Below, piece by piece: positions 1 to 64,000 of a DNA stretch of 64,000 nt. Both the position numbers and the translations under genes were made by a program. Every line of letters starts with the position of its first letter. Within the stretch, counting starts at the first letter, position 1. The notes under the pieces were generated by a model. It did no database searches. It was not told where the DNA came from and saw nothing but the letters and a program-made list of their open reading frames with translations. The DNA comes from Thermococcus sp. JdFR-02 (GTDB taxonomy: Archaea > Methanobacteriota_B > Thermococci > Thermococcales > Thermococcaceae): NCBI GenBank assembly GCA_002009975.1, contig MTLP01000012.1:64001-128000 (forward strand), given 5' to 3'.

Positions 1-626
1 TAACAGCAACTTTTGGTTTTAAAATTGGGATATCCGCTGTTTTGCATATTCCTAAAGAACAAGTGTCCTTGATTAACGAACTTTTATCTCGATATTCTGA
101 CGACTATGAATATTATGAGGTTAGAGCTTATCCAGAAAAACCTAAGAGATTTGGGGAGTGGAATCTTAGTTATGAATATGCTTTGTTAATGGATATACTA
201 AAAGAAGATGCTCGAACCAATATAACAGAGATCTCAAAGAGGCTTGGAAAAACAAGACCAACCGTCAGTTACATGACTAAAAGATTGGAAAAAACTGGAA
301 TAATAAGGGGCTATCTTGCTGTGTGTGATGTGGATGCATACAATCGGGGTTTTTGTGGAATTAGTGAGGAGCTACCTCCAGATATTATAAAGAAATTTAA
401 AGAACATGAAATACATGTAGGAGTTCTCAAACCAAAAGGATACATAATAGAGTGGTTCTTCTCTTCAAAGGAAGATATTGGGTTGAAAATTCTGGAATTC
501 AGTAAATATGTTAAAAAGTTCACAGTCCATTACTTTGATTATATCAAAAACTTGCCGAACCCATATAAGTTCTCGTTGAGGGTAAAAAAAGATGGGAGTG
601 GATATAGGTCAATATTAGACTTCTAA
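1..626 (+). CDS. Lrp/AsnC-like winged-helix protein, 5'-truncated by the window edge
   Basis: Frame is open from position 3 (ACA GCA ACT TTT...). HTH motif ILKEDARTNITEISKRLGKTRPTVSYMTKRLEKTGII lies mid-protein, implying a duplicated-domain Lrp-like protein. Confidence 0.75.
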   Translation, partial: TATFGFKIGISAVLHIPKEQVSLINELLSRYSDDYEYYEVRAYPEKPKRFGEWNLSYEYALLMDILKEDARTNITEISKRLGKTRPTVSYMTKRLEKTGIIRGYLAVCDVDAYNRGFCGISEELPPDIIKKFKEHEIHVGVLKPKGYIIEWFFSSKEDIGLKILEFSKYVKKFTVHYFDYIKNLPNPYKFSLRVKKDGSGYRSILDF

Positions 627-1547
627 GGGGCAAAATTCTATCCCAAAAGGGTCGCCGCTGGCTTGAAATTCTATTGCTCTACAATCATGGCATATATACC
701 TAAACGGACAATGTGCACAGCTTTCTATTTCGTTCTTGGTCATTTTCCAAAATTTTCTTAAACGATTCTTCCTTGCCAGTTTTCTAATCCCTTCCTCTTT
801 TGCATCTCCAATCACGAATCCTCTAAGGAGGGGACAGGGCAGTGCATATCCATCAGCTGTTATGGTTAGATTACCTGAGAGACAATCGTGATAAACATTT
901 GTATCTGGCTTACGTGTTCTTTTTAGTTCCAGAAGGTTAAGCTTTACCTTTTTTAGTGAACCGGGATAGATTACATCTAAGTATATTTCCCCCTCAAAGT
1001 CTATTGATGTATTTAAGAACTCCTTGTATTTTTCTTGAGTTATTATAATCAACGCTCCATAAGCCCAATTCAAGCTTTCTATCTTTTCAATGTTTTCTCT
1101 GCTGTAAACTGCTTCGACTATTACCTTAACACCTTTAACATAATTTACCTTATCCACATCCTCAATCCTCAGAATCACATACACATTGGGTATGCCTATA
1201 CTTACAGCATACTCTGCGATTTTCATAAGCCGTTCAGCACTGTCATAGTTTGTTAAATATAACTCTCTCCCATTTGCAAGATAGAATTCATTTATGAGTT
1301 CCATCATTCTCTCATCACTTAATGGTTCTCTTCTGAGTATGAAGTTATTGTTTCCAATGCAGCCAATTGATCTTGGAATTCCAGTTATTTCAGAGAATTC
1401 TCCCTTTCCTTCACCTAATTGAAGTATCAGCCGTTCAAGTTTTCCTGAGTGTTTACGGTTTGTCCATGGGGGTTTTGCTATGGAGACGATATTTGGGACC
1501 TTTCTAATGTTGTCATAACTTAATAGTGTCTCCCTTATTTTTTCCAT
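615..1547 (-). CDS. SPASM-domain protein with a degenerate radical-SAM-like N-terminus
   Basis: C-terminal SPASM cysteines (HDCLSG..ITADGYALPCP..CAHCPFRYICHDCRA..FCP) but no CxxxCxxC motif. ATG at 1547 follows an AGGTGAGG RBS; the ORF track starts at GTG 1556. Confidence 0.8.
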   Translation of the reverse strand: MEKIRETLLSYDNIRKVPNIVSIAKPPWTNRKHSGKLERLILQLGEGKGEFSEITGIPRSIGCIGNNNFILRREPLSDERMMELINEFYLANGRELYLTNYDSAERLMKIAEYAVSIGIPNVYVILRIEDVDKVNYVKGVKVIVEAVYSRENIEKIESLNWAYGALIIITQEKYKEFLNTSIDFEGEIYLDVIYPGSLKKVKLNLLELKRTRKPDTNVYHDCLSGNLTITADGYALPCPLLRGFVIGDAKEEGIRKLARKNRLRKFWKMTKNEIESCAHCPFRYICHDCRAIEFQASGDPFGIEFCPLEV

Positions 1548-1727
1548 AAACCTCACCTAATCTCTTTAGAGGGATATTGATATATTAACTTTTTCTATTC
1601 CGATTTTTGTTACTATTAACAGTAGTTTGCAAAATATGCATAGATAACGCTTTGTAATATTATTGAAACCAAAAAGAACTAAATACAATATTTCCATGCA
1701 TTTTCTAAACTTAATGCTGTGAAAAAT

Positions 1728-2594
1728 TCATAATTTAAAACTATTATCATCGCTGAATTTTTTAATTCTATCCTCACTTTGCAGGATAATTGCCCCTAAT
1801 ATTATGAAAAAGGCACCAAGTAGTTGTCTGCTTGTTAGGACTTCTCCAAAGATTAGATAAGCCAAAATTAAAGCTACAACGGGCTCGATTGTTGCAATTA
1901 TTGATGCTTTGCTTGCTTCCACTTCTTTTAGTGCTCTGTTGTATAGAAGGTAAGCTAAGAAGGTTGGAAAGAATGCCAGTGCAAATAAGTATGGTAACGC
2001 TTCAATAGGCACGCTGAATTTGGAGAAAGGCATAAGAAATAATGCCCCAAATCCAATAGTGTATAGGAGCGCTTCCTGCGGTTCGTCATTTCTCATTGCA
2101 ATCTTGCCAAATATTCCATATAACGCATAGGTGAGCCCGGATAAAAGTCCAAGGGTTATGCCTAAAAGATTAATCCTCCCATTAATTTGAGTGACTAACA
2201 TGATCCCAAAGATGACCATGATTAATGAGATGGTTTTCATTTTTGTTATCTTCTCCTTAAAGATTAAGTATCCAAGGATTGTTGAGTATATTGGGGCTGT
2301 GTAGAGTAGTAGGACTGCTAAAGAAACAGAAGATACTTTTACAGCATAGAAATAAACTGAATAAAACAAAAATACAGTAAAGAAGCCATAGGTAGCATAA
2401 AAAGGCAATCGTTCTTTTTTTACTTCTAAACCCTTAACGGTATTATAAATTAATAAGATCAAAAATGCTATGATTGCTCTATAAAAAATTATGGTAAATG
2501 GATCTAAATTGAATCTATATAAAAGCTTGGCAAAAATACCTAGAGTACCCCACATGCTAGCGGCTAAAAAAACTAAAAAATAGCCCTTCTTCAT
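1728..2594 (-). CDS. EamA/DMT family transporter
   Basis: About 10 TM segments, duplicated EamA pattern (MWGTLGIFAK, LLYTAPI, IIATIEPVVA). Confidence 0.92.
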   Translation of the reverse strand: MKKGYFLVFLAASMWGTLGIFAKLLYRFNLDPFTIIFYRAIIAFLILLIYNTVKGLEVKKERLPFYATYGFFTVFLFYSVYFYAVKVSSVSLAVLLLYTAPIYSTILGYLIFKEKITKMKTISLIMVIFGIMLVTQINGRINLLGITLGLLSGLTYALYGIFGKIAMRNDEPQEALLYTIGFGALFLMPFSKFSVPIEALPYLFALAFFPTFLAYLLYNRALKEVEASKASIIATIEPVVALILAYLIFGEVLTSRQLLGAFFIILGAIILQSEDRIKKFSDDNSFKL

Positions 2595-2604
2595 TAGGAA
2601 ACCC

Positions 2605-3369
2605 TCATATTTCTGGTCCTATTGGAAGTCTTCTTTTGTGCTCGCTTTTTTTGACCAATTTTTCAACATGTTCGACTTTTTTCATGGGGATTTCAAGTTC
2701 TTTAGCAATCTTCTCCTTTGGAACCTTTAAATCGATCAAACGATGCAGGATTTCATCTAAGAGTTTATAGCTTATTCCAAGCTCTCCTTCATCTGTTTGT
2801 CCTTCCCAAAGACCAGCAGTTGGTTTTTTATTAATTATCCTTTCGGGAACGCCTAAGCGTTTAGCTAACTCCCAAACTTCTGTTTTATATAAGTTTATTA
2901 GAGGTGCATAGTCACTTGCCCCATCTCCCCATTTTGTGTAATATCCTGTCAAAAGCTCGCTTTTGTTGCTTGTTCCCAAAACGAGCAAGTTTTTGGCATT
3001 TGCATGGGCATAAAGTAAAATCATCCTTGTTCTAACCATTATGTTGCCCTTTGTAACTCTATCAGCTTCAAAATCTAAGCTTTTTTCAAAGACATCAACT
3101 ATGGGCTTTATCGGAATTATCTTGTATTCAATTCCTAAGGTCTCACAAACCAATTTAGCATCCTCAACATCTTGGTTTTCATAATAAGGCAATATTAAGC
3201 CAAGGACTTTTTCTTTTCCCAAGGCTTTTACAGCTAAAAAAGCAGTTGTAGCACTGTCAATTCCACCACTAACACCTATGACAACCCCATTTGTTTTGCT
3301 TTCCTTAACTTTTTCTTGAATAAATAAAACAATTTTATTAATTACCTCATCATAGTTTAGACTCCTCAT
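2605..3369 (-). CDS. nadE: NH3-dependent NAD+ synthetase
   Basis: [11 protein letters not shown]-loop, [34 protein letters not shown] motifs. ATG follows GAGGTGA. Confidence 0.96.
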
Positions 3370-3374
3370 GAGGG

Positions 3375-3845
3375 TCACCTCTTCAAGTGTTTTTCCATAA
3401 ATCTAACATAACCAGCCATACTTAATACTGTACCAACAATCATTAAAATAAATGCTAGTATTGAAAGGGAAGAAAAGGGGTAGTTAACTCCATTGACTTT
3501 ATAAGAATAAGTTAAGTTTCCCTTTTGTATATGTATTGTGGGTCTTGAGATTGGGGTTAAGTTTAGGCTCTCATTGTGGAGGAAATAGTATTTTATACTG
3601 TTAGCTTGAATTACGTAAAATGATGCATTTTCAGAAAAGAGTGTGAGAGTTCTGTTTGTTATATAATACCTCTTTTCAAACTCTTCATCACCTATGACAT
3701 GCTCGCCTACACCCAAAACGCCTCTGTTTTCATAACTTTTTTCAACTCCATGCATAGCTAAAAGCGATAAGACTAAAGCAAATATGAGGGACAATATTCC
3801 AAACTTTATCAAAGGAAACTTGATGGCTTCTTTCAGTGAAGTCAT
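3375..3845 (-). CDS. Hypothetical membrane protein with N- and C-terminal TM helices
   Basis: Two hydrophobic helices flank a soluble domain. AGGTGA RBS. Lies between oppF and nadE. Confidence 0.75.
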
Positions 3846-3880
3846 GATTTTCACCTAAAAGTAAAGAAGAAAAAGAGGCT

Positions 3881-4888
3881 TTAAATCTTTCCAGCGAGCC
3901 AACATTCTACCCAATGGTTGTGCTCGTATTCGATTAACTGTGGATGCTTAACGTCACAAAGCCCCTTCTCCATATAGATACATCTTGGATGGAATCTACA
4001 TCCTGAAGGAATATTCACTGCGCTTGGAACTTCACCTTTAATTGGCACTTCTTTGATTATGTTTCTTCTTTCTGGAATAGGCTCTGGAACTGCTGCGAGT
4101 AAGGCTCTTGTATATGGGTGGATTGGATTGTCAATAACGACTTTTGCTGGACCCATCTCCACAATTCTTCCCAAGTACATGACTGCAATATAATCGGAGA
4201 AGTACCTTGCTGTTGAAAGGTCGTGTGTAATATAGAGATATGTAACTCCCATTCTCTCTTTAATGTCTTTCATTAGCTCTAAGATCTCTGCTCTAATTGA
4301 AACATCAAGCATTGAAACTGGCTCGTCGGCAACTATAAAGGTTGGATTCAAAATGAGTGCTCTTGCAATAGCAACTCTTTGTCTTTGACCACCACTTAAC
4401 ATGTGTGGGTGTCTTCCAACGTAGTCTTCTGGAGGAACGATTTTGACCATTTCTAGAGCTTTATACACTAATTCCTCTCTCTCAGCTCTTGTTTCACCAA
4501 TTCCATGAATTAATAGTGGTTCTTCCAGAACGTCATAGATTCTAAATCTTGGATTTAATGAAGAAAATGGATCTTGGAAAATCATTTGAACATGTCTTCT
4601 GTAATTTTTTACCTCCTCTTGAGTTTTTAATTCTGTCACATCTTGACCATTTAAGTAAAGTTTACCATCTGTTGGTTCAAGCAACTTCATAACTAACTTT
4701 CCAGTTGTTGTCTTACCACATCCGCTCTCTCCAACCAATGCAAACACTTCTTGCTTGTGAACTTCAAAGCTTACTCCATCCACTGCTCTAACATATCTAT
4801 GGGGTTCTCCTCTAAGTGCTCCAAGTAGTCCTCTCTTAATTGGGAAATATTTCTTAAGATTTTCAACCCTTAAAACTGGCTCAGCCAT
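3881..4888 (-). CDS. oppF: Oligopeptide ABC transporter ATP-binding subunit (OppF/DppF)
   Basis: Walker A GESGCGKT, LSGGQRQR signature, C-terminal PSGCRFHPRC oligopeptide domain. Confidence 0.93.
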   Translation of the reverse strand: MAEPVLRVENLKKYFPIKRGLLGALRGEPHRYVRAVDGVSFEVHKQEVFALVGESGCGKTTTGKLVMKLLEPTDGKLYLNGQDVTELKTQEEVKNYRRHVQMIFQDPFSSLNPRFRIYDVLEEPLLIHGIGETRAEREELVYKALEMVKIVPPEDYVGRHPHMLSGGQRQRVAIARALILNPTFIVADEPVSMLDVSIRAEILELMKDIKERMGVTYLYITHDLSTARYFSDYIAVMYLGRIVEMGPAKVVIDNPIHPYTRALLAAVPEPIPERRNIIKEVPIKGEVPSAVNIPSGCRFHPRCIYMEKGLCDVKHPQLIEYEHNHWVECWLAGKI

Positions 4889-4898
4889 TTTTCATCCC

Positions 4899-5858
4899 TC
4901 ACAATAACCAGCATGCTGCGTAGTGATCTTCATCAACTTTTGTAAGTTGAGGTATCTGTTCTTTACACACTTGCATTGCATATGGGCATCTTGGGTGGAA
5001 TCTACAGCCTGTTGGTGGTTTAATTAAGTTTGGTGGTTGTCCTGGAATAAATTCAAGCTTTTCAACATCTTCATGCAATCTTGGAATTGCTGATAGCAAT
5101 CTTTGGGTATATGGATGAGCTGGTTCATAGTATACCTTTTGGCTATCTCCAATCTCAACTATTTTTCCAGCATACATGACCGCTAATCTATCGCTAACTT
5201 CTGCCAAAATGCTTAAATCGTGGGTAATGAATATCATTGAGAGCCCAAGCTCTTTCTTAAGCTTCTTAAGCAAGTTTATGATTTGAGCTTGCACTATAAC
5301 GTCCAATGCCGTTGTAGGCTCATCTGCAATAACTACTTCTGGATCTAAAAGCAATGCCATTGCAATGACAACTCTCTGCTTCATTCCACCGCTTAGCTCG
5401 TGTGGGTATCTATAAACAATTTCTGGATCTAATCCTACTAACTCTAAATATCTTTGAGCCTTGTTTAAGGCTTCTTCTTTTTCCATGCCTTTGTGATAGA
5501 GTAAAGGTTCGATCATTTGATAACCAACTGTATAAACTGGGTTTAATGCGTTCATAGCACCTTGGAATATCATTGAGATTTTTTGCCATCTTATTTCTCT
5601 TCTCATAACGTTTTCAGGAAGTCCAACTATTTCCCTTCCATCGATTTTTATGCTTCCTCCAACTATTTTTCCTGGTGGTGTTGGCATGTTCATTAAAGTG
5701 AATCCAAGTGATGATTTACCACATCCGCTCTCTCCTGCTAATCCAAGGACTTCACCCTTCTTTAGCTCAAAGCTGACATCATCTACAGCTTTAACGACAC
5801 CTCTTGAAGTGAAATAATACATCTTGAGGTTTTTAACTTCAAGGACTGGTTTAGCCAT
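4899..5858 (-). CDS. oppD: Oligopeptide ABC transporter ATP-binding subunit (OppD/DppD)
   Basis: GESGCGKS, YPHELSGGMKQRV, DEPTTALD, PTGCRFHPRC. Confidence 0.93.
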   Translation of the reverse strand: MAKPVLEVKNLKMYYFTSRGVVKAVDDVSFELKKGEVLGLAGESGCGKSSLGFTLMNMPTPPGKIVGGSIKIDGREIVGLPENVMRREIRWQKISMIFQGAMNALNPVYTVGYQMIEPLLYHKGMEKEEALNKAQRYLELVGLDPEIVYRYPHELSGGMKQRVVIAMALLLDPEVVIADEPTTALDVIVQAQIINLLKKLKKELGLSMIFITHDLSILAEVSDRLAVMYAGKIVEIGDSQKVYYEPAHPYTQRLLSAIPRLHEDVEKLEFIPGQPPNLIKPPTGCRFHPRCPYAMQVCKEQIPQLTKVDEDHYAACWLL

Positions 5859-5868
5859 TTTACTCACC

Positions 5869-7308
5869 TCACAATCTCTTGAGTCTTGGGTTCAATACTC
5901 TATCTAATGCTACACCGATCAACACGAAGGTTAATGCTACCAGTGCAATTGCCAATCCTGGAGGAATAACCCACCACCAGTAGCCGTTAATTGTAGCACT
6001 TTGTGTTTGAGCATCGTAAAGAATTTGTCCCCATGTAACAGCAGTTGGATCACCTAATCCCAAGAAACTCAATGAAGCTTCAGTAAGAACTGCACCGGGA
6101 ACGTTTAATGCCATTGCAGCGAAAGCATATGGCATGATTTGAGGTAGTATGTGTTTGAAGATTATCCTTCCAGTTCCGGCACCTAAAGCTCTTGCTGCTT
6201 CAACATAAGTTTGCTCCTTAATCTGAAGTGCCATACTTCTTGCAACCTTTGCAATACCTGTCCAGTAAAAGATAACCATTAAGAACACGATTGTCCAAAG
6301 TGTGACGTGTCCCTTAAATGCAGCACCTAGGAGGATTAGGATTGGTAACACTGGTATTGAAGCTACAAACTCATTAACTCTTTGCATGAATTCGTCTCTC
6401 CATCCACCCAAATAGGCACTTGTAACACCGAATGAAATTCCAATCAACACTGTAAGCACAGCAACTGAGACACCAACGGTTAATGAAACTCTTGTTCCCC
6501 ATACCAATCCAGCCCATAGGTCTCTTCCCATATAGTCTGTGCCCATAATTCCATAGGTTCTACCTGTGAGTGTGATAACTATTGGGGTTAAATCTATTTT
6601 ATCGCCTTCATTGAATGTAAAGATTTCAATTAAGAATGTATACTTTCCGTGAAGTGGTTCTGGATTAATTAGTATGCCTGGTTGAGCTTTTGCAAATATT
6701 ACTCTCATAACGTCCATAGTGCTCTTTATAGTCTCTGTCCTTCCGGCAAGAGCTTTAGGGTCTTCAAACTCTGCAGCCCAATTAAATACATTGTTCACAA
6801 CAGCACCTGTTTTTGCTACTTGGAAGGTGGAGCCTTCTCTTAGTTCAGTTGTTAAAAGTTCAACTGTCTGCCCATCGGGTCTTACTAGTGTGATTGTAAT
6901 TTGTGCTGGGGAATTTATATCAGTGAGTTTTACCCCGATATTCTTAATTATCAAATCTTTTGGAGGAAGATCATACTGATTAATGTAGTCAAATTCAATA
7001 GCATAATACTTTATTCCACCACCTAAGTCTTGTTCTGGAGTTATTCTTAGATCATTGTATGTCAAAACTTCGTGAGCAGCCAGCTTTTTATTTGTGAAAT
7101 AATTGTACCAGATTGGAGGGACATTTGTTGGATTTCCTTCCCAGTATGTTGGCCACTTATCTGGAATATCTGGCTCAGTTATATATGGTGCTGCCAATGC
7201 TGTAAAGACTAGAAGGAAGAGTAAGGCTAACCCTAATAATCCACCCTTTTGTCTTCTGAATTCAAACCAGAAATCTTTTACACTCGCTTTAAAATCAACC
7301 CATCTCAT
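5869..7308 (-). CDS. oppC: Oligopeptide ABC transporter permease (OppC/DppC) with a large extracellular insert
   Basis: GTDYMGRD, EAA motif YVEAARALGA, EASLSFLGLG, NPRL ending. Confidence 0.92.
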   Translation of the reverse strand: MRWVDFKASVKDFWFEFRRQKGGLLGLALLFLLVFTALAAPYITEPDIPDKWPTYWEGNPTNVPPIWYNYFTNKKLAAHEVLTYNDLRITPEQDLGGGIKYYAIEFDYINQYDLPPKDLIIKNIGVKLTDINSPAQITITLVRPDGQTVELLTTELREGSTFQVAKTGAVVNNVFNWAAEFEDPKALAGRTETIKSTMDVMRVIFAKAQPGILINPEPLHGKYTFLIEIFTFNEGDKIDLTPIVITLTGRTYGIMGTDYMGRDLWAGLVWGTRVSLTVGVSVAVLTVLIGISFGVTSAYLGGWRDEFMQRVNEFVASIPVLPILILLGAAFKGHVTLWTIVFLMVIFYWTGIAKVARSMALQIKEQTYVEAARALGAGTGRIIFKHILPQIMPYAFAAMALNVPGAVLTEASLSFLGLGDPTAVTWGQILYDAQTQSATINGYWWWVIPPGLAIALVALTFVLIGVALDRVLNPRLKRL

Positions 7309-7319
7309 TTTAGCTCACC

Positions 7320-8381
7320 TCATGTCTGTTGAGAAGCTCCAACTTTAACTCTTGGATCTAGATAACCATAAGCTAGGTCTGCAAGAATCATGCTTATTAA
7401 GTACAAAGCCACTGTAACGAATGTAACACCCATCAAAAGTCTAACCTCATTTTGTTGAAGTGCTGTCCAGTAAAGCCTTCCCATACCGGGCCAACTAAAC
7501 ACAGCTTCGGTAATGATGGCACCACCAATTGAAGCTAAGAGTCCAAAGATTGTCATTGTAATGATTGGAGGAGCTGCAGCCCTCAGAGCATGTCCATAAA
7601 TTACCTTTCTCTCTGGAACACCTTTAGCTCTTGCAACCATAATGAAGTCTTCCTGCATTGTACCTATCATTATGTTTCTTGTTGTCCAAGCCCATCCACC
7701 AAAGAGAACGAAGACTATTGTTCCTACTGGAAGTACCATATGATAGAGAATGTCAGTGTAATAAGCGAATCCTTCTTTTGGGGGAGTTGATGTCATACCA
7801 CCGCTTGGGAACCAACCTAATTCAAAAGAGAACACCAGAATTGCTATCATTCCGAACCACCACATTGGAATACTGCTTGTAAGCATTGCTAATACTGAAA
7901 CACCTCTATCCAAAGTACTTCCTGCTACTTGTGCAGCTTTAACACCCAAGAGAAGACCTATTAAAATAACGAATATTTCTGCAGTTGTGAATAACAAGAC
8001 CGTTCTTGGAATGGCAGTAGCTAATATCTTTTTAACATTTGTTTCACCAAATATCGGCATTTTGGTATTTCCAAAGTTTAAAGTCAGTGTATCCTTTGTT
8101 CTTTTTACTACCCTATACCAGAAGGGCTTATCTAACTCATACACTCTAATAAGTCTATTGTACTCTCTTTGATACCATTCTTGAAACTTTTCTGGATCTG
8201 CACTCAGTTGTTTCTGAAGTTCGGGATTTGCCCTAAGTTTAAAGTTTATTTGCTCTTGAATGCTTGATCTCAGATCCTCTTCTGCAACTTTTGTGAAAAG
8301 GACTGAAACTAATAATGTAACTAAGGCTAGAACCAATGCAGCATTTAACAATCTAATTGCCAAATAACGTCCATATCCCAA
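7320..8381 (-). CDS. oppB: Oligopeptide ABC transporter permease (OppB/DppB)
   Basis: DFIMVARAKGV, ITEAVFSWPGMG, LDPRV motifs. TTG start after GGGGGTG. Confidence 0.92.
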   Translation of the reverse strand: MGYGRYLAIRLLNAALVLALVTLLVSVLFTKVAEEDLRSSIQEQINFKLRANPELQKQLSADPEKFQEWYQREYNRLIRVYELDKPFWYRVVKRTKDTLTLNFGNTKMPIFGETNVKKILATAIPRTVLLFTTAEIFVILIGLLLGVKAAQVAGSTLDRGVSVLAMLTSSIPMWWFGMIAILVFSFELGWFPSGGMTSTPPKEGFAYYTDILYHMVLPVGTIVFVLFGGWAWTTRNIMIGTMQEDFIMVARAKGVPERKVIYGHALRAAAPPIITMTIFGLLASIGGAIITEAVFSWPGMGRLYWTALQQNEVRLLMGVTFVTVALYLISMILADLAYGYLDPRVKVGASQQT

Positions 8382-8596
8382 ATCTCACACCCCCATGTTC
8401 ACATGAGTTCATTTTAGGATTTTATCAATCATCAACATTTTCAATCTTGTAAAACTTTTATATATTTTTCTATATTGACGAAAAAATTGAGAAAATGTTG
8501 TGAAGATTAATAACTGAAAAACTTTAACAGTTGAGAAGAATCAATTGCTAAAAATAATGAAAAATGTTAAAAATAAAGGTTTGAAAGAGAAGGATT

Positions 8597-11365
8597 TCAC
8601 TTCTTTCTTCTTAGAAGCAGTGGTATTAGTGCTAGTCCAAGCAATGCAGCAGGACCACAAACACCCTTAGCTGGTGTTGTTGTTTCTGTTGGTGTTGTCT
8701 CAGTTGGTGTAGTTTCTGTTGGTGTTGTTTCGGTAGGTGTTGTCTCAGTTGGTGTTGTTTCGCTTGGTGTTGTCTTTGGTGCTGGTTTTGGAACTACTAC
8801 TAATGACTTCTTGTCTGTGAATGAGGTTACTCCTTCCATTAAGCCACCCTTGACGTATATGTCATATCTTCCAGACTCGAACTTTGCAGTTTCTGTTCCT
8901 GGAACTACTAATTCAAAGGTTCCTGCTTTTGTTAATTTAGCTTCGCCTGTAAAGACTGTGTTTCCGTTCTCATCCTTGATCTCAATGAAGACGAATCCTT
9001 TGTCTGCTGGTTGTGTACCCTCTGTTGGGTACTCAACTACCATGTTTGCCTTGACTGTAATCTTTAGGTCGTCTCCAGTGAAGAGCTTGGTTGGAACTTG
9101 TATTCCTGCCAATTCAAGCTTTGCTAGGAGGAGTTTTTGCTTCCAGTAGTCCAAGCTGAATGGATATGTTGGGTCTCTGAATGCTTTTAGTTCGATGAAG
9201 ATTTTGTCTGGATCGTATCTTTCAATGTAGAATGGTCCGTTGCTTACGACTGCGTGTCCCTTTGCATCAATCCACTTGATTAATGCATCATAACCAGCGG
9301 TTGGATCACTAACGTCGCCTGCAATTGCTGCTGGAACAGCTTTCTTGGCTTTTAGTGCTTCAAGAACCTTCTTTAAGTCTGCAACGTGGTCTTTAATGAG
9401 CAGGTCTAATTGGGCAACACCTTCGGCTTCTTCACTGAATGAGTACTTTTGTGATGCACCGTACTCTTCACCCTTGGCAACTAACTCGCTCATAGCTTCG
9501 AGTAATTGCCATGGTAGTGTTGGCCAGAATGCGTTGTTGCTTGCTATAACGTCATCAGCAATTGGGTGTGAGAAGTCACTGTAAACTTCATAGGTGTCCT
9601 CATCAACGAATCTTATACCCTTAATTTGGGCTAGGGTTTCAGCAGTTGATTGTAGTTTCTCATCGTAGTATGGATCGTCAGCGCCATCTTGGTGTGACCA
9701 TTCATAGGAGAATGCAATTAAATACTTAAGGTCAGCCATGCTCATTGGGGTTCCGTCGTGCCAGTTGCTCCACTTACAGTCATATGTAACCTTAACCTTA
9801 GCTTCTTCACCAGCGTGTGCAACAACCCACTCATCAGTAGTTGAGTTATATACTACTGCATCATTTGGAACTTTAACATTTCTCTCGACTTTGTATTCAC
9901 ATCTCACTGGAATGTAAGTTCCAGTTGAGAGGTCTGTGAAGAGTGGGTAATCTCTAACAACTCTCCAGATTGCGCTTGAGTAAACGTCATCAATACCACC
10001 GATTGGGTTGAAGGCACTCATGAATAGAGCACCAGTAGCTGAGAACTCAGCGACGTTAACAACTTTGTCTGGGGTTTCGGCTGTGATTAATCCCCATCTA
10101 GTCCAGAGACCGCTTGAAACGTCTCTTGCGATAGCCTTAACTCTGTTCTTGTTAACTGGGAAGTACTCCCATGTTTCGGCTACGAACACTTTTTGTGAGT
10201 CCATTATACCGAGTCCCATTGAGATCTTCTGGAGATCCCAGTATTGGTCTGCGTTGCCCTCTTCAAGGACGTATTTCTTGCCCTTGAATTCTACGTTGTT
10301 TAGAACGAGTAGCTTTGTGATCTCCTCAACTGTCATGTCCATGATCTCATTAAGCTTGTCACCAACATAGTACTTGAGTTCTAATTTTTCAACAGCAGCG
10401 TCAACACCGCCTATGTAGTCAATGAAGTCCTTAACTGTTAGGGTTGGCTTCATTTCCCATCCAACTGGGGCTGGGAGCCATCCATACCAGCTTGCATACC
10501 ACCAAGCGGTGTAGTCGTCAGGCCACTTAACGTTAACAGTGCTAACCCAACCAGCGGTGTAAAGGTTCCACTCATAGTTCTTTGGATCGCTTAAGTAAAC
10601 TGTACTTGAAGCCTTTCTTCTGTCCCAGAGAAGTCTCTCAACCTTAAATCCAGCAAACTTCTCAATTAAGTTAGCAACGTAAAGACCCTCTTCTTTTCTC
10701 TCATCCTCAATTCTGATGATGAACTTAACTGTTACAGGCTCGCCTTGGAAGTACCAGAATCCATCATCACCTTTCTTTAGTTCATAACCTTGCTTTGCTA
10801 AATCAGCAGCAGCCTTTTCTAATGCGTCGTTAATCATCTTTTGAGCCTTTTCAATATCGGCGGTTGCACTAATACCCAATGCCTTATACACAGGCTCAAA
10901 ATATGGGTTTGCACCTGTGCTTGGTCTTATACCACCAAGCATTGGGGCACCAGAACCTTGGAGGACGTTTTGAACAACATATTGCCTACTAATCAACCAG
11001 TTCATTGCAAATCTAACTTCTCTAATAGCAAATGGGTTGAAGTATTTCTTTTCACCAACTGTAACGAGGTATGGGTTGTCATCATCGTGTACTGGGTTCA
11101 TTTCTATGTCATAGTATGCACTGGCAGTCTTGATGAGTCTTAAGTTGTTCAAAATGTCTGATGGTAGATCCTTGAATGATGCACCTCCTACTGACCAAAG
11201 GAAGATGTCTAGGTCTCCCTTTGCAGTGTCAGTTATACCAGTTTCTTGGTTTGTTCTTATGCTGATATAAACGACATCTGGTGCTGGTCCTTGTTCTGCT
11301 GCAGCCAACGGGCTCAACAACATTGCAAAAACAAACAATATTGCCAAAATTCCAGACTTCTTCAT
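8597..11365 (-). CDS. oppA: Peptide ABC transporter substrate-binding protein with Thr/Pro linker and CGP-CTERM anchor
   Basis: Signal peptide, SBP family-5-like core (NPFAIREVRFAMN, SNGPFYIE), C-terminal GVCGPAALLGLALIPLLLRRKK. Confidence 0.9.
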   Translation of the reverse strand: MKKSGILAILFVFAMLLSPLAAAEQGPAPDVVYISIRTNQETGITDTAKGDLDIFLWSVGGASFKDLPSDILNNLRLIKTASAYYDIEMNPVHDDDNPYLVTVGEKKYFNPFAIREVRFAMNWLISRQYVVQNVLQGSGAPMLGGIRPSTGANPYFEPVYKALGISATADIEKAQKMINDALEKAAADLAKQGYELKKGDDGFWYFQGEPVTVKFIIRIEDERKEEGLYVANLIEKFAGFKVERLLWDRRKASSTVYLSDPKNYEWNLYTAGWVSTVNVKWPDDYTAWWYASWYGWLPAPVGWEMKPTLTVKDFIDYIGGVDAAVEKLELKYYVGDKLNEIMDMTVEEITKLLVLNNVEFKGKKYVLEEGNADQYWDLQKISMGLGIMDSQKVFVAETWEYFPVNKNRVKAIARDVSSGLWTRWGLITAETPDKVVNVAEFSATGALFMSAFNPIGGIDDVYSSAIWRVVRDYPLFTDLSTGTYIPVRCEYKVERNVKVPNDAVVYNSTTDEWVVAHAGEEAKVKVTYDCKWSNWHDGTPMSMADLKYLIAFSYEWSHQDGADDPYYDEKLQSTAETLAQIKGIRFVDEDTYEVYSDFSHPIADDVIASNNAFWPTLPWQLLEAMSELVAKGEEYGASQKYSFSEEAEGVAQLDLLIKDHVADLKKVLEALKAKKAVPAAIAGDVSDPTAGYDALIKWIDAKGHAVVSNGPFYIERYDPDKIFIELKAFRDPTYPFSLDYWKQKLLLAKLELAGIQVPTKLFTGDDLKITVKANMVVEYPTEGTQPADKGFVFIEIKDENGNTVFTGEAKLTKAGTFELVVPGTETAKFESGRYDIYVKGGLMEGVTSFTDKKSLVVVPKPAPKTTPSETTPTETTPTETTPTETTPTETTPTETTTPAKGVCGPAALLGLALIPLLLRRKK
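8671..8774 (-). repeat. 15-bp coding tandem repeat (TTPTE, about 6-7 copies) in the oppA linker
   Basis: Imperfect repeats of GTTGGTGTTGT(T/C)TC on + translating to TTPSETTPTETTPTE... Confidence 0.9.
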
Positions 11366-11716
11366 ATCTCATTTACCCCCTTAACTTTCTACAGCATTGT
11401 ATTATTTAGGGTATAAAGGCATAAGAATATACATAGCAACCCTATTTAAGAGTTACGTTTTTGAACGCTGCTATCACATATTGAAGGATCCACCATAGTT
11501 CTAAATGAGATCTTGTTGTTTGTCTGTTCAGTATTTGGTAATGTGACCAGAACAGTGTTCAAAATTTGGAGTGAAATATTATCAATGTTCTTTATCCATT
11601 ATGACCTATAGATATTTTTGAAGAAACCCCTTAAAATCATCTGAAACCTTCTTTTACAAGAAAGTAAATCAAAAAATTTAAAACCATGAAAATTTTGAGG
11701 TTAAAGCGGGCATATA

Positions 11717-12937
11717 GTGTATGATGTAGTTTTCAAAGGAAAGTTTTTAATTAATGGCAATTTAATTGAAGGCTATATCGGAATTTCTGATGGTAAAATA
11801 GCTAAATTTTCAAAAGCTAAACTTAAAGGTGAAGAGATCTTTAGAACTCAAACCCATGAGGTTATTTTGCCGGGAATGATTGATGTTCATGTTCACTTGA
11901 GAGATTTCAATCAAAAGCATAAGGAGACCATAGAAAGCGGAACAAAAGCGGCTTTGCATGGAGGAGTTACGACTGTGTTTGATATGCCAAATACAGATCC
12001 ACCAATAATTAATAGAACAACTTTTGAAGAAAGAGAGAAACTTTTCATGAAAAAAGCTTTTTCTGATTATGCTTTAAGTTTTTTAATCGCTGATAATTGT
12101 GATGAGGTTCAAAAGGTTGATGCTGACTTTTACAAAATTTTTATGGGAGCTTCAACTGGAGGGATATATTCAAAAAACTTTGAAAAAGACTATTCATGTG
12201 CAAAGGCTAAAGTTAGTGTTCATGCTGAAGATTATGAGCTAATTCAAAAATTCCCCAAAAGGGAGCCCATTGTAGAAATTAAAGCAATTGAAAAAGCCTT
12301 AAGTGTTAGTGAAAGACTCAAAAAACCTTTGCACATTTGCCATGTTTCAACAAAAGAAGGTTTGAGGCTGCTTTTGGAAAAATACTTTCCATGGGTAAGT
12401 TTTGAAGTCACTCCCCATCATTTGTTCTTGACCAAGGATGATTTTGTTAAAAATCAGCTCTTGAAGGTCTATCCACCATTAAGGATAAAGGAACACGCTC
12501 GTTTTCTTTGGGAAAATATCAAAAAAGTACCAATAATAGCGAGTGACCATGCACCACATGCTTTAGAAGAAAAAGAAAATGGCAGTGCTGGATTACCAGG
12601 TTTAGAGACAGAACTAGCTTTGCTCTTTACAGCTTATAATCGGAGACTAATTTCGTTATGGCAAATTGTTGAGAAGACATCTCTAAATCCAGCAAAAGCA
12701 TTTAGTTTAAAAAATAAAGGTTTTGGGATTGGAAAAGATGCTGATTTAATAATTGTGAATTTGAAGGAGGAATGGAGAGTTAAGCCTGAAGAATTTTATA
12801 CTAATGCAAAATGGAGCCCGTTTGAAGGATGGACGCTTAAAGGAAAAGTTGAGCAGACGTTTTTAAGGGGAATGCTTGTTATGGAGGAAGATGAAATTAT
12901 AGGAAAGCCAAGGGGGGAGAGGATTGAAAAGGGTTAA
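11717..12937 (+). CDS. pyrC: Dihydroorotase
   Basis: PGMIDVHVHLRD, DMPNT, HICHVS, EVTPHHL, ASDHAPH. Adjacent to pyrK. Confidence 0.95.
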   Translation: MYDVVFKGKFLINGNLIEGYIGISDGKIAKFSKAKLKGEEIFRTQTHEVILPGMIDVHVHLRDFNQKHKETIESGTKAALHGGVTTVFDMPNTDPPIINRTTFEEREKLFMKKAFSDYALSFLIADNCDEVQKVDADFYKIFMGASTGGIYSKNFEKDYSCAKAKVSVHAEDYELIQKFPKREPIVEIKAIEKALSVSERLKKPLHICHVSTKEGLRLLLEKYFPWVSFEVTPHHLFLTKDDFVKNQLLKVYPPLRIKEHARFLWENIKKVPIIASDHAPHALEEKENGSAGLPGLETELALLFTAYNRRLISLWQIVEKTSLNPAKAFSLKNKGFGIGKDADLIIVNLKEEWRVKPEEFYTNAKWSPFEGWTLKGKVEQTFLRGMLVMEEDEIIGKPRGERIEKG

Positions 12938-13667
12938 AATTGCGGAAACATGGGAAGAGGCTGGTAACATTAAGGCTTTTCGCTTTAATGAGACTCTAAA
13001 CTTTATACCGGGGCAGTTCATAATGCTTTGGATCCCTAATGTTGGAGAAAAGCCATTTAGCCTAGCTGATAAAGATTTAATTCTCGTTAAAAAGGTTGGA
13101 CCTTTTACATCCAAACTTTTTGAGCTTGGAGAAGGTGATTATGTTTGGATTAGAGGTCCTTATGGGAGGGGCTTTACACCAAAAGGAAAGAAAATTGCAT
13201 TAATTGCTGGAGGAATTGGAATTCCACCTCTTTATGCTTTAGTCAAACATTTTGGAAACGATTTTGAAAAAATCACGCTAATTTATGGTGCCAGATCTAA
13301 AGAGGAATTCGCTTTGCTTGATATTGAAAATTACGTTGATGAAATAGTTTTCACTACAGATGATGGAAGCTTTGGTCTTAAAGGCTTTCCAACTGATGTT
13401 TTGAGGAGAAGAAAGGGAGAATTTGATTATGTTTACACCTGCGGACCTGAAATAATGATGGCAAAGGTTTTGGAAATCATGAATTTTAAAAATGTTCAAG
13501 TTTCTGCTGAAAGATATATGAAGTGTGGAATCGGCGTTTGCGGCTCTTGCGCCTTAGGGAAATATCTCGTTTGTAAAGATGGACCTGTTTTTTATGGAGA
13601 AGAGCTTAAAGAAACGGAGCTTGGGAGATTTAAGAGAAGTCCAGATGGGAGGATTGGCATGCTTTAA
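12924..13667 (+). CDS. pyrK: Dihydroorotate dehydrogenase electron-transfer subunit
   Basis: PGQFIM, RGPYGRGF, AGGIGI, CGPEIM, MKCGIGVCGSC...VCKDGPVF [2Fe-2S] motif. Confidence 0.95.
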   Translation: MKRVKIAETWEEAGNIKAFRFNETLNFIPGQFIMLWIPNVGEKPFSLADKDLILVKKVGPFTSKLFELGEGDYVWIRGPYGRGFTPKGKKIALIAGGIGIPPLYALVKHFGNDFEKITLIYGARSKEEFALLDIENYVDEIVFTTDDGSFGLKGFPTDVLRRRKGEFDYVYTCGPEIMMAKVLEIMNFKNVQVSAERYMKCGIGVCGSCALGKYLVCKDGPVFYGEELKETELGRFKRSPDGRIGML

Positions 13668-13723
13668 TTAATTGCTCCACTATCTTTTTAAACTTTTTAA
13701 CTTTGCTCTGATTGGTGAGACCT

Positions 13724-14857
13724 ATGAAATATAGTTGGGAAGAATTTGCGAGAAAGATGGGAATAGAGCCTCAAATATTGGAAAATAAAGAAGCCAAGCT
13801 TTTAAAGAAGTTTGTTGATGACTTAGCCTATCCAACTCACTGTAATTTCTGTCAAGGTCTTAATTTGAGCATTAAAAATCCAGTTCATCATCCTTCTTAT
13901 GAACTAACTCCAGCTTGTAATCATGATTGCATCTTTTGCTATTCTACAGTTGCTGTAAAGCTTGGAAAAGCCCCCAAACCCGGTTATTATGGGTGGGATA
14001 ATCCAAAGGCAATTACTGTTTCGCAATATGGAGAACCTTTGATGTCATCAAGAATAGTTGAAGTGAATAAGATGCTTAGGAAAAAGTTCCCAAACGCCCG
14101 TTTAGATTTGCAGACTAATGGTTCTCTTTTAACGGAAGAACTTTGGGCAAAGCTTGACTTCGATTTGGTTATGATAAGCTTAGACGCAGCATCAAAGAAG
14201 AAACACAAAATGATTACCAATGCAAATACATTTGAAAAGGTTGTAAATGCACTGAGAATTGTTGGACAGGATAAGAGCGTTCGCTCAATTGTGAGGACAA
14301 TCTTTATGCCAGGAATAAATGACAAGGAAATTGCAAGGATAGCTGAACTAGCTTCTTCTCTTGGAATAGACGAGATGATGCTTCAACCTCTGACCATTCA
14401 CAAAATGAATGAAGAACGACTAAGAAGAGCGGGTTTGGACTTTGAAAGAGCTGAAAGTGTTAGGGAGCTTTTAAAAGTTGCTATTGAGGCTAAAAAATAT
14501 ATTGATGTGAGAATTAGGGGTTGTTTATTGGCTCAGCTAAAAAGAATGGATGCCTTAACACTCTATAACGTTTACAAAGTTTCCAGAGATGTTGCGCCTT
14601 TAGTTAAAAGGGAGAGAAAAAGTCTCAACAAAATTGAGGAGACCTGTGATGGCTCATTTAGGCTTATACTGGAAGAGTTTAAACTTGAAAGGCTTATAAA
14701 AACGCTTAATGAAAAGGGCGTTAAATACTCAAAAGCACAGGATTTTGTTAGATTCAAAGATGGTGGTGTCGAAATTGTCGTTTTTAAAAGTGGAAAAGTC
14801 CTCATAAAAAGAGCAAATGAGGAAGAGCTCGAAGAGCTCCTTAAAAAGTACTTCTAA
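13724..14857 (+). CDS. Radical SAM protein with an extra C-terminal domain
   Basis: CNHDCIFC (CxxxCxxC), YGEPL, LQTNG, ISLDA. N-terminal HCNFC. About 70-aa C-terminal extension. Confidence 0.9.
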   Translation: MKYSWEEFARKMGIEPQILENKEAKLLKKFVDDLAYPTHCNFCQGLNLSIKNPVHHPSYELTPACNHDCIFCYSTVAVKLGKAPKPGYYGWDNPKAITVSQYGEPLMSSRIVEVNKMLRKKFPNARLDLQTNGSLLTEELWAKLDFDLVMISLDAASKKKHKMITNANTFEKVVNALRIVGQDKSVRSIVRTIFMPGINDKEIARIAELASSLGIDEMMLQPLTIHKMNEERLRRAGLDFERAESVRELLKVAIEAKKYIDVRIRGCLLAQLKRMDALTLYNVYKVSRDVAPLVKRERKSLNKIEETCDGSFRLILEEFKLERLIKTLNEKGVKYSKAQDFVRFKDGGVEIVVFKSGKVLIKRANEEELEELLKKYF

Positions 14858-14922
14858 AACCTTTTATCACCCAGATAAGTGAATAAGATAACCTTTTAAA
14901 TCCACTTTTCCTCTTTTTCTTC

Positions 14923-15744
14923 ATGCTTAGCTGTTCATTATGCATTCATGATGAAAGAACCGCGAAGATAGATATCATCAATGGAAAACCTCTTTGTAGG
15001 GAATGCCGAGATTACTTAGCTCATAAACCTAACAAGGAAAAAATTAGGGCTGAGCTTGAAGAATTGATGAAAAAAGTAGATAAGGCTATTGTAGCATATT
15101 CTGGTGGAAAAGACAGCACAGTTGCTCTTTATTTGGCAAAGGAGAAGTATGAAATTGATGTTGAAGCTGTAATGGTTGATCATGGATTTATGGCAAAAGA
15201 GGCGATAGAGAATGCCAAGAGAATAGCCAAGTATTTGGATGTTCCTTTGACTATTTTGCATCATGATTACTCCGACATTTTCAGAGAAGCTCTTTTAAAA
15301 GCTCAATCTCCATGTAAGAAATGCTCGAGGAGAACTATGGAAAAGCTGAGAAAATACGCGCTAAAGAGGGGAATTAAATACATTATAACTGGACATGAAA
15401 TTCCCTTTGGACATAAGGCTTATCGCTTAATGAAGAATGGGATAATTCAGATACGGCTTTTAACTCTTATGAGCGAAGAGGAAAGGTTTAAAATTTTGGA
15501 AAAGCTGCCTTTTGAGTTTCCAACTCTCTATGGCTATACAACAAACTGTTTGATTTTGGGACCAGCTTTGGAAAGGTATTATGAGCGGTGGGGATATAGT
15601 TTTGAAACGAGAAGAATAGCAGCTTTGGTTAGATATGGACTTTTAGACAGAGAAAAAGCTTTGAGGAAATTGAAAAAGCCAAAGGTTTCAGAAAAGATAA
15701 AGAGCGAAATTTACAGGAGATCAGGACTGGAGGGAATGTTTTAA
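14923..15744 (+). CDS. PP-loop (N-type ATP pyrophosphatase) superfamily protein with Zn-finger-like CxxC motifs
   Basis: AYSGGKDS, N-terminal CSLC...CREC, internal PCKKC, ITGHE. Confidence 0.85.
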   Translation: MLSCSLCIHDERTAKIDIINGKPLCRECRDYLAHKPNKEKIRAELEELMKKVDKAIVAYSGGKDSTVALYLAKEKYEIDVEAVMVDHGFMAKEAIENAKRIAKYLDVPLTILHHDYSDIFREALLKAQSPCKKCSRRTMEKLRKYALKRGIKYIITGHEIPFGHKAYRLMKNGIIQIRLLTLMSEEERFKILEKLPFEFPTLYGYTTNCLILGPALERYYERWGYSFETRRIAALVRYGLLDREKALRKLKKPKVSEKIKSEIYRRSGLEGMF

Positions 15745-16944
15745 CTTTTCTCTCGCCTTCTTAAGCACTTCTTCGGGCTTTGCTTTAAAACCTCCTCCTT
15801 TTGCTAAAACTTCACCTCCTCCACCGCCGCCACCGAATTCACTTAAAATTTCTTTCAAAAGCTCGACCATTGAAACCTTCTGTATTCCCTTATTTTTAGC
15901 AAAGATTAGATAGCTTTTTCCCATAATTAGAGCAATTGTATTTGGGTTTTTGTCCACTAAATAGATTGCAAAAGCTTCGGCATCTTTCATTGGTAAGCTT
16001 TCAATTCTTGAAACAATTTTAATCCCGTTTATTTCCTCAGCTTCGCTTAAAAGGGCTTTTCCTTTCCACTCCCAAAGCTCTTTCCGAAGTTTTGTTTTTT
16101 CATCTTCCAATGCTTTAAGCCCTTCCTTAAACTCTTTAATTCTCTCAACTAATGGTCTGTTCTTATTTGGCATTTCATTTAAGGACTTCCAGTAATCTTC
16201 TAGAATCTCATCTAAGAATTCCAAAGCTCTGTTTCCACAAACAAATTCAACACGCCAGATGTTTTTGCTCTTCTTGTAGAAGTTTATCACTTTAACGAGA
16301 CCAACCTCTTTAGTGCTTCTTACATGGGTTCCTCCACAAGGTATTATGTCAATATCTCCAACCTTTACAATTCTCACTCTGTCCTTAATTTTATCGGAGA
16401 GCTGTTTTCTAAGTTCTTTGGCAACCTCTTTTGGAAGCTCCTCATAATACTCAACCTTAACTTCTAAATCTTTCCAAATGATTTCATTTGCCAGCTTTTC
16501 TGCCTTTAGTACATGCTCCCAGCTTAACTTTCCATCGAAGTTTATTTCAATCTTATTGTATCTCTCAAAAATTTGAAAGCCCGTTGTATCACTATCATAA
16601 AGCTTCTTTAAAACAGCCGAAAGAACGTGTTGCCCACTGTGTTGCTTCATATTTTCATATCTCCATTCCCAATCGAGAAGTAGCTTAACTTTTTCGCCTT
16701 CTTTTGGTTCTCTACCTTCCAATTTACCTTCGTGCCAAATTTCTTCTTTTCCTTCAGCTTTCTCAACCTTTATTCTAAACCCCTCTCCCTCTATAATTCC
16801 CCTATCACTTGGCTGTCCACCGCCTTCAGGATAGAAAATCGTCCTATCGAGTTTAATTCTTATTTTCTTTCCTTTCCTTTCAACAGATTCAATTTTAGCT
16901 GTTGTTTCCCTTAAATATGGATTTTCATAAAAAAGTTTAAACAA
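15721..16944 (-). CDS. alaX: Alanyl-tRNA editing protein AlaX (long form with C-terminal DHHA1 domain)
   Basis: TIFYPEGGGQPSDRG, QHSGQH, PCGGTH zinc motifs, C-terminal GGGGGG. Confidence 0.9.
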   Translation of the reverse strand: MFKLFYENPYLRETTAKIESVERKGKKIRIKLDRTIFYPEGGGQPSDRGIIEGEGFRIKVEKAEGKEEIWHEGKLEGREPKEGEKVKLLLDWEWRYENMKQHSGQHVLSAVLKKLYDSDTTGFQIFERYNKIEINFDGKLSWEHVLKAEKLANEIIWKDLEVKVEYYEELPKEVAKELRKQLSDKIKDRVRIVKVGDIDIIPCGGTHVRSTKEVGLVKVINFYKKSKNIWRVEFVCGNRALEFLDEILEDYWKSLNEMPNKNRPLVERIKEFKEGLKALEDEKTKLRKELWEWKGKALLSEAEEINGIKIVSRIESLPMKDAEAFAIYLVDKNPNTIALIMGKSYLIFAKNKGIQKVSMVELLKEILSEFGGGGGGGEVLAKGGGFKAKPEEVLKKAREKLKHSLQS

Positions 16945-16986
16945 TGTCTATCACCACAAAAAGGTTAGGTTTTGGGTTAATAACAT

Positions 16987-17745
16987 TTATGAGTCTTTTC
17001 TTTTGATGTATTCACCTGCGAGTTCTCTAAGCAGTTCAGCCAAGTCTTTGTTGAATTTTTCCTGCATTTCTGTAAACTTATCTAAAGCTAAGGATATTCC
17101 CTTAAGTCCTTTTATATCGTGAATTACAGCTTCTTGCTCTTCGGAGATTTCTTCGAGTACTTTACTTATCTCTACTATTGCTTCTATATCCTTTCCAAGT
17201 ATCTCAGTTCCTTCTTTTATCTTATCCATCACTGCTAAAGCATCTCGCAGTGTTTCTAACCCACTCATTACCCTGGTATTGAATTCTTTAATTTCCCTAG
17301 TTAACTCCATTGTTTGAACTGCCATTTTTCTTATTTCTTGTGCTACGACTGCAAATCCTCTTCCAGCCTCCCCAGCACGAGCAGCCTCAATTGAAGCATT
17401 TAAGGCTACTAGATTTGTCTGTTTTGCAACATTGCTTATTGAGTCACTTATTTTTGAGATGTATTTAAGATTTTCAACTAGGTTGTTGAATTCTTTAGCA
17501 AAAAGTTCAAATCTCTGAAAGAATGGTAGAAATTCCTCTCTGAACTTATTTAATTCGCCCATAATCTGAGAGAGCTTTTCTATGTTTTGTATTATCAGCT
17601 CATTGTTTTCCAAAAACTGTCCGGTTATCTGATCAGCCAGTCTATTTATTATTTTTGATGTCTCTTTGTTCGAAGACTTTATTCTTAGAGCCTCTGATAG
17701 CACATTTGAAGCATTTTCAATATGTCTAATCTCCAATGGGGTCAC
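16987..17745 (-). CDS. Soluble methyl-accepting chemotaxis protein
   Basis: Signalling hairpin [34 protein letters not shown]. No TM segments. Confidence 0.93.
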
Positions 17746-17746
17746 C

Positions 17747-18529
17747 TCATCTAATTAGATCTACCCCGCATTTTAAGTTTTCAAGGAAACTGAAGAATCT
17801 TGGCACATGTTTTTTTGGAATTATGGCAGCATGCTGAGGCAAAATTGCTTCAATATCCAAAAATCTAACCCTTTCAAGCCAAGCTTTTATGGCTTTATTA
17901 CTTGCCATTAGGCGTTCATGAATTGGCTTCATTGCACGTATGTGCTTTTCAATATCTTCAACAACTAGATATAGGTCTTCTAATAATGCAATTCCAATGT
18001 CACCGCTAAATAGAAATTTGCTTCTCTTGTCGTATATTGTGAAGTGTCCGGGGCTGTGGAGAAAGTGGGCGGGGATGAAGTGTAAGGTCGTAGAACCAAA
18101 GTTTAAGACTTCTCCTTCATCCGGTAGTGGATGGGCAACGCTTTTAACGTCTTCAAAACCAAAATGGGGCAGAAATCGTACCCATATCCAGTGGACAAGT
18201 ATTTTGGCATTGCTTATTTCTCTCCATAGAGGAATACTACCTGCCACATCTGGATCTTGATGACACATGTATATGTATTCAATATTTTTTGGGTCTATGT
18301 ACTTTGAAATATTTGATAGAACCTTTGGAAAAATTTTATATCCTCCAGGATCAAGTAGAACTCCTTTTCCTTTATTTATAATGAGGTAGGAATTAACATC
18401 TACATCACCATAGGAGCTTGTTGAGGTTCCAGAAGCCGTTCCCAAGTAGACAACCATGTGTTCATCGTCCCTGTAGAGTATGTGGTCCTTTTGGGGATTT
18501 AAATCTGGGTTGAGGTTATATTCCCCCAT
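17747..18529 (-). CDS. Oxygen-binding di-iron protein (ODP), metallo-beta-lactamase fold
   Basis: [32 protein letters not shown] motifs. Directly upstream of the soluble MCP. ATG after GGTGA. Confidence 0.85.
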
Positions 18530-18586
18530 TTTATCACCCACAAGAAGTTAAAATTCCTCTAATTATTGATTTTCACGTAGAGAATA

Positions 18587-18594
18587 TTTAAATA
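18587..18594. promoter_or_regulatory. TATA box within palindrome AATATTTAAATATT, possibly bidirectional for ODP (-) and sRNA1 (+)
   Basis: TTTAAATA reads on both strands, about 30 nt before sRNA1 on + and about 60 nt before the ODP start codon on -. Confidence 0.55.
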
Positions 18595-18619
18595 TTGCTT
18601 TCTTCTATAGAACCTGTGA

Positions 18620-18679
18620 AGGCAATGATGAATGATGGGCGAACCGATTTGTGATGAAGGTTAGGTGATCGCTGAGCTT
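18620..18679 (+). ncRNA. C/D box sRNA (sRNA1)
   Basis: C ATGATGA 18625-31, D' CCGA 18644-47, C' GTGATGA 18651-57, D CTGA 18672-75, terminal stem AGGC/GCTT. Confidence 0.9.
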
Positions 18680-18715
18680 GAAAACCTTTTTAAACTCAAC
18701 AGGATATTTGGATTG

Positions 18716-18771
18716 AAAGATGATGAGTTCAGCCTTATCTGAGGAGTGATGAGGGAGTGACGGACTGATTT
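18716..18771 (+). ncRNA. C/D box sRNA (sRNA2)
   Basis: C ATGATGA 18720-26, D' CTGA 18739-42, C' GTGATGA 18746-52, D CTGA 18765-68. Two 12-nt guides. Own TATA-like TTTTTAAA about 25-30 nt upstream. Confidence 0.93.
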
Positions 18772-18819
18772 GTTAATTTAAGAATAAACTTTAAATTTCT
18801 CTATACTTATTTTTTGCCG

Positions 18820-19686
18820 ATGAAGATGATAAGAGCTTATAAACCTATCATGGTCAGTATTTTGGGCAATATATCTCTGTCAATATTGAAAATAGGTATT
18901 GGATTAGCTTATTCTAGTTTAGCTTTGATCTCCGATGGTGTTCATTCTCTTTCAGATGTCATAACAAGTATAATAGGCTTCTTTGGGATTAAGATTTCCT
19001 CAAAGCCACCAGACAAGAGCCATCCCTTTGGACATTCAAGATTTGAGCCTCTCTTTGCCATTGCTATTGGATTTGCTCTTTTGTTGGTGGCTTATGAGAT
19101 AGCCAGAGACTCAATCGGCAGGATGCTATTTAAGGAGGTTATATCCGTTAATGCTCTAATGCTTGCCGTTACTTTATTGTCAATTATAGCCAAAGAGGGA
19201 ATGACCCAATATACTTTAAAAATTGGAAAGGAGTTAAATAACCAAATATTAATTGCTGATGCCTATCATCATAGAAGTGATGTTTTAAGTAGTGTGGCGG
19301 TTTTATTTGGCTTATTGGCACAGAGATTTGGTTTTGCATATGGGGACTCTTTAGCAGGTTTTGTGGTGGCTTTATTCATAGCTAAAGTTGCAATTGAAAT
19401 TGTAATTCAAAACGTTAACTATCTAACCGGTTCTTCACCTCCTTTTGAAGTTTGTGAAAAAATAAAGGAAGTCGCTTTAAGCGTTGAGGGTGTCAAGGGG
19501 GTTCATGATTTAAAAGCTCATTACACCGGTCCAAAAATCCATGTTGAGCTTCATATTGAGGTTTCTCCAAATTTAACGCTCAAAGAGGCTCACGATATAA
19601 GCGAGGAGGTTAAAGAAAAGATTGAGGGTTTGGAGGAAGTTGAGAGAGCTTTTATCCATGTGGATATAAAAGGTGTCACAAAATAA
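18820..19686 (+). CDS. Cation diffusion facilitator (FieF-like)
   Basis: ALISDGVHSLSD, HPFGHSRFE, ADAYHHRSD, C-terminal dimerisation domain (AHDISEEV, FIHVD). Confidence 0.93.
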   Translation: MKMIRAYKPIMVSILGNISLSILKIGIGLAYSSLALISDGVHSLSDVITSIIGFFGIKISSKPPDKSHPFGHSRFEPLFAIAIGFALLLVAYEIARDSIGRMLFKEVISVNALMLAVTLLSIIAKEGMTQYTLKIGKELNNQILIADAYHHRSDVLSSVAVLFGLLAQRFGFAYGDSLAGFVVALFIAKVAIEIVIQNVNYLTGSSPPFEVCEKIKEVALSVEGVKGVHDLKAHYTGPKIHVELHIEVSPNLTLKEAHDISEEVKEKIEGLEEVERAFIHVDIKGVTK

Positions 19687-20841
19687 TCAATGCTCACCTA
19701 AAATTTCTTTTAAGTCAATTAGAAAGTTCTCTAAATGCTCTTTCTTCACATGAGGCATCACGACAATTCTAATGTATCCTCTGTGTGCTGAAATTCCCCA
19801 ACCTCTCTTTTTAAGCTCTTTTTCAATCTTTTCTAACTCTTTAGTTCCAAAAGAAACAATATTAAGCATTGGTTCTCTGATAAGGTATGCTCCATCTAAA
19901 GTCTTTATCTGCTCTGCGAACCATCTTGAGAGTTCCATTGCTTCTTTGACAATCTTTTTATATCCTTCAAAGCCGAGATGCTTTAACAAAGCCCAAACTG
20001 CTATTGCATTTGCTCCAGGTCTTGTTCCTGTTATTGTTATGTGGGAAACTTTTCCTCCAGCTAAATAAGGTGCTGGAACACTAATTGAATCTACAAACTT
20101 CTTTTTCCTAAAAATTATCCCTCCAGCAGGAATAGGAGCCATGCCCATTTTATGTGGGTCAATTGTAATACTTTGCACACCTTTGAGCTTGAAATCGAAA
20201 TCTGGCAAATCATATCCTAAGACTTTTGCAAAGGGAATTACAAATCCCCCAAAAGCAGCATCAATGTGTAAGGGTATGCCATAATCTAAAGCCAAATCTG
20301 AAAGAGCTGGAATATCATCTACAACCCCTAATCCAGTCGTCCCGGCTATCCCAACTATCCCGATTGTGTTATCATTAATTTTACGCTCAACATCTTTCAC
20401 ATTTACGGAATAATCATCATTGAGTTCTGCCCACACCAATTTTACCCTTAATAAATCACTTGCTTTTAGAAAGGAGAAGTGGGCACTTTTTGGTAAAATC
20501 AACTCTGGTCTTTCAACATCGTTTATGTTTCTAAAAGCTCTTACAGCTAAGATATTTGCCTCACTTCCCCCAGAAACTATGCTCCCATAGGCTTTTTTTA
20601 AGTTCAAAAGCTCTCCAAGCATCTGAACGGCTTCTTTTTCGATTTCCCTACTTCCCTTATGTAAGCCAGGGTCTCCTAAATTCCTATCCATATATCTGCA
20701 GATTATTTTCTGAGCAAGAGAATGGGGGTAAGTGCACATTGAACCCAGAATTTTACCAGAATTGAAAGTTAAATCAACATTAAGTCTTTTTTCTAATTCA
20801 TTTAGGATTTCTTCTTCACTTGTGCCTTTTTTTGGTAGCAT
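19687..20841 (-). CDS. mfnA: PLP-dependent tyrosine/aspartate decarboxylase MfnA
   Basis: ILGSMCT, NLGDPGL, SGGSEAN, HIDAAFGGF, TIDPHK (PLP lysine), GTRPG. Confidence 0.92.
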   Translation of the reverse strand: MLPKKGTSEEEILNELEKRLNVDLTFNSGKILGSMCTYPHSLAQKIICRYMDRNLGDPGLHKGSREIEKEAVQMLGELLNLKKAYGSIVSGGSEANILAVRAFRNINDVERPELILPKSAHFSFLKASDLLRVKLVWAELNDDYSVNVKDVERKINDNTIGIVGIAGTTGLGVVDDIPALSDLALDYGIPLHIDAAFGGFVIPFAKVLGYDLPDFDFKLKGVQSITIDPHKMGMAPIPAGGIIFRKKKFVDSISVPAPYLAGGKVSHITITGTRPGANAIAVWALLKHLGFEGYKKIVKEAMELSRWFAEQIKTLDGAYLIREPMLNIVSFGTKELEKIEKELKKRGWGISAHRGYIRIVVMPHVKKEHLENFLIDLKEILGEH

Positions 20842-20881
20842 TTTCTCACCTGCATAAAATTGTGCATTAGACGTTTAAGCT

Positions 20882-22060
20882 TTACTCTCTCCTAATTCTC
20901 TCTAAGTAGAGTCTGAAAAATTGTGGAGTAGTTATTGCTGTAAGCATTGAGACAATAACAATGCTTGCAAACAATGTTTGGTCTATTAGTCCCTTTTCAA
21001 GTCCAAATTTCAAAATTGCAAACTCTAGGCTTCCCCTGCCTCCCATTCCAATTCCTACCAATGTCGCTTTTTTCCAGTCAAAACCAAAAAACTTCATTCC
21101 TAAACTGCAACCAAAGAGCTTTCCAAGAACTGCTGCAGCATATAATAGGGCTATTAGAATTAAGCTTATCTCATTAAAGCTTGGATTGAACAGTAAGCCT
21201 ATGTATATGAAAAAGAGGGGAATGAAAAATTCTGTTAGCACAACCTGTAAATCTTCAATGAGTTCGTTTAGCTTTATTCTGCTTAACACTAGAGGGTCTT
21301 TTCTTTCTCTTAAACGGCTTATTGTAAGTCCAGCTAAATAAGCACCAATTATTTGGTGTAATCCAACTTCTTCAGCTATTATTGCCAAGAAAAAGGTCAA
21401 TATCAATGTGAAGGTGAAGAATATGTTCAGGTTTCTCACTATTCCATAAAACCATTTTGAACGCTTGAATACATATTCAGAAATAAACAACACGCTTATT
21501 ATGAAAAGAACAATTTTAACTGTCAATATTGCCAGAGGGAGTGCACTTAATTGTCCCTTTGCGAGAGCGGTGATTATGCCAATTAAGTAAACTGCTATTA
21601 TGTCATCTGCGAAGGCCGCTCCCATCAATATTGAGGATATTGCTCTCTCCACTCTCTCTTTCATTATAACTCCACTTGTGACCTCTATTGCAGTATTTCC
21701 TAGAGTTACTCCGACAAATATCGCTGCTGCTAAGCCTTTCCCAAAAGCCATTACGGTCAAAAAGCCAAATAAAAATGAAAAGGCTACACCAAAAAAGGCA
21801 ACTACAGTTGCTTTTACTTTATTTGTAGCTATTGCGGAGAAACTGCTTGTCAATCCCATATAGAGCATCATCATTATTAATCCAAATTCTGAAAGCACTT
21901 TTAGTTGCTCAGAGGGTGTTATAAATCCTATTATAAAAGGTCCAAGAATTATTCCGGTTAAAATATGGGCTATTATTGGGTGGACATCCTTCTTTTCAAA
22001 AAGCCATTCTAAACTCTTTGCTGAGAAGAGTAGAATTGAGAGATCTAGGATATATTTCAC
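20882..22060 (-). CDS. Cation:proton antiporter (CPA2/NapA-like)
   Basis: About 12 TM, GIILGP, GAAFADDI, IGAYLAGL, PLFFIYIG, GMGGRG. Confidence 0.9.
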   Translation of the reverse strand: MKYILDLSILLFSAKSLEWLFEKKDVHPIIAHILTGIILGPFIIGFITPSEQLKVLSEFGLIMMMLYMGLTSSFSAIATNKVKATVVAFFGVAFSFLFGFLTVMAFGKGLAAAIFVGVTLGNTAIEVTSGVIMKERVERAISSILMGAAFADDIIAVYLIGIITALAKGQLSALPLAILTVKIVLFIISVLFISEYVFKRSKWFYGIVRNLNIFFTFTLILTFFLAIIAEEVGLHQIIGAYLAGLTISRLRERKDPLVLSRIKLNELIEDLQVVLTEFFIPLFFIYIGLLFNPSFNEISLILIALLYAAAVLGKLFGCSLGMKFFGFDWKKATLVGIGMGGRGSLEFAILKFGLEKGLIDQTLFASIVIVSMLTAITTPQFFRLYLERIRRE

Positions 22061-22061
22061 G

Positions 22062-22310
22062 CTACACCCTCCTATTTAACAAAGCCATGAAAATCCAGAG
22101 GAGCATTAAGATTATTGCTAGGATCATTGCCAGAGTTGCGCCCCTCTGAGTTCCAAAGACTATTGGGATAGGACCTATCATTATTACTCCTCCGCTTTCG
22201 ACATCTGTCCCTTCACTCGAAACAGCACTTAGCATTGTTCCTAAGAACACGAGAAAGAATCCTATGAAAATTAATATGATCCCAGTAAAGATTAATATCT
22301 CCCCTCTCAT
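22062..22310 (-). CDS. Small archaeal membrane protein (DUF131/TIGR00304-like)
   Basis: GGVIMIGPIPIVFG motif between TM helices. Confidence 0.85.
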   Translation of the reverse strand: MRGEILIFTGIILIFIGFFLVFLGTMLSAVSSEGTDVESGGVIMIGPIPIVFGTQRGATLAMILAIILMLLWIFMALLNRRV

Positions 22311-22411
22311 ACTTATCCCGTTTTAAAGTTTAAAGTATAAATCTTTTAAGCTTTTAGCCATTTTGAGCGAAGGATTAATTAAGCCTTCTTACCAAGAAGT
22401 TTGGGAGTAAA

Positions 22412-23104
22412 ATGTTGGTGTTAGTGGATTTGGATGACACACTGTGCAATACATGGGATGCAGGAAAGTATACCATAGTCCGCTTTTTACCTCACTTATT
22501 AAAAAAGCGAAAGTTTAAAGCTTTATTTTATATCCTAACAGCCAGATACAGGGAATTGGAACAATCAAGAGAGTTTTTAGTTTTAGACCTTGATAAGCTC
22601 TTGCAAAGAATCATGGAGAGAATTTACAAAGAAATTAAAAAGGAAGATTTGGAAGAGATGCTCAATCTGGTTGACAGAACATTTTTCTCCAATCTAAGGC
22701 TCTTTCCTGATGCAAAGCTCTTTTTAGAGGGATTAAAAAAAGAAGGAGCTAAAATAGTTTTAATTACTGATTCCTCATCGTATTGGCAGAGAAAAAAGCT
22801 TGAGGTTTTAGACATTAAGGACTATTTCGATGCTTTGATAATAAGTGGAGAGACAGGTCACAGCAAGCTTGAACCTTACAATTTTTTCCTTGCGAGAAGA
22901 TTATTCCCAAGGGAAGAGGAAATCTATATGGTTGGGGATAGGGATGACACTGACATGAAAGGTGGAAAAGCAATAGGCGCAACGACCATTTTAGTTAAAA
23001 GAGGCTATTTCAGGACGAGAAAGCCTAGGTATGCTGATTATGTTGTTAGAAACCTCAAAGAAGCTTTGGAGGTGATTAAGAGTGAGCATAAAAAGCGAGC
23101 TTAA
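22412..23104 (+). CDS. HAD-superfamily hydrolase
   Basis: DLDDTL motif I, LITD, MVGDRDDTDMKG. Confidence 0.92.
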   Translation: MLVLVDLDDTLCNTWDAGKYTIVRFLPHLLKKRKFKALFYILTARYRELEQSREFLVLDLDKLLQRIMERIYKEIKKEDLEEMLNLVDRTFFSNLRLFPDAKLFLEGLKKEGAKIVLITDSSSYWQRKKLEVLDIKDYFDALIISGETGHSKLEPYNFFLARRLFPREEEIYMVGDRDDTDMKGGKAIGATTILVKRGYFRTRKPRYADYVVRNLKEALEVIKSEHKKRA

Positions 23105-23684
23105 AAGAAAAGCATTGCATTTAACTGGATTGTCTGTTCCGGTGATTTATCTCCTTTTTGATAGAAGAGTAACCTTGATTTTTGTATCTCTGGCTTTGAT
23201 AATTTTTATTATTCTCGAACCTTTCAGGATAGTCGAGGAACTTAGGGAGAAAATAAAAGCAAAATTGGGGATTTATGGTGAGCATATTGAAAGAATTGAG
23301 AGGGAGATAGTGAGAGAGCATGAGAGATACACGATTGGTGCTCATATTTATTTTACCGTTGCGGCTCTTTTGATAATCTGGTTTTTTCCAAAGGACATTG
23401 CAATAGGGTCAATAGCTGTTGCAACCCTTGGAGATGCAATTGCCGCTATAGTAGGTAAACCCTTTGGAAGGCATCGCTTTAGCAATGGAAAAAGTTTGGA
23501 AGGAAGTTTGTCTTACTTCATAATAGCCATCCTTATATTAATGCCTTTGATAGATTTGCCCCACGCAATAATTGGGGCATTGGCTGGAACATTAGCAGAA
23601 TTCTATGAATTACCGCCGGATGATAACTTTTCAAACCAGATAGCTGTGGCAATAACGCTCTATGTCTTTAGAATATTAAGCTAA
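23082..23684 (+). CDS. Polyprenol/dolichol (phytol) kinase-like membrane protein
   Basis: RKALH, LGDAIAAIVGKPFG, KSLEGS, DDNF motifs. Confidence 0.88.
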   Translation: MSIKSELKRKALHLTGLSVPVIYLLFDRRVTLIFVSLALIIFIILEPFRIVEELREKIKAKLGIYGEHIERIEREIVREHERYTIGAHIYFTVAALLIIWFFPKDIAIGSIAVATLGDAIAAIVGKPFGRHRFSNGKSLEGSLSYFIIAILILMPLIDLPHAIIGALAGTLAEFYELPPDDNFSNQIAVAITLYVFRILS

Positions 23685-23701
23685 AGGAAAGAAAAGAAAA
23701 G

Positions 23702-26314
23702 TCAGCTAATTTCGACTTCGGCAAATACGGTTATTGTATCCTCATCTGTCCATTCTTGTCCTACATCGACGTCATGTATGCTTGGATTGTCTGGTAATGT
23801 CTCAACTGCTGAATCACCAGCACTTGCACCTGTTATCCATGCTACAATTGCAATCTTGCTTGGCTTTCCTCCCAGCATATCCCATGGAACTGCGATTTCT
23901 AAAGTTTGAAGTCCTTTTTCTTTTCCTGTCCATGTTGCAAAGCCTATATCTGCCAAGTTGTAGTACTCCCAACCTTCTCCGTTCCATACTGTTAGTTGCA
24001 TTGTTTCAATTGAATCGGTTCCTTTCTCACCAAAGAACTCTCCGAACCACCAGAAGTAAAGCTCATAGTCAATTCCTCTTGAGAAGCTTAATCTTCTTCC
24101 CCATGCATCAGCTCCAGTAGTATAGCCACCTTCTTTTGTATCTAAGGCGATTCCATAGGCAATTCTCCATGATGCCTTGTTTTCTGTCGTTAGAGCTATA
24201 TAAAGGAAGCTATCATCGTAGTCAACATATAAGGCTTTTAAGTTGGCTCCATCTTGTCCAAAGCCGGTTGTGTCTTCATAAACTAAAGTTTCTGGACTCC
24301 AATCGCTTAAATCTCCATCAATGGCTTTTGTTAATTTGGTTGCTAAGAGCTCTCCCTCAACGGCTTGCATGAATGCATTTATTTCTCTTTGAAGTCTTAT
24401 TAAGCTTGAATATGCTGAGAATATTTTCGTGGCTCCACTGAATTGTGAGTGTGCTTCACCTATTAAAGCTTCTCCTTTGCCAAACTTTTCTTTACTTAAA
24501 TTCAATTGTTCATAGAACCTTGTCAGGTTCTCTTGATACTTCAATGGTAGTTTAGCTTCAGAGATGCTCTTTAAGAGTGCTAATGTCTCTGCGTATTTCT
24601 TTTCATAAAGCTTTGGCCATACATAGGTGGCTAAATTAACGAAGTTTCTCTGTGCAATCTCTATCTTTCCAACTTCAACAGTTACAGTTGCTACATTGTT
24701 ATCTTCATTTGCTTCTTCGATTAAATTATCTGGATCCACAATTGCTTTGAATTCATAAGTTCCTGTGGCTGATGGTTTCCATTCATACGTAAGTACTTCG
24801 CTTCCTTTAGCTGTTACATTTACTGTCCAGGTTTTTATAATCTCATCATTTACTAGAAGTTGAACATCAACATTTTTTGCATCTATAATTCCATAGTTTT
24901 CTACAGTGATTGTCAGGTTGGTGGTTTCATACCTCTCAATTTCAAGTTTTGAAGCTTCTAACTTTACTGCAAGCTCTGGTTTGGGTATTGGGATTGAAAG
25001 GACAGCAAAATTGCTTAGATAGTCCTGATCAACCCAGTCATTTCCATCGATATCAGCATCTGCTGGGGTCACATCTACAGCTGAACTTCCATCTCCACCA
25101 GCAACCCATGCCATAATAGCCATTTCTGACGCCTTTCCTCCTAATGCATCCCATGGAATTCTAATTTCTAAGGTTTGAAGTCCATTATTGCCGCCAGTGT
25201 AGGCATATTCAAAACTTGCAAAATTATAATCCCAGCTTTCCCAATAATTATTTCCGATGTATCCATTGTACCTATTGAAGTTAGCTGAAGTTATAGCCTT
25301 ACTTCCTCCACTCCACCAGAAGTAGACCTCATAATCAACGCCTCTTGAAAAGCCTATTTTTCTTCCCCAAGAATCCTGATTTCCAGTATAACCACCATCT
25401 GTTACATCTATACCAATTCCATATGCTACATCCCAACTTTGTGTGTTGTTTGTTTCTAGGGCTATGTACAAATATTGATCGTCATAAGAAACATAGAGCT
25501 TATCCAAATCTGCACCTGCTTGTATAGACAAATTGCTTACTCCAACGACTTCATAGCTTGCCCAATCACTTAAGTTCCCATCAATGGTTTTTGGAGCGAT
25601 TATTATCTCAGCCAAGTTACTAAATGTATCATCGTCATTCCATTCTCCTGAACCATATCTCTCATTTACAACTTCATGCAAAGTTTGATCTTCGGGGAGT
25701 GAATCAACTGCAGAACTGTCATCTCCTCCAGCTATCCATGAGATTAAAGCTATTTTGTTGGGTTTGCCACCTAAAGCGGACCAAGGTATCTTAATCTCTA
25801 GTATTTGCAGACCATTTGAGGTGTCTCCGGTATAAGAAAATGATGCTCCAACATCCCCAAGGGATTTATAGTCCCATCCACTACCAGTCCATGCTATAAA
25901 GTTGTCTGCTGTTATTCCGCTTCCTCCATCCCACCAGAAGTAGACCTCATAGTCTGGATAATAGCCATTGAATGCAATGTGTCTTCCCCATGCATCGGTG
26001 GTTCCATCATACCCATTGGTCGTTCCAGGGTCAACATCAATTGCAAAACCATAAGCCAAGTTCCAGCTTTGTGTATTATCGGTTTTTATGGCAATGTAAA
26101 GATATTCATCATCCCAAGCAACATATAAATCTTTTAAATCTGCTCCGGGACCCCCACCAGGATAATCATTTGTGGCAATCAAATCGAGGGTTCCCCATTC
26201 GTTTAAGTTACCATCTGCAAACTTTGTTCCATATAGCCCCAATGTAAAATTCGTAGGTATTAGGCTCACTAAAAACACAAACAGTAATATACAAGTCTTT
26301 ACATTTCCTCTCAT
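23702..26314 (-). CDS. Secreted protein with three DOMON-like/CBM9-like repeats and a CARDB domain
   Basis: Signal peptide. Three copies of DG.L..W...L..LYV..DD..LYIA....W..AYG...D.WGR...DYE.YFWW...GLQ.LEI..PW..LGGK...SAV. CARDB signature VDPDNLIEEANEDNN. Confidence 0.8.
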   Translation of the reverse strand: MRGNVKTCILLFVFLVSLIPTNFTLGLYGTKFADGNLNEWGTLDLIATNDYPGGGPGADLKDLYVAWDDEYLYIAIKTDNTQSWNLAYGFAIDVDPGTTNGYDGTTDAWGRHIAFNGYYPDYEVYFWWDGGSGITADNFIAWTGSGWDYKSLGDVGASFSYTGDTSNGLQILEIKIPWSALGGKPNKIALISWIAGGDDSSAVDSLPEDQTLHEVVNERYGSGEWNDDDTFSNLAEIIIAPKTIDGNLSDWASYEVVGVSNLSIQAGADLDKLYVSYDDQYLYIALETNNTQSWDVAYGIGIDVTDGGYTGNQDSWGRKIGFSRGVDYEVYFWWSGGSKAITSANFNRYNGYIGNNYWESWDYNFASFEYAYTGGNNGLQTLEIRIPWDALGGKASEMAIMAWVAGGDGSSAVDVTPADADIDGNDWVDQDYLSNFAVLSIPIPKPELAVKLEASKLEIERYETTNLTITVENYGIIDAKNVDVQLLVNDEIIKTWTVNVTAKGSEVLTYEWKPSATGTYEFKAIVDPDNLIEEANEDNNVATVTVEVGKIEIAQRNFVNLATYVWPKLYEKKYAETLALLKSISEAKLPLKYQENLTRFYEQLNLSKEKFGKGEALIGEAHSQFSGATKIFSAYSSLIRLQREINAFMQAVEGELLATKLTKAIDGDLSDWSPETLVYEDTTGFGQDGANLKALYVDYDDSFLYIALTTENKASWRIAYGIALDTKEGGYTTGADAWGRRLSFSRGIDYELYFWWFGEFFGEKGTDSIETMQLTVWNGEGWEYYNLADIGFATWTGKEKGLQTLEIAVPWDMLGGKPSKIAIVAWITGASAGDSAVETLPDNPSIHDVDVGQEWTDEDTITVFAEVEIS

Positions 26315-26318
26315 GTGT

Positions 26319-26335
26319 AATCACCTCGGGTGATA
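26319..26335. promoter_or_regulatory. Near-consensus Thermococcales glycolytic motif (TGM) overlapping the RBS of the DOMON-repeat gene
   Basis: AATCAC-CTCGG-GTGATA versus consensus TATCAC-N5-GTGATA (1 mismatch). Confidence 0.65.
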
Positions 26336-26388
26336 ATTGCTCACCCTTGTTGATATATAGGCATAAAATATTTATATATCTTTTTAAA

Positions 26389-26405
26389 TATCACTGTTAG
26401 TGATA
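26389..26405. promoter_or_regulatory. Perfect TGM (Tgr/TrmBL1 site) directly downstream of the TATA box of the glucanotransferase
   Basis: TATCAC-TGTTA-GTGATA, preceded by TTTTTAAA at 26381-26388. Confidence 0.9.
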
Positions 26406-26426
26406 ATTTTAAATGGAGGTGCAGGA

Positions 26427-28409
26427 ATGGGAAAAATCAATTTCATCTTTGGCATCCATAATCATCAGCCGCTTGGAAACTTCGGTTGGGTCTTTGAAGA
26501 TGCCTATAATAACTCCTACAGACCATTCATGGAGATCCTTGAAGAGTTTCCTCAAATGAAAATGGCTGTTCACTTTAGCGGACCGCTTTTAGAATGGTTA
26601 GAAGAGAACAAACCTGACTATATTGATTTGCTTAAACGTTTGATTAAAAAAGGGCAGTTGGAGATTGTGGTTGCTGGCTTTTATGAGCCAGTTCTGGCAG
26701 CTATTCCTAAAGAAGATAGGCTTTTGCAGATTAAACTCCTTAAAGATTATGCTAAGAAGCTCGGATATGATGCAAAAGGCGTTTGGTTGACGGAAAGGGT
26801 TTGGCAGCCTGAATTAGTTAAAAGTTTAAGGCAAGCTGGTATAGAATATGTCGTCGTTGATGATTACCATTTCATGTCCGCTGGTTTAAGAAAGGAAGAC
26901 TTGTATTGGCCCTATTACACGGAGGATGGAGGGGAGGTAATAGCCGTTTTCCCAATTGATGAGAAGCTTAGATATTTAATCCCATTTAGACCTGTTGAAA
27001 AAACCATAAAATATCTTGAAAGTTTAATCGATAATGATCCTTCAAAATTAGCGGTTTTCCATGATGATGGAGAAAAATTTGGTGTTTGGCCCGGAACACA
27101 TGATTGGGTCTATAATAAGGGTTGGCTTAGGAAGTTTTTTGATGCAATAACGAGCAACGAGAAGATCAACTTAATGACTTATAGTGAATATCTCTCCCTT
27201 TATTCACCTAAGGGTTTGATTTATCTTCCAATTGCTTCCTATTTTGAAATGAGTGAATGGTCTCTCCCTGCTAATCAAGCAAAGCTCTTTGTTGAGTTTG
27301 TTGAGCAATTGAAAAAGGAAGGGAAGTTTGAGAAGTATAGGGTTTTTGTTAGGGGAGGAATCTGGAAGAACTTCTTCTACAAATATCCAGAATCAAACTT
27401 CATGCACAAGAGGATGCTCTATGTTAGCAAATTAGTTAGGAATATCGAAGAAGCACGCCTTTATATTTTAAAAGCCCAATGTAATGATGCTTACTGGCAT
27501 GGTGTCTTTGGCGGTGTTTACTTACCTCATTTGAGGAGAACAGTCTGGGAGAATTTGATAAAAGCCCAAAGCTTTGTTTCAAAGAATGGAGTTAAAATCT
27601 TTGACGTTGACTATGATGGAAGAAAAGAGATAATGATAGAAAATTCAGGATTTATAGCCACAATCAAGCCTCATTACGGTGGGAGCATCTTTGAGCTAAG
27701 CTCAAAGCACAAATTTGTCAATTATAACGATGTGTTGGCTAGAAGATGGGAGCATTATCATGAAGTCCAAGAAGCTGCAACTCCCGAAGAGGAGAGCAAT
27801 GAAGGTGTTGCAAGTATTCATGAGCTTGGAAAAAACATTCCAGAAGAAATAAAGCGTGAATTGGCATATGATTGGCAGTTAAGGGCTATTTTGCAGGATC
27901 ATTTCATTAAAGAAAGTGAAACTTTAGATAATTACCGCTTAGTTAGGTATCAAGAGCTTGGGGATTTCGTTAATCAGCCTTATGAGTTTGAGATTGATGG
28001 GAGAAGAATTAAGCTCTGGCGTGAAGGAGGAATTTATACTGAAGAAAAAATTCCAGCTAAGGTCGAAAAGACTATTGAGCTAACTCAAGATGGCTTTGTT
28101 GCAAAGTATAAAGTAAGCTTAGAAAAGCCGTATAAATCTCTCTTTGGCGTTGAGATAAATTTAGCGGTTCATAGCGTAATGGAAAGTCCAGGGGAGTTTG
28201 AAGCTGATAGAATTGAAGTTAATGACACATATGGAATTGGCAAAGTGGTTATAGAGACGAGCAGGAAGGTTAAGGTTTGGAAATTCCCAATTAAAACTCT
28301 CTCTCAATCAGAGAGTGGATGGGACTTCATACAGCAAGGGGTCAGCTATACTCTGCTTTTCCCAATTGAAAAGGAGCTTGAGTTTGAGATAAGGTTTAAG
28401 GAGATTTGA
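26427..28409 (+). CDS. GH57 4-alpha-glucanotransferase
   Basis: FGIHNHQPLGNF, GFYEPVL, WLTERVWQP (catalytic E), FHDDGEKFGVWP (catalytic D), AQCNDAYWHG. ATG after GGAGGTG. Confidence 0.95.
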   Translation: MGKINFIFGIHNHQPLGNFGWVFEDAYNNSYRPFMEILEEFPQMKMAVHFSGPLLEWLEENKPDYIDLLKRLIKKGQLEIVVAGFYEPVLAAIPKEDRLLQIKLLKDYAKKLGYDAKGVWLTERVWQPELVKSLRQAGIEYVVVDDYHFMSAGLRKEDLYWPYYTEDGGEVIAVFPIDEKLRYLIPFRPVEKTIKYLESLIDNDPSKLAVFHDDGEKFGVWPGTHDWVYNKGWLRKFFDAITSNEKINLMTYSEYLSLYSPKGLIYLPIASYFEMSEWSLPANQAKLFVEFVEQLKKEGKFEKYRVFVRGGIWKNFFYKYPESNFMHKRMLYVSKLVRNIEEARLYILKAQCNDAYWHGVFGGVYLPHLRRTVWENLIKAQSFVSKNGVKIFDVDYDGRKEIMIENSGFIATIKPHYGGSIFELSSKHKFVNYNDVLARRWEHYHEVQEAATPEEESNEGVASIHELGKNIPEEIKRELAYDWQLRAILQDHFIKESETLDNYRLVRYQELGDFVNQPYEFEIDGRRIKLWREGGIYTEEKIPAKVEKTIELTQDGFVAKYKVSLEKPYKSLFGVEINLAVHSVMESPGEFEADRIEVNDTYGIGKVVIETSRKVKVWKFPIKTLSQSESGWDFIQQGVSYTLLFPIEKELEFEIRFKEI

Positions 28410-28413
28410 TTTT

Positions 28414-30105
28414 TTAATTTGTTACAATTTTTATTCCACCGATTTCATAACTGCTCTTACCTTGCCATGCTCCACTTCCTCCCCCATTTATTATCCAATC
28501 GTTCGGGTCAATTATGACCTTTTCAGGCTTATTTTTAAGTTCGAATGTTAAAGTTGCATTCTTATCAACGAATACCCTTTTCAAATAGCTTTTTCCTTGA
28601 GAATCAACAACTTTCACTTCTAATGGCATTTTGAAACCATTTGTTTCCACTATTTGAAGAGTTAAGAAATATTTTCCATCTTTTTGCTCTAAGGTTGCAT
28701 TAGAGACTTCAAAATTGGGATAGCCCGTTTTATAAAACCACTCATCAAAGAACCATTCTAGGCTTTGATTCGAAACTTTCTCAAAAATCTTCTGGATTTG
28801 CTTTAAAGTTGTCATGGTGTCTTGGGCACAATCATTTAGATGACAGTATTCCAGTAGCTCCCTCATTCCTTTGAAGAATGTTTCATTTCCCAAAACAAAC
28901 TGCAAAGAGCGGAAAACAAAAGCATTTTTATAATATAAGGCAATCATATTTTCTCCATTGTTTTCCTTAATTTCTGCAATTGGAGTTCTATCCGTTGAAC
29001 TCAAGCATTTTCTTTCAATATCATCGTATTGAGTTAAATTATTCTCATAAAGCAGGACGGCATAGGTAGCTATTCCCTCATGTATTGGGTAAAGATTGGC
29101 ATAAACACCAAACCAGTTATGTGCTGTCTCATGGGCAATCAACGGAATGTAAAACTGAGTTGCTATTATTCCCCCATCTAGTCCATGCCCCCTGTACTTA
29201 CTCTTTGAGTACTTGATCTGTATATAAAAGTATTCGTCGTTGGGATAAGGCATAAAAACCTTTGAGTAAAAACGTAGGATATCTTTGATATTCTGCAAAA
29301 CCCATTCACCTTCATCTGTGAGAGCAATTATCTTAACGGTTCTGTTTCCAATTTTCATGCTCTCTTCATAGAGGTTCCACTTTCCGAATATTAAATAGAA
29401 ATCGTTTAGGTTTTCTTTTTCAAAGCTTCCATTGTAGAGTAAGGGCTTAAATCTCCAGATCTCTGATTGAAATGGCTGATCCAGTATGATGAGGGTGTAA
29501 TCTTTTGGATAATCGATCCTAACATTAACCCTCTCTTTGTCACTTTGTAAATTATTCCAGATAGTAAAGTATCTTTTTGGAATATAGATATGCAAGGAAT
29601 TTTGACTTAAATGACGGTCTAGATAGCTTTTTGGTTTCTCACGGAAAGGATTGTATCTCACTTTAAAATGAACTTCAACAGTTACAGTTTTGACTTTTGG
29701 GGTTATGTTAAGCAAGATTAGTCTATTTTCTTTGTCTTTAAATCCACTATATGTAGCTGAAGCATTATACACCATAATTTTATCAACCTGCTTAAAATCT
29801 TCAAAAAGGATTGGATATAATGCAGAATGATTCAGGGGGAAAGTGATCCTCTCAGTTCCTACAATTGAGACATGATTGTCGTCTATACTGATATTTAAGA
29901 GATAGTGATAAGAGGCATAGGACGTAAAAAGCTTATTTCCCTGATAAAGTTCATCTAACTTTTCTTTTTCTGTTTTTTGAAAAGTTATCTCTTGAGTAAG
30001 ATTCTCTATTATTAAAACGCTTTTTGGATTTGCTTTGTTCAAAACAAAAGCATAAGAAAAGAGTGTTATAGTGATCATCATGACTAAAAGTATAAACTTT
30101 TTCAT
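28414..30105 (-). CDS. Secreted or membrane-anchored M1-family (gluzincin) aminopeptidase-like protein
   Basis: AHETAHNWFG...HEGIATY zinc motif, YYKNA, WFFDEWFYKTGYP. N-terminal hydrophobic segment. Confidence 0.85.
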   Translation of the reverse strand: MKKFILLVMMITITLFSYAFVLNKANPKSVLIIENLTQEITFQKTEKEKLDELYQGNKLFTSYASYHYLLNISIDDNHVSIVGTERITFPLNHSALYPILFEDFKQVDKIMVYNASATYSGFKDKENRLILLNITPKVKTVTVEVHFKVRYNPFREKPKSYLDRHLSQNSLHIYIPKRYFTIWNNLQSDKERVNVRIDYPKDYTLIILDQPFQSEIWRFKPLLYNGSFEKENLNDFYLIFGKWNLYEESMKIGNRTVKIIALTDEGEWVLQNIKDILRFYSKVFMPYPNDEYFYIQIKYSKSKYRGHGLDGGIIATQFYIPLIAHETAHNWFGVYANLYPIHEGIATYAVLLYENNLTQYDDIERKCLSSTDRTPIAEIKENNGENMIALYYKNAFVFRSLQFVLGNETFFKGMRELLEYCHLNDCAQDTMTTLKQIQKIFEKVSNQSLEWFFDEWFYKTGYPNFEVSNATLEQKDGKYFLTLQIVETNGFKMPLEVKVVDSQGKSYLKRVFVDKNATLTFELKNKPEKVIIDPNDWIINGGGSGAWQGKSSYEIGGIKIVTN

Positions 30106-30195
30106 GATTACCACCATTGATGGATTTTTATTCACTACATTATCATGTGATAAAATTTTTAAAATTTTCCATTAAAAGAGAAGAAATTCACAAAT

Positions 30196-31098
30196 TTAAA
30201 TTTTAAAGTTTACTGGCTCATCTAAATGCCAAATTCTGCAAAAGGCGCATCTTTCACCTTGAGTTGGCATTCCGCATACCTTGCATTCATTTAGGGGAAT
30301 CTCTTTAAGCTCAACTTCAAATAGGGACTTTTTCCTCAAAAAGCCTTTAATGAAGTTTATCTTTGTTCCAGGGCTTTTTTCTTCCATTTGATTTAAAATC
30401 TGCTTGTAACTTAACGTTGTTGCACCTCTTGAAAATGGGCACTCTTCGATTATGTATTCAATTCCAACGGCTAGAGCATAAGCTACAACTTCCCTCTCCG
30501 TAAGCTCATAGAGGGGTTTAACTTTCTTTACAAATTTGCCTTCACCTGGCAAAATTGGTCCTTGCTTCCCCAGATACTCTGTATTCCAGTGCATAATATT
30601 GCCAAAGATAAACGAAGCTTCATCATCTAAGTTATGTCCTGTTGCAATAGCATCAAAGCCGTTTTCATAGGCAAATTTGTTGAAGATGTAGCGCTTGGTT
30701 ATTCCACAAATTGAGCAGGTTGGTCTAGAGCCTTTTATCTCTCCCACGCCTTTTCCTAAAAGCTCCCTAACCCTAACTATGTGCAAAGGAATGCTCATTT
30801 GCTTGCATTGTTTTCTTGCATATTCTTCGCTCTTTTGGGAGTATTCTCCAATTCCCAGGTTTATGTGTAAGCATTCTACATTATAGCCAAGCTTTTTGAG
30901 AACGTAAGCTGTTACAGCAGAATCTTTTCCACCACTAACAACGACTAAAATTCTCTCATTCGGCTTTAACAGCTTGTATTTTTTAATTGTTCTCTCAACT
31001 TTACGCTCAAAATAAGCGATAAAGTGCTCTTCACAGAGGAGCATCTTTGGATAATGTAAGCGTATATATGCATCTTTCTCACAGAATTTACACCTCAT
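30196..31098 (-). CDS. ttuA: tRNA 2-thiouridine sulfurtransferase TtuA/NcsA family
   Basis: N-terminal CKFC...CEEH, VSGGKDS, CSIC, TGHNLDDE, ECP, C-terminal CKVCG...CAFC. Confidence 0.88.
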   Translation of the reverse strand: MRCKFCEKDAYIRLHYPKMLLCEEHFIAYFERKVERTIKKYKLLKPNERILVVVSGGKDSAVTAYVLKKLGYNVECLHINLGIGEYSQKSEEYARKQCKQMSIPLHIVRVRELLGKGVGEIKGSRPTCSICGITKRYIFNKFAYENGFDAIATGHNLDDEASFIFGNIMHWNTEYLGKQGPILPGEGKFVKKVKPLYELTEREVVAYALAVGIEYIIEECPFSRGATTLSYKQILNQMEEKSPGTKINFIKGFLRKKSLFEVELKEIPLNECKVCGMPTQGERCAFCRIWHLDEPVNFKI

Positions 31099-31147
31099 GA
31101 TCTCACCCTAAGGGAAAGAGGAAAAAGAATTTAAAAAGATTATTAAC

Positions 31148-32611
31148 TTAACTCTCAAGTTTTTCTATAGTTTCTTTCCAGTTTCCATGCTTTTTAAATT
31201 CTCTATCTGTATAAAGTCCCTCTTTCTTTAGAATTCCTCTTGCTGCGAGTATTCCCGTTGCTGCTGCATTCACAATATCTCTTGAAAGTCCAGCACCGTC
31301 TCCGGCTGCAAAAATGTTTTCTATGCTTGTTTCTAGGTTCTTATTAACCTCTACTTTCATCGCATAGTACTTAATCTCGGGGGCATAAAGCAATGTATGA
31401 TCACTTGCAACTCCGGGCAATACTTTGTCTAGCTTTTCAAGACCCTCAATTATGTTTGTGACGACTCTATGTGGAAGAGCCATTGCAATATCTCCTGGCG
31501 TGACGTGTCTCAACGTTGGTTCTACATCGCTCTTTCTAATCCTCGACCAAGTGCTTCTCCTTCCTCTTCTTAAATCACCGAGCCTTTGCAACAAAGGCTT
31601 TCCTCCTCCTATTGTTGTTGCCAATTGGGCTATGCTTTTTCCATAAGCAGTTGTATCTTCAACAGGCTCGGTAAGCTCAATTCTTGTTAAGAAGGCAAAG
31701 TTGGTGTTGTTGCTCTTTCTTTCTCTCATTGAGTGTCCGTTTACACCCACATAGCTATCATATTTTTCTTCTACAACGAAACCGTTTGGGTTTGCGCAGA
31801 ATGTCCTAACGAAATCATCATACGTGTCTGTGTAAATGTGGAACTTTGGATCATGATTTATGCTCGTTATTGGTTCCATAACTATTGCTGGAACTTCAAC
31901 CCTAACCCCGACATCGATTGGACCGTGTCTTGCTTTAAGCCCAATTTTTTGAGCAACGTCATGGAACCAATCCGCGCCTCCTCTTCCAGGGGCGACTATT
32001 ATGTACTTGGTTTTTATTGTGAAAACAGTCTTACCTTTTTTTACAACGAGTTCACCTTGTTTAAACTCCTCTACTCTTGTCCAGAGCAGGAAGTTGACTC
32101 CCTTGCTCTCCAAATATTGTTTTATGGATTTTATGACTTCTCCAGTATGATCTGAGCCAATATGCCTTTGAATTATTGGGATGAACTTGACTCCAGCTTG
32201 AGCAGCTTTCCTTTCCCAATGCTTTATTTGATCCTCATCTCCTTTGAAGAGGTTTCTTGGTGCACCATGCTTTAGCAATATTTGATCAACTTCCCAAACG
32301 AGTTGCCAAGAATAGTTTTCATCATGAGTTAACTCGGTCAAATCTCCTCCAATGTCAGGTCTTAGGTTTATCGTTCCATCGCTTAAACCGCCAGCTCCAC
32401 CAACGCCGCTCATTATATGACATGGTTTACAACCAACACAGTAGCCAAGCTCGTACATTGGACAGATTCTTTGATCAACATCTCCACCTTCATCTATCAC
32501 TAAAACTTTAAAATCGCTCTTTTCTGCTAGTTCATAAGCTGCAAAAAGTCCTGCTGGTCCTGCTCCAACAATAACAACGTCAAATTTCTCATTTTCATAG
32601 AATTGACTCAT
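31148..32611 (-). CDS. FAD-dependent oxidoreductase (COG2509-like)
   Basis: GAGPAG, GVGGAGGLSDG, RHIGSD, VRTFCANP, VNGHS, AAGDGAG. Confidence 0.88.
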   Translation of the reverse strand: MSQFYENEKFDVVIVGAGPAGLFAAYELAEKSDFKVLVIDEGGDVDQRICPMYELGYCVGCKPCHIMSGVGGAGGLSDGTINLRPDIGGDLTELTHDENYSWQLVWEVDQILLKHGAPRNLFKGDEDQIKHWERKAAQAGVKFIPIIQRHIGSDHTGEVIKSIKQYLESKGVNFLLWTRVEEFKQGELVVKKGKTVFTIKTKYIIVAPGRGGADWFHDVAQKIGLKARHGPIDVGVRVEVPAIVMEPITSINHDPKFHIYTDTYDDFVRTFCANPNGFVVEEKYDSYVGVNGHSMRERKSNNTNFAFLTRIELTEPVEDTTAYGKSIAQLATTIGGGKPLLQRLGDLRRGRRSTWSRIRKSDVEPTLRHVTPGDIAMALPHRVVTNIIEGLEKLDKVLPGVASDHTLLYAPEIKYYAMKVEVNKNLETSIENIFAAGDGAGLSRDIVNAAATGILAARGILKKEGLYTDREFKKHGNWKETIEKLES

Positions 32612-32692
32612 TATTTCCCTTACCAAGATTTGAGTGTATCTATTTATAAATATTACTGTTTCAGAAATGAATTTTTGCCAATTTTGTGTTTA

Positions 32693-33916
32693 TTATTCGA
32701 TATATCTCAAAGCTTCTACTGGGCTTAGATCTGATGCTTTCTTAGCTGGATACAAGCTTGAGAGTATTCCGATAGCCAAGGTAATTAGAAATGCTACTAA
32801 AATTACATATTTGTCAATTATGGGTGGTGGAAGGATTTGTCCCCTTTGTTCAAATATCCATACTACAAATTTTGCAGCACCGATTCCAAAGGCAAAGCCA
32901 AGAATTCCACCTATTACTGTTAAAACAAGCCCTTCGATAAGTATCATTTTTAAAACGAAGCTCTTTTTTGCACCTATTGCTCTGTAAGTTCCAATTTCTC
33001 TTGTTCTCTCCATCACTGAGGTTAACAGAGTGTTCATAACACCTAAGGCTCCAACAAATAAAGCTATACTTCCTATTCCAATTAACAGATTGTGCATTAT
33101 TTTTCTAATTAGAAGCACAACTTCGATGCTTTGCTTTGCAGTAACAACAGTCACTCCCCCAACTTTTTTCTCTATGTCTTTTTTGACTTCATCAATGAAA
33201 TTTACATCATCAACCCAAACTTCAATCATGCTGATTTTTCCTTCCTCATGGAAAAGCTCTTGAGCAGTGTCTAACGGTATTGCAACTATCATATCCAGGA
33301 AACCTGCTAAGAATGATTGACCTATCTCTTCAAAGTTTCCAATAACTTTAAATTCCCATGCTTTTCCGTTCTCGTCGTAGATTATTATCTTATCTCCCGG
33401 TCGTATATCCCAATTAACTGAGGAACCACCGGGACCCATGAACTTTCCATGTGCTAGCAAATAACCTAACACCGCCTTATATCTATCGTTTTTCCTGAGG
33501 AATGCCCCCCTTTCTACATCCATACCTCTTAAAGCATAGAACTTTTCCGCTTTTTTTGGGTCAAGTCCCATTATTGAAAGCTCCACTAAGAGGTCTTCAT
33601 AATAAACAGTTGAAAATTTAAAGAGAATGGGATTTACGGCTTGAACGTGATTAATTTTTTCTATTTTGTCAACTATGCTCTCATCCATGGTGCTTGTTGC
33701 AACCCTTACAATTGAGATGCTCATACCGGGAAGTACCAATAAAACGTTGCTCGTGCTTTCAAGCTGTTCCCTTACAACCTCATTTGAACCTTGTGTGATC
33801 GAAACCAAAGCGGTAACTGAGCCAACTGCTATTACTATTCCTAACATTGTGAAGAACGTCCTTATTTTACGCCTTACCAAGTTTCTCAAGGATATCTTTA
33901 TAAGTTCACTAAGCAC
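32693..33916 (-). CDS. MacB/FtsX-type ABC transporter permease
   Basis: RTFFTMLGIVIAV, GVMNTLLTSVMERTREIG, YPAKKASDLSPVEALR. Confidence 0.92.
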   Translation of the reverse strand: MLSELIKISLRNLVRRKIRTFFTMLGIVIAVGSVTALVSITQGSNEVVREQLESTSNVLLVLPGMSISIVRVATSTMDESIVDKIEKINHVQAVNPILFKFSTVYYEDLLVELSIMGLDPKKAEKFYALRGMDVERGAFLRKNDRYKAVLGYLLAHGKFMGPGGSSVNWDIRPGDKIIIYDENGKAWEFKVIGNFEEIGQSFLAGFLDMIVAIPLDTAQELFHEEGKISMIEVWVDDVNFIDEVKKDIEKKVGGVTVVTAKQSIEVVLLIRKIMHNLLIGIGSIALFVGALGVMNTLLTSVMERTREIGTYRAIGAKKSFVLKMILIEGLVLTVIGGILGFAFGIGAAKFVVWIFEQRGQILPPPIIDKYVILVAFLITLAIGILSSLYPAKKASDLSPVEALRYIE

Positions 33917-35738
33917 CTTTCCTCCTCCATAGGATAATCATGAAAAGAATCAATGCAACTCCTCCAATTGCATAATAGAAATAGTTTGGCTTTTCTTTAT
34001 AGACAAGAGTTTGAGGAATTCTAATCGTCAAGTTTCTTTCAAACTCCTTTTCTCTGCCCTTCTCGTCCTTATAATAAACTTTTGCGTGAATCGTATACTC
34101 TCCCTTTTGGAGGGTTGTGTTTAGTATACTGTATGTTACACTATCATAATCTCTTCCTGCTATACTCCCTACGTATCTTTGGCCTATTGGGAAAAGCTCC
34201 AGATCATTTGAAGTTACATCAATTGTGACGCTTCTTGCGGTGTCTTTACCTTCGTTCACGATGTAAACTTCAAAGTTGTATTTTCCACCGCTTTCCCAGA
34301 TATTTCCTATGTAAAGGCTCAACAGTGGATAGGAGCTGACCTCAACCCCAAACATTGACTCCTCTTTGTAAGATACACCGTTCTCGTCTTCATACGTTAC
34401 TACCACATAAAGCGGATAAATGCCTCTAGATATGAGTCCAATTCTGAAATAAGCTTCCCCTTCAGCCACTTCTTTAATTTCGTTAAAATATAACATGCTT
34501 TGCTTGCTTATTGGAAATATCTTTGTCTCCTCTGGCATTTCTGGGGAAGATGGGTAAGGGTACATTGTCGCTGTTTTACCTTCTTCGGGCTTTTCAGTTA
34601 AAATGCTAACCTTTACATGCTTTGCTGGAGAGTTTCCAATGTTTCTAATCTTTATTCTCACGGTGAAGTTTGAATCTGGCTCAACAACCTCAGGAATTAT
34701 TTTAAACTCTTCAATAACTATCTTTGGTCTTATCTTATCAACGACAGGTATTCCAACTTGAATGTCTTTGCTCTTCTTTGCCCCTTCTTCATCTTGATAT
34801 TCTAATCTGATGTACAGAGGATAAACATCTTCTCTAAGGTTCTTTGAAGAAATCAAGGTGAATGTTACTTTTTTCTCTTCATTTGGAGTTAGAGATTCGA
34901 TGTATTTTATTGGGCTTTCCCTATAGGCAGCAAAAGGTAGGGATGATTCAAATTCTGGAACTGTTATTGTTGGAATGACTGTCTGCACCTCCTCTGTCTT
35001 AACTTGCTCTTTTGAATACAAATAAACTGTAATAAACCTCGCATCTTTGTTTCCAACGTTCCTTAATGTTATCGTTAAAGTGAATGGAGAGCCTATCTCA
35101 ACTTCCTCAAAATCGATTTTTTCAATGCTTATTTCTGCACCCCTAATTATTGCATATCTTGCGTATTTGGGAGCTTTCAGCTTTAGCTTTACGGTCTTAT
35201 TCGTTATGTTTTCAACATAGATTGAAAGTTCGTTCCAATAGTAATAACCTGTTCCAAAGTAACGATAGTCCATCTTCTTATCCTTTTCATATCTAGCTAA
35301 GAATGTGTTATTTTGAATTTCAACAATCGAAAATGCTATTGGACCGTATCTAAAAATGCTTCTCTCGTGAGCATCTCCATAAAACACTTCAACAGCTTTT
35401 GAATAAATCCTTATCAAAGCTCTTGGATTCTCTTCGAGTGTTATAACAACGAGCTTAATCTTGACATCTTTGTATTGGTACTCTTCTCCCCTGGCTAAAC
35501 TAAATTCTTTTTCCTCAAATTCAACGTTGTCTCTAATTTTAAAAAGAGCCCTCTCTCCAACACTTCCTGGGTTTAAGATATCTTTAAGAATCAAGGTATA
35601 ATTTCCAAAGGTTAAAACATCTCCAATCCCCAAATATCCCGAAAAAGTTAGTAGATATTCTTCACTTTCCTCCTCAGCGCCGATCACAATATTTGAGGTA
35701 AGTAGCATTAATATAATTAACATTACGATTCTTTTCAT
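33909..35738 (-). CDS. COG1361 S-layer-domain/Ig-like surface protein
   Basis: Signal peptide, repeated xNVG..A..V and G.YPL.....Y.D units, C-terminal TM plus basic tail. Confidence 0.8.
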   Translation of the reverse strand: MKRIVMLIILMLLTSNIVIGAEEESEEYLLTFSGYLGIGDVLTFGNYTLILKDILNPGSVGERALFKIRDNVEFEEKEFSLARGEEYQYKDVKIKLVVITLEENPRALIRIYSKAVEVFYGDAHERSIFRYGPIAFSIVEIQNNTFLARYEKDKKMDYRYFGTGYYYWNELSIYVENITNKTVKLKLKAPKYARYAIIRGAEISIEKIDFEEVEIGSPFTLTITLRNVGNKDARFITVYLYSKEQVKTEEVQTVIPTITVPEFESSLPFAAYRESPIKYIESLTPNEEKKVTFTLISSKNLREDVYPLYIRLEYQDEEGAKKSKDIQVGIPVVDKIRPKIVIEEFKIIPEVVEPDSNFTVRIKIRNIGNSPAKHVKVSILTEKPEEGKTATMYPYPSSPEMPEETKIFPISKQSMLYFNEIKEVAEGEAYFRIGLISRGIYPLYVVVTYEDENGVSYKEESMFGVEVSSYPLLSLYIGNIWESGGKYNFEVYIVNEGKDTARSVTIDVTSNDLELFPIGQRYVGSIAGRDYDSVTYSILNTTLQKGEYTIHAKVYYKDEKGREKEFERNLTIRIPQTLVYKEKPNYFYYAIGGVALILFMIILWRRKGA

Positions 35739-36427
35739 GTTCTCACCTCATATAGCAAGCCGTCTCTGATTTGAAGAATTCTCCCAGCTTCTTGTGCTAC
35801 TTCAACATCGTGGGTTACTATTACAAATGTAGTCCCATTTTCTATGTTTATCCTCTTCATTAGGGCTATTATTTCTTTCGATGTTTGCGTATCCAGATTT
35901 CCAGTTGGTTCATCTGCTAGAACTATGCTTGGATTGTTTGCCAAAGCTCTTGCTATAGCTACTCTCTGCTGCTGCCCTCCACTTAGCTCGTTTGGTTTAT
36001 GATCCATAAATTTTTCTAATCCAACAGCTTTTAAGAGATCCTTTGCTCTTCTAATTCTTTCTTTCTTTGGCACTCCAGCTAAGGTCATTGGTAGCTCAAC
36101 ATTCTCTAAAGCGGTTAAAATCGGAACTAGATTGTAATATTGAAAGACAAATCCAATCTTTCTCAATCTAATTTCTGAAAGCTGATTATCGTTTAAATTG
36201 CTGACATCTACACCATCAATGTAAATTTTTCCGCTTGTTGGCCTATCCAAAAGTCCGAGCATGTTTAGAAGGGTTGTTTTTCCACTTCCACTGGGACCTA
36301 ATATAGCTACAAACTCTCCTTCATAAATCTTTAAATTAATGCCTCTAAGTGCAGGAACAACTATCTTTCTTCCAATGTAATAGTTTTTCTTCAACTCCTT
36401 TGTTTCAAGGACTACTCTACGCTCCAT
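35735..36427 (-). CDS. LolD/MacB-type ABC ATP-binding protein
   Basis: GPSGSGKT, LSGGQQQRVAIARAL, LADEPTGNLD, VTHD. Confidence 0.94.
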   Translation of the reverse strand: MERRVVLETKELKKNYYIGRKIVVPALRGINLKIYEGEFVAILGPSGSGKTTLLNMLGLLDRPTSGKIYIDGVDVSNLNDNQLSEIRLRKIGFVFQYYNLVPILTALENVELPMTLAGVPKKERIRRAKDLLKAVGLEKFMDHKPNELSGGQQQRVAIARALANNPSIVLADEPTGNLDTQTSKEIIALMKRINIENGTTFVIVTHDVEVAQEAGRILQIRDGLLYEVRT

Positions 36428-36524
36428 GGCAAAAGTTATTATGTTTGCTCGGTTTATAGCTTATTCGATGGAAAGTTAATAAAGTCTAAATAGTTCAAAT
36501 GCGTAGTATAAATTGGTGGTATAA

Positions 36525-37367
36525 ATGTTTGAAAAAATTCTGTTTCCAACAGATTTTTCTGATGTATCTCTGCACGCTCTGAGAAATTGCATCCCTAAAT
36601 TTTTTGAATTAGGTGCTAAAAAGCTCTATTTGATTCACATAGTGGATATAACTGCAACTGATATCGAAGCCCTTGAATTGGTAAAAATTGATGAAGAACA
36701 TATAAACAGGCTTGCTGACGAACTCAGAGCAAAGGGCATAGATGTTGAGACTGTAGTAAAGCTTGGAATTCCTTCAATTGAGATCGCGGATATTGCAAAG
36801 GAAAAGGATGTTGATCTTATCCTAAGTCCCTCTAAGGGTGAGAACATTCTAAGGCAGATGTTCCTTGGAAGTACAGCATCAAATCTCGTAAGGGCAACAA
36901 AAAAACCAGTTTTAATAATCAGATATGAATGGGATGAGGAAAAGAAGGAAATCAAGTGCATAACTGATTGTGAAAAACTTTTTGAAAAACCATTAGTCGC
37001 ATTGGATTTCTCTTCATGCTCTCTTAGAATAATGGAAGTCGTCAAGAAGTTTGAAGAATTGTCAAAGAGGGGAATTCTTCTTCATGTGGTTGATTATGGA
37101 AAGATTGATGAGCTTGAGAGAAACATGGAGAAAGCAAAGCTTCAGCTTGAGAGATATGAAAAAATTGTGAAGTTTCCAGTGGAAAAAGAAGTCCTTGCAG
37201 GTGTTGCTTCTCAAAGCATCATAAGCATATCCTTGGCAAAAGAAGCAACTTTAATAGTAATGGGTAAAAAAGGTAGGAGTGTTCTAAAAGAGTTATTGCT
37301 TGGAAGCACAGCGGAGAGGGTTATAAGGGACGCGAAACTTCCAGTCCTCTTAGTTCCTTGTGAATGA
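36525..37367 (+). CDS. Universal stress protein with tandem USP domains
   Basis: KILFPTDFS and VALDFS; two LGSTA...PVL motifs. Confidence 0.93.
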   Translation: MFEKILFPTDFSDVSLHALRNCIPKFFELGAKKLYLIHIVDITATDIEALELVKIDEEHINRLADELRAKGIDVETVVKLGIPSIEIADIAKEKDVDLILSPSKGENILRQMFLGSTASNLVRATKKPVLIIRYEWDEEKKEIKCITDCEKLFEKPLVALDFSSCSLRIMEVVKKFEELSKRGILLHVVDYGKIDELERNMEKAKLQLERYEKIVKFPVEKEVLAGVASQSIISISLAKEATLIVMGKKGRSVLKELLLGSTAERVIRDAKLPVLLVPCE

Positions 37368-37380
37368 TTTTATTTTTTCT

Positions 37381-37443
37381 AACCTCAGACTGGAGCGACT
37401 TCCACATCAATTTCGGTAGCTACCCTGATAGTCATCACAGGTT
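37381..37443 (-). ncRNA. C/D box sRNA (sRNA3)
   Basis: Reverse complement reads AACCT GTGATGA CTATCAGGGTAGCTA CCGA AA TTGATGT GGAAGTCGCTCCAGT CTGA GGTT, giving C, D', C', D boxes and an AACC/GGTT terminal stem. Confidence 0.9.
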
Positions 37444-37467
37444 ATAGAGAATTAAGTTGCTTAGGTT

Positions 37468-38013
37468 TTAAAGTTTTTTAATTTTCCTTTTGTAGAGTGA
37501 ATTTCCATGCGAATCCATAGCAACAACTAATGGTAGATTTTCAACCTCAAGAACCCAAACAGCTTCAGGAATTCCCAATTCTTCAAGCCAGTAAACATTT
37601 ACAACTTTCTTAATGCTTTTAGCCGCTAAAGCCCCGGCACCACCAGTAAATGCAAAATAAACTCCTTTGTACTTTTTTAGAACTTTTAATGTTCTCTCTC
37701 CCATTCCGCCCTTGCCGATGACTCCCTTTACACCCAAAGCTAGGATTTCTTCACTATATCCTTCCATTCTCGCGCTTGTTGTAGGTCCAGCCGAGACTAT
37801 CTCATATCCTTGAGGAGTTTTTTTGACTACAGGACCGCAATGATAAATTACAGCCCCTTTTAGGTTAAAAGGAAGCTTATCTCTTCTGGCAAGCTCTATG
37901 ATTTTTTTATGCGCTAAGTCCCTTGCTGTATAAATTGTACCTGAAAGATTAACTATATCGCCAGCTTTGAGCTTTAAAACATCTTTTTCGTGCAGAGGGG
38001 TTTTTAAATTCAT
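37468..38013 (-). CDS. Fe-S hydro-lyase beta subunit (class I fumarate hydratase/tartrate dehydratase)
   Basis: IYTARDLAH, YHCGP, SAGPTTSARM, IGKGGM, LGIPEAVW, MDSHGNSLY. Confidence 0.92.
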   Translation of the reverse strand: MNLKTPLHEKDVLKLKAGDIVNLSGTIYTARDLAHKKIIELARRDKLPFNLKGAVIYHCGPVVKKTPQGYEIVSAGPTTSARMEGYSEEILALGVKGVIGKGGMGERTLKVLKKYKGVYFAFTGGAGALAAKSIKKVVNVYWLEELGIPEAVWVLEVENLPLVVAMDSHGNSLYKRKIKKL

Positions 38014-38076
38014 GACATCACCACCTTTGCGGGCTGGAAGCTTCGCCGTTCACGGCGAGGAGGAAAGCCCGTGAAG

Positions 38077-38084
38077 TTTATATA
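38077..38084 (+). promoter_or_regulatory. TATA box inside the element
   Basis: GTGAAG-TTTATATA. Predicted start near 38107-38108 (C/G initiator). Confidence 0.6.
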
Positions 38085-38107
38085 CCTCATTTTCCATTCC
38101 TCCTTTC

Positions 38108-38228
38108 GATGATGCCCAACGGTATATCCGTTTGGAGGAGGGCTCTCTGACCGAGCTGTATGAGGTCTACCGCAACCGAAGTTCCCATGTTGGGAACCTC
38201 CCGCCCTTCAGAGCGGGAAGGAGGTCAG
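38108..38228 (+). ncRNA. TnpB omega/reRNA-like (HgcC/sotRNA-like) structured RNA
   Basis: Four hairpins: AACGG/CCGTT, GCTC/GAGC, GTTCCCA/TGGGAAC, CCCGC/GCGGG. Loop CTGACC (38147-52) is complementary to terminal GGTCAG (38223-28), forming a pseudoknot. Confidence 0.65.
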
Positions 38229-38229
38229 C

Positions 38230-39084
38230 TCATTGATAAACCTTCACTTTTCCATCTCTCTCAATCTCAACTATTGCTTTTCTATTTGCCCAGCATTGAA
38301 TTATAACCCCTACAGGAAGTGAAGCTGGATGGCGATGAGCATATTCTATCTTAACATCTAGTGCTGTTGTTTTTCCTCCCAGTCCCATTGGTCCTATTCC
38401 CAAAGCATTGATCTCCTCTAAGATTTCTTCTTCAAGCTTTGCGATCTCTTCTTTTTCATGTCTAACTCCTAAAGCTCTTAAAAGGGCTTTTTTAGCAAGT
38501 TTTAGAGCAAAATCAGCTCCACCACCAATTCCAACGCCAACTATTATGGGCGGACAGGGTTTTCCTCCGCCTTCTACAACGGTTTTAACAATAAATCTCT
38601 TAACTCCTTCAATACCCTCACTTGGATTCAACATTGCCAAAGCAGAGCAGTTTTCACTTCCCCCTCCTTTTGGAAGAACATAGATTTTTATTTTATCTCC
38701 CTCGACAAGCTCCCAATGAATTATTGGAACAAAACGACCAGTGTTATCTCCCGAATTTTTGTTTGTTAGTAAATCTACAGCGTTGGGTCTTAAAGGAATT
38801 TCGACTGTTGCTCTCTTCGTTGCATTAATGAGCTTCTCCTTTAATCCTTTTAAATAGGGATTTTCAACTCCAGCTTCAACGAAAAAGGTTATTGTCCCAG
38901 TATCTTGACACATGGGAAGTGAATATTCCTTTCCAAGTTCTATTGTTTTTAAAATATTTTCAAGCTGAAGTTTTGCGATTGAATTTTCTTCCTCTTCATA
39001 CGCTTCCTTTAGTGCCTTAACTGTGTCTTTTGGTAAAGTTGTAACAGCTAAGCGGATTGCCTCGACTAGGGCATCTTCAATAAT
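38230..39084 (-). CDS. Fe-S hydro-lyase alpha subunit (class I fumarate hydratase/tartrate dehydratase), apparent ATT start
   Basis: PMCQDTG, PLRPN, PKGGGSEN, PCPP, GIGPMGLGG, HPASLPV, QCWANR. Frame is open 57 codons upstream of ATG 38913, back to ATT ATT GAA behind GGGGTGG. Confidence 0.88.
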   Translation of the reverse strand: MIEDALVEAIRLAVTTLPKDTVKALKEAYEEEENSIAKLQLENILKTIELGKEYSLPMCQDTGTITFFVEAGVENPYLKGLKEKLINATKRATVEIPLRPNAVDLLTNKNSGDNTGRFVPIIHWELVEGDKIKIYVLPKGGGSENCSALAMLNPSEGIEGVKRFIVKTVVEGGGKPCPPIIVGVGIGGGADFALKLAKKALLRALGVRHEKEEIAKLEEEILEEINALGIGPMGLGGKTTALDVKIEYAHRHPASLPVGVIIQCWANRKAIVEIERDGKVKVYQ

Positions 39085-39131
39085 ACTACCACCCCATAGC
39101 TAACTATCAAAGTGATGGTTAAAAAGGTAAG

Positions 39132-40235
39132 CTAAATCAGAGCTTTTAAAAATTCGACATAGACTTGTTTAACCCTTTTCACTGAACTTAGACTAACCCA
39201 TTCATTGGCAGAATGCCAGTTTTCGCCAATTGGACCAAAAACCAATGTTGGTTTTCCAAGATAAGTCCCAAAATAGTTGAAATCACCGACACTCGCTCCA
39301 TATGTTACCTCCAGTTCTTTCCCAGTTACACTTTCAAAAACTCTCTTAAAGAGCTTAACAATTTTTGAATTCTCTTTGACATAATATGGAAGCATTTCTG
39401 GAGTAGGTCTTTGATACTTTTCTATTTTTATCTGAGCTTTAACTCCAGCACGCTTTAAAACCTTCTCCAAACTTCCCTTTACAAATTCCCAATCTTCTCC
39501 AATAACTACATGTCTATCAATAATCGCCTTTGCATATTCTGGAACACTTAACCCATCTGCGTTTCCCTCTATGCTGAGGACGCAAAAACTTCCTTCTCCA
39601 AGCTTTTTATGCTTCTTTTTTCTTGCTTTGTGCAGATTTGCTAAAACTTTTGAAAGTTCTTCTATTGCATTTATTCCATTTTCAGGTCTTGCTGCATGAG
39701 CTTTTCGTCCAAAAGCCTCTATTTGAATGACAAATCTTCCTCTTGCTCCAAGCATTAGTCTCTCATTAGTTGGCTCTCCTATTAAAACTAAATCAGCCTT
39801 CTCAAGTTTCTTGCTCTTTATCAGCTCCCAAGCTCCGTGGGAGTAACCTTCTTCATCAACGACGGCTGTGAATATTATTTCTGGTCTTTCTCTTCTTGAT
39901 AACATGCTCATTTCTATGAAAGCACTTATTAAAGCGGCTAAGCCGCCCTTCATGTCAGCACTCCCTACACCATAGAACCTATCTCCTTCTTGCTCTCCCC
40001 AGGGATTTTTATTCCAACCATCGCTTAATCCAACGGTGTCCATATGCCCATTTAAAACGATCGTCGTCTTTTTTCCTCTTAAAGAGGCTATCACATTATT
40101 TCCAAAACCTTCAACCTCTTGAATTTGTACCTTTGAGTAATTTTCAAGAAAGTTAGCAATGAATTCAGAAATTTTTTCTTCTTGTCCGAAATGAGAGGGA
40201 ATAGATACTAACTTTTTTAAAAGTTCGAGCTCCAT
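39132..40235 (-). CDS. M20/ArgE-DapE family metallopeptidase/deacylase
   Basis: LNGHMDTV, GSADMKGG, VDEEG, GEPT, AHAARPENGINAI, HSANE. Confidence 0.92.
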   Translation of the reverse strand: MELELLKKLVSIPSHFGQEEKISEFIANFLENYSKVQIQEVEGFGNNVIASLRGKKTTIVLNGHMDTVGLSDGWNKNPWGEQEGDRFYGVGSADMKGGLAALISAFIEMSMLSRRERPEIIFTAVVDEEGYSHGAWELIKSKKLEKADLVLIGEPTNERLMLGARGRFVIQIEAFGRKAHAARPENGINAIEELSKVLANLHKARKKKHKKLGEGSFCVLSIEGNADGLSVPEYAKAIIDRHVVIGEDWEFVKGSLEKVLKRAGVKAQIKIEKYQRPTPEMLPYYVKENSKIVKLFKRVFESVTGKELEVTYGASVGDFNYFGTYLGKPTLVFGPIGENWHSANEWVSLSSVKRVKQVYVEFLKALI

Positions 40236-40391
40236 TGTATCACCACAAGTTACTATATAAAGTGATGATATATAACACTTTTGACAATTATCTTCATGTT
40301 TAGAAGAATATTTGAAATAGATAATGCTATTTAGTTTGTTAGCATGTTTCTATTTAACTTATTAATCGCGTAAAAGAGAGCATAAAAAATT

Positions 40392-40468
40392 TGGTGGACC
40401 GGGCGGGATTTGAACCCGCGGCCTCTGGCTTGCGAAGCCAGCGCTCTACCAAACTGAGCTACCGGCCC
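40392..40468 (-). tRNA. tRNA-Ala(CGC), CCA encoded, no intron
   Basis: Reverse complement GGGCCGG TA GCTC AGTTTGGTA GAGC G CTGGC TTCGCAA GCCAG AGGCC GCGGG TTCAAAT CCCGC CCGGTCC A CCA. G3:U70 Ala identity pair. Confidence 0.98.
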
Positions 40469-40533
40469 ATTATCCAAAACTTACAAAAACAAAAGTGGGT
40501 ATTTAAAAATTTCGAAAATAGTAAAAAGGAACT

Positions 40534-41436
40534 TTAGGGCATTTGTAGTGCAGAGTTTATTTCATCGATTATGTTCGTTTTTATAGTCTCTTCAAAGCTC
40601 ATAATTTCGAATGTGAAGTTTCTGTTAAACATTGTGGCTTTGAGGTACACTCTAACACTTACTTGACTAGATTCTCCCCTCTTTATATGCTCTACCCATA
40701 CTTTTGGAAGAAGGTCAAGTCTAATCACGCTTTTTACTTTTGCAGTTGCCGAACCTTTAGCCGGCATAACGATATTTTCAATAAGCTCTCCTTCTCCTAA
40801 TTTGTAGCCGTTTATCTTTACTTCGTAACCTATTCCAGAAACCGGTATCGGGAAGTCATTTGGATTGTACAACTCTATATCGCTGTATATTGTTAGGGAG
40901 TTATCTGTTATTGGACCCCATCTTGAAGTTACGCTCTTAACAGCGGGTGTTTTTATCAGATCTCCTTTGCTTTCACTCTGCATAGTTAATTTTGAAAGCA
41001 AGTCTGTATTTACTGGTTGAGAAAATTCTTTCTCAAGTAGTTTTACACCAAAAACAGCTGCAACGACTTTAATCCTGACTTCACTCTTTTCACCATTTTT
41101 TATATGGTTTTTTACAGCCTCTATAATCTTATAATTATCAATAACAAGCGCCCCATCAATTTTGTTGTTCATAAAACTTAGCTTTACATTTTCAGCCTTC
41201 CCTATTTCCACTCCACCCCATTCTACCGTTAACTCCTTTATGCTTGCAGATATAGGCAGTTTTTTATTTAAATAGACATGAAGTCGTAATTCTGTTGATT
41301 TCTCATCAATGTGTCCCCATTCAGCGCTTATTTGAGGCTGCAAATTAATCGCTGCATAGCCTAAGTACGCTATCCATAGTATTATCGCCAAGAAAGCCAA
41401 GAGTATTATCTTAAAAATACCTCTCACATCTCCCAC
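40534..41436 (-). CDS. Membrane-anchored LEA type 2 (WHy) double-domain protein
   Basis: N-terminal TM, YNPNDFPIPVSGIGYEVKING, duplicated HIK.GE.S.V motif. Confidence 0.85.
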   Translation of the reverse strand: MGDVRGIFKIILLAFLAIILWIAYLGYAAINLQPQISAEWGHIDEKSTELRLHVYLNKKLPISASIKELTVEWGGVEIGKAENVKLSFMNNKIDGALVIDNYKIIEAVKNHIKNGEKSEVRIKVVAAVFGVKLLEKEFSQPVNTDLLSKLTMQSESKGDLIKTPAVKSVTSRWGPITDNSLTIYSDIELYNPNDFPIPVSGIGYEVKINGYKLGEGELIENIVMPAKGSATAKVKSVIRLDLLPKVWVEHIKRGESSQVSVRVYLKATMFNRNFTFEIMSFEETIKTNIIDEINSALQMP

Positions 41437-41502
41437 CTACTAGAGAGTTATGTTGTTGATGTTTAAACGTTTTTCTAAATCTAAGATTTTGGAAATATGC
41501 TG

Positions 41503-42006
41503 TTAAGATAACTGTGTGGTCATTGAGTTTAAATCTGAAATAAAGATTCGGAAAAAAGAAGGGGCAATTATGTCTCCATTTGGTGCAATTGCGAATGCTT
41601 TAAAGTTATCAACTCCAGTTCCCATAATCCCAAGAGGTGGATTTCCATGAAATTCAATTGCCCATTTAAGATTTCCCTGACTATCAAGCCTCGCAACTAA
41701 TGGAAGACCGTGAGCACTTATAATGACAATATCACCGTTTGGAGCAAGAGCTAATGAATCGGCTGGTATATCTTTTACCCAGTTTATACTTCCGTCTGGC
41801 TTGAGACTCATAAGAAAATTATCTGCTGCGACTATGATATTCTCATTTAGGGCAACGGCAACTCCTGTTATGCCATCGTGATAATTATCTTTACCATAAC
41901 TTCTAGCCCAATAATTTTGTGATATACTTGCAGCTTCCTCTAGAGAAACCAAGCTTCCAGTTAATAACAACAATATAACTAAGAGGTTTACTCTCATTTC
42001 AATCAC
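41503..42006 (-). pseudogene. Truncated secreted beta-propeller-like protein
   Basis: Signal peptide, YWARSYG, about three repeats of A.APNGDI and LxxxGxxxW, then an abrupt unrelated C-terminus. Confidence 0.55.
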
Positions 42007-42389
42007 TGCTACTTTATGATATGCCGTTGTATGTTAAATCCTTTATGGAGTTTAAGCTGATACTGTCTAGGATAAGTTCTGAGAGGTAGTCATTTTAAGT
42101 TTCTAAAATACTGTGAAAAATAGGAGAGAAAATGACAAGGGTCATTCTGTGTAAGATATTTTAAACTTTATAAAAATCATTATTGAAGAAACAAGATCCT
42201 ATTACAGAAGAAAATTCAAACAACACTATTATTCTCAATGGACTCAGCTACTGATAAGTTGTAGAAGGTATGACTCTCGGTTTAAAGCTCCGTCAGCAGG
42301 TATTACTGAATAGCTTCAGGAAGATGTCAACCTTATCTTGACAGCATCACAGTATCTCTGAGAAATTTGAAAGGTATAAAGGGAAAAGG

Positions 42390-45104
42390 CTACTTTCTTT
42401 TCATGTACGTTACGATGACTGCAAGAGCAACTAAAGCTCCGACTCCTAAACCTAATGTCCTTAATCCTGTTTTTTGCTTTGTGTTCACTTTTATGGGTAC
42501 TTTTATCGAATCTTCGAAGATGTAAATGTTGTCATCACCATTCTCCTTATCACCAACTGCTCTAAGCCTGACTTGAATTGTGTACTCCTTTGGAATCGCA
42601 TCCTTGTTTATACTCAGCTCTATGACTCCTTCTCCGCTTTTTCCTGGATCGAGAGTTCCTATGTAGCCAGTTCTTTTAGTTAGTGTAAATGGTTGGCTGG
42701 CTTTAACGACTCCCTCAATAATAACATTTTCTGCTTGCTCTTCGCCAACGTTCTTAACTCTGACATAAACTTTGACATCTTTGCCCTGCATCGGTGTTTT
42801 GTCGAATCTAACGCCCTCAACTACTATCTTCGGCTTGCCGTTCACTATTATTGGAACAGTTAGGGTTATGTTCTTCGTTTCTCCCAGTGAATCTTTGTAA
42901 GTGATTTCAACTGGAATCTCGTAGGTTCCTCCTTTAATTCCATCTTTTACGTTGATTCTAAAGATAGCTTTAGCTGAATCTCCTTGCCTTAAAGTTCCAA
43001 GGTTTATTACCTGCTCGCTCGTCTCGCTTAGCTCGAATGGATCTTTAGGCTTTGGCTTAAGGAGAATATATCTCGCAGTTCCGCTTCCAATGTTCTCGAC
43101 TTCAAGACTTACTTCAACGTTGTTTGTTCCTGCCAAAACTCTGCTTGGGGAAGTTGAAACTTTTGAGATTATCAGTTCTTCCTTTCCAAGGACGTTGATA
43201 CCCATTAAGCGCTCATCGCTCACTTTCTCATCATCTGGAGTTGAGAGATACTCAATTCCTATTCTCAGTGGATAAACTCCGTTTTCCACTCTGTCATTAG
43301 CTTTTATGTGGAACTCCAATGTTACCTCCTGATTTGGAGCAACCACAGGGACATACTTTGAGTTGTCTTCACCAATTGGCAAAAACGCTTCAACGTTCCT
43401 CTTAGCTAGCTCTTGCATTATCTGGTTTAAGGCTGTTTGAAGGTTTTCACTTATAGCTTGGCTTCCTTGGATGGGCAAATTCTGAAGAGATGACAAATCA
43501 ACGTTCTTTATCTCTCTCTGAACTTCAGCTTTGTAGGCCAAAATCTTAAGCTCAAAGGCCCTCGCAGTTTCCTCTCCAACGTTTTTGATCTTAATCTTAA
43601 GCGTGAACTCATCTCCTGGCTCTATCTTTTTAGGCTCGAGCTCAACGCTCTCAATCTCTATGAATGCCTTTCTTCTCTCAAGAACTTGAACTGAGAACTC
43701 AAAGTTTTGGCTCATGCTTTCCTTTGCATCGCCGCTGTAGTAGGTGAGCTTTAGGATTAGAGGATAGCTTCCAGTCTTTGCGTTCTCAGAAACGTGGAGC
43801 TTGAACTTGTATTCGACTTCCCCATTTGCCCTTACAATGGCAGTGTAGTACTGATTTGGGCTGTTGCTTATTAATATAGCTTTCTCAGGCGAAACTTTTG
43901 GAAGTTGTGATGAATCTTGAATGTTCGGAGTTATAACCGGCTCAAGAGTTACCAAAACATTCTTAGCTTTCTCTCCACCAACGTTCCTGAGCTTCACTTT
44001 AACTTCAAAGTCCTCTCCGGGATAAACAACATCTGGCTTTTCAATGCTCTCAATTACAAAGGTTGCATCACTTTCCCTTGCAACGGTAATTCCAGCGTAG
44101 TTGAAGCTCTGCATCTGCTGCAAGCTTTCTCCCATTCCAACTGAATAGATTACAGTTACATAAACCGGATAAATGCCTGGAGCAGCATTCTCATTGACTT
44201 TAAATTTAAACTCGAGTGTTTTCTCTTCCTTTCCTTCGAGATACTCTATATACTTCGTTGCAGTATCGACAGGCATTAAAAGACTTTGAACGGCACCACT
44301 TTGAGTTAAAGCTTGAGCTAAAGCGTTGCTTGAACTTCCTTGCTCTTCCGCACTCATGCTCATTGGCATCGGGGAAACTATAACATTGATGTATCTCGCT
44401 TTTAAAGCACCTTCGTTCTTCAGGTGAACCTTTATCGTAACTTCATCGCCAGGATTGACGCTCTTTGGCATTTCTATGCTGGTTGTTATGAAAGCGGGTA
44501 GCGTTGATGCTTTCCACTCCTGAGGTCCGCTTATGCTGAGCTTTGCACCGTTTGGGTATATCTGAAGAGCTGTGATTGTGACTTTCTCACCATGAACATC
44601 AAGCTCAATCGTCTCGTTTTCACTTATGTAGTTGTACTTTATCTGAACGTTGACCAAATCCTGAGGAGTCAAACCGAGTTCTGGATGTGCTTGAATGGTT
44701 GCGAGTATTGCGTTAAATATTTCTTCCTCGCTTGCTGTTTGTAGCCATTGATAGAATGCTAACTGGTCTTGTGGATCTGTCATATTGTAGCCAAGCGTTT
44801 CTCCCATTAAGGTTAAGAAGGTTTGGTTGCTGAGCAGGCTCTGAATTAAAGCTGTATTTGGAGTCATTACTGGAGTTGCGACGTTGTTTATGACCTTGCC
44901 ATCCTTAGTTATAACTATTAAAGCTTGATATATGCCGTTTAGGTAGTTCTTCTGTACATCTGCCACCGTTATCACTAACGGACCAACGAGGAGGTACTCC
45001 CCTTTATCCAAATAACCTTCAAAGAGCAATGTATCTTGAGCCAAAACTACGTTAAAGAGGCTCGAAATAAGCAAAAGACCGATTAAAATTCCCGTTTTTT
45101 TCAT
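42390..45104 (-). CDS. COG1361 S-layer-domain/Ig-like surface protein (large)
   Basis: Signal peptide, about five repeated xNVG..A / G.YP units, C-terminal TM plus KRK. Confidence 0.82.
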   Translation of the reverse strand: MKKTGILIGLLLISSLFNVVLAQDTLLFEGYLDKGEYLLVGPLVITVADVQKNYLNGIYQALIVITKDGKVINNVATPVMTPNTALIQSLLSNQTFLTLMGETLGYNMTDPQDQLAFYQWLQTASEEEIFNAILATIQAHPELGLTPQDLVNVQIKYNYISENETIELDVHGEKVTITALQIYPNGAKLSISGPQEWKASTLPAFITTSIEMPKSVNPGDEVTIKVHLKNEGALKARYINVIVSPMPMSMSAEEQGSSSNALAQALTQSGAVQSLLMPVDTATKYIEYLEGKEEKTLEFKFKVNENAAPGIYPVYVTVIYSVGMGESLQQMQSFNYAGITVARESDATFVIESIEKPDVVYPGEDFEVKVKLRNVGGEKAKNVLVTLEPVITPNIQDSSQLPKVSPEKAILISNSPNQYYTAIVRANGEVEYKFKLHVSENAKTGSYPLILKLTYYSGDAKESMSQNFEFSVQVLERRKAFIEIESVELEPKKIEPGDEFTLKIKIKNVGEETARAFELKILAYKAEVQREIKNVDLSSLQNLPIQGSQAISENLQTALNQIMQELAKRNVEAFLPIGEDNSKYVPVVAPNQEVTLEFHIKANDRVENGVYPLRIGIEYLSTPDDEKVSDERLMGINVLGKEELIISKVSTSPSRVLAGTNNVEVSLEVENIGSGTARYILLKPKPKDPFELSETSEQVINLGTLRQGDSAKAIFRINVKDGIKGGTYEIPVEITYKDSLGETKNITLTVPIIVNGKPKIVVEGVRFDKTPMQGKDVKVYVRVKNVGEEQAENVIIEGVVKASQPFTLTKRTGYIGTLDPGKSGEGVIELSINKDAIPKEYTIQVRLRAVGDKENGDDNIYIFEDSIKVPIKVNTKQKTGLRTLGLGVGALVALAVIVTYMKRK

Positions 45105-47353
45105 TCTTCACCACCTCTAAGCCTTTTTCCATAAAATATCTGCAGTAAAGCAGGGGTAACAAGGAAAGCAGCGAACATTGAGGAAAATATGCCAACAGCC
45201 AAAGTTTTTCCTAAATCGTGGATTGGAGTTAGCTGGCCAACTAGCAGGGCCAAAAATCCACCAGCAGTTGTTAGACCACCGATCAAGATTCCAGGACCAA
45301 CGCTTTTGACAGCAGTAACTATTGGGTGCGGATTTCCTTCATTTAGTTCTTCCATGAATCTGTGAGTTAGATGCATTCCGTAGTCCACTCCTAAACCTAC
45401 AATCATTGAGATAATTCCAGCCAGTGTTTGGCTGAATGGAATTCCAACCCAGCCCATGTAGCCGACAGTCCACAGTGCACCAAGGAACATTGGCATTGCC
45501 ATCGCTACTGAGAGCTTTGCGTTTCTAAAGAGTAGAATGACTATAAGAAGCACAAAGAGCGTTCCGTAGGTTGAGATTTTACCGAGTTCTTGGTTCGTTA
45601 AGTCATCCAAGACATAGCTCAAATAAGTCTCTCCAGCCAGAGAAACCTGTACTCCTGGTGGAAAGTCGGCATTTTCAACTTCATTCTCAAAATACTTCAT
45701 TATTCTCCTAAACTGCTCTTGAGTAACTCCCATGAAGTTTCCTTTGAACCGAATTACTGCCATTGAATAATCCGAGTTCACTAAGCCCTGCCCTTGATAT
45801 TCCTCCAGAGCTTTCTTTATCTTCTCCTTATCATTGGGAATGTAGCCGTACTTCTGAATCACAATGTCAGCGATGCTGTTAGCTTCAAAGACGTTGTTGT
45901 AGTAAGAATCTGCTTTAACGCTCTGCTCAAAGCGGTAAATAGCTCTAACAACACTTGAATCTCTAACGTCATCTGCTTTCACCAAAATATCTACTTCATC
46001 TTGACCTCCGAATTCATACCTAACGTCTTTCATTACCTCTATCTCTGGTATCCCCGCTGGAATCATCTTCTCAAGCCTGACCTCAGTAGTTACTTTGGTT
46101 AAGCCGTACCCAAAAAACAGAGTCACAACAAGTACTAATGCCAAGAAGCTCTTTGGATGATCTCTAACTATTCTTCCAAGGCTTTCAAAAACCCTAGCTA
46201 CAACTCCTGAATGAGCTCTAATCTCTGGAATCTCATAATGACCAGTGAACTTTTTCCTTAAGTCCTCCTCCAGAATTATGATCGCTGGAGTTATCACCAC
46301 AGCATTCAATGCCGCTAAGCTCAAACCCATTATTAAAGCAACACTTAACCTCTGCAGTGAGGGCAATATGGAGAGGCTTAACGCTGCAAATCCAGCTATG
46401 GTTGTCAACGCAGCCCCAAGCAGAGCTTTACCTGTTTCAGTTATGGCTTCTTCAGCTGCATTTTCAATGCTCCTTCCCTTCTTTCTCTCTTCGTAATATC
46501 TGTTCGTTACGTGAACACCATAATCAATACCCATACCTATCAGCATAGCACCGACGGTTGTAGTTGCCATGTCAAGGGGAATTCCCAAAAGCCCCATAAA
46601 TCCGAGAGTCATTATAACCCCAAAGATGAGGGGAATAAGGGGAACTGCTGCTTTTATTGGAGAGCGATAGAAGTAGAGCAGTATCAAAACGACAATCAGA
46701 AAAGCAACTCCCATAGTTTTATTTAAATCGCTCTGCAAAAGCTTCAAAAGTCTATAGGCAATTCCAACAGTTCCAGTTTGAACAACTTCAACGTTTTTAG
46801 GAAACTTTACTTCATTAATGTCCTCTTGGAGTTCTTCATAAACCCTCTGCAGGACTTTAGAATCCTTTTCTCTGTTTAAGGTCACCACTATCATCGTTGT
46901 TCTATAATCAGAGCTTATCAATCCTTGTTTAGCTTCCTCAGGGAGCATGTTCAGAACGAGCCGCACTTCATCTTCGTTTTCTGGCAATCGTCCAAGAGTT
47001 TGAACGTAGATGTCGGCTATGCTTATTGTGCCCGTTACATATTCATGCTCTCTAAGCCTCTGCTCAAGCTCGTAGATTGCTTGGATTACTTGCGGATCCC
47101 TTATGTCATAAACGCCCCCTTCCTCTATGCTGTTAACCTTCACTATAATTATGGCAACATCTCCGCTTTGGAATTCATCTTGAAGTGCATAATAGTCTTT
47201 CACTGCCCTTAAGTCTTCAGGAAGCTGTTTAGATAGATCACTCTCAAAGCTGAGCTTTGTCATGCCGTAGAATGAAAGGATGAGCAAGAATACCGCAATT
47301 AAACCGAAGGTGACTCTGTACTCGACGATGATCTTTGATAATTTTTTGAGCAT
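45101..47353 (-). CDS. Hydrophobe/amphiphile efflux-3 (HAE3, MMPL/RND) transporter
   Basis: Internally duplicated halves with GMGIDYGVH / GLGVDYGMH and LTTIAGF / LTTAGGF. Confidence 0.92.
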   Translation of the reverse strand: MLKKLSKIIVEYRVTFGLIAVFLLILSFYGMTKLSFESDLSKQLPEDLRAVKDYYALQDEFQSGDVAIIIVKVNSIEEGGVYDIRDPQVIQAIYELEQRLREHEYVTGTISIADIYVQTLGRLPENEDEVRLVLNMLPEEAKQGLISSDYRTTMIVVTLNREKDSKVLQRVYEELQEDINEVKFPKNVEVVQTGTVGIAYRLLKLLQSDLNKTMGVAFLIVVLILLYFYRSPIKAAVPLIPLIFGVIMTLGFMGLLGIPLDMATTTVGAMLIGMGIDYGVHVTNRYYEERKKGRSIENAAEEAITETGKALLGAALTTIAGFAALSLSILPSLQRLSVALIMGLSLAALNAVVITPAIIILEEDLRKKFTGHYEIPEIRAHSGVVARVFESLGRIVRDHPKSFLALVLVVTLFFGYGLTKVTTEVRLEKMIPAGIPEIEVMKDVRYEFGGQDEVDILVKADDVRDSSVVRAIYRFEQSVKADSYYNNVFEANSIADIVIQKYGYIPNDKEKIKKALEEYQGQGLVNSDYSMAVIRFKGNFMGVTQEQFRRIMKYFENEVENADFPPGVQVSLAGETYLSYVLDDLTNQELGKISTYGTLFVLLIVILLFRNAKLSVAMAMPMFLGALWTVGYMGWVGIPFSQTLAGIISMIVGLGVDYGMHLTHRFMEELNEGNPHPIVTAVKSVGPGILIGGLTTAGGFLALLVGQLTPIHDLGKTLAVGIFSSMFAAFLVTPALLQIFYGKRLRGGEE

Positions 47354-47365
47354 TTCAATCCCCCC

Positions 47366-47389
47366 AACTTTCGGAAATTTCCGAAAGTT
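47366..47389. promoter_or_regulatory. Perfect 24-bp palindromic operator
   Basis: AACTTTCGGAAA-TTTCCGAAAGTT between the RND RBS and its TATA-like box (TTTTAAGC on -). Confidence 0.75.
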
Positions 47390-47442
47390 TTATAATTAAG
47401 AAAGCTTAAAAATCTTTTGGTACAACATTAGGAGATTTAAAA

Positions 47443-47670
47443 ATGATAGCCTTCATCCTCATTACAACCCAAAACGGGAAGGAGAATGAAACTGCAGAAA
47501 ATCTCAAGAAAATTCCAGAGGTTAAAGAGGCATACGCCCTCTATGGGGACTATGATGCCATTGCCAAAGTGGAAGTTGAAAGTTTGCAAAGATTAAGCGA
47601 GCTTAGAAACGAAATCTTAAAAGAGAATAAGGGCATTTTATATACCGAAACTCTAATCTGTGCGAGGTGA
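47443..47670 (+). CDS. Stand-alone Lrp/AsnC ligand-binding (RAM) domain protein
   Basis: AFILI...PEVKEAYALYGDYDAIAKVE...TETLI. No HTH. Confidence 0.88.
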   Translation: MIAFILITTQNGKENETAENLKKIPEVKEAYALYGDYDAIAKVEVESLQRLSELRNEILKENKGILYTETLICAR

Positions 47671-48203
47671 TTGTGTTGGGAATTGAAGAGGCAAGAAGAA
47701 TTATAATGAACCACTTTGCAAATGCCGCAAGAAGATTCGGATTGAGTGAGCTTTATGGATACATTTACGGTGTCCTGTTTTTTGCAGATGAACCATTAAG
47801 CCTAGGTGAAATTGCAGAGAAAACTAGATATTCTCTTTCTCACGTTAGTTCTGCTTTAAAGCTCCTCGAAAGTGTCGGGTTAGTTACAAGAGTTAAAAAG
47901 CCGGGAGATAAAAAGGCATACTTTACAGCAATAAAAAATCTAAAAGAATGGAGAAAGGCCGCATATTATAACAAGCTTCTTGAAGATGTCCAACAAACAA
48001 GAATAAATGTTCAAAAAGCTCTTGAAGAAATCAAGGATGATAAAAGTGAAGAAGCACAAAAAATACGAGAAAAACTTAAATTCATGCTTAAACGGAACGA
48101 AATAACTGAAAGAATTATAAAGCTGATTATAAGGAGCGATGAAGAGAAGCTCCTCGAAAAACTAATCCACTGCCTAGATGAACTTGAAAAGGAAAGAACT
48201 TAA
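47667..48203 (+). CDS. GbsR/MarR-family transcriptional regulator
   Basis: IYGVLFFADEPLSLGEIAEKTRYSLSHVSSALKLL...KPGDKKAYF. Confidence 0.88.
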   Translation: MIVLGIEEARRIIMNHFANAARRFGLSELYGYIYGVLFFADEPLSLGEIAEKTRYSLSHVSSALKLLESVGLVTRVKKPGDKKAYFTAIKNLKEWRKAAYYNKLLEDVQQTRINVQKALEEIKDDKSEEAQKIREKLKFMLKRNEITERIIKLIIRSDEEKLLEKLIHCLDELEKERT

Positions 48204-48237
48204 AAAGGAAAGCAAGTAAACCAATGCAGGTGATCAA

Positions 48238-48744
48238 ATGAACCCTTTAGTAGAGGCACTGTGGTACATACTACCAGCGTATTTTGCTAACTCCTCCCCG
48301 GTACTTTTTAAAGGAAAAACTCCTATGGATTTTGGAAAAAATTTCATTGATGGGAAGAGAATTCTGGGAAATGGAAAAACGTGGAGAGGATTTTTTGGTG
48401 GTTTGTCTGTTGGAGTGCTAATTTCTTGTGTACAATACCAAATAATTCCTTCTTATTACGGCTCTTTTGAGACTGCTCTTAAGCTTGGCTTTGCCCTCTC
48501 TTTTGGCGCACTTTTAGGAGACATAATAGGAAGTTTCATAAAGAGAAGGGCTAATTTACCTCAAGGTTACCCTGCAATAGGATTGGATCAGCTGGGCTTT
48601 TTAATAACCGCTTTGATTTTAGGGTATAATGTAAAAGCTCTCTCAACAGCTCAGGTTCTCTTTTTGTTAGCTGTAACTCCATTTATCCATTGGGGAGCCA
48701 ATATCTTTGCTTATAAGATGGGGTGGAAAAACGTCCCTTGGTGA
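48238..48744 (+). CDS. carS: CDP-archaeol synthase
   Basis: LPAYFANSSP, PMDFG, RILGNGKTWRG, GDIIGSFIKRR, LDQL, K.VPW. Confidence 0.95.
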   Translation: MNPLVEALWYILPAYFANSSPVLFKGKTPMDFGKNFIDGKRILGNGKTWRGFFGGLSVGVLISCVQYQIIPSYYGSFETALKLGFALSFGALLGDIIGSFIKRRANLPQGYPAIGLDQLGFLITALILGYNVKALSTAQVLFLLAVTPFIHWGANIFAYKMGWKNVPW

Positions 48745-48802
48745 TTTAACATTTCTATTTACTTCTGCGGAAAAATTATAAAAAATTGTTGAGAGCTTTT
48801 AC

Positions 48803-49078
48803 ATGGTGATGTGTGTGAGAGTGAAGGTTAGATATTTTGCCCGCTTTAGAGATATTGCTGGAGTTTCAGAGGAAGAGTTTGATATTCCAGATGATGCTAA
48901 AGTGAAGGACTTAATTGAATTAATTAAAAAGAAGCACCCCAAGTTTAATGACGAAATTTTTGAACAAAATGAAGAAGCTGATGTGAATGTTTCTAAGAAT
49001 GGTAGATACGTGGATTTTGACGAAGAACTAAGGGAAGGAGATATTATTGCACTTTTCCCACCAGTGAGCGGTGGTTAG
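48803..49078 (+). CDS. moaD: Ubiquitin-like sulfur carrier SAMP/MoaD
   Basis: VKVRYFA...GDIIALFPPVSGG C-terminal diglycine. True start may be GTG 48815. Confidence 0.9.
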   Translation: MVMCVRVKVRYFARFRDIAGVSEEEFDIPDDAKVKDLIELIKKKHPKFNDEIFEQNEEADVNVSKNGRYVDFDEELREGDIIALFPPVSGG

Positions 49079-49079
49079 G

Positions 49080-49778
49080 ATGCTAAGCGAGAAGGAACTG
49101 GAGAGATATGATAGACAAATAAGAATTTTTGGCATTGAGGGCCAGGAGAAGCTTAAAAAAGCAAAGGTTGCTGTTGTTGGGATTGGTGGACTTGGTAGTC
49201 CAGTGGCTTATTATCTTACAGCGGCTGGTATAGGAGAGATCTTACTTATCGATGAACAAATTCCTGAGTTAAGTAATTTGAATAGACAAATCCTCCATTG
49301 GGAAGAAGATTTGGACAAAACCCCAAAATCTTTATCTGCAAAACGGAAGCTTGAAAAGTTAAACTCTGATGTAAAAATTGAAGCTTTTGTTGGAAAACTC
49401 ACAAGAGAGAACATTGAAGATGTTTTGAAAGATGTTGATGTGATTGTTGACTGCTTGGACAATTTCGAGACAAGGTATCTGCTTGATGAGTTTGCACATA
49501 AAAAGGGAGTTCCTTTGGTTCATGCTGCAGTTGAAGGTCTTCATGGTCAAGCTACAACTATAATCCCTGAAAAAACAAAGTCTTTGAGGGAAATATTCCC
49601 AATTCCTCCAAAGAAAAAGGAGAAGTTCCCAATACTTGGAGCAACAGCGGGGGTAATGGGAACCATTCAAGCCGCTGAGGTGATTAAGCTTATAACTGGA
49701 TGTGGGGAACCTTTAGCAAATAAACTTTTGGTGATTGATTTAGCTCACAATGCTTTTGAGATAATTGAGCTTAAATAA
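49080..49778 (+). CDS. ThiF/MoeB/UbaA E1-like adenylyltransferase
   Basis: RYDRQI, GIGGLGS, LSNLNRQILH, VDCLDN. Adjacent to the SAMP gene. Confidence 0.92.
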   Translation: MLSEKELERYDRQIRIFGIEGQEKLKKAKVAVVGIGGLGSPVAYYLTAAGIGEILLIDEQIPELSNLNRQILHWEEDLDKTPKSLSAKRKLEKLNSDVKIEAFVGKLTRENIEDVLKDVDVIVDCLDNFETRYLLDEFAHKKGVPLVHAAVEGLHGQATTIIPEKTKSLREIFPIPPKKKEKFPILGATAGVMGTIQAAEVIKLITGCGEPLANKLLVIDLAHNAFEIIELK

Positions 49779-49797
49779 AACGAAATTTTTCTATTAG

Positions 49798-50187
49798 TTA
49801 AGTCTCAAGTATCTCGATAAGTTCCTCTTTCTTTAAGTTTTTCGTCAATCCAAGCTCTAAAGAGTGCTTTAGCAGATATTCTGGAAATTTTGAATCTTCA
49901 AAAAATGCACGAATTCCCATTTTTGGAATGTAGAAAAAGTAAATTCTCTTTTTTAGTTCTCTGCTGGTGGCAACCATAAAGCCTTTTTCTGCATTAATTC
50001 TAACAACTTCAAAACCAAAAACCTCCGCTAAGCTTAAAAACATCTCAAAGAGCTTTGTCCTTGCATCTTTTAGAGCCTTGTTCACTGCCTGTTTCGATAT
50101 GTCAAGATTTTCAGCTATGTCAATTTCCCTAAGCCCTTTAGCCTTTAAAAGCCAAATTTCCTCCATTCTATCAGGTAGTTTGAACAT
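49798..50187 (-). CDS. HTH DNA-binding protein
   Basis: GLREIDIAENLDISKQAVNKALKDA. Confidence 0.8.
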   Translation of the reverse strand: MFKLPDRMEEIWLLKAKGLREIDIAENLDISKQAVNKALKDARTKLFEMFLSLAEVFGFEVVRINAEKGFMVATSRELKKRIYFFYIPKMGIRAFFEDSKFPEYLLKHSLELGLTKNLKKEELIEILET

Positions 50188-50890
50188 TTTGAGCCACCTT
50201 CCAGAGGGCTTTGATAAACTCCTCAGTGTTCTTCGCTGTTATCAGATACAGTCTCCTAGGGGTTCTTATCACAACATATTCAACACTATAAACTTCCCAA
50301 ATAGCAACTGTGAGGACAAATGCCATAATTATAAACATAAGAATATCATCCGCCGTAATACTTCCGATCTTTAAGTAAAGCATGAGAACTGCAAGAAGCA
50401 CAAAGGAATATGTAAAAATCCCAGTAATTTTTTTCTTTGAGAAAGGTATGGTAAAAGCAGAAATGTAAAATAGTCCAAAGACTATCAACCCAATATCTCC
50501 AAAATAGTACCCTTTCAGAAGTCCATGTGGCAAGATTATTAAATCAAAAAGAGCATAGGCAACAAGAATCATAAACAGAATTATTTCCCACTTAAAATAT
50601 TTGGCAATTGTGCCTTTTTGAAGTTTATTAATGGTTGTTATTTCCTCAATTTCGCTAAAGGGAATCTTTATCTTCAGCTTTCCAAATACATATTTCAGCA
50701 CGATAAAATCCTTTTCGACTTCAGCTCCAGTTCCCCAAGAGGCAAACAAAACAATCCAGCCAAAAATCCAAAAAGGCCAGTAGTTTTCAGGTGTCACCCT
50801 CGGGAGAACAATGATAATAGTAAATGAAATAACCACTAGAACAAACGGAATTCCGCTGAAGTTCATGGGTCTTACATCTTTAAGCTTCAT
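50171..50890 (-). CDS. Hypothetical membrane protein with a split bacterial-PH-like domain
   Basis: About 6 TM. IKIPFSEIEEI and VVIRT...YLITAKNTEEFIKAL motifs. Confidence 0.7.
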   Translation of the reverse strand: MKLKDVRPMNFSGIPFVLVVISFTIIIVLPRVTPENYWPFWIFGWIVLFASWGTGAEVEKDFIVLKYVFGKLKIKIPFSEIEEITTINKLQKGTIAKYFKWEIILFMILVAYALFDLIILPHGLLKGYYFGDIGLIVFGLFYISAFTIPFSKKKITGIFTYSFVLLAVLMLYLKIGSITADDILMFIIMAFVLTVAIWEVYSVEYVVIRTPRRLYLITAKNTEEFIKALWKVAQNVQTT

Positions 50891-50908
50891 ATTAATCACT
50901 ATTCAACC

Positions 50909-50934
50909 TTAGTCAACATATATAGGTTGACCAA
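50909..50934. promoter_or_regulatory. Inverted-repeat operator upstream of the membrane protein/HTH operon
   Basis: TTaGTCAAC-N8-GTTGACcAA between TTTATAAA (50937-44) and the start codon. Confidence 0.6.
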
Positions 50935-51030
50935 AGTTTATAAATTTTGCGATAATTTGCATGAGTTATATTTTTCAAATGATAAACTTTAAAGTTTCAG
51001 ACTAAGAATTACCTGTTGAGGGAGTTAAAA

Positions 51031-51855
51031 ATGAGTCTTGAAAAACTCTATGAGCTTTTAAGCTGGCCCATGCGTCCAGATGATGAAGTAGCTAGAAGAA
51101 GATTTGAAAAAATTGTGAGAGTTTTTGAGCTTTTAGTTGAGAAAGGGACAATTAGGGTAGAGAAAAGTGTTAAAATACTTGATCTAGCAGCGGGGACAGG
51201 TATAGCGGGAGCGGCTTTAGCTAAAGTTCTTAGGGAGAAAGGAATTGAGATTGAGCTTACGGTTGTTGATGCCAGAGAAAAAGACCTCCCTCTTGTTAAT
51301 GAATGGTTGAAGCTGAGTAAAGCGAGAGATGTAAAAGTCAAAACTATAGTAGCGGATATAAGGAAACTGCACGAGTTTGTTGAGAAAGATAGCCATAATG
51401 TTGCTTTGCTTTGGGGCTTAACTATGCCTCACTTTGACCCTTTTGACGCTGTAAAGATTTTTGCAAATACAGCTTATGCACTAAAAAACGATGGAATTTT
51501 CATGATGGAAGAGTCTGATAGAGTTTATGGAATCCTCTACAGGCAGGGTTACAAAAACTTCCTTGTTGAGACTAAACGTGAGGGGTACACATTAGTCTCA
51601 GTTCATGAAGGATACAACCTCAAGAGGGGAATGTTTAGGAGAACTTATTATAAATTGCCGGGCTTTGAGAAAATTGCTGAAGAAGAGCACAGACTTTGGG
51701 ACATCGCAGGAATTGTTGGAATAGGGAGTATTTTCTTCAGAGAGTTTGAGCTCATGACAAAAAGCACACATGGCATTTTTGGCATTTCCGATGTATTGAT
51801 CTTTAAAAATCCAAGGAAAAGTTTGCCACTTAGTGAATTTTTAACGGAGGGATAA
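51031..51855 (+). CDS. Class I SAM-dependent methyltransferase
   Basis: ILDLAAGTGIAG motif I, LTVVD, VADI. Confidence 0.88.
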   Translation: MSLEKLYELLSWPMRPDDEVARRRFEKIVRVFELLVEKGTIRVEKSVKILDLAAGTGIAGAALAKVLREKGIEIELTVVDAREKDLPLVNEWLKLSKARDVKVKTIVADIRKLHEFVEKDSHNVALLWGLTMPHFDPFDAVKIFANTAYALKNDGIFMMEESDRVYGILYRQGYKNFLVETKREGYTLVSVHEGYNLKRGMFRRTYYKLPGFEKIAEEEHRLWDIAGIVGIGSIFFREFELMTKSTHGIFGISDVLIFKNPRKSLPLSEFLTEG

Positions 51856-51857
51856 AA

Positions 51858-52289
51858 ATGCTCACAAAGCTCTTCAAAAAGCCAGAGGATTTTGATATCA
51901 ACGAAGCAATAAACTTAGTTTCATCTAGAACAACGGGAGGAATAGTCATTTTTTTAGGAAAAGTTAGGGAGGAGAGTCATGGAAGGAGAGTAAAAAAGCT
52001 GATTTATGAAGCCTATGAAGAAATGGCGATGAAAGAAATGAAGAGAATTAGGGAAGAAGCATTACAAAAGTTTCCAATTGAAGAGATTTTAATATGGCAC
52101 CGTTATGGAGAGCTTGAAGTTGAAGAAAACACGATTTTAATAGTTGCGGCTGGAAAGCATAGGAAGGAATCTTTTGAAGCCTGTATATGGGCAGTTGATG
52201 AAGTGAAAAAAAGAGTTCCCATTTGGAAGAAGGAAATAACTGATGAGGGTGAATTTTGGATTGAAGGAAATAAAGTGAGAAAGGCTTAG
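51858..52289 (+). CDS. moaE: Molybdopterin synthase catalytic subunit
   Basis: GGIVIFLGKVR, LIYEAYEEMA, HRYGEL, HRKE, KKRVPIWKKE. Confidence 0.95.
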   Translation: MLTKLFKKPEDFDINEAINLVSSRTTGGIVIFLGKVREESHGRRVKKLIYEAYEEMAMKEMKRIREEALQKFPIEEILIWHRYGELEVEENTILIVAAGKHRKESFEACIWAVDEVKKRVPIWKKEITDEGEFWIEGNKVRKA

Positions 52290-53608
52290 ATATAGAAATA
52301 TCTTTCAAGCTCCCACTCTGTAACCTTTTTGGTCTCTTTTGGAATTTGCTTCTCTTCAAGATAGGCCAAATAGCTTTCCCACTCCTTTTCTTTGTACTCT
52401 ATGAAGTTCTTGTATGCTTTTCCTAGGGCTTCTCTAACCACTTTGTCTTTCTTCAATTCCTCTAAGGCTTCACCTAAGCTCTCTGGCAAAGTTTCAATGC
52501 CAAACTTCTCTCTTTTCTCTTCACTCATGTGATAGACATCTTCCTCTACATAGCCAAAGGGTTCAATTTTGTGCTTGATTCCATCCAATCCAGCCTTGAT
52601 TATAGCCGCAAAGGCTAGGTATGGGTTTGCACTTGGATCTGGGCAGCGATACTCAATTCTTGCTCCTTTTCCTTTGAATGCTGGAACCCTAATTAAAGCG
52701 CTTCTGTTCTTGTATCCCCATGAAATATAAACTGGAGCTTCATAACCTGGAACTAAACGCTTATATGAGTTAACTGTTGGGTTTGTAACAGCTGTTAGAG
52801 CTTTAGCATGCTTTAAAAGTCCCCCAATGAAGTAAAGGGCTAATTCACTTAATCCTTTGTCTCCAACGAATATATTTTCCCCATCTTTCCAGAGGCTTAT
52901 GTGTAAGTGCATTCCGTTTCCGGGCATTCCATAGATTGGTTTTGGCATAAAAGTTGCATACAATCCATGCATTTCTCCAACGGCTTTAACTATGTATTTA
53001 AAGCTTACAATGTTATCAGCTGTTTTCAAAGCCTCAGCAAACCTGAAGTCGATCTCGTGTTGCCCAGCGCCGACTTCATGGTGTAGAACCTCTGGGATTA
53101 AGCCAAAATGGGGCATGTATAATGCGATTTCTCTTTTTATTTCCCTTGCTTTATCGAGATTTACAATATCGAAATATCCACCAACATCTGGAAGCTGCAA
53201 TTCCCATGTGCCGTTTCTCCTGAAGAAGTAAAACTCTGCTTCTGGACCAATATATGCACTTATTCCCTCTTTTGCAAGCTCTTCTAAAGTGGACTTTAGG
53301 ATTCCTCTTGGGTCTGCATAATAAGGTTCATCGTCCTTGTATATATAGCCATAAACCCTTGCAATTCCATCCCATGGAACCTCTGCATAGGTGCTTGGAT
53401 CTGCTTTGAATATTAAATCACTATCTTCAATTCCTTGGAATCCCGGAACTGAGGAACCATCAAAGGAGATGCCATCACTTATTGCTTCTTCATACCTGCT
53501 TATAGGAACTTCCATTCCCTTTGGAACTCCATTTATATCAACGAAAATGAGCTGGACAAACTTGGGTTTCACCTTAACTTCGATTTGTTCTGCTCTCACT
53601 TCGTTCAT
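52286..53608 (-). CDS. glnA: Glutamine synthetase type I
   Basis: FDGSS, HHEVGAGQHE, ATFMPKP..G.PGNGMH, NSYKRLVPGYEAP, NRSALIRVP, RIEYRCPD. Confidence 0.96.
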   Translation of the reverse strand: MNEVRAEQIEVKVKPKFVQLIFVDINGVPKGMEVPISRYEEAISDGISFDGSSVPGFQGIEDSDLIFKADPSTYAEVPWDGIARVYGYIYKDDEPYYADPRGILKSTLEELAKEGISAYIGPEAEFYFFRRNGTWELQLPDVGGYFDIVNLDKAREIKREIALYMPHFGLIPEVLHHEVGAGQHEIDFRFAEALKTADNIVSFKYIVKAVGEMHGLYATFMPKPIYGMPGNGMHLHISLWKDGENIFVGDKGLSELALYFIGGLLKHAKALTAVTNPTVNSYKRLVPGYEAPVYISWGYKNRSALIRVPAFKGKGARIEYRCPDPSANPYLAFAAIIKAGLDGIKHKIEPFGYVEEDVYHMSEEKREKFGIETLPESLGEALEELKKDKVVREALGKAYKNFIEYKEKEWESYLAYLEEKQIPKETKKVTEWELERYFYI

Positions 53609-53899
53609 TTTTATCACCTCTTAATGATTAAATGTTCATCATAAACGATGTATTACTGAACAACTTTTAGAATAAAAGGCTTTTGTTTAGAAATTTGTCA
53701 CTTTGACAAATGTAATAATGCTTTTCTATCGATTAACTGACACATGTTAAAATTATTCAAAAAATTTCCAAAAATTTACAAATCTATGTCAGTAAAATTC
53801 ATCCTTTTAATGGTGTATTGATAAACGTGTAGCATTGTAATAAATAGACTACAAAAAGAATATATATTTGATGTTTAGACAATGCAAAAGGTGAAGATT

Positions 53900-54856
53900 A
53901 TGGAGATTCTGGTAACCGGTGGTGCTGGTTTTATAGGTTCTCATTTGGTTGATAAATTAATGGAAAAGGGCAACAAGGTTAGAGTTGTTGATGATTTAAG
54001 CGCTGGAAGTTTAAAAAACATTGAAAAATGGTTAGATGATAAAAATTTTGAATTCATTAAAGGTGACCTAAGAGATCCAAAAGTTGCCCTAGAAAGTGTT
54101 AAAGATGTCGATATTGTTTTTCACTTAGCTGCGAATCCAGAAGTGAGGATTGGTGCTCAAAGTCCAGAGCTTCTGTATGAAACCAACGTTTTGATAACCT
54201 ACAACCTTTTGGAAGCTATGAGAAAAGAAAATGTGAAATATCTTGTTTTTACATCTTCTTCAACTGTCTATGGGGATGCTAAAGTTATTCCAACTCCAGA
54301 GGATTATGCTCCCTTAGAGCCGATAAGTGTTTATGGTGGTGTTAAATTAGCAGCTGAAGCATTAATCAGTGGATACGCTCACACTTTTGATATTAAATCT
54401 CTCATCTTCAGGTTAGCGAACATCATAGGTGAAAGGTCAAATCACGGAGTAATCTATGATTTCATCAATAAGCTCAAGAAGACTCCTGAGAGATTAGAAA
54501 TTCTTGGAGATGGGACGCAGAGAAAAAGCTATCTCCATGTTAGTGATACAATTGAAGCAATGCTTTATCTTTTTGAAAAGTTTAAAGAAGAGGAGAAAAT
54601 TTACGATGTTTATAACTTAGGAAGTGAAGACTGGATTACAGTTAAAGAAATAGCAGAAATAGTCAGCAGAGCTATGAACTTAAATCCGGGGTTTTATTTT
54701 ACTGGTGGTGTTGATGGCGGCAGGGGATGGAAAGGCGATGTTAAGTTCATGCGCTTAAGTATTGAGAAAGCTAAAAGTAGAGGTTGGAAGCCAAAGATGA
54801 ATAGCTATCAAGCAGTTGAAAGAACTGTGAGAGAGCTTTTGGAGAGTATGGGTTAG
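53900..54856 (+). CDS. NAD-dependent sugar epimerase (UDP-glucose/GlcNAc 4-epimerase-like)
   Basis: TGGAGFIGS, HLAA, SSSTVYG, YGGVK, GDGTQRKSYLHV. Confidence 0.9.
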   Translation: MEILVTGGAGFIGSHLVDKLMEKGNKVRVVDDLSAGSLKNIEKWLDDKNFEFIKGDLRDPKVALESVKDVDIVFHLAANPEVRIGAQSPELLYETNVLITYNLLEAMRKENVKYLVFTSSSTVYGDAKVIPTPEDYAPLEPISVYGGVKLAAEALISGYAHTFDIKSLIFRLANIIGERSNHGVIYDFINKLKKTPERLEILGDGTQRKSYLHVSDTIEAMLYLFEKFKEEEKIYDVYNLGSEDWITVKEIAEIVSRAMNLNPGFYFTGGVDGGRGWKGDVKFMRLSIEKAKSRGWKPKMNSYQAVERTVRELLESMG

Positions 54857-54893
54857 GTTTTTATATTTTCTCTATGTTTTATGTTTGAGAGCA

Positions 54894-56135
54894 ATGACTG
54901 AAAGTCTAAAATTGAGATTAATAAAAAATGCCAGTTGGTTATTTTCTGCAGAGGTCATATCAAAGATACTTGCCTATGGATTAATTGTTCTTTTAGGAAG
55001 AACTCTTGGTGAAGAAGGGTTAGGACAGTATTCTTTCATATTCTCTTTCGTAGCTTTAACTTCAATTTTCTCCGACTTGGGTGTTAGTTTTTATGTAATG
55101 AGAGAAATTGCAAGGGATAAAAGCAAGACAGAGGATATTTTTCCTTATGCTTTGGGTTTGAAAATTGTTTTAGCTTTAATTAATTTTGGAATTATAGTTG
55201 CTTTAGCCTCACAACTAAATAAGCCAAGCTGGATTAAGGCTTTAATCTATTTAGTTGCTTTTGAAAACATCCTATTTGTGATTTCAAACATTTTCATTCG
55301 TCTTATGTTTGCTTATGAAGTTACAAAGTATGAAGCTATTGCAAAGGCATTAGAGAGGTCTTGGGCATTTTTTATTGGAGGAAGCATTTTGTATTTTAAG
55401 AGACAACTTACACCGTTTATTATTGCTCTCGTTGTCGGGTATTACCTTAGGGAATCTTTGAGAGTTTATTGGGGCTCACGATTCTTAGACAGGCTAAAAA
55501 TGAAGTTTGATGTTAGGGCTTGGCTTGAAATTTTGAAACATTCCTATCCTTTTTGGTTGATTGGACTTTTTATCATAATTTATTACCGTACGGATATAGT
55601 CATGCTTGGCTTGTTAAAAAGCGATTATGATGTTGGAGTTTATAGAGGCGCATACACCTTAATAGAAGTCCCTATGTTCATCCCCAGCATCGTGATTTCA
55701 ACAACTTTGCCCTCAATGGCAAGACTCTGGAAAGAGGATAGAAAAACTCTTGGGGTCTTGTTTAAGAAAAGTTTTCAAGTGTTGGCTTTGATTGGGATTG
55801 TCGGGACTTTGGGGTTTTACTTTTTATCCGACTTTGCTATAAGAATTGTTTTTGGAAGTGGATTTAGAGAAAGTGTGGGAGTTTTGAAAATTTTGGGTTT
55901 TGCTGTTCCGTTTATGTTCTTAAATTCTCTATTTGGGAGTCTTTTGAATGCAACAGGGAGAGAGCTAACTTTTACAAAGATAACCGCTTTTACGGCTTTT
56001 GTCAATGTTGTGTTAAATTATTTCTTGATTCAGGGGTATAGTTATTATGGAGCCGCTGTTGCGACAGTGATGAGTACAGGAATTCAGTGTCTTTTGATGT
56101 TTCATATCTCCAAGATCTCAAAATTTCTTTCTTAG
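54894..56135 (+). CDS. Wzx-like oligosaccharide flippase (MOP superfamily)
   Basis: LIKNASWLF, GQYSF, FSDLG, YYRTDIVML, VGVY, YGAAVAT. About 12 TM. Confidence 0.92.
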   Translation: MTESLKLRLIKNASWLFSAEVISKILAYGLIVLLGRTLGEEGLGQYSFIFSFVALTSIFSDLGVSFYVMREIARDKSKTEDIFPYALGLKIVLALINFGIIVALASQLNKPSWIKALIYLVAFENILFVISNIFIRLMFAYEVTKYEAIAKALERSWAFFIGGSILYFKRQLTPFIIALVVGYYLRESLRVYWGSRFLDRLKMKFDVRAWLEILKHSYPFWLIGLFIIIYYRTDIVMLGLLKSDYDVGVYRGAYTLIEVPMFIPSIVISTTLPSMARLWKEDRKTLGVLFKKSFQVLALIGIVGTLGFYFLSDFAIRIVFGSGFRESVGVLKILGFAVPFMFLNSLFGSLLNATGRELTFTKITAFTAFVNVVLNYFLIQGYSYYGAAVATVMSTGIQCLLMFHISKISKFLS

Positions 56136-57701
56136 TTTTTTGATGGTTTTTTTGAGTTTTTCATTTTCTTGTTTTTTGTTATAATAGGTTGGGTCAACAT
56201 ATTTTGGTTTTCTTTTAGCGAATTCTGAGTCTTTTTCAAATATTTCTGTTAGGACTTTTCCGTCCATGTCGTTTGGGATTGGTAGGTTAAAGATGTGGAG
56301 GACTGTGGGGGCAATGTCATAGATTTTTGCATTTTCTATTTTGTAACCTTTCTTAATCCCCGGACCATAAGCAAGAAAAATACCATCTACATGATGGGTT
56401 CCAAATGGTGAGGAAATTTTCTCAATCATTGGAGCACTTAAATCCAAGGACGTCGAAAGACCATAGCCCCTCTTCAACAAGAAAATTATGTCTGGAGCTT
56501 CATCTAGATATGGTCCAGAATACACTTCTTCCTTTTTATAGACAGCTTCAATGATGCGTTCTCCTGTTTCTGGGTCTTTAAGGGTAGACAGCTTAGAGGT
56601 CAATTCATCCCTAAGCTTTTCATATTGTTCTTTGCTCTGAACTTTTTCACGATTGATTGATAGATATTGAGATGCGCTTCCAAATTGAATACCCGCATAA
56701 ACAATGCTTTCCTTGAGATCTACCTCAATAGAAGAAGAAGGAAGCTTTGCCTTGATAGACACAGGAAGGTATTTTCGGATCCAATCCAAACGGAGCTTCC
56801 TGAGTATTCTCAAAACAGAAGCCTGAGTGATGCCAATCTGCATTAATAGTGATTTATCCGGGCCTTCCGGTGGAGTTTCTCTCTTTTTAAGTTTAACATA
56901 TCCCATCTCATAAAGCCATTTAGTGATGTTGAAGTATCTCTTAAGCTCACAGAATCCATGATCAGACATCAGGATAACAAGTGTATCCTCAGGAATAGTC
57001 TTAAGTATAATAGACAGGCTTTTATCTACTTCGGCGTACACTCTAAGCAGTTTTTCTCTATCTTGGAACTGTTTATGTTGAACTACATCTGTCGCTTGGA
57101 ATAATACAAAGAAAAAGTCCCACGGATGATTTTTTATCAAATGGATGACTGTTTTTGTTCTTTTTTGTATCGTTCTTATAAGCTCGTTTATGAATTCCTC
57201 AGTATCCCACTTAGTTCTGACAATTTCTGGATCAGGTTCAATAATATATCCAAGTTTTTCTAGTTCTTCTGAAATCTTATTAGGATACACATAGTCTTCA
57301 GCATTGGGTGGGGTTAACATCCCTGAGATCACTACCCCATTAATTTTTTCAGGAGGGTACGTGACAGGATGATTGATGATTATTGACCTCTTGCCGTAGA
57401 AACTTAGATAATTCCATATCTTTTTTGATCTCACATCAGAAGATTTCACAATCCGAACTTTTCCAGTTTTGGTATCAACTATTATGAAGTTATAAACACC
57501 TAGCTTTGCTGGATTCTTTCCTGTAGCAAAGGAAGGCCATGCTGGCACTGTTACGGGTGGGATTGTGCTTTTTAAAATTCCCCATGTCCCGTTTTCCAAC
57601 AATTTTTTAAATGTCGGTAATTTCCCCTCTTTCACAAATGGCAAAATAACGTCCCAAGTTGCACCATCTAACCCAACAACGAATACTTTTATTTGAGTCA
57701 C
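56118..57701 (-). CDS. Alkaline-phosphatase-superfamily nucleotide pyrophosphatase/phosphodiesterase
   Basis: VGLDGATW, STIPPVTVPAW..FATGKNP, DVVQH, MSDHGF, DIAPTVL, MDGKVL. GTG after GGAGG. Confidence 0.88.
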   Translation of the reverse strand: MTQIKVFVVGLDGATWDVILPFVKEGKLPTFKKLLENGTWGILKSTIPPVTVPAWPSFATGKNPAKLGVYNFIIVDTKTGKVRIVKSSDVRSKKIWNYLSFYGKRSIIINHPVTYPPEKINGVVISGMLTPPNAEDYVYPNKISEELEKLGYIIEPDPEIVRTKWDTEEFINELIRTIQKRTKTVIHLIKNHPWDFFFVLFQATDVVQHKQFQDREKLLRVYAEVDKSLSIILKTIPEDTLVILMSDHGFCELKRYFNITKWLYEMGYVKLKKRETPPEGPDKSLLMQIGITQASVLRILRKLRLDWIRKYLPVSIKAKLPSSSIEVDLKESIVYAGIQFGSASQYLSINREKVQSKEQYEKLRDELTSKLSTLKDPETGERIIEAVYKKEEVYSGPYLDEAPDIIFLLKRGYGLSTSLDLSAPMIEKISSPFGTHHVDGIFLAYGPGIKKGYKIENAKIYDIAPTVLHIFNLPIPNDMDGKVLTEIFEKDSEFAKRKPKYVDPTYYNKKQENEKLKKTIKKLRKKF

Positions 57702-57714
57702 TTTTTGCCCTCCA

Positions 57715-58923
57715 CTATTTTTGGTAGTCTTGTAGAACCTTTTCATATATTGCAATTATTTCTCCACTAATCTTTGAATAATCAAATTTCTCTCTCCATT
57801 TTAAAGCGTTTTGTGACAATTTTTTTCTAAGTTCTTCATCAGACTTAAGTTCAAGTATGGCATTTACCAAAATTTGTGGATTCTTAGGAGGTATTAGATA
57901 TGCATCATGCAGATGTGTTAAGATTTTCTCAGTATATCCAACTTTTGTGACTATTGATGGTTTTCCCATACAAAGAGCTTCCTGGAGAGTTGTAGACCAA
58001 ATATTTTCTACAGGTGATAAAGCACAAAAAACATCGCTTAATGCATACCATACTTCAGTATCACTCCTTTTTCCTATGATTATGAGGTTTTTTAAATTAT
58101 TTTTTGCTTTTAATTTTCTGATTTTGCTTTCTAATTTTCCACTACCAACTATTAAGAACATAACGTTTTTTTCATTTCTAAGTATCTTCGCTGCTTTAAC
58201 TAGTGTTTCTGGATCCTTATCCCAGTCTACTCTAGCCAAAAACAAAACTATAAATTTGTCATAAAGTGCCAATTTTTCTCTATATTTCTTTGCATTTTCC
58301 AAAATTTTCTCAGAAAATGGGTTGAATCTTTCTAAGTTTATTCCCTTATATGTAAAATAAATCTTGTACTTCAAGTTGGGATAGTTGGAAAGGAGAAGAT
58401 CCCTTAGTTCTTCATGATGAGTTAGTATTGCATCAGCTTTTTTGATTATAACATCCAACATCATTTTGAGATACTTATTGTCAAAACTTTGGATATAGTT
58501 AGTTAATGGGATTCTAATGTCATTTCCATGGGCAGTTACGATTAATGGTTTCTTATATTTCTCTTTTAGTTTTACTCCCGCATAGCCAGAAGGCCAGGCA
58601 AAATGGGCATGAATTAAATCAAAATCGATATTCTCTTTTTCAATAATCTGGCTAGCAACTTTAAAATAGTTGTTTCCCAGATGCTTTCTGAAAAATGTTA
58701 TTGGAAGGTGAAAGAATCTCGGATAATATACCTTTACATTATCATAATTATAATCTTTGAGATTCCTTTTTGTTCCCAATGGCTGTGGAGAGATGACAGT
58801 TATCTCTTTAAAGTACTTCTTAAGTTCATTAACTTGCTCTTTTACAAAAATACCTCCATAAAAAGAGTTATCTTTATTTGGGAATAGGTTAGATAAGATA
58901 AGTAACCGTCTATTAAATTTCAT
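57715..58923 (-). CDS. Glycosyltransferase family 4
   Basis: DLIHAH, VTAHGND, E....TLQEALCMGKP (EX7E). Confidence 0.88.
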   Translation of the reverse strand: MKFNRRLLILSNLFPNKDNSFYGGIFVKEQVNELKKYFKEITVISPQPLGTKRNLKDYNYDNVKVYYPRFFHLPITFFRKHLGNNYFKVASQIIEKENIDFDLIHAHFAWPSGYAGVKLKEKYKKPLIVTAHGNDIRIPLTNYIQSFDNKYLKMMLDVIIKKADAILTHHEELRDLLLSNYPNLKYKIYFTYKGINLERFNPFSEKILENAKKYREKLALYDKFIVLFLARVDWDKDPETLVKAAKILRNEKNVMFLIVGSGKLESKIRKLKAKNNLKNLIIIGKRSDTEVWYALSDVFCALSPVENIWSTTLQEALCMGKPSIVTKVGYTEKILTHLHDAYLIPPKNPQILVNAILELKSDEELRKKLSQNALKWREKFDYSKISGEIIAIYEKVLQDYQK

Positions 58924-59995
58924 TTTTAGTCTCCTCTATCGTTTTTACTATTTTTTCACTTGCTTTTCCGTCCCCGAATTTATAAGTGTAGACTTTTCCA
59001 TTTGGATTGAAGTCTCTGATTGCATTCAATATTTTTTCTTTGTCAGCACCAACTAAGATGTTCCATCCGTCTTCTACGGTCTCAACCCACTCCGTTCTTT
59101 CTCTTAATGTGATGCACGGGACTTTTAAGAAGTATGCTTCTTTTTGAACGCCACCAGAATCTGTTAAAATTTTCCTTGCATTCTCCTCAAGAACCAGCAT
59201 GTCTAAGTAACCAACTGGTGGAATTAGTAGCACATTTCCTGCTTTTTCAAGCTTTTTGAGAAGTTTATAAGCTTTCAAATACTTTTGAGTTCTCGGATGG
59301 GCTGGAAAGACAATTAATTCCCCACTCTTAATGAAGGCTTCAATGATGTTCTCCAAATTCTTTCTGTTATCAGTATTCTCAGCTCTGTGGACTGTTGCTA
59401 ATAAGTATTCTCTGGATTTTAGCCCGAGTTCTTTTAGAATATTTGAGTTTTTCCTTGCAATTTTGATATTATAGAGCAAAGCGTCATACATGACATCACC
59501 GGTCAGATAAACTCCCTCTTTAATTCCTTCATTATATAAGTTTTTGACAGCAGTTTCAGTTGGCGCAAAGAGGAAGTTACTAATGTGGTCTGTCAAAACT
59601 CTGTTAACTTCTTCGGGCATTTTTTTGTTAAAGCTTCTTAAGCCAGCCTCTATGTGAGCGACTTTGATGTGAAGCTTTACAGCGGCTAAGGCACCAGCCA
59701 ATGTTGAGTTGGTGTCGCCGTAAACCAAAACTAAGTCGGGGTTTTCTTTGAGTAGGACTTTTTCAATTTGTTTTAGCATTTCCCCTGTTTGGTAGCCGTG
59801 AGTTCCAGAGCCTACTTCGAGATAATAATCGGGCTTTGGAATGTTTAATTGTTCAAAAAATATTTTGTCCATTTCATAATCATAGTGTTGTCCAGTATGA
59901 ATTACAATCTCATCAAAGTGTTTTCTTAATTCTTTTGAAACAGGAGCCATTTTAATGAACTGCGGACGGGCGCCAACAACCGTAACAATCCTCAT
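58913..59995 (-). CDS. wecB: UDP-N-acetylglucosamine 2-epimerase, non-hydrolysing (WecB/WbpI-like)
   Basis: GARPQFIK, HTGQHYD, VYGDTNS, HIEAGLRS, MPEEVNR, TDSGGVQKEA, RERTEW. Confidence 0.93.
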   Translation of the reverse strand: MRIVTVVGARPQFIKMAPVSKELRKHFDEIVIHTGQHYDYEMDKIFFEQLNIPKPDYYLEVGSGTHGYQTGEMLKQIEKVLLKENPDLVLVYGDTNSTLAGALAAVKLHIKVAHIEAGLRSFNKKMPEEVNRVLTDHISNFLFAPTETAVKNLYNEGIKEGVYLTGDVMYDALLYNIKIARKNSNILKELGLKSREYLLATVHRAENTDNRKNLENIIEAFIKSGELIVFPAHPRTQKYLKAYKLLKKLEKAGNVLLIPPVGYLDMLVLEENARKILTDSGGVQKEAYFLKVPCITLRERTEWVETVEDGWNILVGADKEKILNAIRDFNPNGKVYTYKFGDGKASEKIVKTIEETKNEI

Positions 59996-61080
59996 TTTAA
60001 TCCCTCGTATAATCTTAATAATCTATTTTCCATTTTTTCCCAAGTATATTTTGCTAAAAAAACTTTTTTGCCATTGTGTCCCATTTTTTTAATGTACTTG
60101 GGGTTGTTTATTAAATAAAGGAGCTTTTGTTTTGCATCATTTTTGCTATATTTAACGCCTAAACCACATTTCCCTCTTTTAACAATTTCCTCCATTACAG
60201 AACCCTCTGTAACAAGGAGAGGGGTCTTAAGAGCCATTGCTTCAAATAGTTTATTTGGAGATGCAAGTTGGTTATTTTTAGTTGAAGGGTCATAAATTGC
60301 AAAAGTTACATGTGATCTTGAAAGTTCTTTTAACGAGTTATCATGTGATACATATCCGAGAAATCTACACTTATCGTAACATCTTTTTTTGACTTCTTCA
60401 AGAAGTTTGCCTGATCCGGCTATCTTTATTTTAATTCCTAATTTTTTAGCTATGTCAATCATCTCAATAATAAAACGTCCTTCTGATAAAACTCCCGCAT
60501 AAAAAATTGTAAACTCTCTATTCTTTTTTATAGGGAGTTTTATTGGGGAGATAGTGTTCATTACAACAATTATTTTTTCTTTTCGTCCTCTTTCTCTTAA
60601 AATCTTAATAAATCTCTTGTTAACAACTATGATATTATCGCTCCTCTTTATTATCCAGGAGTCGAGATGAGATATAATTTTTGATGCAAGCTTATTTTCT
60701 CTTTCCACAAGACTTTCATACAAGTCATGGATATCATAAATCCACCTCTTTCTCTTTAGCTTTTTTATTAAAAACCCTAAAAAAGCAGTGTCAAAATCGT
60801 GGGTGTGTATTGCATCAAAATTTTCTTTTAGGAGGATTTTTAGAGCTTTGAGATAAAACAATGGGAGCTTAAGAGCGAAATCTGAAAAATTTCCATACTT
60901 TGATCTTAGTTTGATTCTTTTTATTTTAATTCCTTCAAAATTTTCTTCCGTAGGATATTTTCCTTCTCTATCCCAAGCAATTATGGTAACATCATGACCA
61001 TGTTTAATCAAGCTTCTTGCTTCTTTATAAACCCTAGGATCGGGCTTGAAGGGATTACTAAGTGTCATTACGATTTTCAT
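59992..61080 (-). CDS. Glycosyltransferase family 4
   Basis: PDPRVYKEA, IHTHDFD, YDIHD, SPNKLFEAMA. Confidence 0.9.
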   Translation of the reverse strand: MKIVMTLSNPFKPDPRVYKEARSLIKHGHDVTIIAWDREGKYPTEENFEGIKIKRIKLRSKYGNFSDFALKLPLFYLKALKILLKENFDAIHTHDFDTAFLGFLIKKLKRKRWIYDIHDLYESLVERENKLASKIISHLDSWIIKRSDNIIVVNKRFIKILRERGRKEKIIVVMNTISPIKLPIKKNREFTIFYAGVLSEGRFIIEMIDIAKKLGIKIKIAGSGKLLEEVKKRCYDKCRFLGYVSHDNSLKELSRSHVTFAIYDPSTKNNQLASPNKLFEAMALKTPLLVTEGSVMEEIVKRGKCGLGVKYSKNDAKQKLLYLINNPKYIKKMGHNGKKVFLAKYTWEKMENRLLRLYEGLK

Positions 61081-61084
61081 TTTC

Positions 61085-62059
61085 TCACCTATAAGCTTTC
61101 TTTCCAAAGATCAGTCCAACAACAAAACCAATTGAAATTAGATTGTGAAACAGAAACATAGCAAAAGGCAATGCTAATGCATCTCTATTCTTGAAGTTGA
61201 GGCTTAATCTAATGCCTTCCATAAACAGGAGAAGCCAATACCCTAAAAACAGCCACAATAGGGGGGGTATAACAGGTAGAATTATTTCAAAACTCAAAAA
61301 TCCAACAGGGAATAACCATAAAGGTGAAAAGTAGCCTTTTCTAATAGCCATAGCTTTGACAATTCCGTAATTAAAAGTTTGTCTCAAAAAGCCTTTCCAA
61401 GTTGAGCGAGCAAAATAGTGACTCTTAATTTCTGGATTAAAGAATAGTTTGTACCCTTTTTTGTTTATTCTCAAATTGAACTCGAAGTCGTTTCCGACGA
61501 TCATATCCTCATCAAACATGCCAATTTCAATGGCTATTTTTTTGTCATAAAGTGCAAAGGCGACTGTTTTCGCAAAATGTGGCTTCTCTTCATACCAAAA
61601 TGTGCTTGCACCAGAAAGAGGAGAGGAGTAGATTAAAGCTACAAACTTGGCTAATCTGTTTTCATAGAGCTTGATTATCTTTCCCCCAACTCCTGCAAGT
61701 CTTGGCTCTCTTTTCTTAACTTCAAGAAATGTTTCAACACTTTTCCTTAAAAAATCTCTTTCAGGATAAGCATGGGCACCAAAAATTATGAATAACTCTC
61801 CATTTGCTTTCCTAATTCCTTCATTGAAGGCATAGACTTGCTTTCTTTTTGAATTGATAAAGTACTTTATCAGATCTGGATACTTTTTTTGAAACTCCTC
61901 AATGATGTTTTCTGTCTCATCTGTGCTCATTCCATTAAAAACAAGGATCTCGTACTTATCTTTTGGATAATCCTGATTAACCCACTCTTCAAGGCATTTT
62001 CTTATGTATCTTTCTTCATTATATGCTGGAATGATAACGCTCACGAAAGGGTACTCCAT
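61085..62059 (-). CDS. Glycosyltransferase family 2 (ExoA-like) with C-terminal TMs
   Basis: VSVIIPAYNEE, GMSTD, GMFDE....NDFEFNLR. Confidence 0.9.
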   Translation of the reverse strand: MEYPFVSVIIPAYNEERYIRKCLEEWVNQDYPKDKYEILVFNGMSTDETENIIEEFQKKYPDLIKYFINSKRKQVYAFNEGIRKANGELFIIFGAHAYPERDFLRKSVETFLEVKKREPRLAGVGGKIIKLYENRLAKFVALIYSSPLSGASTFWYEEKPHFAKTVAFALYDKKIAIEIGMFDEDMIVGNDFEFNLRINKKGYKLFFNPEIKSHYFARSTWKGFLRQTFNYGIVKAMAIRKGYFSPLWLFPVGFLSFEIILPVIPPLLWLFLGYWLLLFMEGIRLSLNFKNRDALALPFAMFLFHNLISIGFVVGLIFGKKAYR

Positions 62060-62119
62060 AGTTTCACCATTAACAAAGCTTATATCTAAACTTAGCACTA
62101 TAAATCCTTGGTGTTAGTA

Positions 62120-62725
62120 ATGGCTCAAAAATATTTTGTTCATCCTTTGGCTGTTGTTGAGGAGAATGTTCAAATTGGGGAAGGAACAAGAATCTGGCAC
62201 TTCGCACACGTAAGAAAAGGGGCAAAAATAGGAAAAAACTGCAACATTGGAAAAGACGTTTACATTGATGTTGATGTTGAAATAGGCAACAACGTAAAAA
62301 TCCAAAACGGAGTAAGCGTTTATCACGGAGTCAAAGTCGAAGATGATGTCTTCCTCGGACCACACATGACGTTTACAAACGACTTATACCCAAGAGCGTT
62401 CAATCAAGACTGGGAGCTAGTGCCGACACTAGTCAAAAAAGGCGCAAGCATAGGAGCGCACGCAACAATAGTCTGCGGGGTAACGATAGGCGAATACGCC
62501 ATGGTAGGTGCTGGTGCTGTTGTTACCAAGGATGTTCCGCCATTTGGCTTAGTATATGGAAATCCCGCAAGATTAAAAGGCTTTGTCTGTTACTGTGGAA
62601 GAAAGCTCAGGAAAAAAGTTGGCGAGGATGAAAATCACATCATATTCAAATGCTCTCACTGCGGAAAAGAAGTTAAAATCAGAAAAGAAGATTATGAAAA
62701 ATACTTAAAGGAGAAAGATTTGTGA
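62120..62725 (+). CDS. Hexapeptide-repeat N-acetyltransferase (WbpD/WlbB-like)
   Basis: RIWHFAHV, VKIQNGVSVY, VFLGP..TFTND.YPR, GNPAR, C-terminal CYCG...CSHC. Confidence 0.9.
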   Translation: MAQKYFVHPLAVVEENVQIGEGTRIWHFAHVRKGAKIGKNCNIGKDVYIDVDVEIGNNVKIQNGVSVYHGVKVEDDVFLGPHMTFTNDLYPRAFNQDWELVPTLVKKGASIGAHATIVCGVTIGEYAMVGAGAVVTKDVPPFGLVYGNPARLKGFVCYCGRKLRKKVGEDENHIIFKCSHCGKEVKIRKEDYEKYLKEKDL

Positions 62726-62734
62726 GGTGTTTGA

Positions 62735-63832
62735 ATGATTCCGATTGCTAAGCCTTTAATTAGTGATGAAGAGATTAACGCAGTCATTGATGTTTTAAAA
62801 AGCGGAATGCTTGCTCATGGAAAAGAAGTCGAAGCCTTTGAAAAAGAATTCGCCCAATACTTAGGAGCAAAACACGGAATAGCCGTTTGTAATGGAACAG
62901 CCGCCCTAGATGTAGCCCTAAAAGCCCTCAAAATTAAACCAGGAGACGAGGTGATAACAACACCCTTCACCTTCATGGCATCATCAAACGTTATACTATT
63001 CCAAGGAGCAAAACCCATATTTGCCGATATTGATCCAAAAACCTTCAACCTCGACCCAAACGAAGTTTTAGAAAAAATTAACGACAAAACGAAAGCCATA
63101 ATTGTAGTCCACCTTTATGGACAACCAGCAGACATGAAGGCTTTCAAAGAAATTGCCGAGGATTACAACCTCTATTTAGTTGAAGACTGCGCCCAAGCTC
63201 ATGGCGCTGAGTTTAAGGGGCAAAAAGTTGGAACCTTTGGCGACATTGCCGCATTCAGCTTCTACCCCACAAAAAACATGACCACCGGAGAAGGAGGAAT
63301 AGTTGTAACAAACAATGACGAATTAGCTGAGAGGGCTAAGCTGATTAGGAGTCATGGGCAGACGAAGAAGTATTTGCAGGAGGAGCTCGGCTATAATTTG
63401 AGGATGACAAACATTGCTGCAGCCATTGGTAGGGTTCAGTTGAAAAAGCTTGATGAGTGGAATGCCAAGAGGATTGAGAACGCTAAATTGCTAACTGAGG
63501 GGATAAGCAAGATTAAAGGCTTAACTCCGCCCTATGTTGATCCTCGTGTGAAGCACGTTTTCCATCAATACGTGATTAGGGTTGAGGATGATTTTTCGCT
63601 GAGTAGGGATGAGCTCATGGAGAGGCTTAGGGAAAGGGGGATTGGAACTGCTGTTCATTACCCGATTCCAGTTCATCATCAGCCTTTCTATCAAAAGCTT
63701 GGCTATCCTAAGGATATTTGTCCGAATGCTATTGAGGCTTCAAAGAAAGTGCTAAGCCTGCCAGTTCATCCAGCTGTAAGCAGAGAAGACATTGATTATA
63801 TAATTCAAACTCTTAGGGAGTTTTCCTCTTGA
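62735..63832 (+). CDS. DegT/DnrJ/EryC1/StrS aminotransferase (WbpE-like)
   Basis: NGTAAL, VHLYGQ, EDCAQAHG, FSFYPTKNMTTGEGG, GYNLRM, LSLPVHP. Confidence 0.93.
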   Translation: MIPIAKPLISDEEINAVIDVLKSGMLAHGKEVEAFEKEFAQYLGAKHGIAVCNGTAALDVALKALKIKPGDEVITTPFTFMASSNVILFQGAKPIFADIDPKTFNLDPNEVLEKINDKTKAIIVVHLYGQPADMKAFKEIAEDYNLYLVEDCAQAHGAEFKGQKVGTFGDIAAFSFYPTKNMTTGEGGIVVTNNDELAERAKLIRSHGQTKKYLQEELGYNLRMTNIAAAIGRVQLKKLDEWNAKRIENAKLLTEGISKIKGLTPPYVDPRVKHVFHQYVIRVEDDFSLSRDELMERLRERGIGTAVHYPIPVHHQPFYQKLGYPKDICPNAIEASKKVLSLPVHPAVSREDIDYIIQTLREFSS

Positions 63833-63855
63833 TTTAAATTTTCAAGGTGGTCAAA

Positions 63856-64000
63856 ATGCTTCGTGTTGGAGTTGTTGGTGTTGGCAACATGGGTTTTCAT
63901 CATGCGAGGATTTATAGTGAGTTGGCTAGGGAGAGGAGAGTTGAGTTCGTTGGGGTTGCTGATGCTAATTTTGAGCGTGCAAGAGAGGTTGCTAAGCAGT
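63856..64000 (+). CDS. Gfo/Idh/MocA oxidoreductase (WbpB-like), 3'-truncated by the window edge
   Basis: ATG after AGGTGG. MLRVGVVGVGNMGFHHARIYSEL...VGVAD Rossmann start. Not in the ORF track. Confidence 0.85.
   Translation, partial: MLRVGVVGVGNMGFHHARIYSELARERRVEFVGVADANFERAREVAKQ

What the first reader, a model, noticed from the sequence alone, without database searches (positions are those of the whole stretch)
38026..38251. Protein-free IS200/IS605 mini-element that looks like a self-promoted TnpB guide-RNA gene
Seen: a ~200-bp GC-rich insert between the hydro-lyase alpha and beta genes. It has (i) a left-end nested hairpin (TTTGCGGGCT...CTTCGCCGT-TC-ACGGCGAGG...AGCCCGTGAA), (ii) a TTTATATA box at 38077 predicting a start near 38108, (iii) ~120 nt folding into four hairpins, (iv) a loop CTGACC exactly complementary to the terminal GGTCAG, and (v) ~20 nt of host DNA (CTCATTGATAAACCTTCAC) followed by a T-tract. 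No tnpA or tnpB coding sequence remains. Known: IS200/IS605 ends are subterminal hairpins. TnpB omega/reRNAs derive from the right end, close a pseudoknot with the terminal bases and take their guide from flanking DNA. Archaeal HgcC/sotRNAs belong to this class. Inference: this is a minimal element reduced to ends, promoter and omegaRNA, which would load a TnpB (or a nuclease-dead TnpB regulator) encoded elsewhere. Its guide would match the empty site and be antisense to the 3' end of the alpha-subunit mRNA, giving either selfish maintenance in trans or RNA-guided control of the operon.
Basis: partly seen in the sequence, partly recalled or inferred. Interest (0 to 1): 0.85.

Follow-up and report, generated by a model that had tools for sequence, protein, structure and literature searches.

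The report
Gene-less transposon remnant carrying guide RNA
A 207-base remnant of a jumping gene, reduced to its two ends plus a promoter and a guide-RNA gene, sits between two fumarase genes of a heat-loving archaeon; this is a known kind of relic, and no partner enzyme for it was found in this genome.

Summary
Window 38022-38228 (207 bp, + strand) is a protein-free IS200/IS605-family derivative (PATE-like). It consists of a left-end nested hairpin, a conserved BRE/TATA box, an HgcC-family RNA (Rfam RF00062, 52.4 bits against a cut-off of 50) and a right end finishing in GGAGGTCAG.

Contigs of a ~96%-identical strain join 38021 directly to 38229. This is a natural empty site. It fixes the boundaries and shows insertion right after TCAC, inside the ribosome-binding site of the beta gene.

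Full-length parents with the same ends occur in relatives. There tnpB lies on the strand opposite the HgcC RNA, and the window element is that layout minus tnpB. Four helices of the RNA covary. The CUGACC/GGUCAG pseudoknot never varies, so it remains untested.

This assembly holds no cognate (type B) TnpB and no Y1 TnpA. The window copy alone carries three helix-breaking mismatches. It is most likely a stranded relic, possibly still transcribed.

The kind is already documented: HgcC RNAs, Pyrococcus abyssi sRk48/52, and PATEs that encode omegaRNAs. So this is a new member of a known kind. The inverted tnpB/guide layout of the parents and the ribosome-binding-site targeting are the more interesting by-products.

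The parts
38018..38021 (+). TCAC, host target motif (inferred TAM) immediately 5' of the element. On the minus strand it is the GTGA core of the beta gene's Shine-Dalgarno sequence.
   Evidence: Empty-site contigs join 38021 to 38229. TCAC is in this register in 20 of 25 distinct left-end copies, and displaced by one base in 2 more.
38022..38228 (+). The whole non-autonomous element, 207 bp (1-nt ambiguity at the junction, the C at 38022/38229).
   Evidence: Contigs of a ~96% identical strain skip exactly this stretch. Sequence similarity among copies stops right after GGTCAG.
38022..38076 (+). Left end: CACC, then TTTGCGGGCTGGAAG, then the inner hairpin 38041-38060 (loop TTCA), then GGAGGAAAGCCCGTGAAG. 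The outer stem pairs 38025-38035 with 38066-38076.
   Evidence: DNA fold z = -3.29. The motif recurs in relatives at the left boundary of full-length and mini elements. The weak HgcC hit at 37995-38080 (19 bits) reflects the likeness of the left-end and right-end hairpins.
38072..38084 (+). BRE/TATA-like box TGAAG-TTTATATA (TATA at 38077-38084). It is also the deletion junction at which the tnpB segment was lost.
   Evidence: The box is conserved at a fixed distance in 8 of 8 copies. The same junction is present in the truncated copy on contig C7. Function as a promoter is inferred, by analogy with P. abyssi sRk52, whose TSS lies 22 nt after a BRE/TATA box.
38108..38228 (+). Predicted HgcC-type omegaRNA scaffold. 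Helices: P0 38115-38135, P1 38141-38157 (loop CTGACC at 38147-38152), P2 38162-38173, P3 38181-38197, P4 (right-end hairpin) 38201-38216. Terminal GGTCAG is at 38223-38228.
   Evidence: Rfam RF00062 at 52.4 bits. Covariation is seen in P0, P1, P3 and P4. The 5' end is predicted, not mapped.
38229..38251 (+). Flanking host DNA that would be the guide (CTCATTGATAAACCTTCAC), followed by TTTT at 38248-38251. It is antisense to the last codons and stop codon of the alpha gene.
   Evidence: Sequence. It matches the empty site directly after TCAC. There is no second close target in the genome. The 3' end of any transcript is unknown.
37468..38013 (-). Beta subunit gene (Fumerase_C). After the insertion its SD reads GGTGGTGA, half from the element tip (GGTG) and half from host DNA (GTGA).
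   Evidence: Pfam PF05683, E 1e-52. Sequence. Empty site.
38230..39099 (-). Alpha subunit gene (Fumerase). The stop codon lies 1 nt from the element's right end.
   Evidence: Pfam PF05681, E 8.7e-102.

Best explanation
Window 38022-38228 is a non-autonomous, protein-free deletion derivative (PATE/MITE-like) of a Thermococcaceae IS200/IS605-family element.

In the parent ('type B') layout the order is: a left-end hairpin; a tnpB gene read towards the left end on the bottom strand; a BRE/TATA region; and, on the top strand, an HgcC-family RNA that ends at the right end (GGAGGTCAG) and runs on into flanking DNA. An internal deletion removed tnpB and kept both ends, the promoter and the RNA.

The mini-element then transposed. 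This would have needed a Y1 TnpA supplied in trans (inferred). It landed directly 3' of TCAC, between the alpha stop codon and the beta start codon of a two-subunit fumarase-type hydro-lyase operon. The first four bases of the element (CACC, CTCC in most copies) rebuild the Shine-Dalgarno sequence that the insertion split.

If transcribed from its own promoter, it would give a ~120-nt scaffold plus a guide that matches the empty site. With a type B TnpB this RNA would direct cutting of TCAC-flanked empty alleles, the homing and maintenance role established for TnpB/omegaRNA (inferred).

In the present genome neither a type B TnpB nor a TnpA was found, and this copy has begun to lose base pairs. 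It is therefore most likely a stranded relic that may still be transcribed.
For: Identity:
- Rfam HgcC hit above the cut-off.
- The RNA is 79-93% identical to 7 copies in 4 other genomes. The closest (92.6%) lies in a full-length element of G106.

Parent layout:
- Of 31 HgcC loci examined, 7 have the TTTGYGGGCTGGAAG left end about 1.2 kb upstream with an opposite-strand TnpB in between.
- That TnpB carries Cas12f1-like_TNB and OrfB_IS605 domains.
- Rfam finds only HgcC on those loci, on the strand opposite tnpB.
- Protein subtype and RNA subtype go together: B1 TnpB with B1 RNA, B2 TnpB with B2 RNA.

Mobility and boundaries:
- Contigs of a ~96% identical strain join 38021 to 38229 with no extra letters. 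A second allele joins 38022 to 38234 with 5 other letters between.
- Relatives G003, G006, G020 and G015 have alpha and beta adjacent or overlapping.
- TCAC precedes 20 of 25 left ends.
- A truncated copy on contig C7 shares the same deletion junction, so the mini moved as a mini.

RNA under selection in the family:
- 6 pairs show double-sided changes.
- The promoter box is kept in 8 of 8 copies and across 4 different deletion junctions.

Relic status:
- PF01797 is absent from the own genome.
- The best own-genome match to type B TnpB is 30% identical and lies in an IS607-type element on C14. Another is a different TnpB fragment at the end of contig C12.
- The window copy has 3 unpaired positions in P0, P2 and P4, where 4 of the other 7 copies have none.
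- All 6 of its private changes hit columns that are invariant in the other 7 copies.

Prior art consistent with this reading:
- P. abyssi sRk48/52 are intergenic, OrfB-related RNAs driven by a BRE/TATA box.
- PATEs 'often encode omegaRNAs' that need TnpB in trans.
Against: - No transcript data exist for this strain. The 5' and 3' ends are predictions.
- The assembly has 44 contigs, so a repeated type B element could be unassembled. However, tblastn and blastn found no fragment of one at contig ends.
- Two type A TnpB genes (C6, C31), whose own RNAs are also HgcC-family and share the last ~36 nt, are present. Use in trans is therefore not excluded.
- Three mismatches and six private changes are small numbers. 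They are compatible with a still functional RNA.
- That HgcC is the guide of the opposite-strand TnpB is inferred from co-occurrence, not shown.
- The pseudoknot has no covariation support.
- The RNA's MFE is not better than shuffles.
Confidence: 0.75

Rival explanations
1. The RNA is a live trans-acting guide in this cell. It is transcribed and loaded by one of the resident type A TnpB proteins (C6 or C31), or by an unassembled type B TnpB. It directs cleavage of empty alleles (TCAC + CTCATTGAT...), so that the gene-less element is maintained by homing.
For: - The promoter box is intact and at the conserved distance.
- Scaffold helices are mostly intact.
- Type A RNAs also belong to RF00062 and share the terminal hairpin and GGAGGTCAG.
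- Empty alleles do exist in nature.
- Meers et al. state that PATE omegaRNAs would need TnpB in trans.
Against: - Type A and type B TnpB are only 26-27% identical.
- The RNAs are alike only over the last ~36 nt.
- No type B TnpB is in the assembly.
- The window copy has three private helix-breaking mismatches.
Confidence: 0.12
2. The insert has been taken over by the host as a regulator of the fumarase operon. Possible routes are: an antisense RNA convergent with the alpha gene; a structured 207-nt intercistronic spacer that uncouples alpha and beta translation; or its role as donor of the beta gene's SD.
For: - Geometry: the + strand RNA would run antisense into the alpha 3' end. The element tip supplies half of the SD.
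- 17 of 25 left ends lie within 14 nt of a start codon, so the family routinely sits in translation-initiation regions.
Against: - The insert is absent from a 96% identical strain and from the relatives examined, so it is recent and dispensable.
- Its features are those of the transposon family everywhere, not locus-specific.
- There is no evidence of selection on this copy.
Confidence: 0.07
3. HgcC-type RNAs in Thermococcales have a TnpB-independent cellular role, for example as L7Ae-bound structural sRNAs as proposed for sRk52. On this view the window copy is one more gene of that sRNA family spread by transposition.
For: - Phok et al. show L7Ae binding to sRk52 and growth-phase accumulation.
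- Gomes-Filho et al. report a growth effect from over-expressing a PATE RNA in Halobacterium.
- Copies without a nearby tnpB are common.
Against: - Every full-length copy is bounded by transposon ends and paired with a TnpB.
- The RNA's 3' end coincides with the transposon boundary, as expected for a guide RNA.
- Identity of sRk48/52 with this subfamily could not be verified, because the sequences are in supplements.
Confidence: 0.05
4. It is not a mobile insert at all, but a native GC-rich RNA gene or chance structure between the two genes.
For: Only the weak thermodynamic signal of the whole RNA.
Against: The empty site, copies at unrelated loci in other genomes with the same ends, and the Rfam hit.
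Confidence: 0.01

Closest known systems
HgcC family RNA (Rfam RF00062; first described by Klein, Misulovin and Eddy 2002. That paper is recalled and cited; it is not held)
   Same: The window matches the model end to end above the gathering score. It shares the CUGAC loop, the GUUCCC...GGGAAC hairpin, the UUCA-loop terminal hairpin and GGAGGUCAG.
   Different: The score is marginal (52.4 bits). The window belongs to a shorter subtype (B2), in which a 10-nt stretch stands in place of the model's 37-nt middle insert. The best Thermococcaceae matches (111-129 bits) are the B1 subtype.
Pyrococcus abyssi sRk48/sRk52 (Phok et al. 2011, PMC3124441; sections read)
   Same: These are intergenic, repeated, GC-rich RNAs of about 130 nt, conserved across Thermococcales and related to OrfB (TnpB) gene ends. 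The primary transcript starts 22 nt after a BRE/TATA box. They have conserved covarying stems P0-P3.
   Different: Sequence identity with the window RNA could not be checked, because the alignment is in supplementary files that are closed. That paper predates the TnpB guide-RNA concept and does not describe element ends, empty sites or the opposite-strand tnpB.
PATEs (palindrome-associated transposable elements) that carry omegaRNAs (Meers et al. 2023 preprint, passages; Halobacterium VNG_R0052, Gomes-Filho et al. 2015, passages)
   Same: These are protein-free IS200/IS605 derivatives with a fused or retained left end and right end. They are transcribed, and their RNA would depend on a TnpB encoded elsewhere.
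   Different: Here the RNA has its own conserved BRE/TATA promoter, inherited from a parent in which the guide gene is a separate, divergent transcription unit. In this genome no cognate TnpB or TnpA was found.
Canonical TnpB/omegaRNA elements (ISDra2, IS608-type; Karvelis et al. 2021, only the reference list was searched; ISDra2 structure paper, abstract seen)
   Same: The RNA scaffold ends at the right end and the guide comes from flanking DNA. The element inserts 3' of a short motif that would serve as TAM. It has subterminal hairpins and makes no target duplication.
   Different: In canonical elements the omegaRNA overlaps the 3' end of tnpB on the same strand. This is also so in the type A elements of this genome, C6 and C31. 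In the parents of the window element, tnpB is on the other strand and reads towards the left end.

Membership tests
Rfam HgcC (RF00062) | Covariance-model score at or above the curated gathering score (50 bits) | tested here: met
   52.4 bits, E 1.8e-10, model positions 1-130, window 38138-38241 on the + strand.
Rfam HgcC (RF00062) | Conserved secondary structure supported by compensatory changes | tested here: met
   On 8 B2-type copies, 96.8% of cells are paired. 6 pairs change on both sides (0 of 500 shuffles reach this). Slid controls give 0-3 such pairs.
IS200/IS605-family non-autonomous element (PATE-like) | Subterminal hairpins at both ends on the same strand, with no terminal inverted repeats | tested here: met
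   The left-end hairpin has z = -3.29. The right-end hairpin is present but weakened by a C.A mismatch (z = -1.08). Both have TTCA-type loops.
IS200/IS605-family non-autonomous element (PATE-like) | Seamless insertion 3' of a short conserved motif, without target-site duplication | tested here: met
   The empty allele is ...ATCAC|CTCATTG..., with only a 1-nt ambiguity. TCAC is in register before 20 of 25 left ends.
IS200/IS605-family non-autonomous element (PATE-like) | A parent element with the same ends that encodes tnpB (and/or tnpA) | tested here: met
   7 full-length type B elements were found in 7 relatives, and 2 more were inferred from coordinates. None is in the own genome. Y1 TnpA is present in 28 of 97 family genomes, but not inside the type B elements seen.
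IS200/IS605-family non-autonomous element (PATE-like) | No protein-coding gene inside | tested here: met
   There is no ORF with TnpA or TnpB similarity. The 39-aa tblastn hit is an artefact of a stop-to-stop frame that runs across the RNA.
Functional TnpB omegaRNA (guide RNA in this cell) | A cognate TnpB encoded in the same genome | tested here: not met
   The best match to type B TnpB is 30% identical (C14, IS607-type). C6 and C31 are type A (26-27% identical). C12 holds a fragment of another type. Caveat: the assembly has 44 contigs.
Functional TnpB omegaRNA (guide RNA in this cell) | A transcript on the + strand ending in flank-derived guide | not testable with these tools
   The only RNA runs found hold the empty-site strain.
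Functional TnpB omegaRNA (guide RNA in this cell) | A pseudoknot between an internal loop and the bases just 5' of the guide | tested here: inconclusive
   CUGACC and GGUCAG are complementary, but 0 of 6 pairs change on both sides. Variants give only G.U, or in L070 a C.A mismatch.
Functional TnpB omegaRNA (guide RNA in this cell) | RNA-guided, TAM-dependent DNA cleavage | not testable with these tools
   This needs biochemistry.
P. abyssi sRk48/sRk52 family | Sequence homology to the published loci | not tested
   The sequences are in supplementary files, which are closed. Only the described features agree.

The most novel reading that the evidence does not exclude
The window element would be the visible tip of an undescribed IS200/IS605 layout in Thermococcaceae.

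In this layout tnpB is transcribed towards the left end. The guide RNA is a separate gene, transcribed divergently from the same short BRE/TATA region and ending at the right end. Because the guide is a stand-alone unit, deletions repeatedly give promoter-plus-guide minis: at least 4 independent junctions were seen.

The family inserts exactly after TCAC, the GTGA core of ribosome-binding sites, and carries GGAG at its tip. It therefore splits a Shine-Dalgarno sequence and rebuilds it in one step.

On this reading the window RNA could still act as a gene-less 'drive' against the empty alleles that coexist in nature, using a TnpB supplied in trans.
Probability: 0.25. Interest if true: 0.6.

Novelty: new member of a known kind. 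Interest (0 to 1): 0.4.

Why it matters
For this window it turns an unannotated GC-rich spacer into a defined feature: a 207-bp PATE with exact boundaries, a target motif and a natural empty allele.

More generally, it ties the old HgcC family to TnpB elements at single-base resolution in Thermococcaceae. In the paper library searched here, that link is discussed only in the 2015 sotRNA paper.

It also shows a parent layout in which the guide RNA is a self-promoted gene on the strand opposite tnpB. If that layout is confirmed, it offers a natural two-part TnpB system from hyperthermophiles, with protein and guide as separate transcription units. It would also explain why guide-only elements arise so easily.

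The ribosome-binding-site targeting with SD repair is a neat example of a transposon minimising harm to its host.

Tried and rejected
- Transcription of the element. One sample (4 runs, X1-X4) held 25-32% of the words of 37700-38600. When laid, its contigs proved to be a related strain without the insert. They say nothing about a + strand RNA in this strain.
- Phylum-wide Rfam search, run to see whether the founding Methanocaldococcus HgcC genes have the same opposite-strand layout. The 133 genomes sampled held no Methanococci. Matches occurred only in families f1 (68 of 96) and f2 (1 of 2).
- Klein et al. 2002 is not held.
- A second target of the guide in the own genome. The only exact match to the first 12, 16 or 20 nt is the locus itself. 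The 34 hits with at most 1 mismatch in 12 nt show no TCAC in register.
- The left-end pattern with 1 mismatch gave 92 places in 51 of 97 genomes, against 7 for the reversed control. Many 1-mismatch places lie in conserved protein genes and are unrelated. Only the 25 distinct copies that passed a hairpin/GGAGG filter were counted. Some true copies (L038/L078, L094, L098, L099, L111, L114) were dropped by that filter or by de-duplication.
- The bacterial sigma-70 promoter/terminator scanner was not used, because the organism is an archaeon.
- The reading that the left module is the right end of a second, oppositely oriented element was considered, because the type B tnpB ORF runs through it. It was set aside. 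The guide would then lack a fixed TAM, the minis keep the HgcC side, and Rfam finds no RNA family on that strand. It is not strictly excluded.
- Supplementary files of Phok 2011 and Gomes-Filho 2015 (alignments of sRk48/52 and of HgcC) could not be seen. They may show that this subfamily is already aligned there.
Full report
WHAT IS THERE. The window is G000:C2:64001-128000 of a 2.36-Mb, 44-contig, 38% GC genome. Thermococcales-type C/D-box sRNAs (sR22, sR60, sR1) are present in the window.

Between the stop codon of a Fumerase (alpha) gene (38230-38232, minus strand) and the start codon of a Fumerase_C (beta) gene (38011-38013, minus strand) lie 216 bp of 50-54% GC DNA.
- the nested left hairpin (DNA fold -14.7 kcal/mol, z = -3.29, 0 of 200 shuffles as good);
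- TTTATATA at 38077-38084;
- a structured ~120-nt stretch;
- CTGACC (38147-38152) complementary to GGTCAG (38223-38228);
- the flank CTCATTGATAAACCTTCAC followed by TTTT.

Rfam's HgcC model (RF00062) matches 38138-38241 on the + strand at 52.4 bits (gathering 50, E 1.8e-10). A second, weak HgcC hit (19 bits) covers the left hairpin. The minimum free energy of the RNA alone is not better than shuffles (z = -1.04). The case therefore rests on homology and covariation, not on thermodynamics.

IT IS A MOBILE INSERT, AND THE BOUNDARIES ARE NOW EXACT. Four metatranscriptome runs of one sample hold contigs about 96% identical to the flanks (14 differences in 322 nt). One contig joins 38021 directly to 38229, skipping 207 nt with a 1-nt ambiguity. 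Three contigs join 38022 to 38234 with five other letters in between; this is a second empty allele with a different alpha stop codon.

More distant relatives (G003, G006, G020, G015) also have alpha and beta overlapping or a few bases apart. G022 has an unrelated ~200-bp spacer.

The element is therefore 38022-38228, running CACCTTTGCGGG ... GGAGGTCAG. It was inserted without target duplication right after TCAC. The pre-insertion sequence on the gene strand reads ...TAT CAA TGA G|GTGATGTC ATG. So the element landed one base after the alpha stop codon, inside the beta Shine-Dalgarno sequence (GAGGTGAT). Its own first four bases restore a GGTG in front of GTGA.

PARENTS AND SIBLINGS. The own genome has two HgcC hits: the window, and the 3' end of a 424-aa TnpB gene on contig C6. 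A second TnpB, 67% identical, lies on C31. All three right ends finish in GGAGGTCAG. Their RNAs resemble the window RNA only over the last ~36 nt.

The left module (38018-38081) has one 94% identical copy on C7 with no RNA behind it.

Across 97 genomes of the family, HgcC matches occur in 79 (23 over the cut-off; 688 matches at E <= 0.001). I examined 31 loci: the 30 best-scoring plus the window.
- 18 are 'type A', with tnpB on the same strand and the RNA at its 3' end, the canonical layout.
- 1 has only a TnpB fragment.
- 7 are 'type B'.
- 5, including the window, are protein-free, with the left-end motif 60-115 nt upstream of the RNA.

Type B elements (G016, G055, G101, G108, G022, G042, G106) have the following order. 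First comes the left end, C[T/A]CC-TTTGYGGGCTGGAAG-hairpin-GGAGGAAAGCCCGC. Then comes a 375-380-aa TnpB on the opposite strand, reading towards the left end; it carries Cas12f1-like_TNB and OrfB_IS605 domains, and GVDLG, E[KN]LKG and DRDxNA motifs are present. Then comes an AAGTTTATA box, and finally the HgcC RNA on the top strand ending at GGAGGTCAG.

Rfam finds only HgcC on these loci, on the strand opposite tnpB.

There are two subtypes. B1 RNAs score 111-129 bits, and the TnpBs are 82-100% identical to that of G016. B2 RNAs score 49-59 bits, and the TnpBs are 85-100% identical to that of G055. B1 and B2 TnpBs are 50% identical to each other. Protein and RNA subtypes go together.

The window RNA is B2. 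It is 92.6% identical to the RNA of a full-length G106 element and 79% identical to that of G055. The window element is thus type B minus tnpB.

Among 25 distinct left-end copies (with element lengths):
- 7 are full length;
- 7 are promoter-plus-RNA minis of 163-210 bp;
- 10 are ~45-bp single-hairpin units, a left end fused to a right-end tail;
- 1 (C7) is truncated.

C7 shares the window's deletion junction (AAAGCyCGTrAAGTTTAT). The mini therefore existed before it reached these two sites, which means it moved as a mini.

STRUCTURE AND PROMOTER. On 8 B2 copies (alignment A1), similarity runs from TTGATGATG to GGTCAG and stops there, as expected for a transposon boundary followed by variable guide DNA.

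A five-helix model plus the proposed pseudoknot gives 96.8% paired cells. Six pairs change on both sides (0 of 500 shuffles reach this; slid controls give 0-3). Double-sided changes occur in P0, P1, P3 and P4.

The pseudoknot (CUGACC with GGUCAG) shows no double-sided change. Variants give one G.U, and in a B1 mini (L070) a C.A mismatch. Because the columns hardly vary, this neither supports nor refutes the pairing.

A BRE/TATA-like box sits 29-31 nt upstream of GATGATG in 8 of 8 copies. The four B2 minis (window/C7, L111, L075, L114) have four different deletion junctions, all just upstream of that box. This fits an independent promoter with a start near 38108, and it matches what Phok et al. 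mapped for P. abyssi sRk52: a TSS 22 nt after a BRE/TATA box, with a 177/180-nt primary transcript and a 130-nt processed RNA. I could not verify that sRk48/52 are the same subfamily, because their alignment is in closed supplements.

TARGET MOTIF. TCAC precedes the element in 20 of 25 copies in register, and in 2 more displaced by one base. Positions further left are not conserved. 17 of 25 copies have CAT within 14 nt upstream, which is the start codon of a leftward gene. With the element's CTCC tip the junction reads TCACCTCC, the complement of GGAGGTGA. The family thus sits inside ribosome-binding sites and rebuilds them. That TCAC is also the TnpB TAM is inferred from how IS200/IS605 elements work (general knowledge). 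It was not tested.

IS IT ACTIVE HERE? No Y1 transposase (PF01797) is in the own genome, though 28 of 97 family genomes have one.

No type B TnpB is present. The best own-genome match is 30% identical and lies in an IS607-type element on C14 (serine recombinase plus TnpB). A further fragment of a different TnpB runs off the end of contig C12.

The window RNA has three unpaired positions (P0 C.U, P2 A.G, P4 C.A), whereas 4 of the other 7 copies have none. All six of its private states fall in columns that are invariant in the other seven. By contrast the G055 copy has ten private states and no broken pair.

The guide has no second target in the genome.

I therefore read the element as stranded and beginning to decay, though probably still carrying a working promoter. 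Cross-use by the type A TnpBs cannot be excluded.

COMPARISON WITH WHAT IS KNOWN.
- HgcC is a curated family.
- Gomes-Filho et al. (2015) linked its UUCA hairpin to IS1341-type right ends and showed that a PATE-derived RNA is expressed.
- Phok et al. (2011) showed intergenic, self-promoted, OrfB-related RNAs in Pyrococcus.
- Meers et al. (2023 preprint) state that PATEs often encode omegaRNAs that need TnpB in trans.

I did not find a description of the type B layout (tnpB opposite to its presumed guide), or of the ribosome-binding-site targeting with SD repair. The searches were for HgcC, HgcC+TnpB, TnpB+PATE, TnpB+Thermococcus/Pyrococcus, sRk48/52 and TnpB+Thermococcales. These cover open-access papers and bioRxiv only. 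ISfinder and subscription journals were not searchable.

VERDICT. It is a new member of a known kind. Interest is moderate, mostly for the parent architecture and the exact natural empty site.

Noticed in passing
relatives: L037/L065 (G016), L051/L087 (G055), L066, L067, L068, L069, L077: In full-length 'type B' elements tnpB lies on the strand opposite the HgcC RNA and reads through the left-end hairpin. It stops at the TGA of the flanking GTGA. A single short TATA-containing spacer separates the tnpB start from the RNA start, so the promoter may be bidirectional.
   Followed up: partly
window 39085-39100 (minus strand): The alpha (Fumerase) reading frame has no ATG, GTG or TTG start before residue 63. 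An ATG at the expected place (39096-39094) is one base out of frame, just before a GGGG run. Relatives start with an in-frame ATG there. This could be a frameshift, an assembly error in the homopolymer, or a rare ATT start.
   Followed up: partly
own genome, contig C7:43635-43698 (L004 1501-1564): A truncated copy of the same mini: the left end plus the deletion junction, with no RNA part. A 142-aa minus-strand ORF reads through it and stops at the TGA of the flanking TCAC.
   Followed up: partly
relatives: L015, L024, L041/L096, L095, L100, L104, L109, L113: ~45-bp single-hairpin units: left-end tip, one hairpin and the GGAGGTCAG tail. They look like left-end/right-end fusion 'solo' remnants, and they also sit right after TCAC next to start codons.
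   Followed up: partly
own genome, contig C6:112590-113959 and C31:5896-7200: Two type A TnpB elements with HgcC-type RNAs. In a three-sequence alignment they carry VVGYPKG where type B has the LEKLKG/IENLKG glutamate motif. The catalytic Glu may be rearranged or lost.
   Followed up: no
own genome, contig C14:2837-4625 and C12:61012-61509: C14 holds an IS607-type element: a serine recombinase of 209 aa plus a TnpB of 394 aa. C12 holds the C-terminal part of a further TnpB type with its RNA region, cut by the contig end.
   Followed up: no
window 37383-37442 (minus strand): A C/D-box sRNA, sR22 (52.8 bits), lies directly downstream of the beta gene. sR1 and sR60 are at 18621-18770, and a tRNA is at 40395-40468.
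   Followed up: no
L012 (G022:C32), between the alpha and beta homologs: This relative has a different, AT-rich ~200-bp spacer at the same junction, unrelated to the window insert. Its nature is unknown.
   Followed up: no
window 38107-38113 and 38146-38150: The other seven B2 copies begin UUGAUGAUG, which contains UGAUGA (C-box-like), and have CUGA in the P1 loop. The window copy reads UCGAUGAUG. This may relate to the L7Ae binding reported for sRk52. It was not analysed.
   Followed up: no
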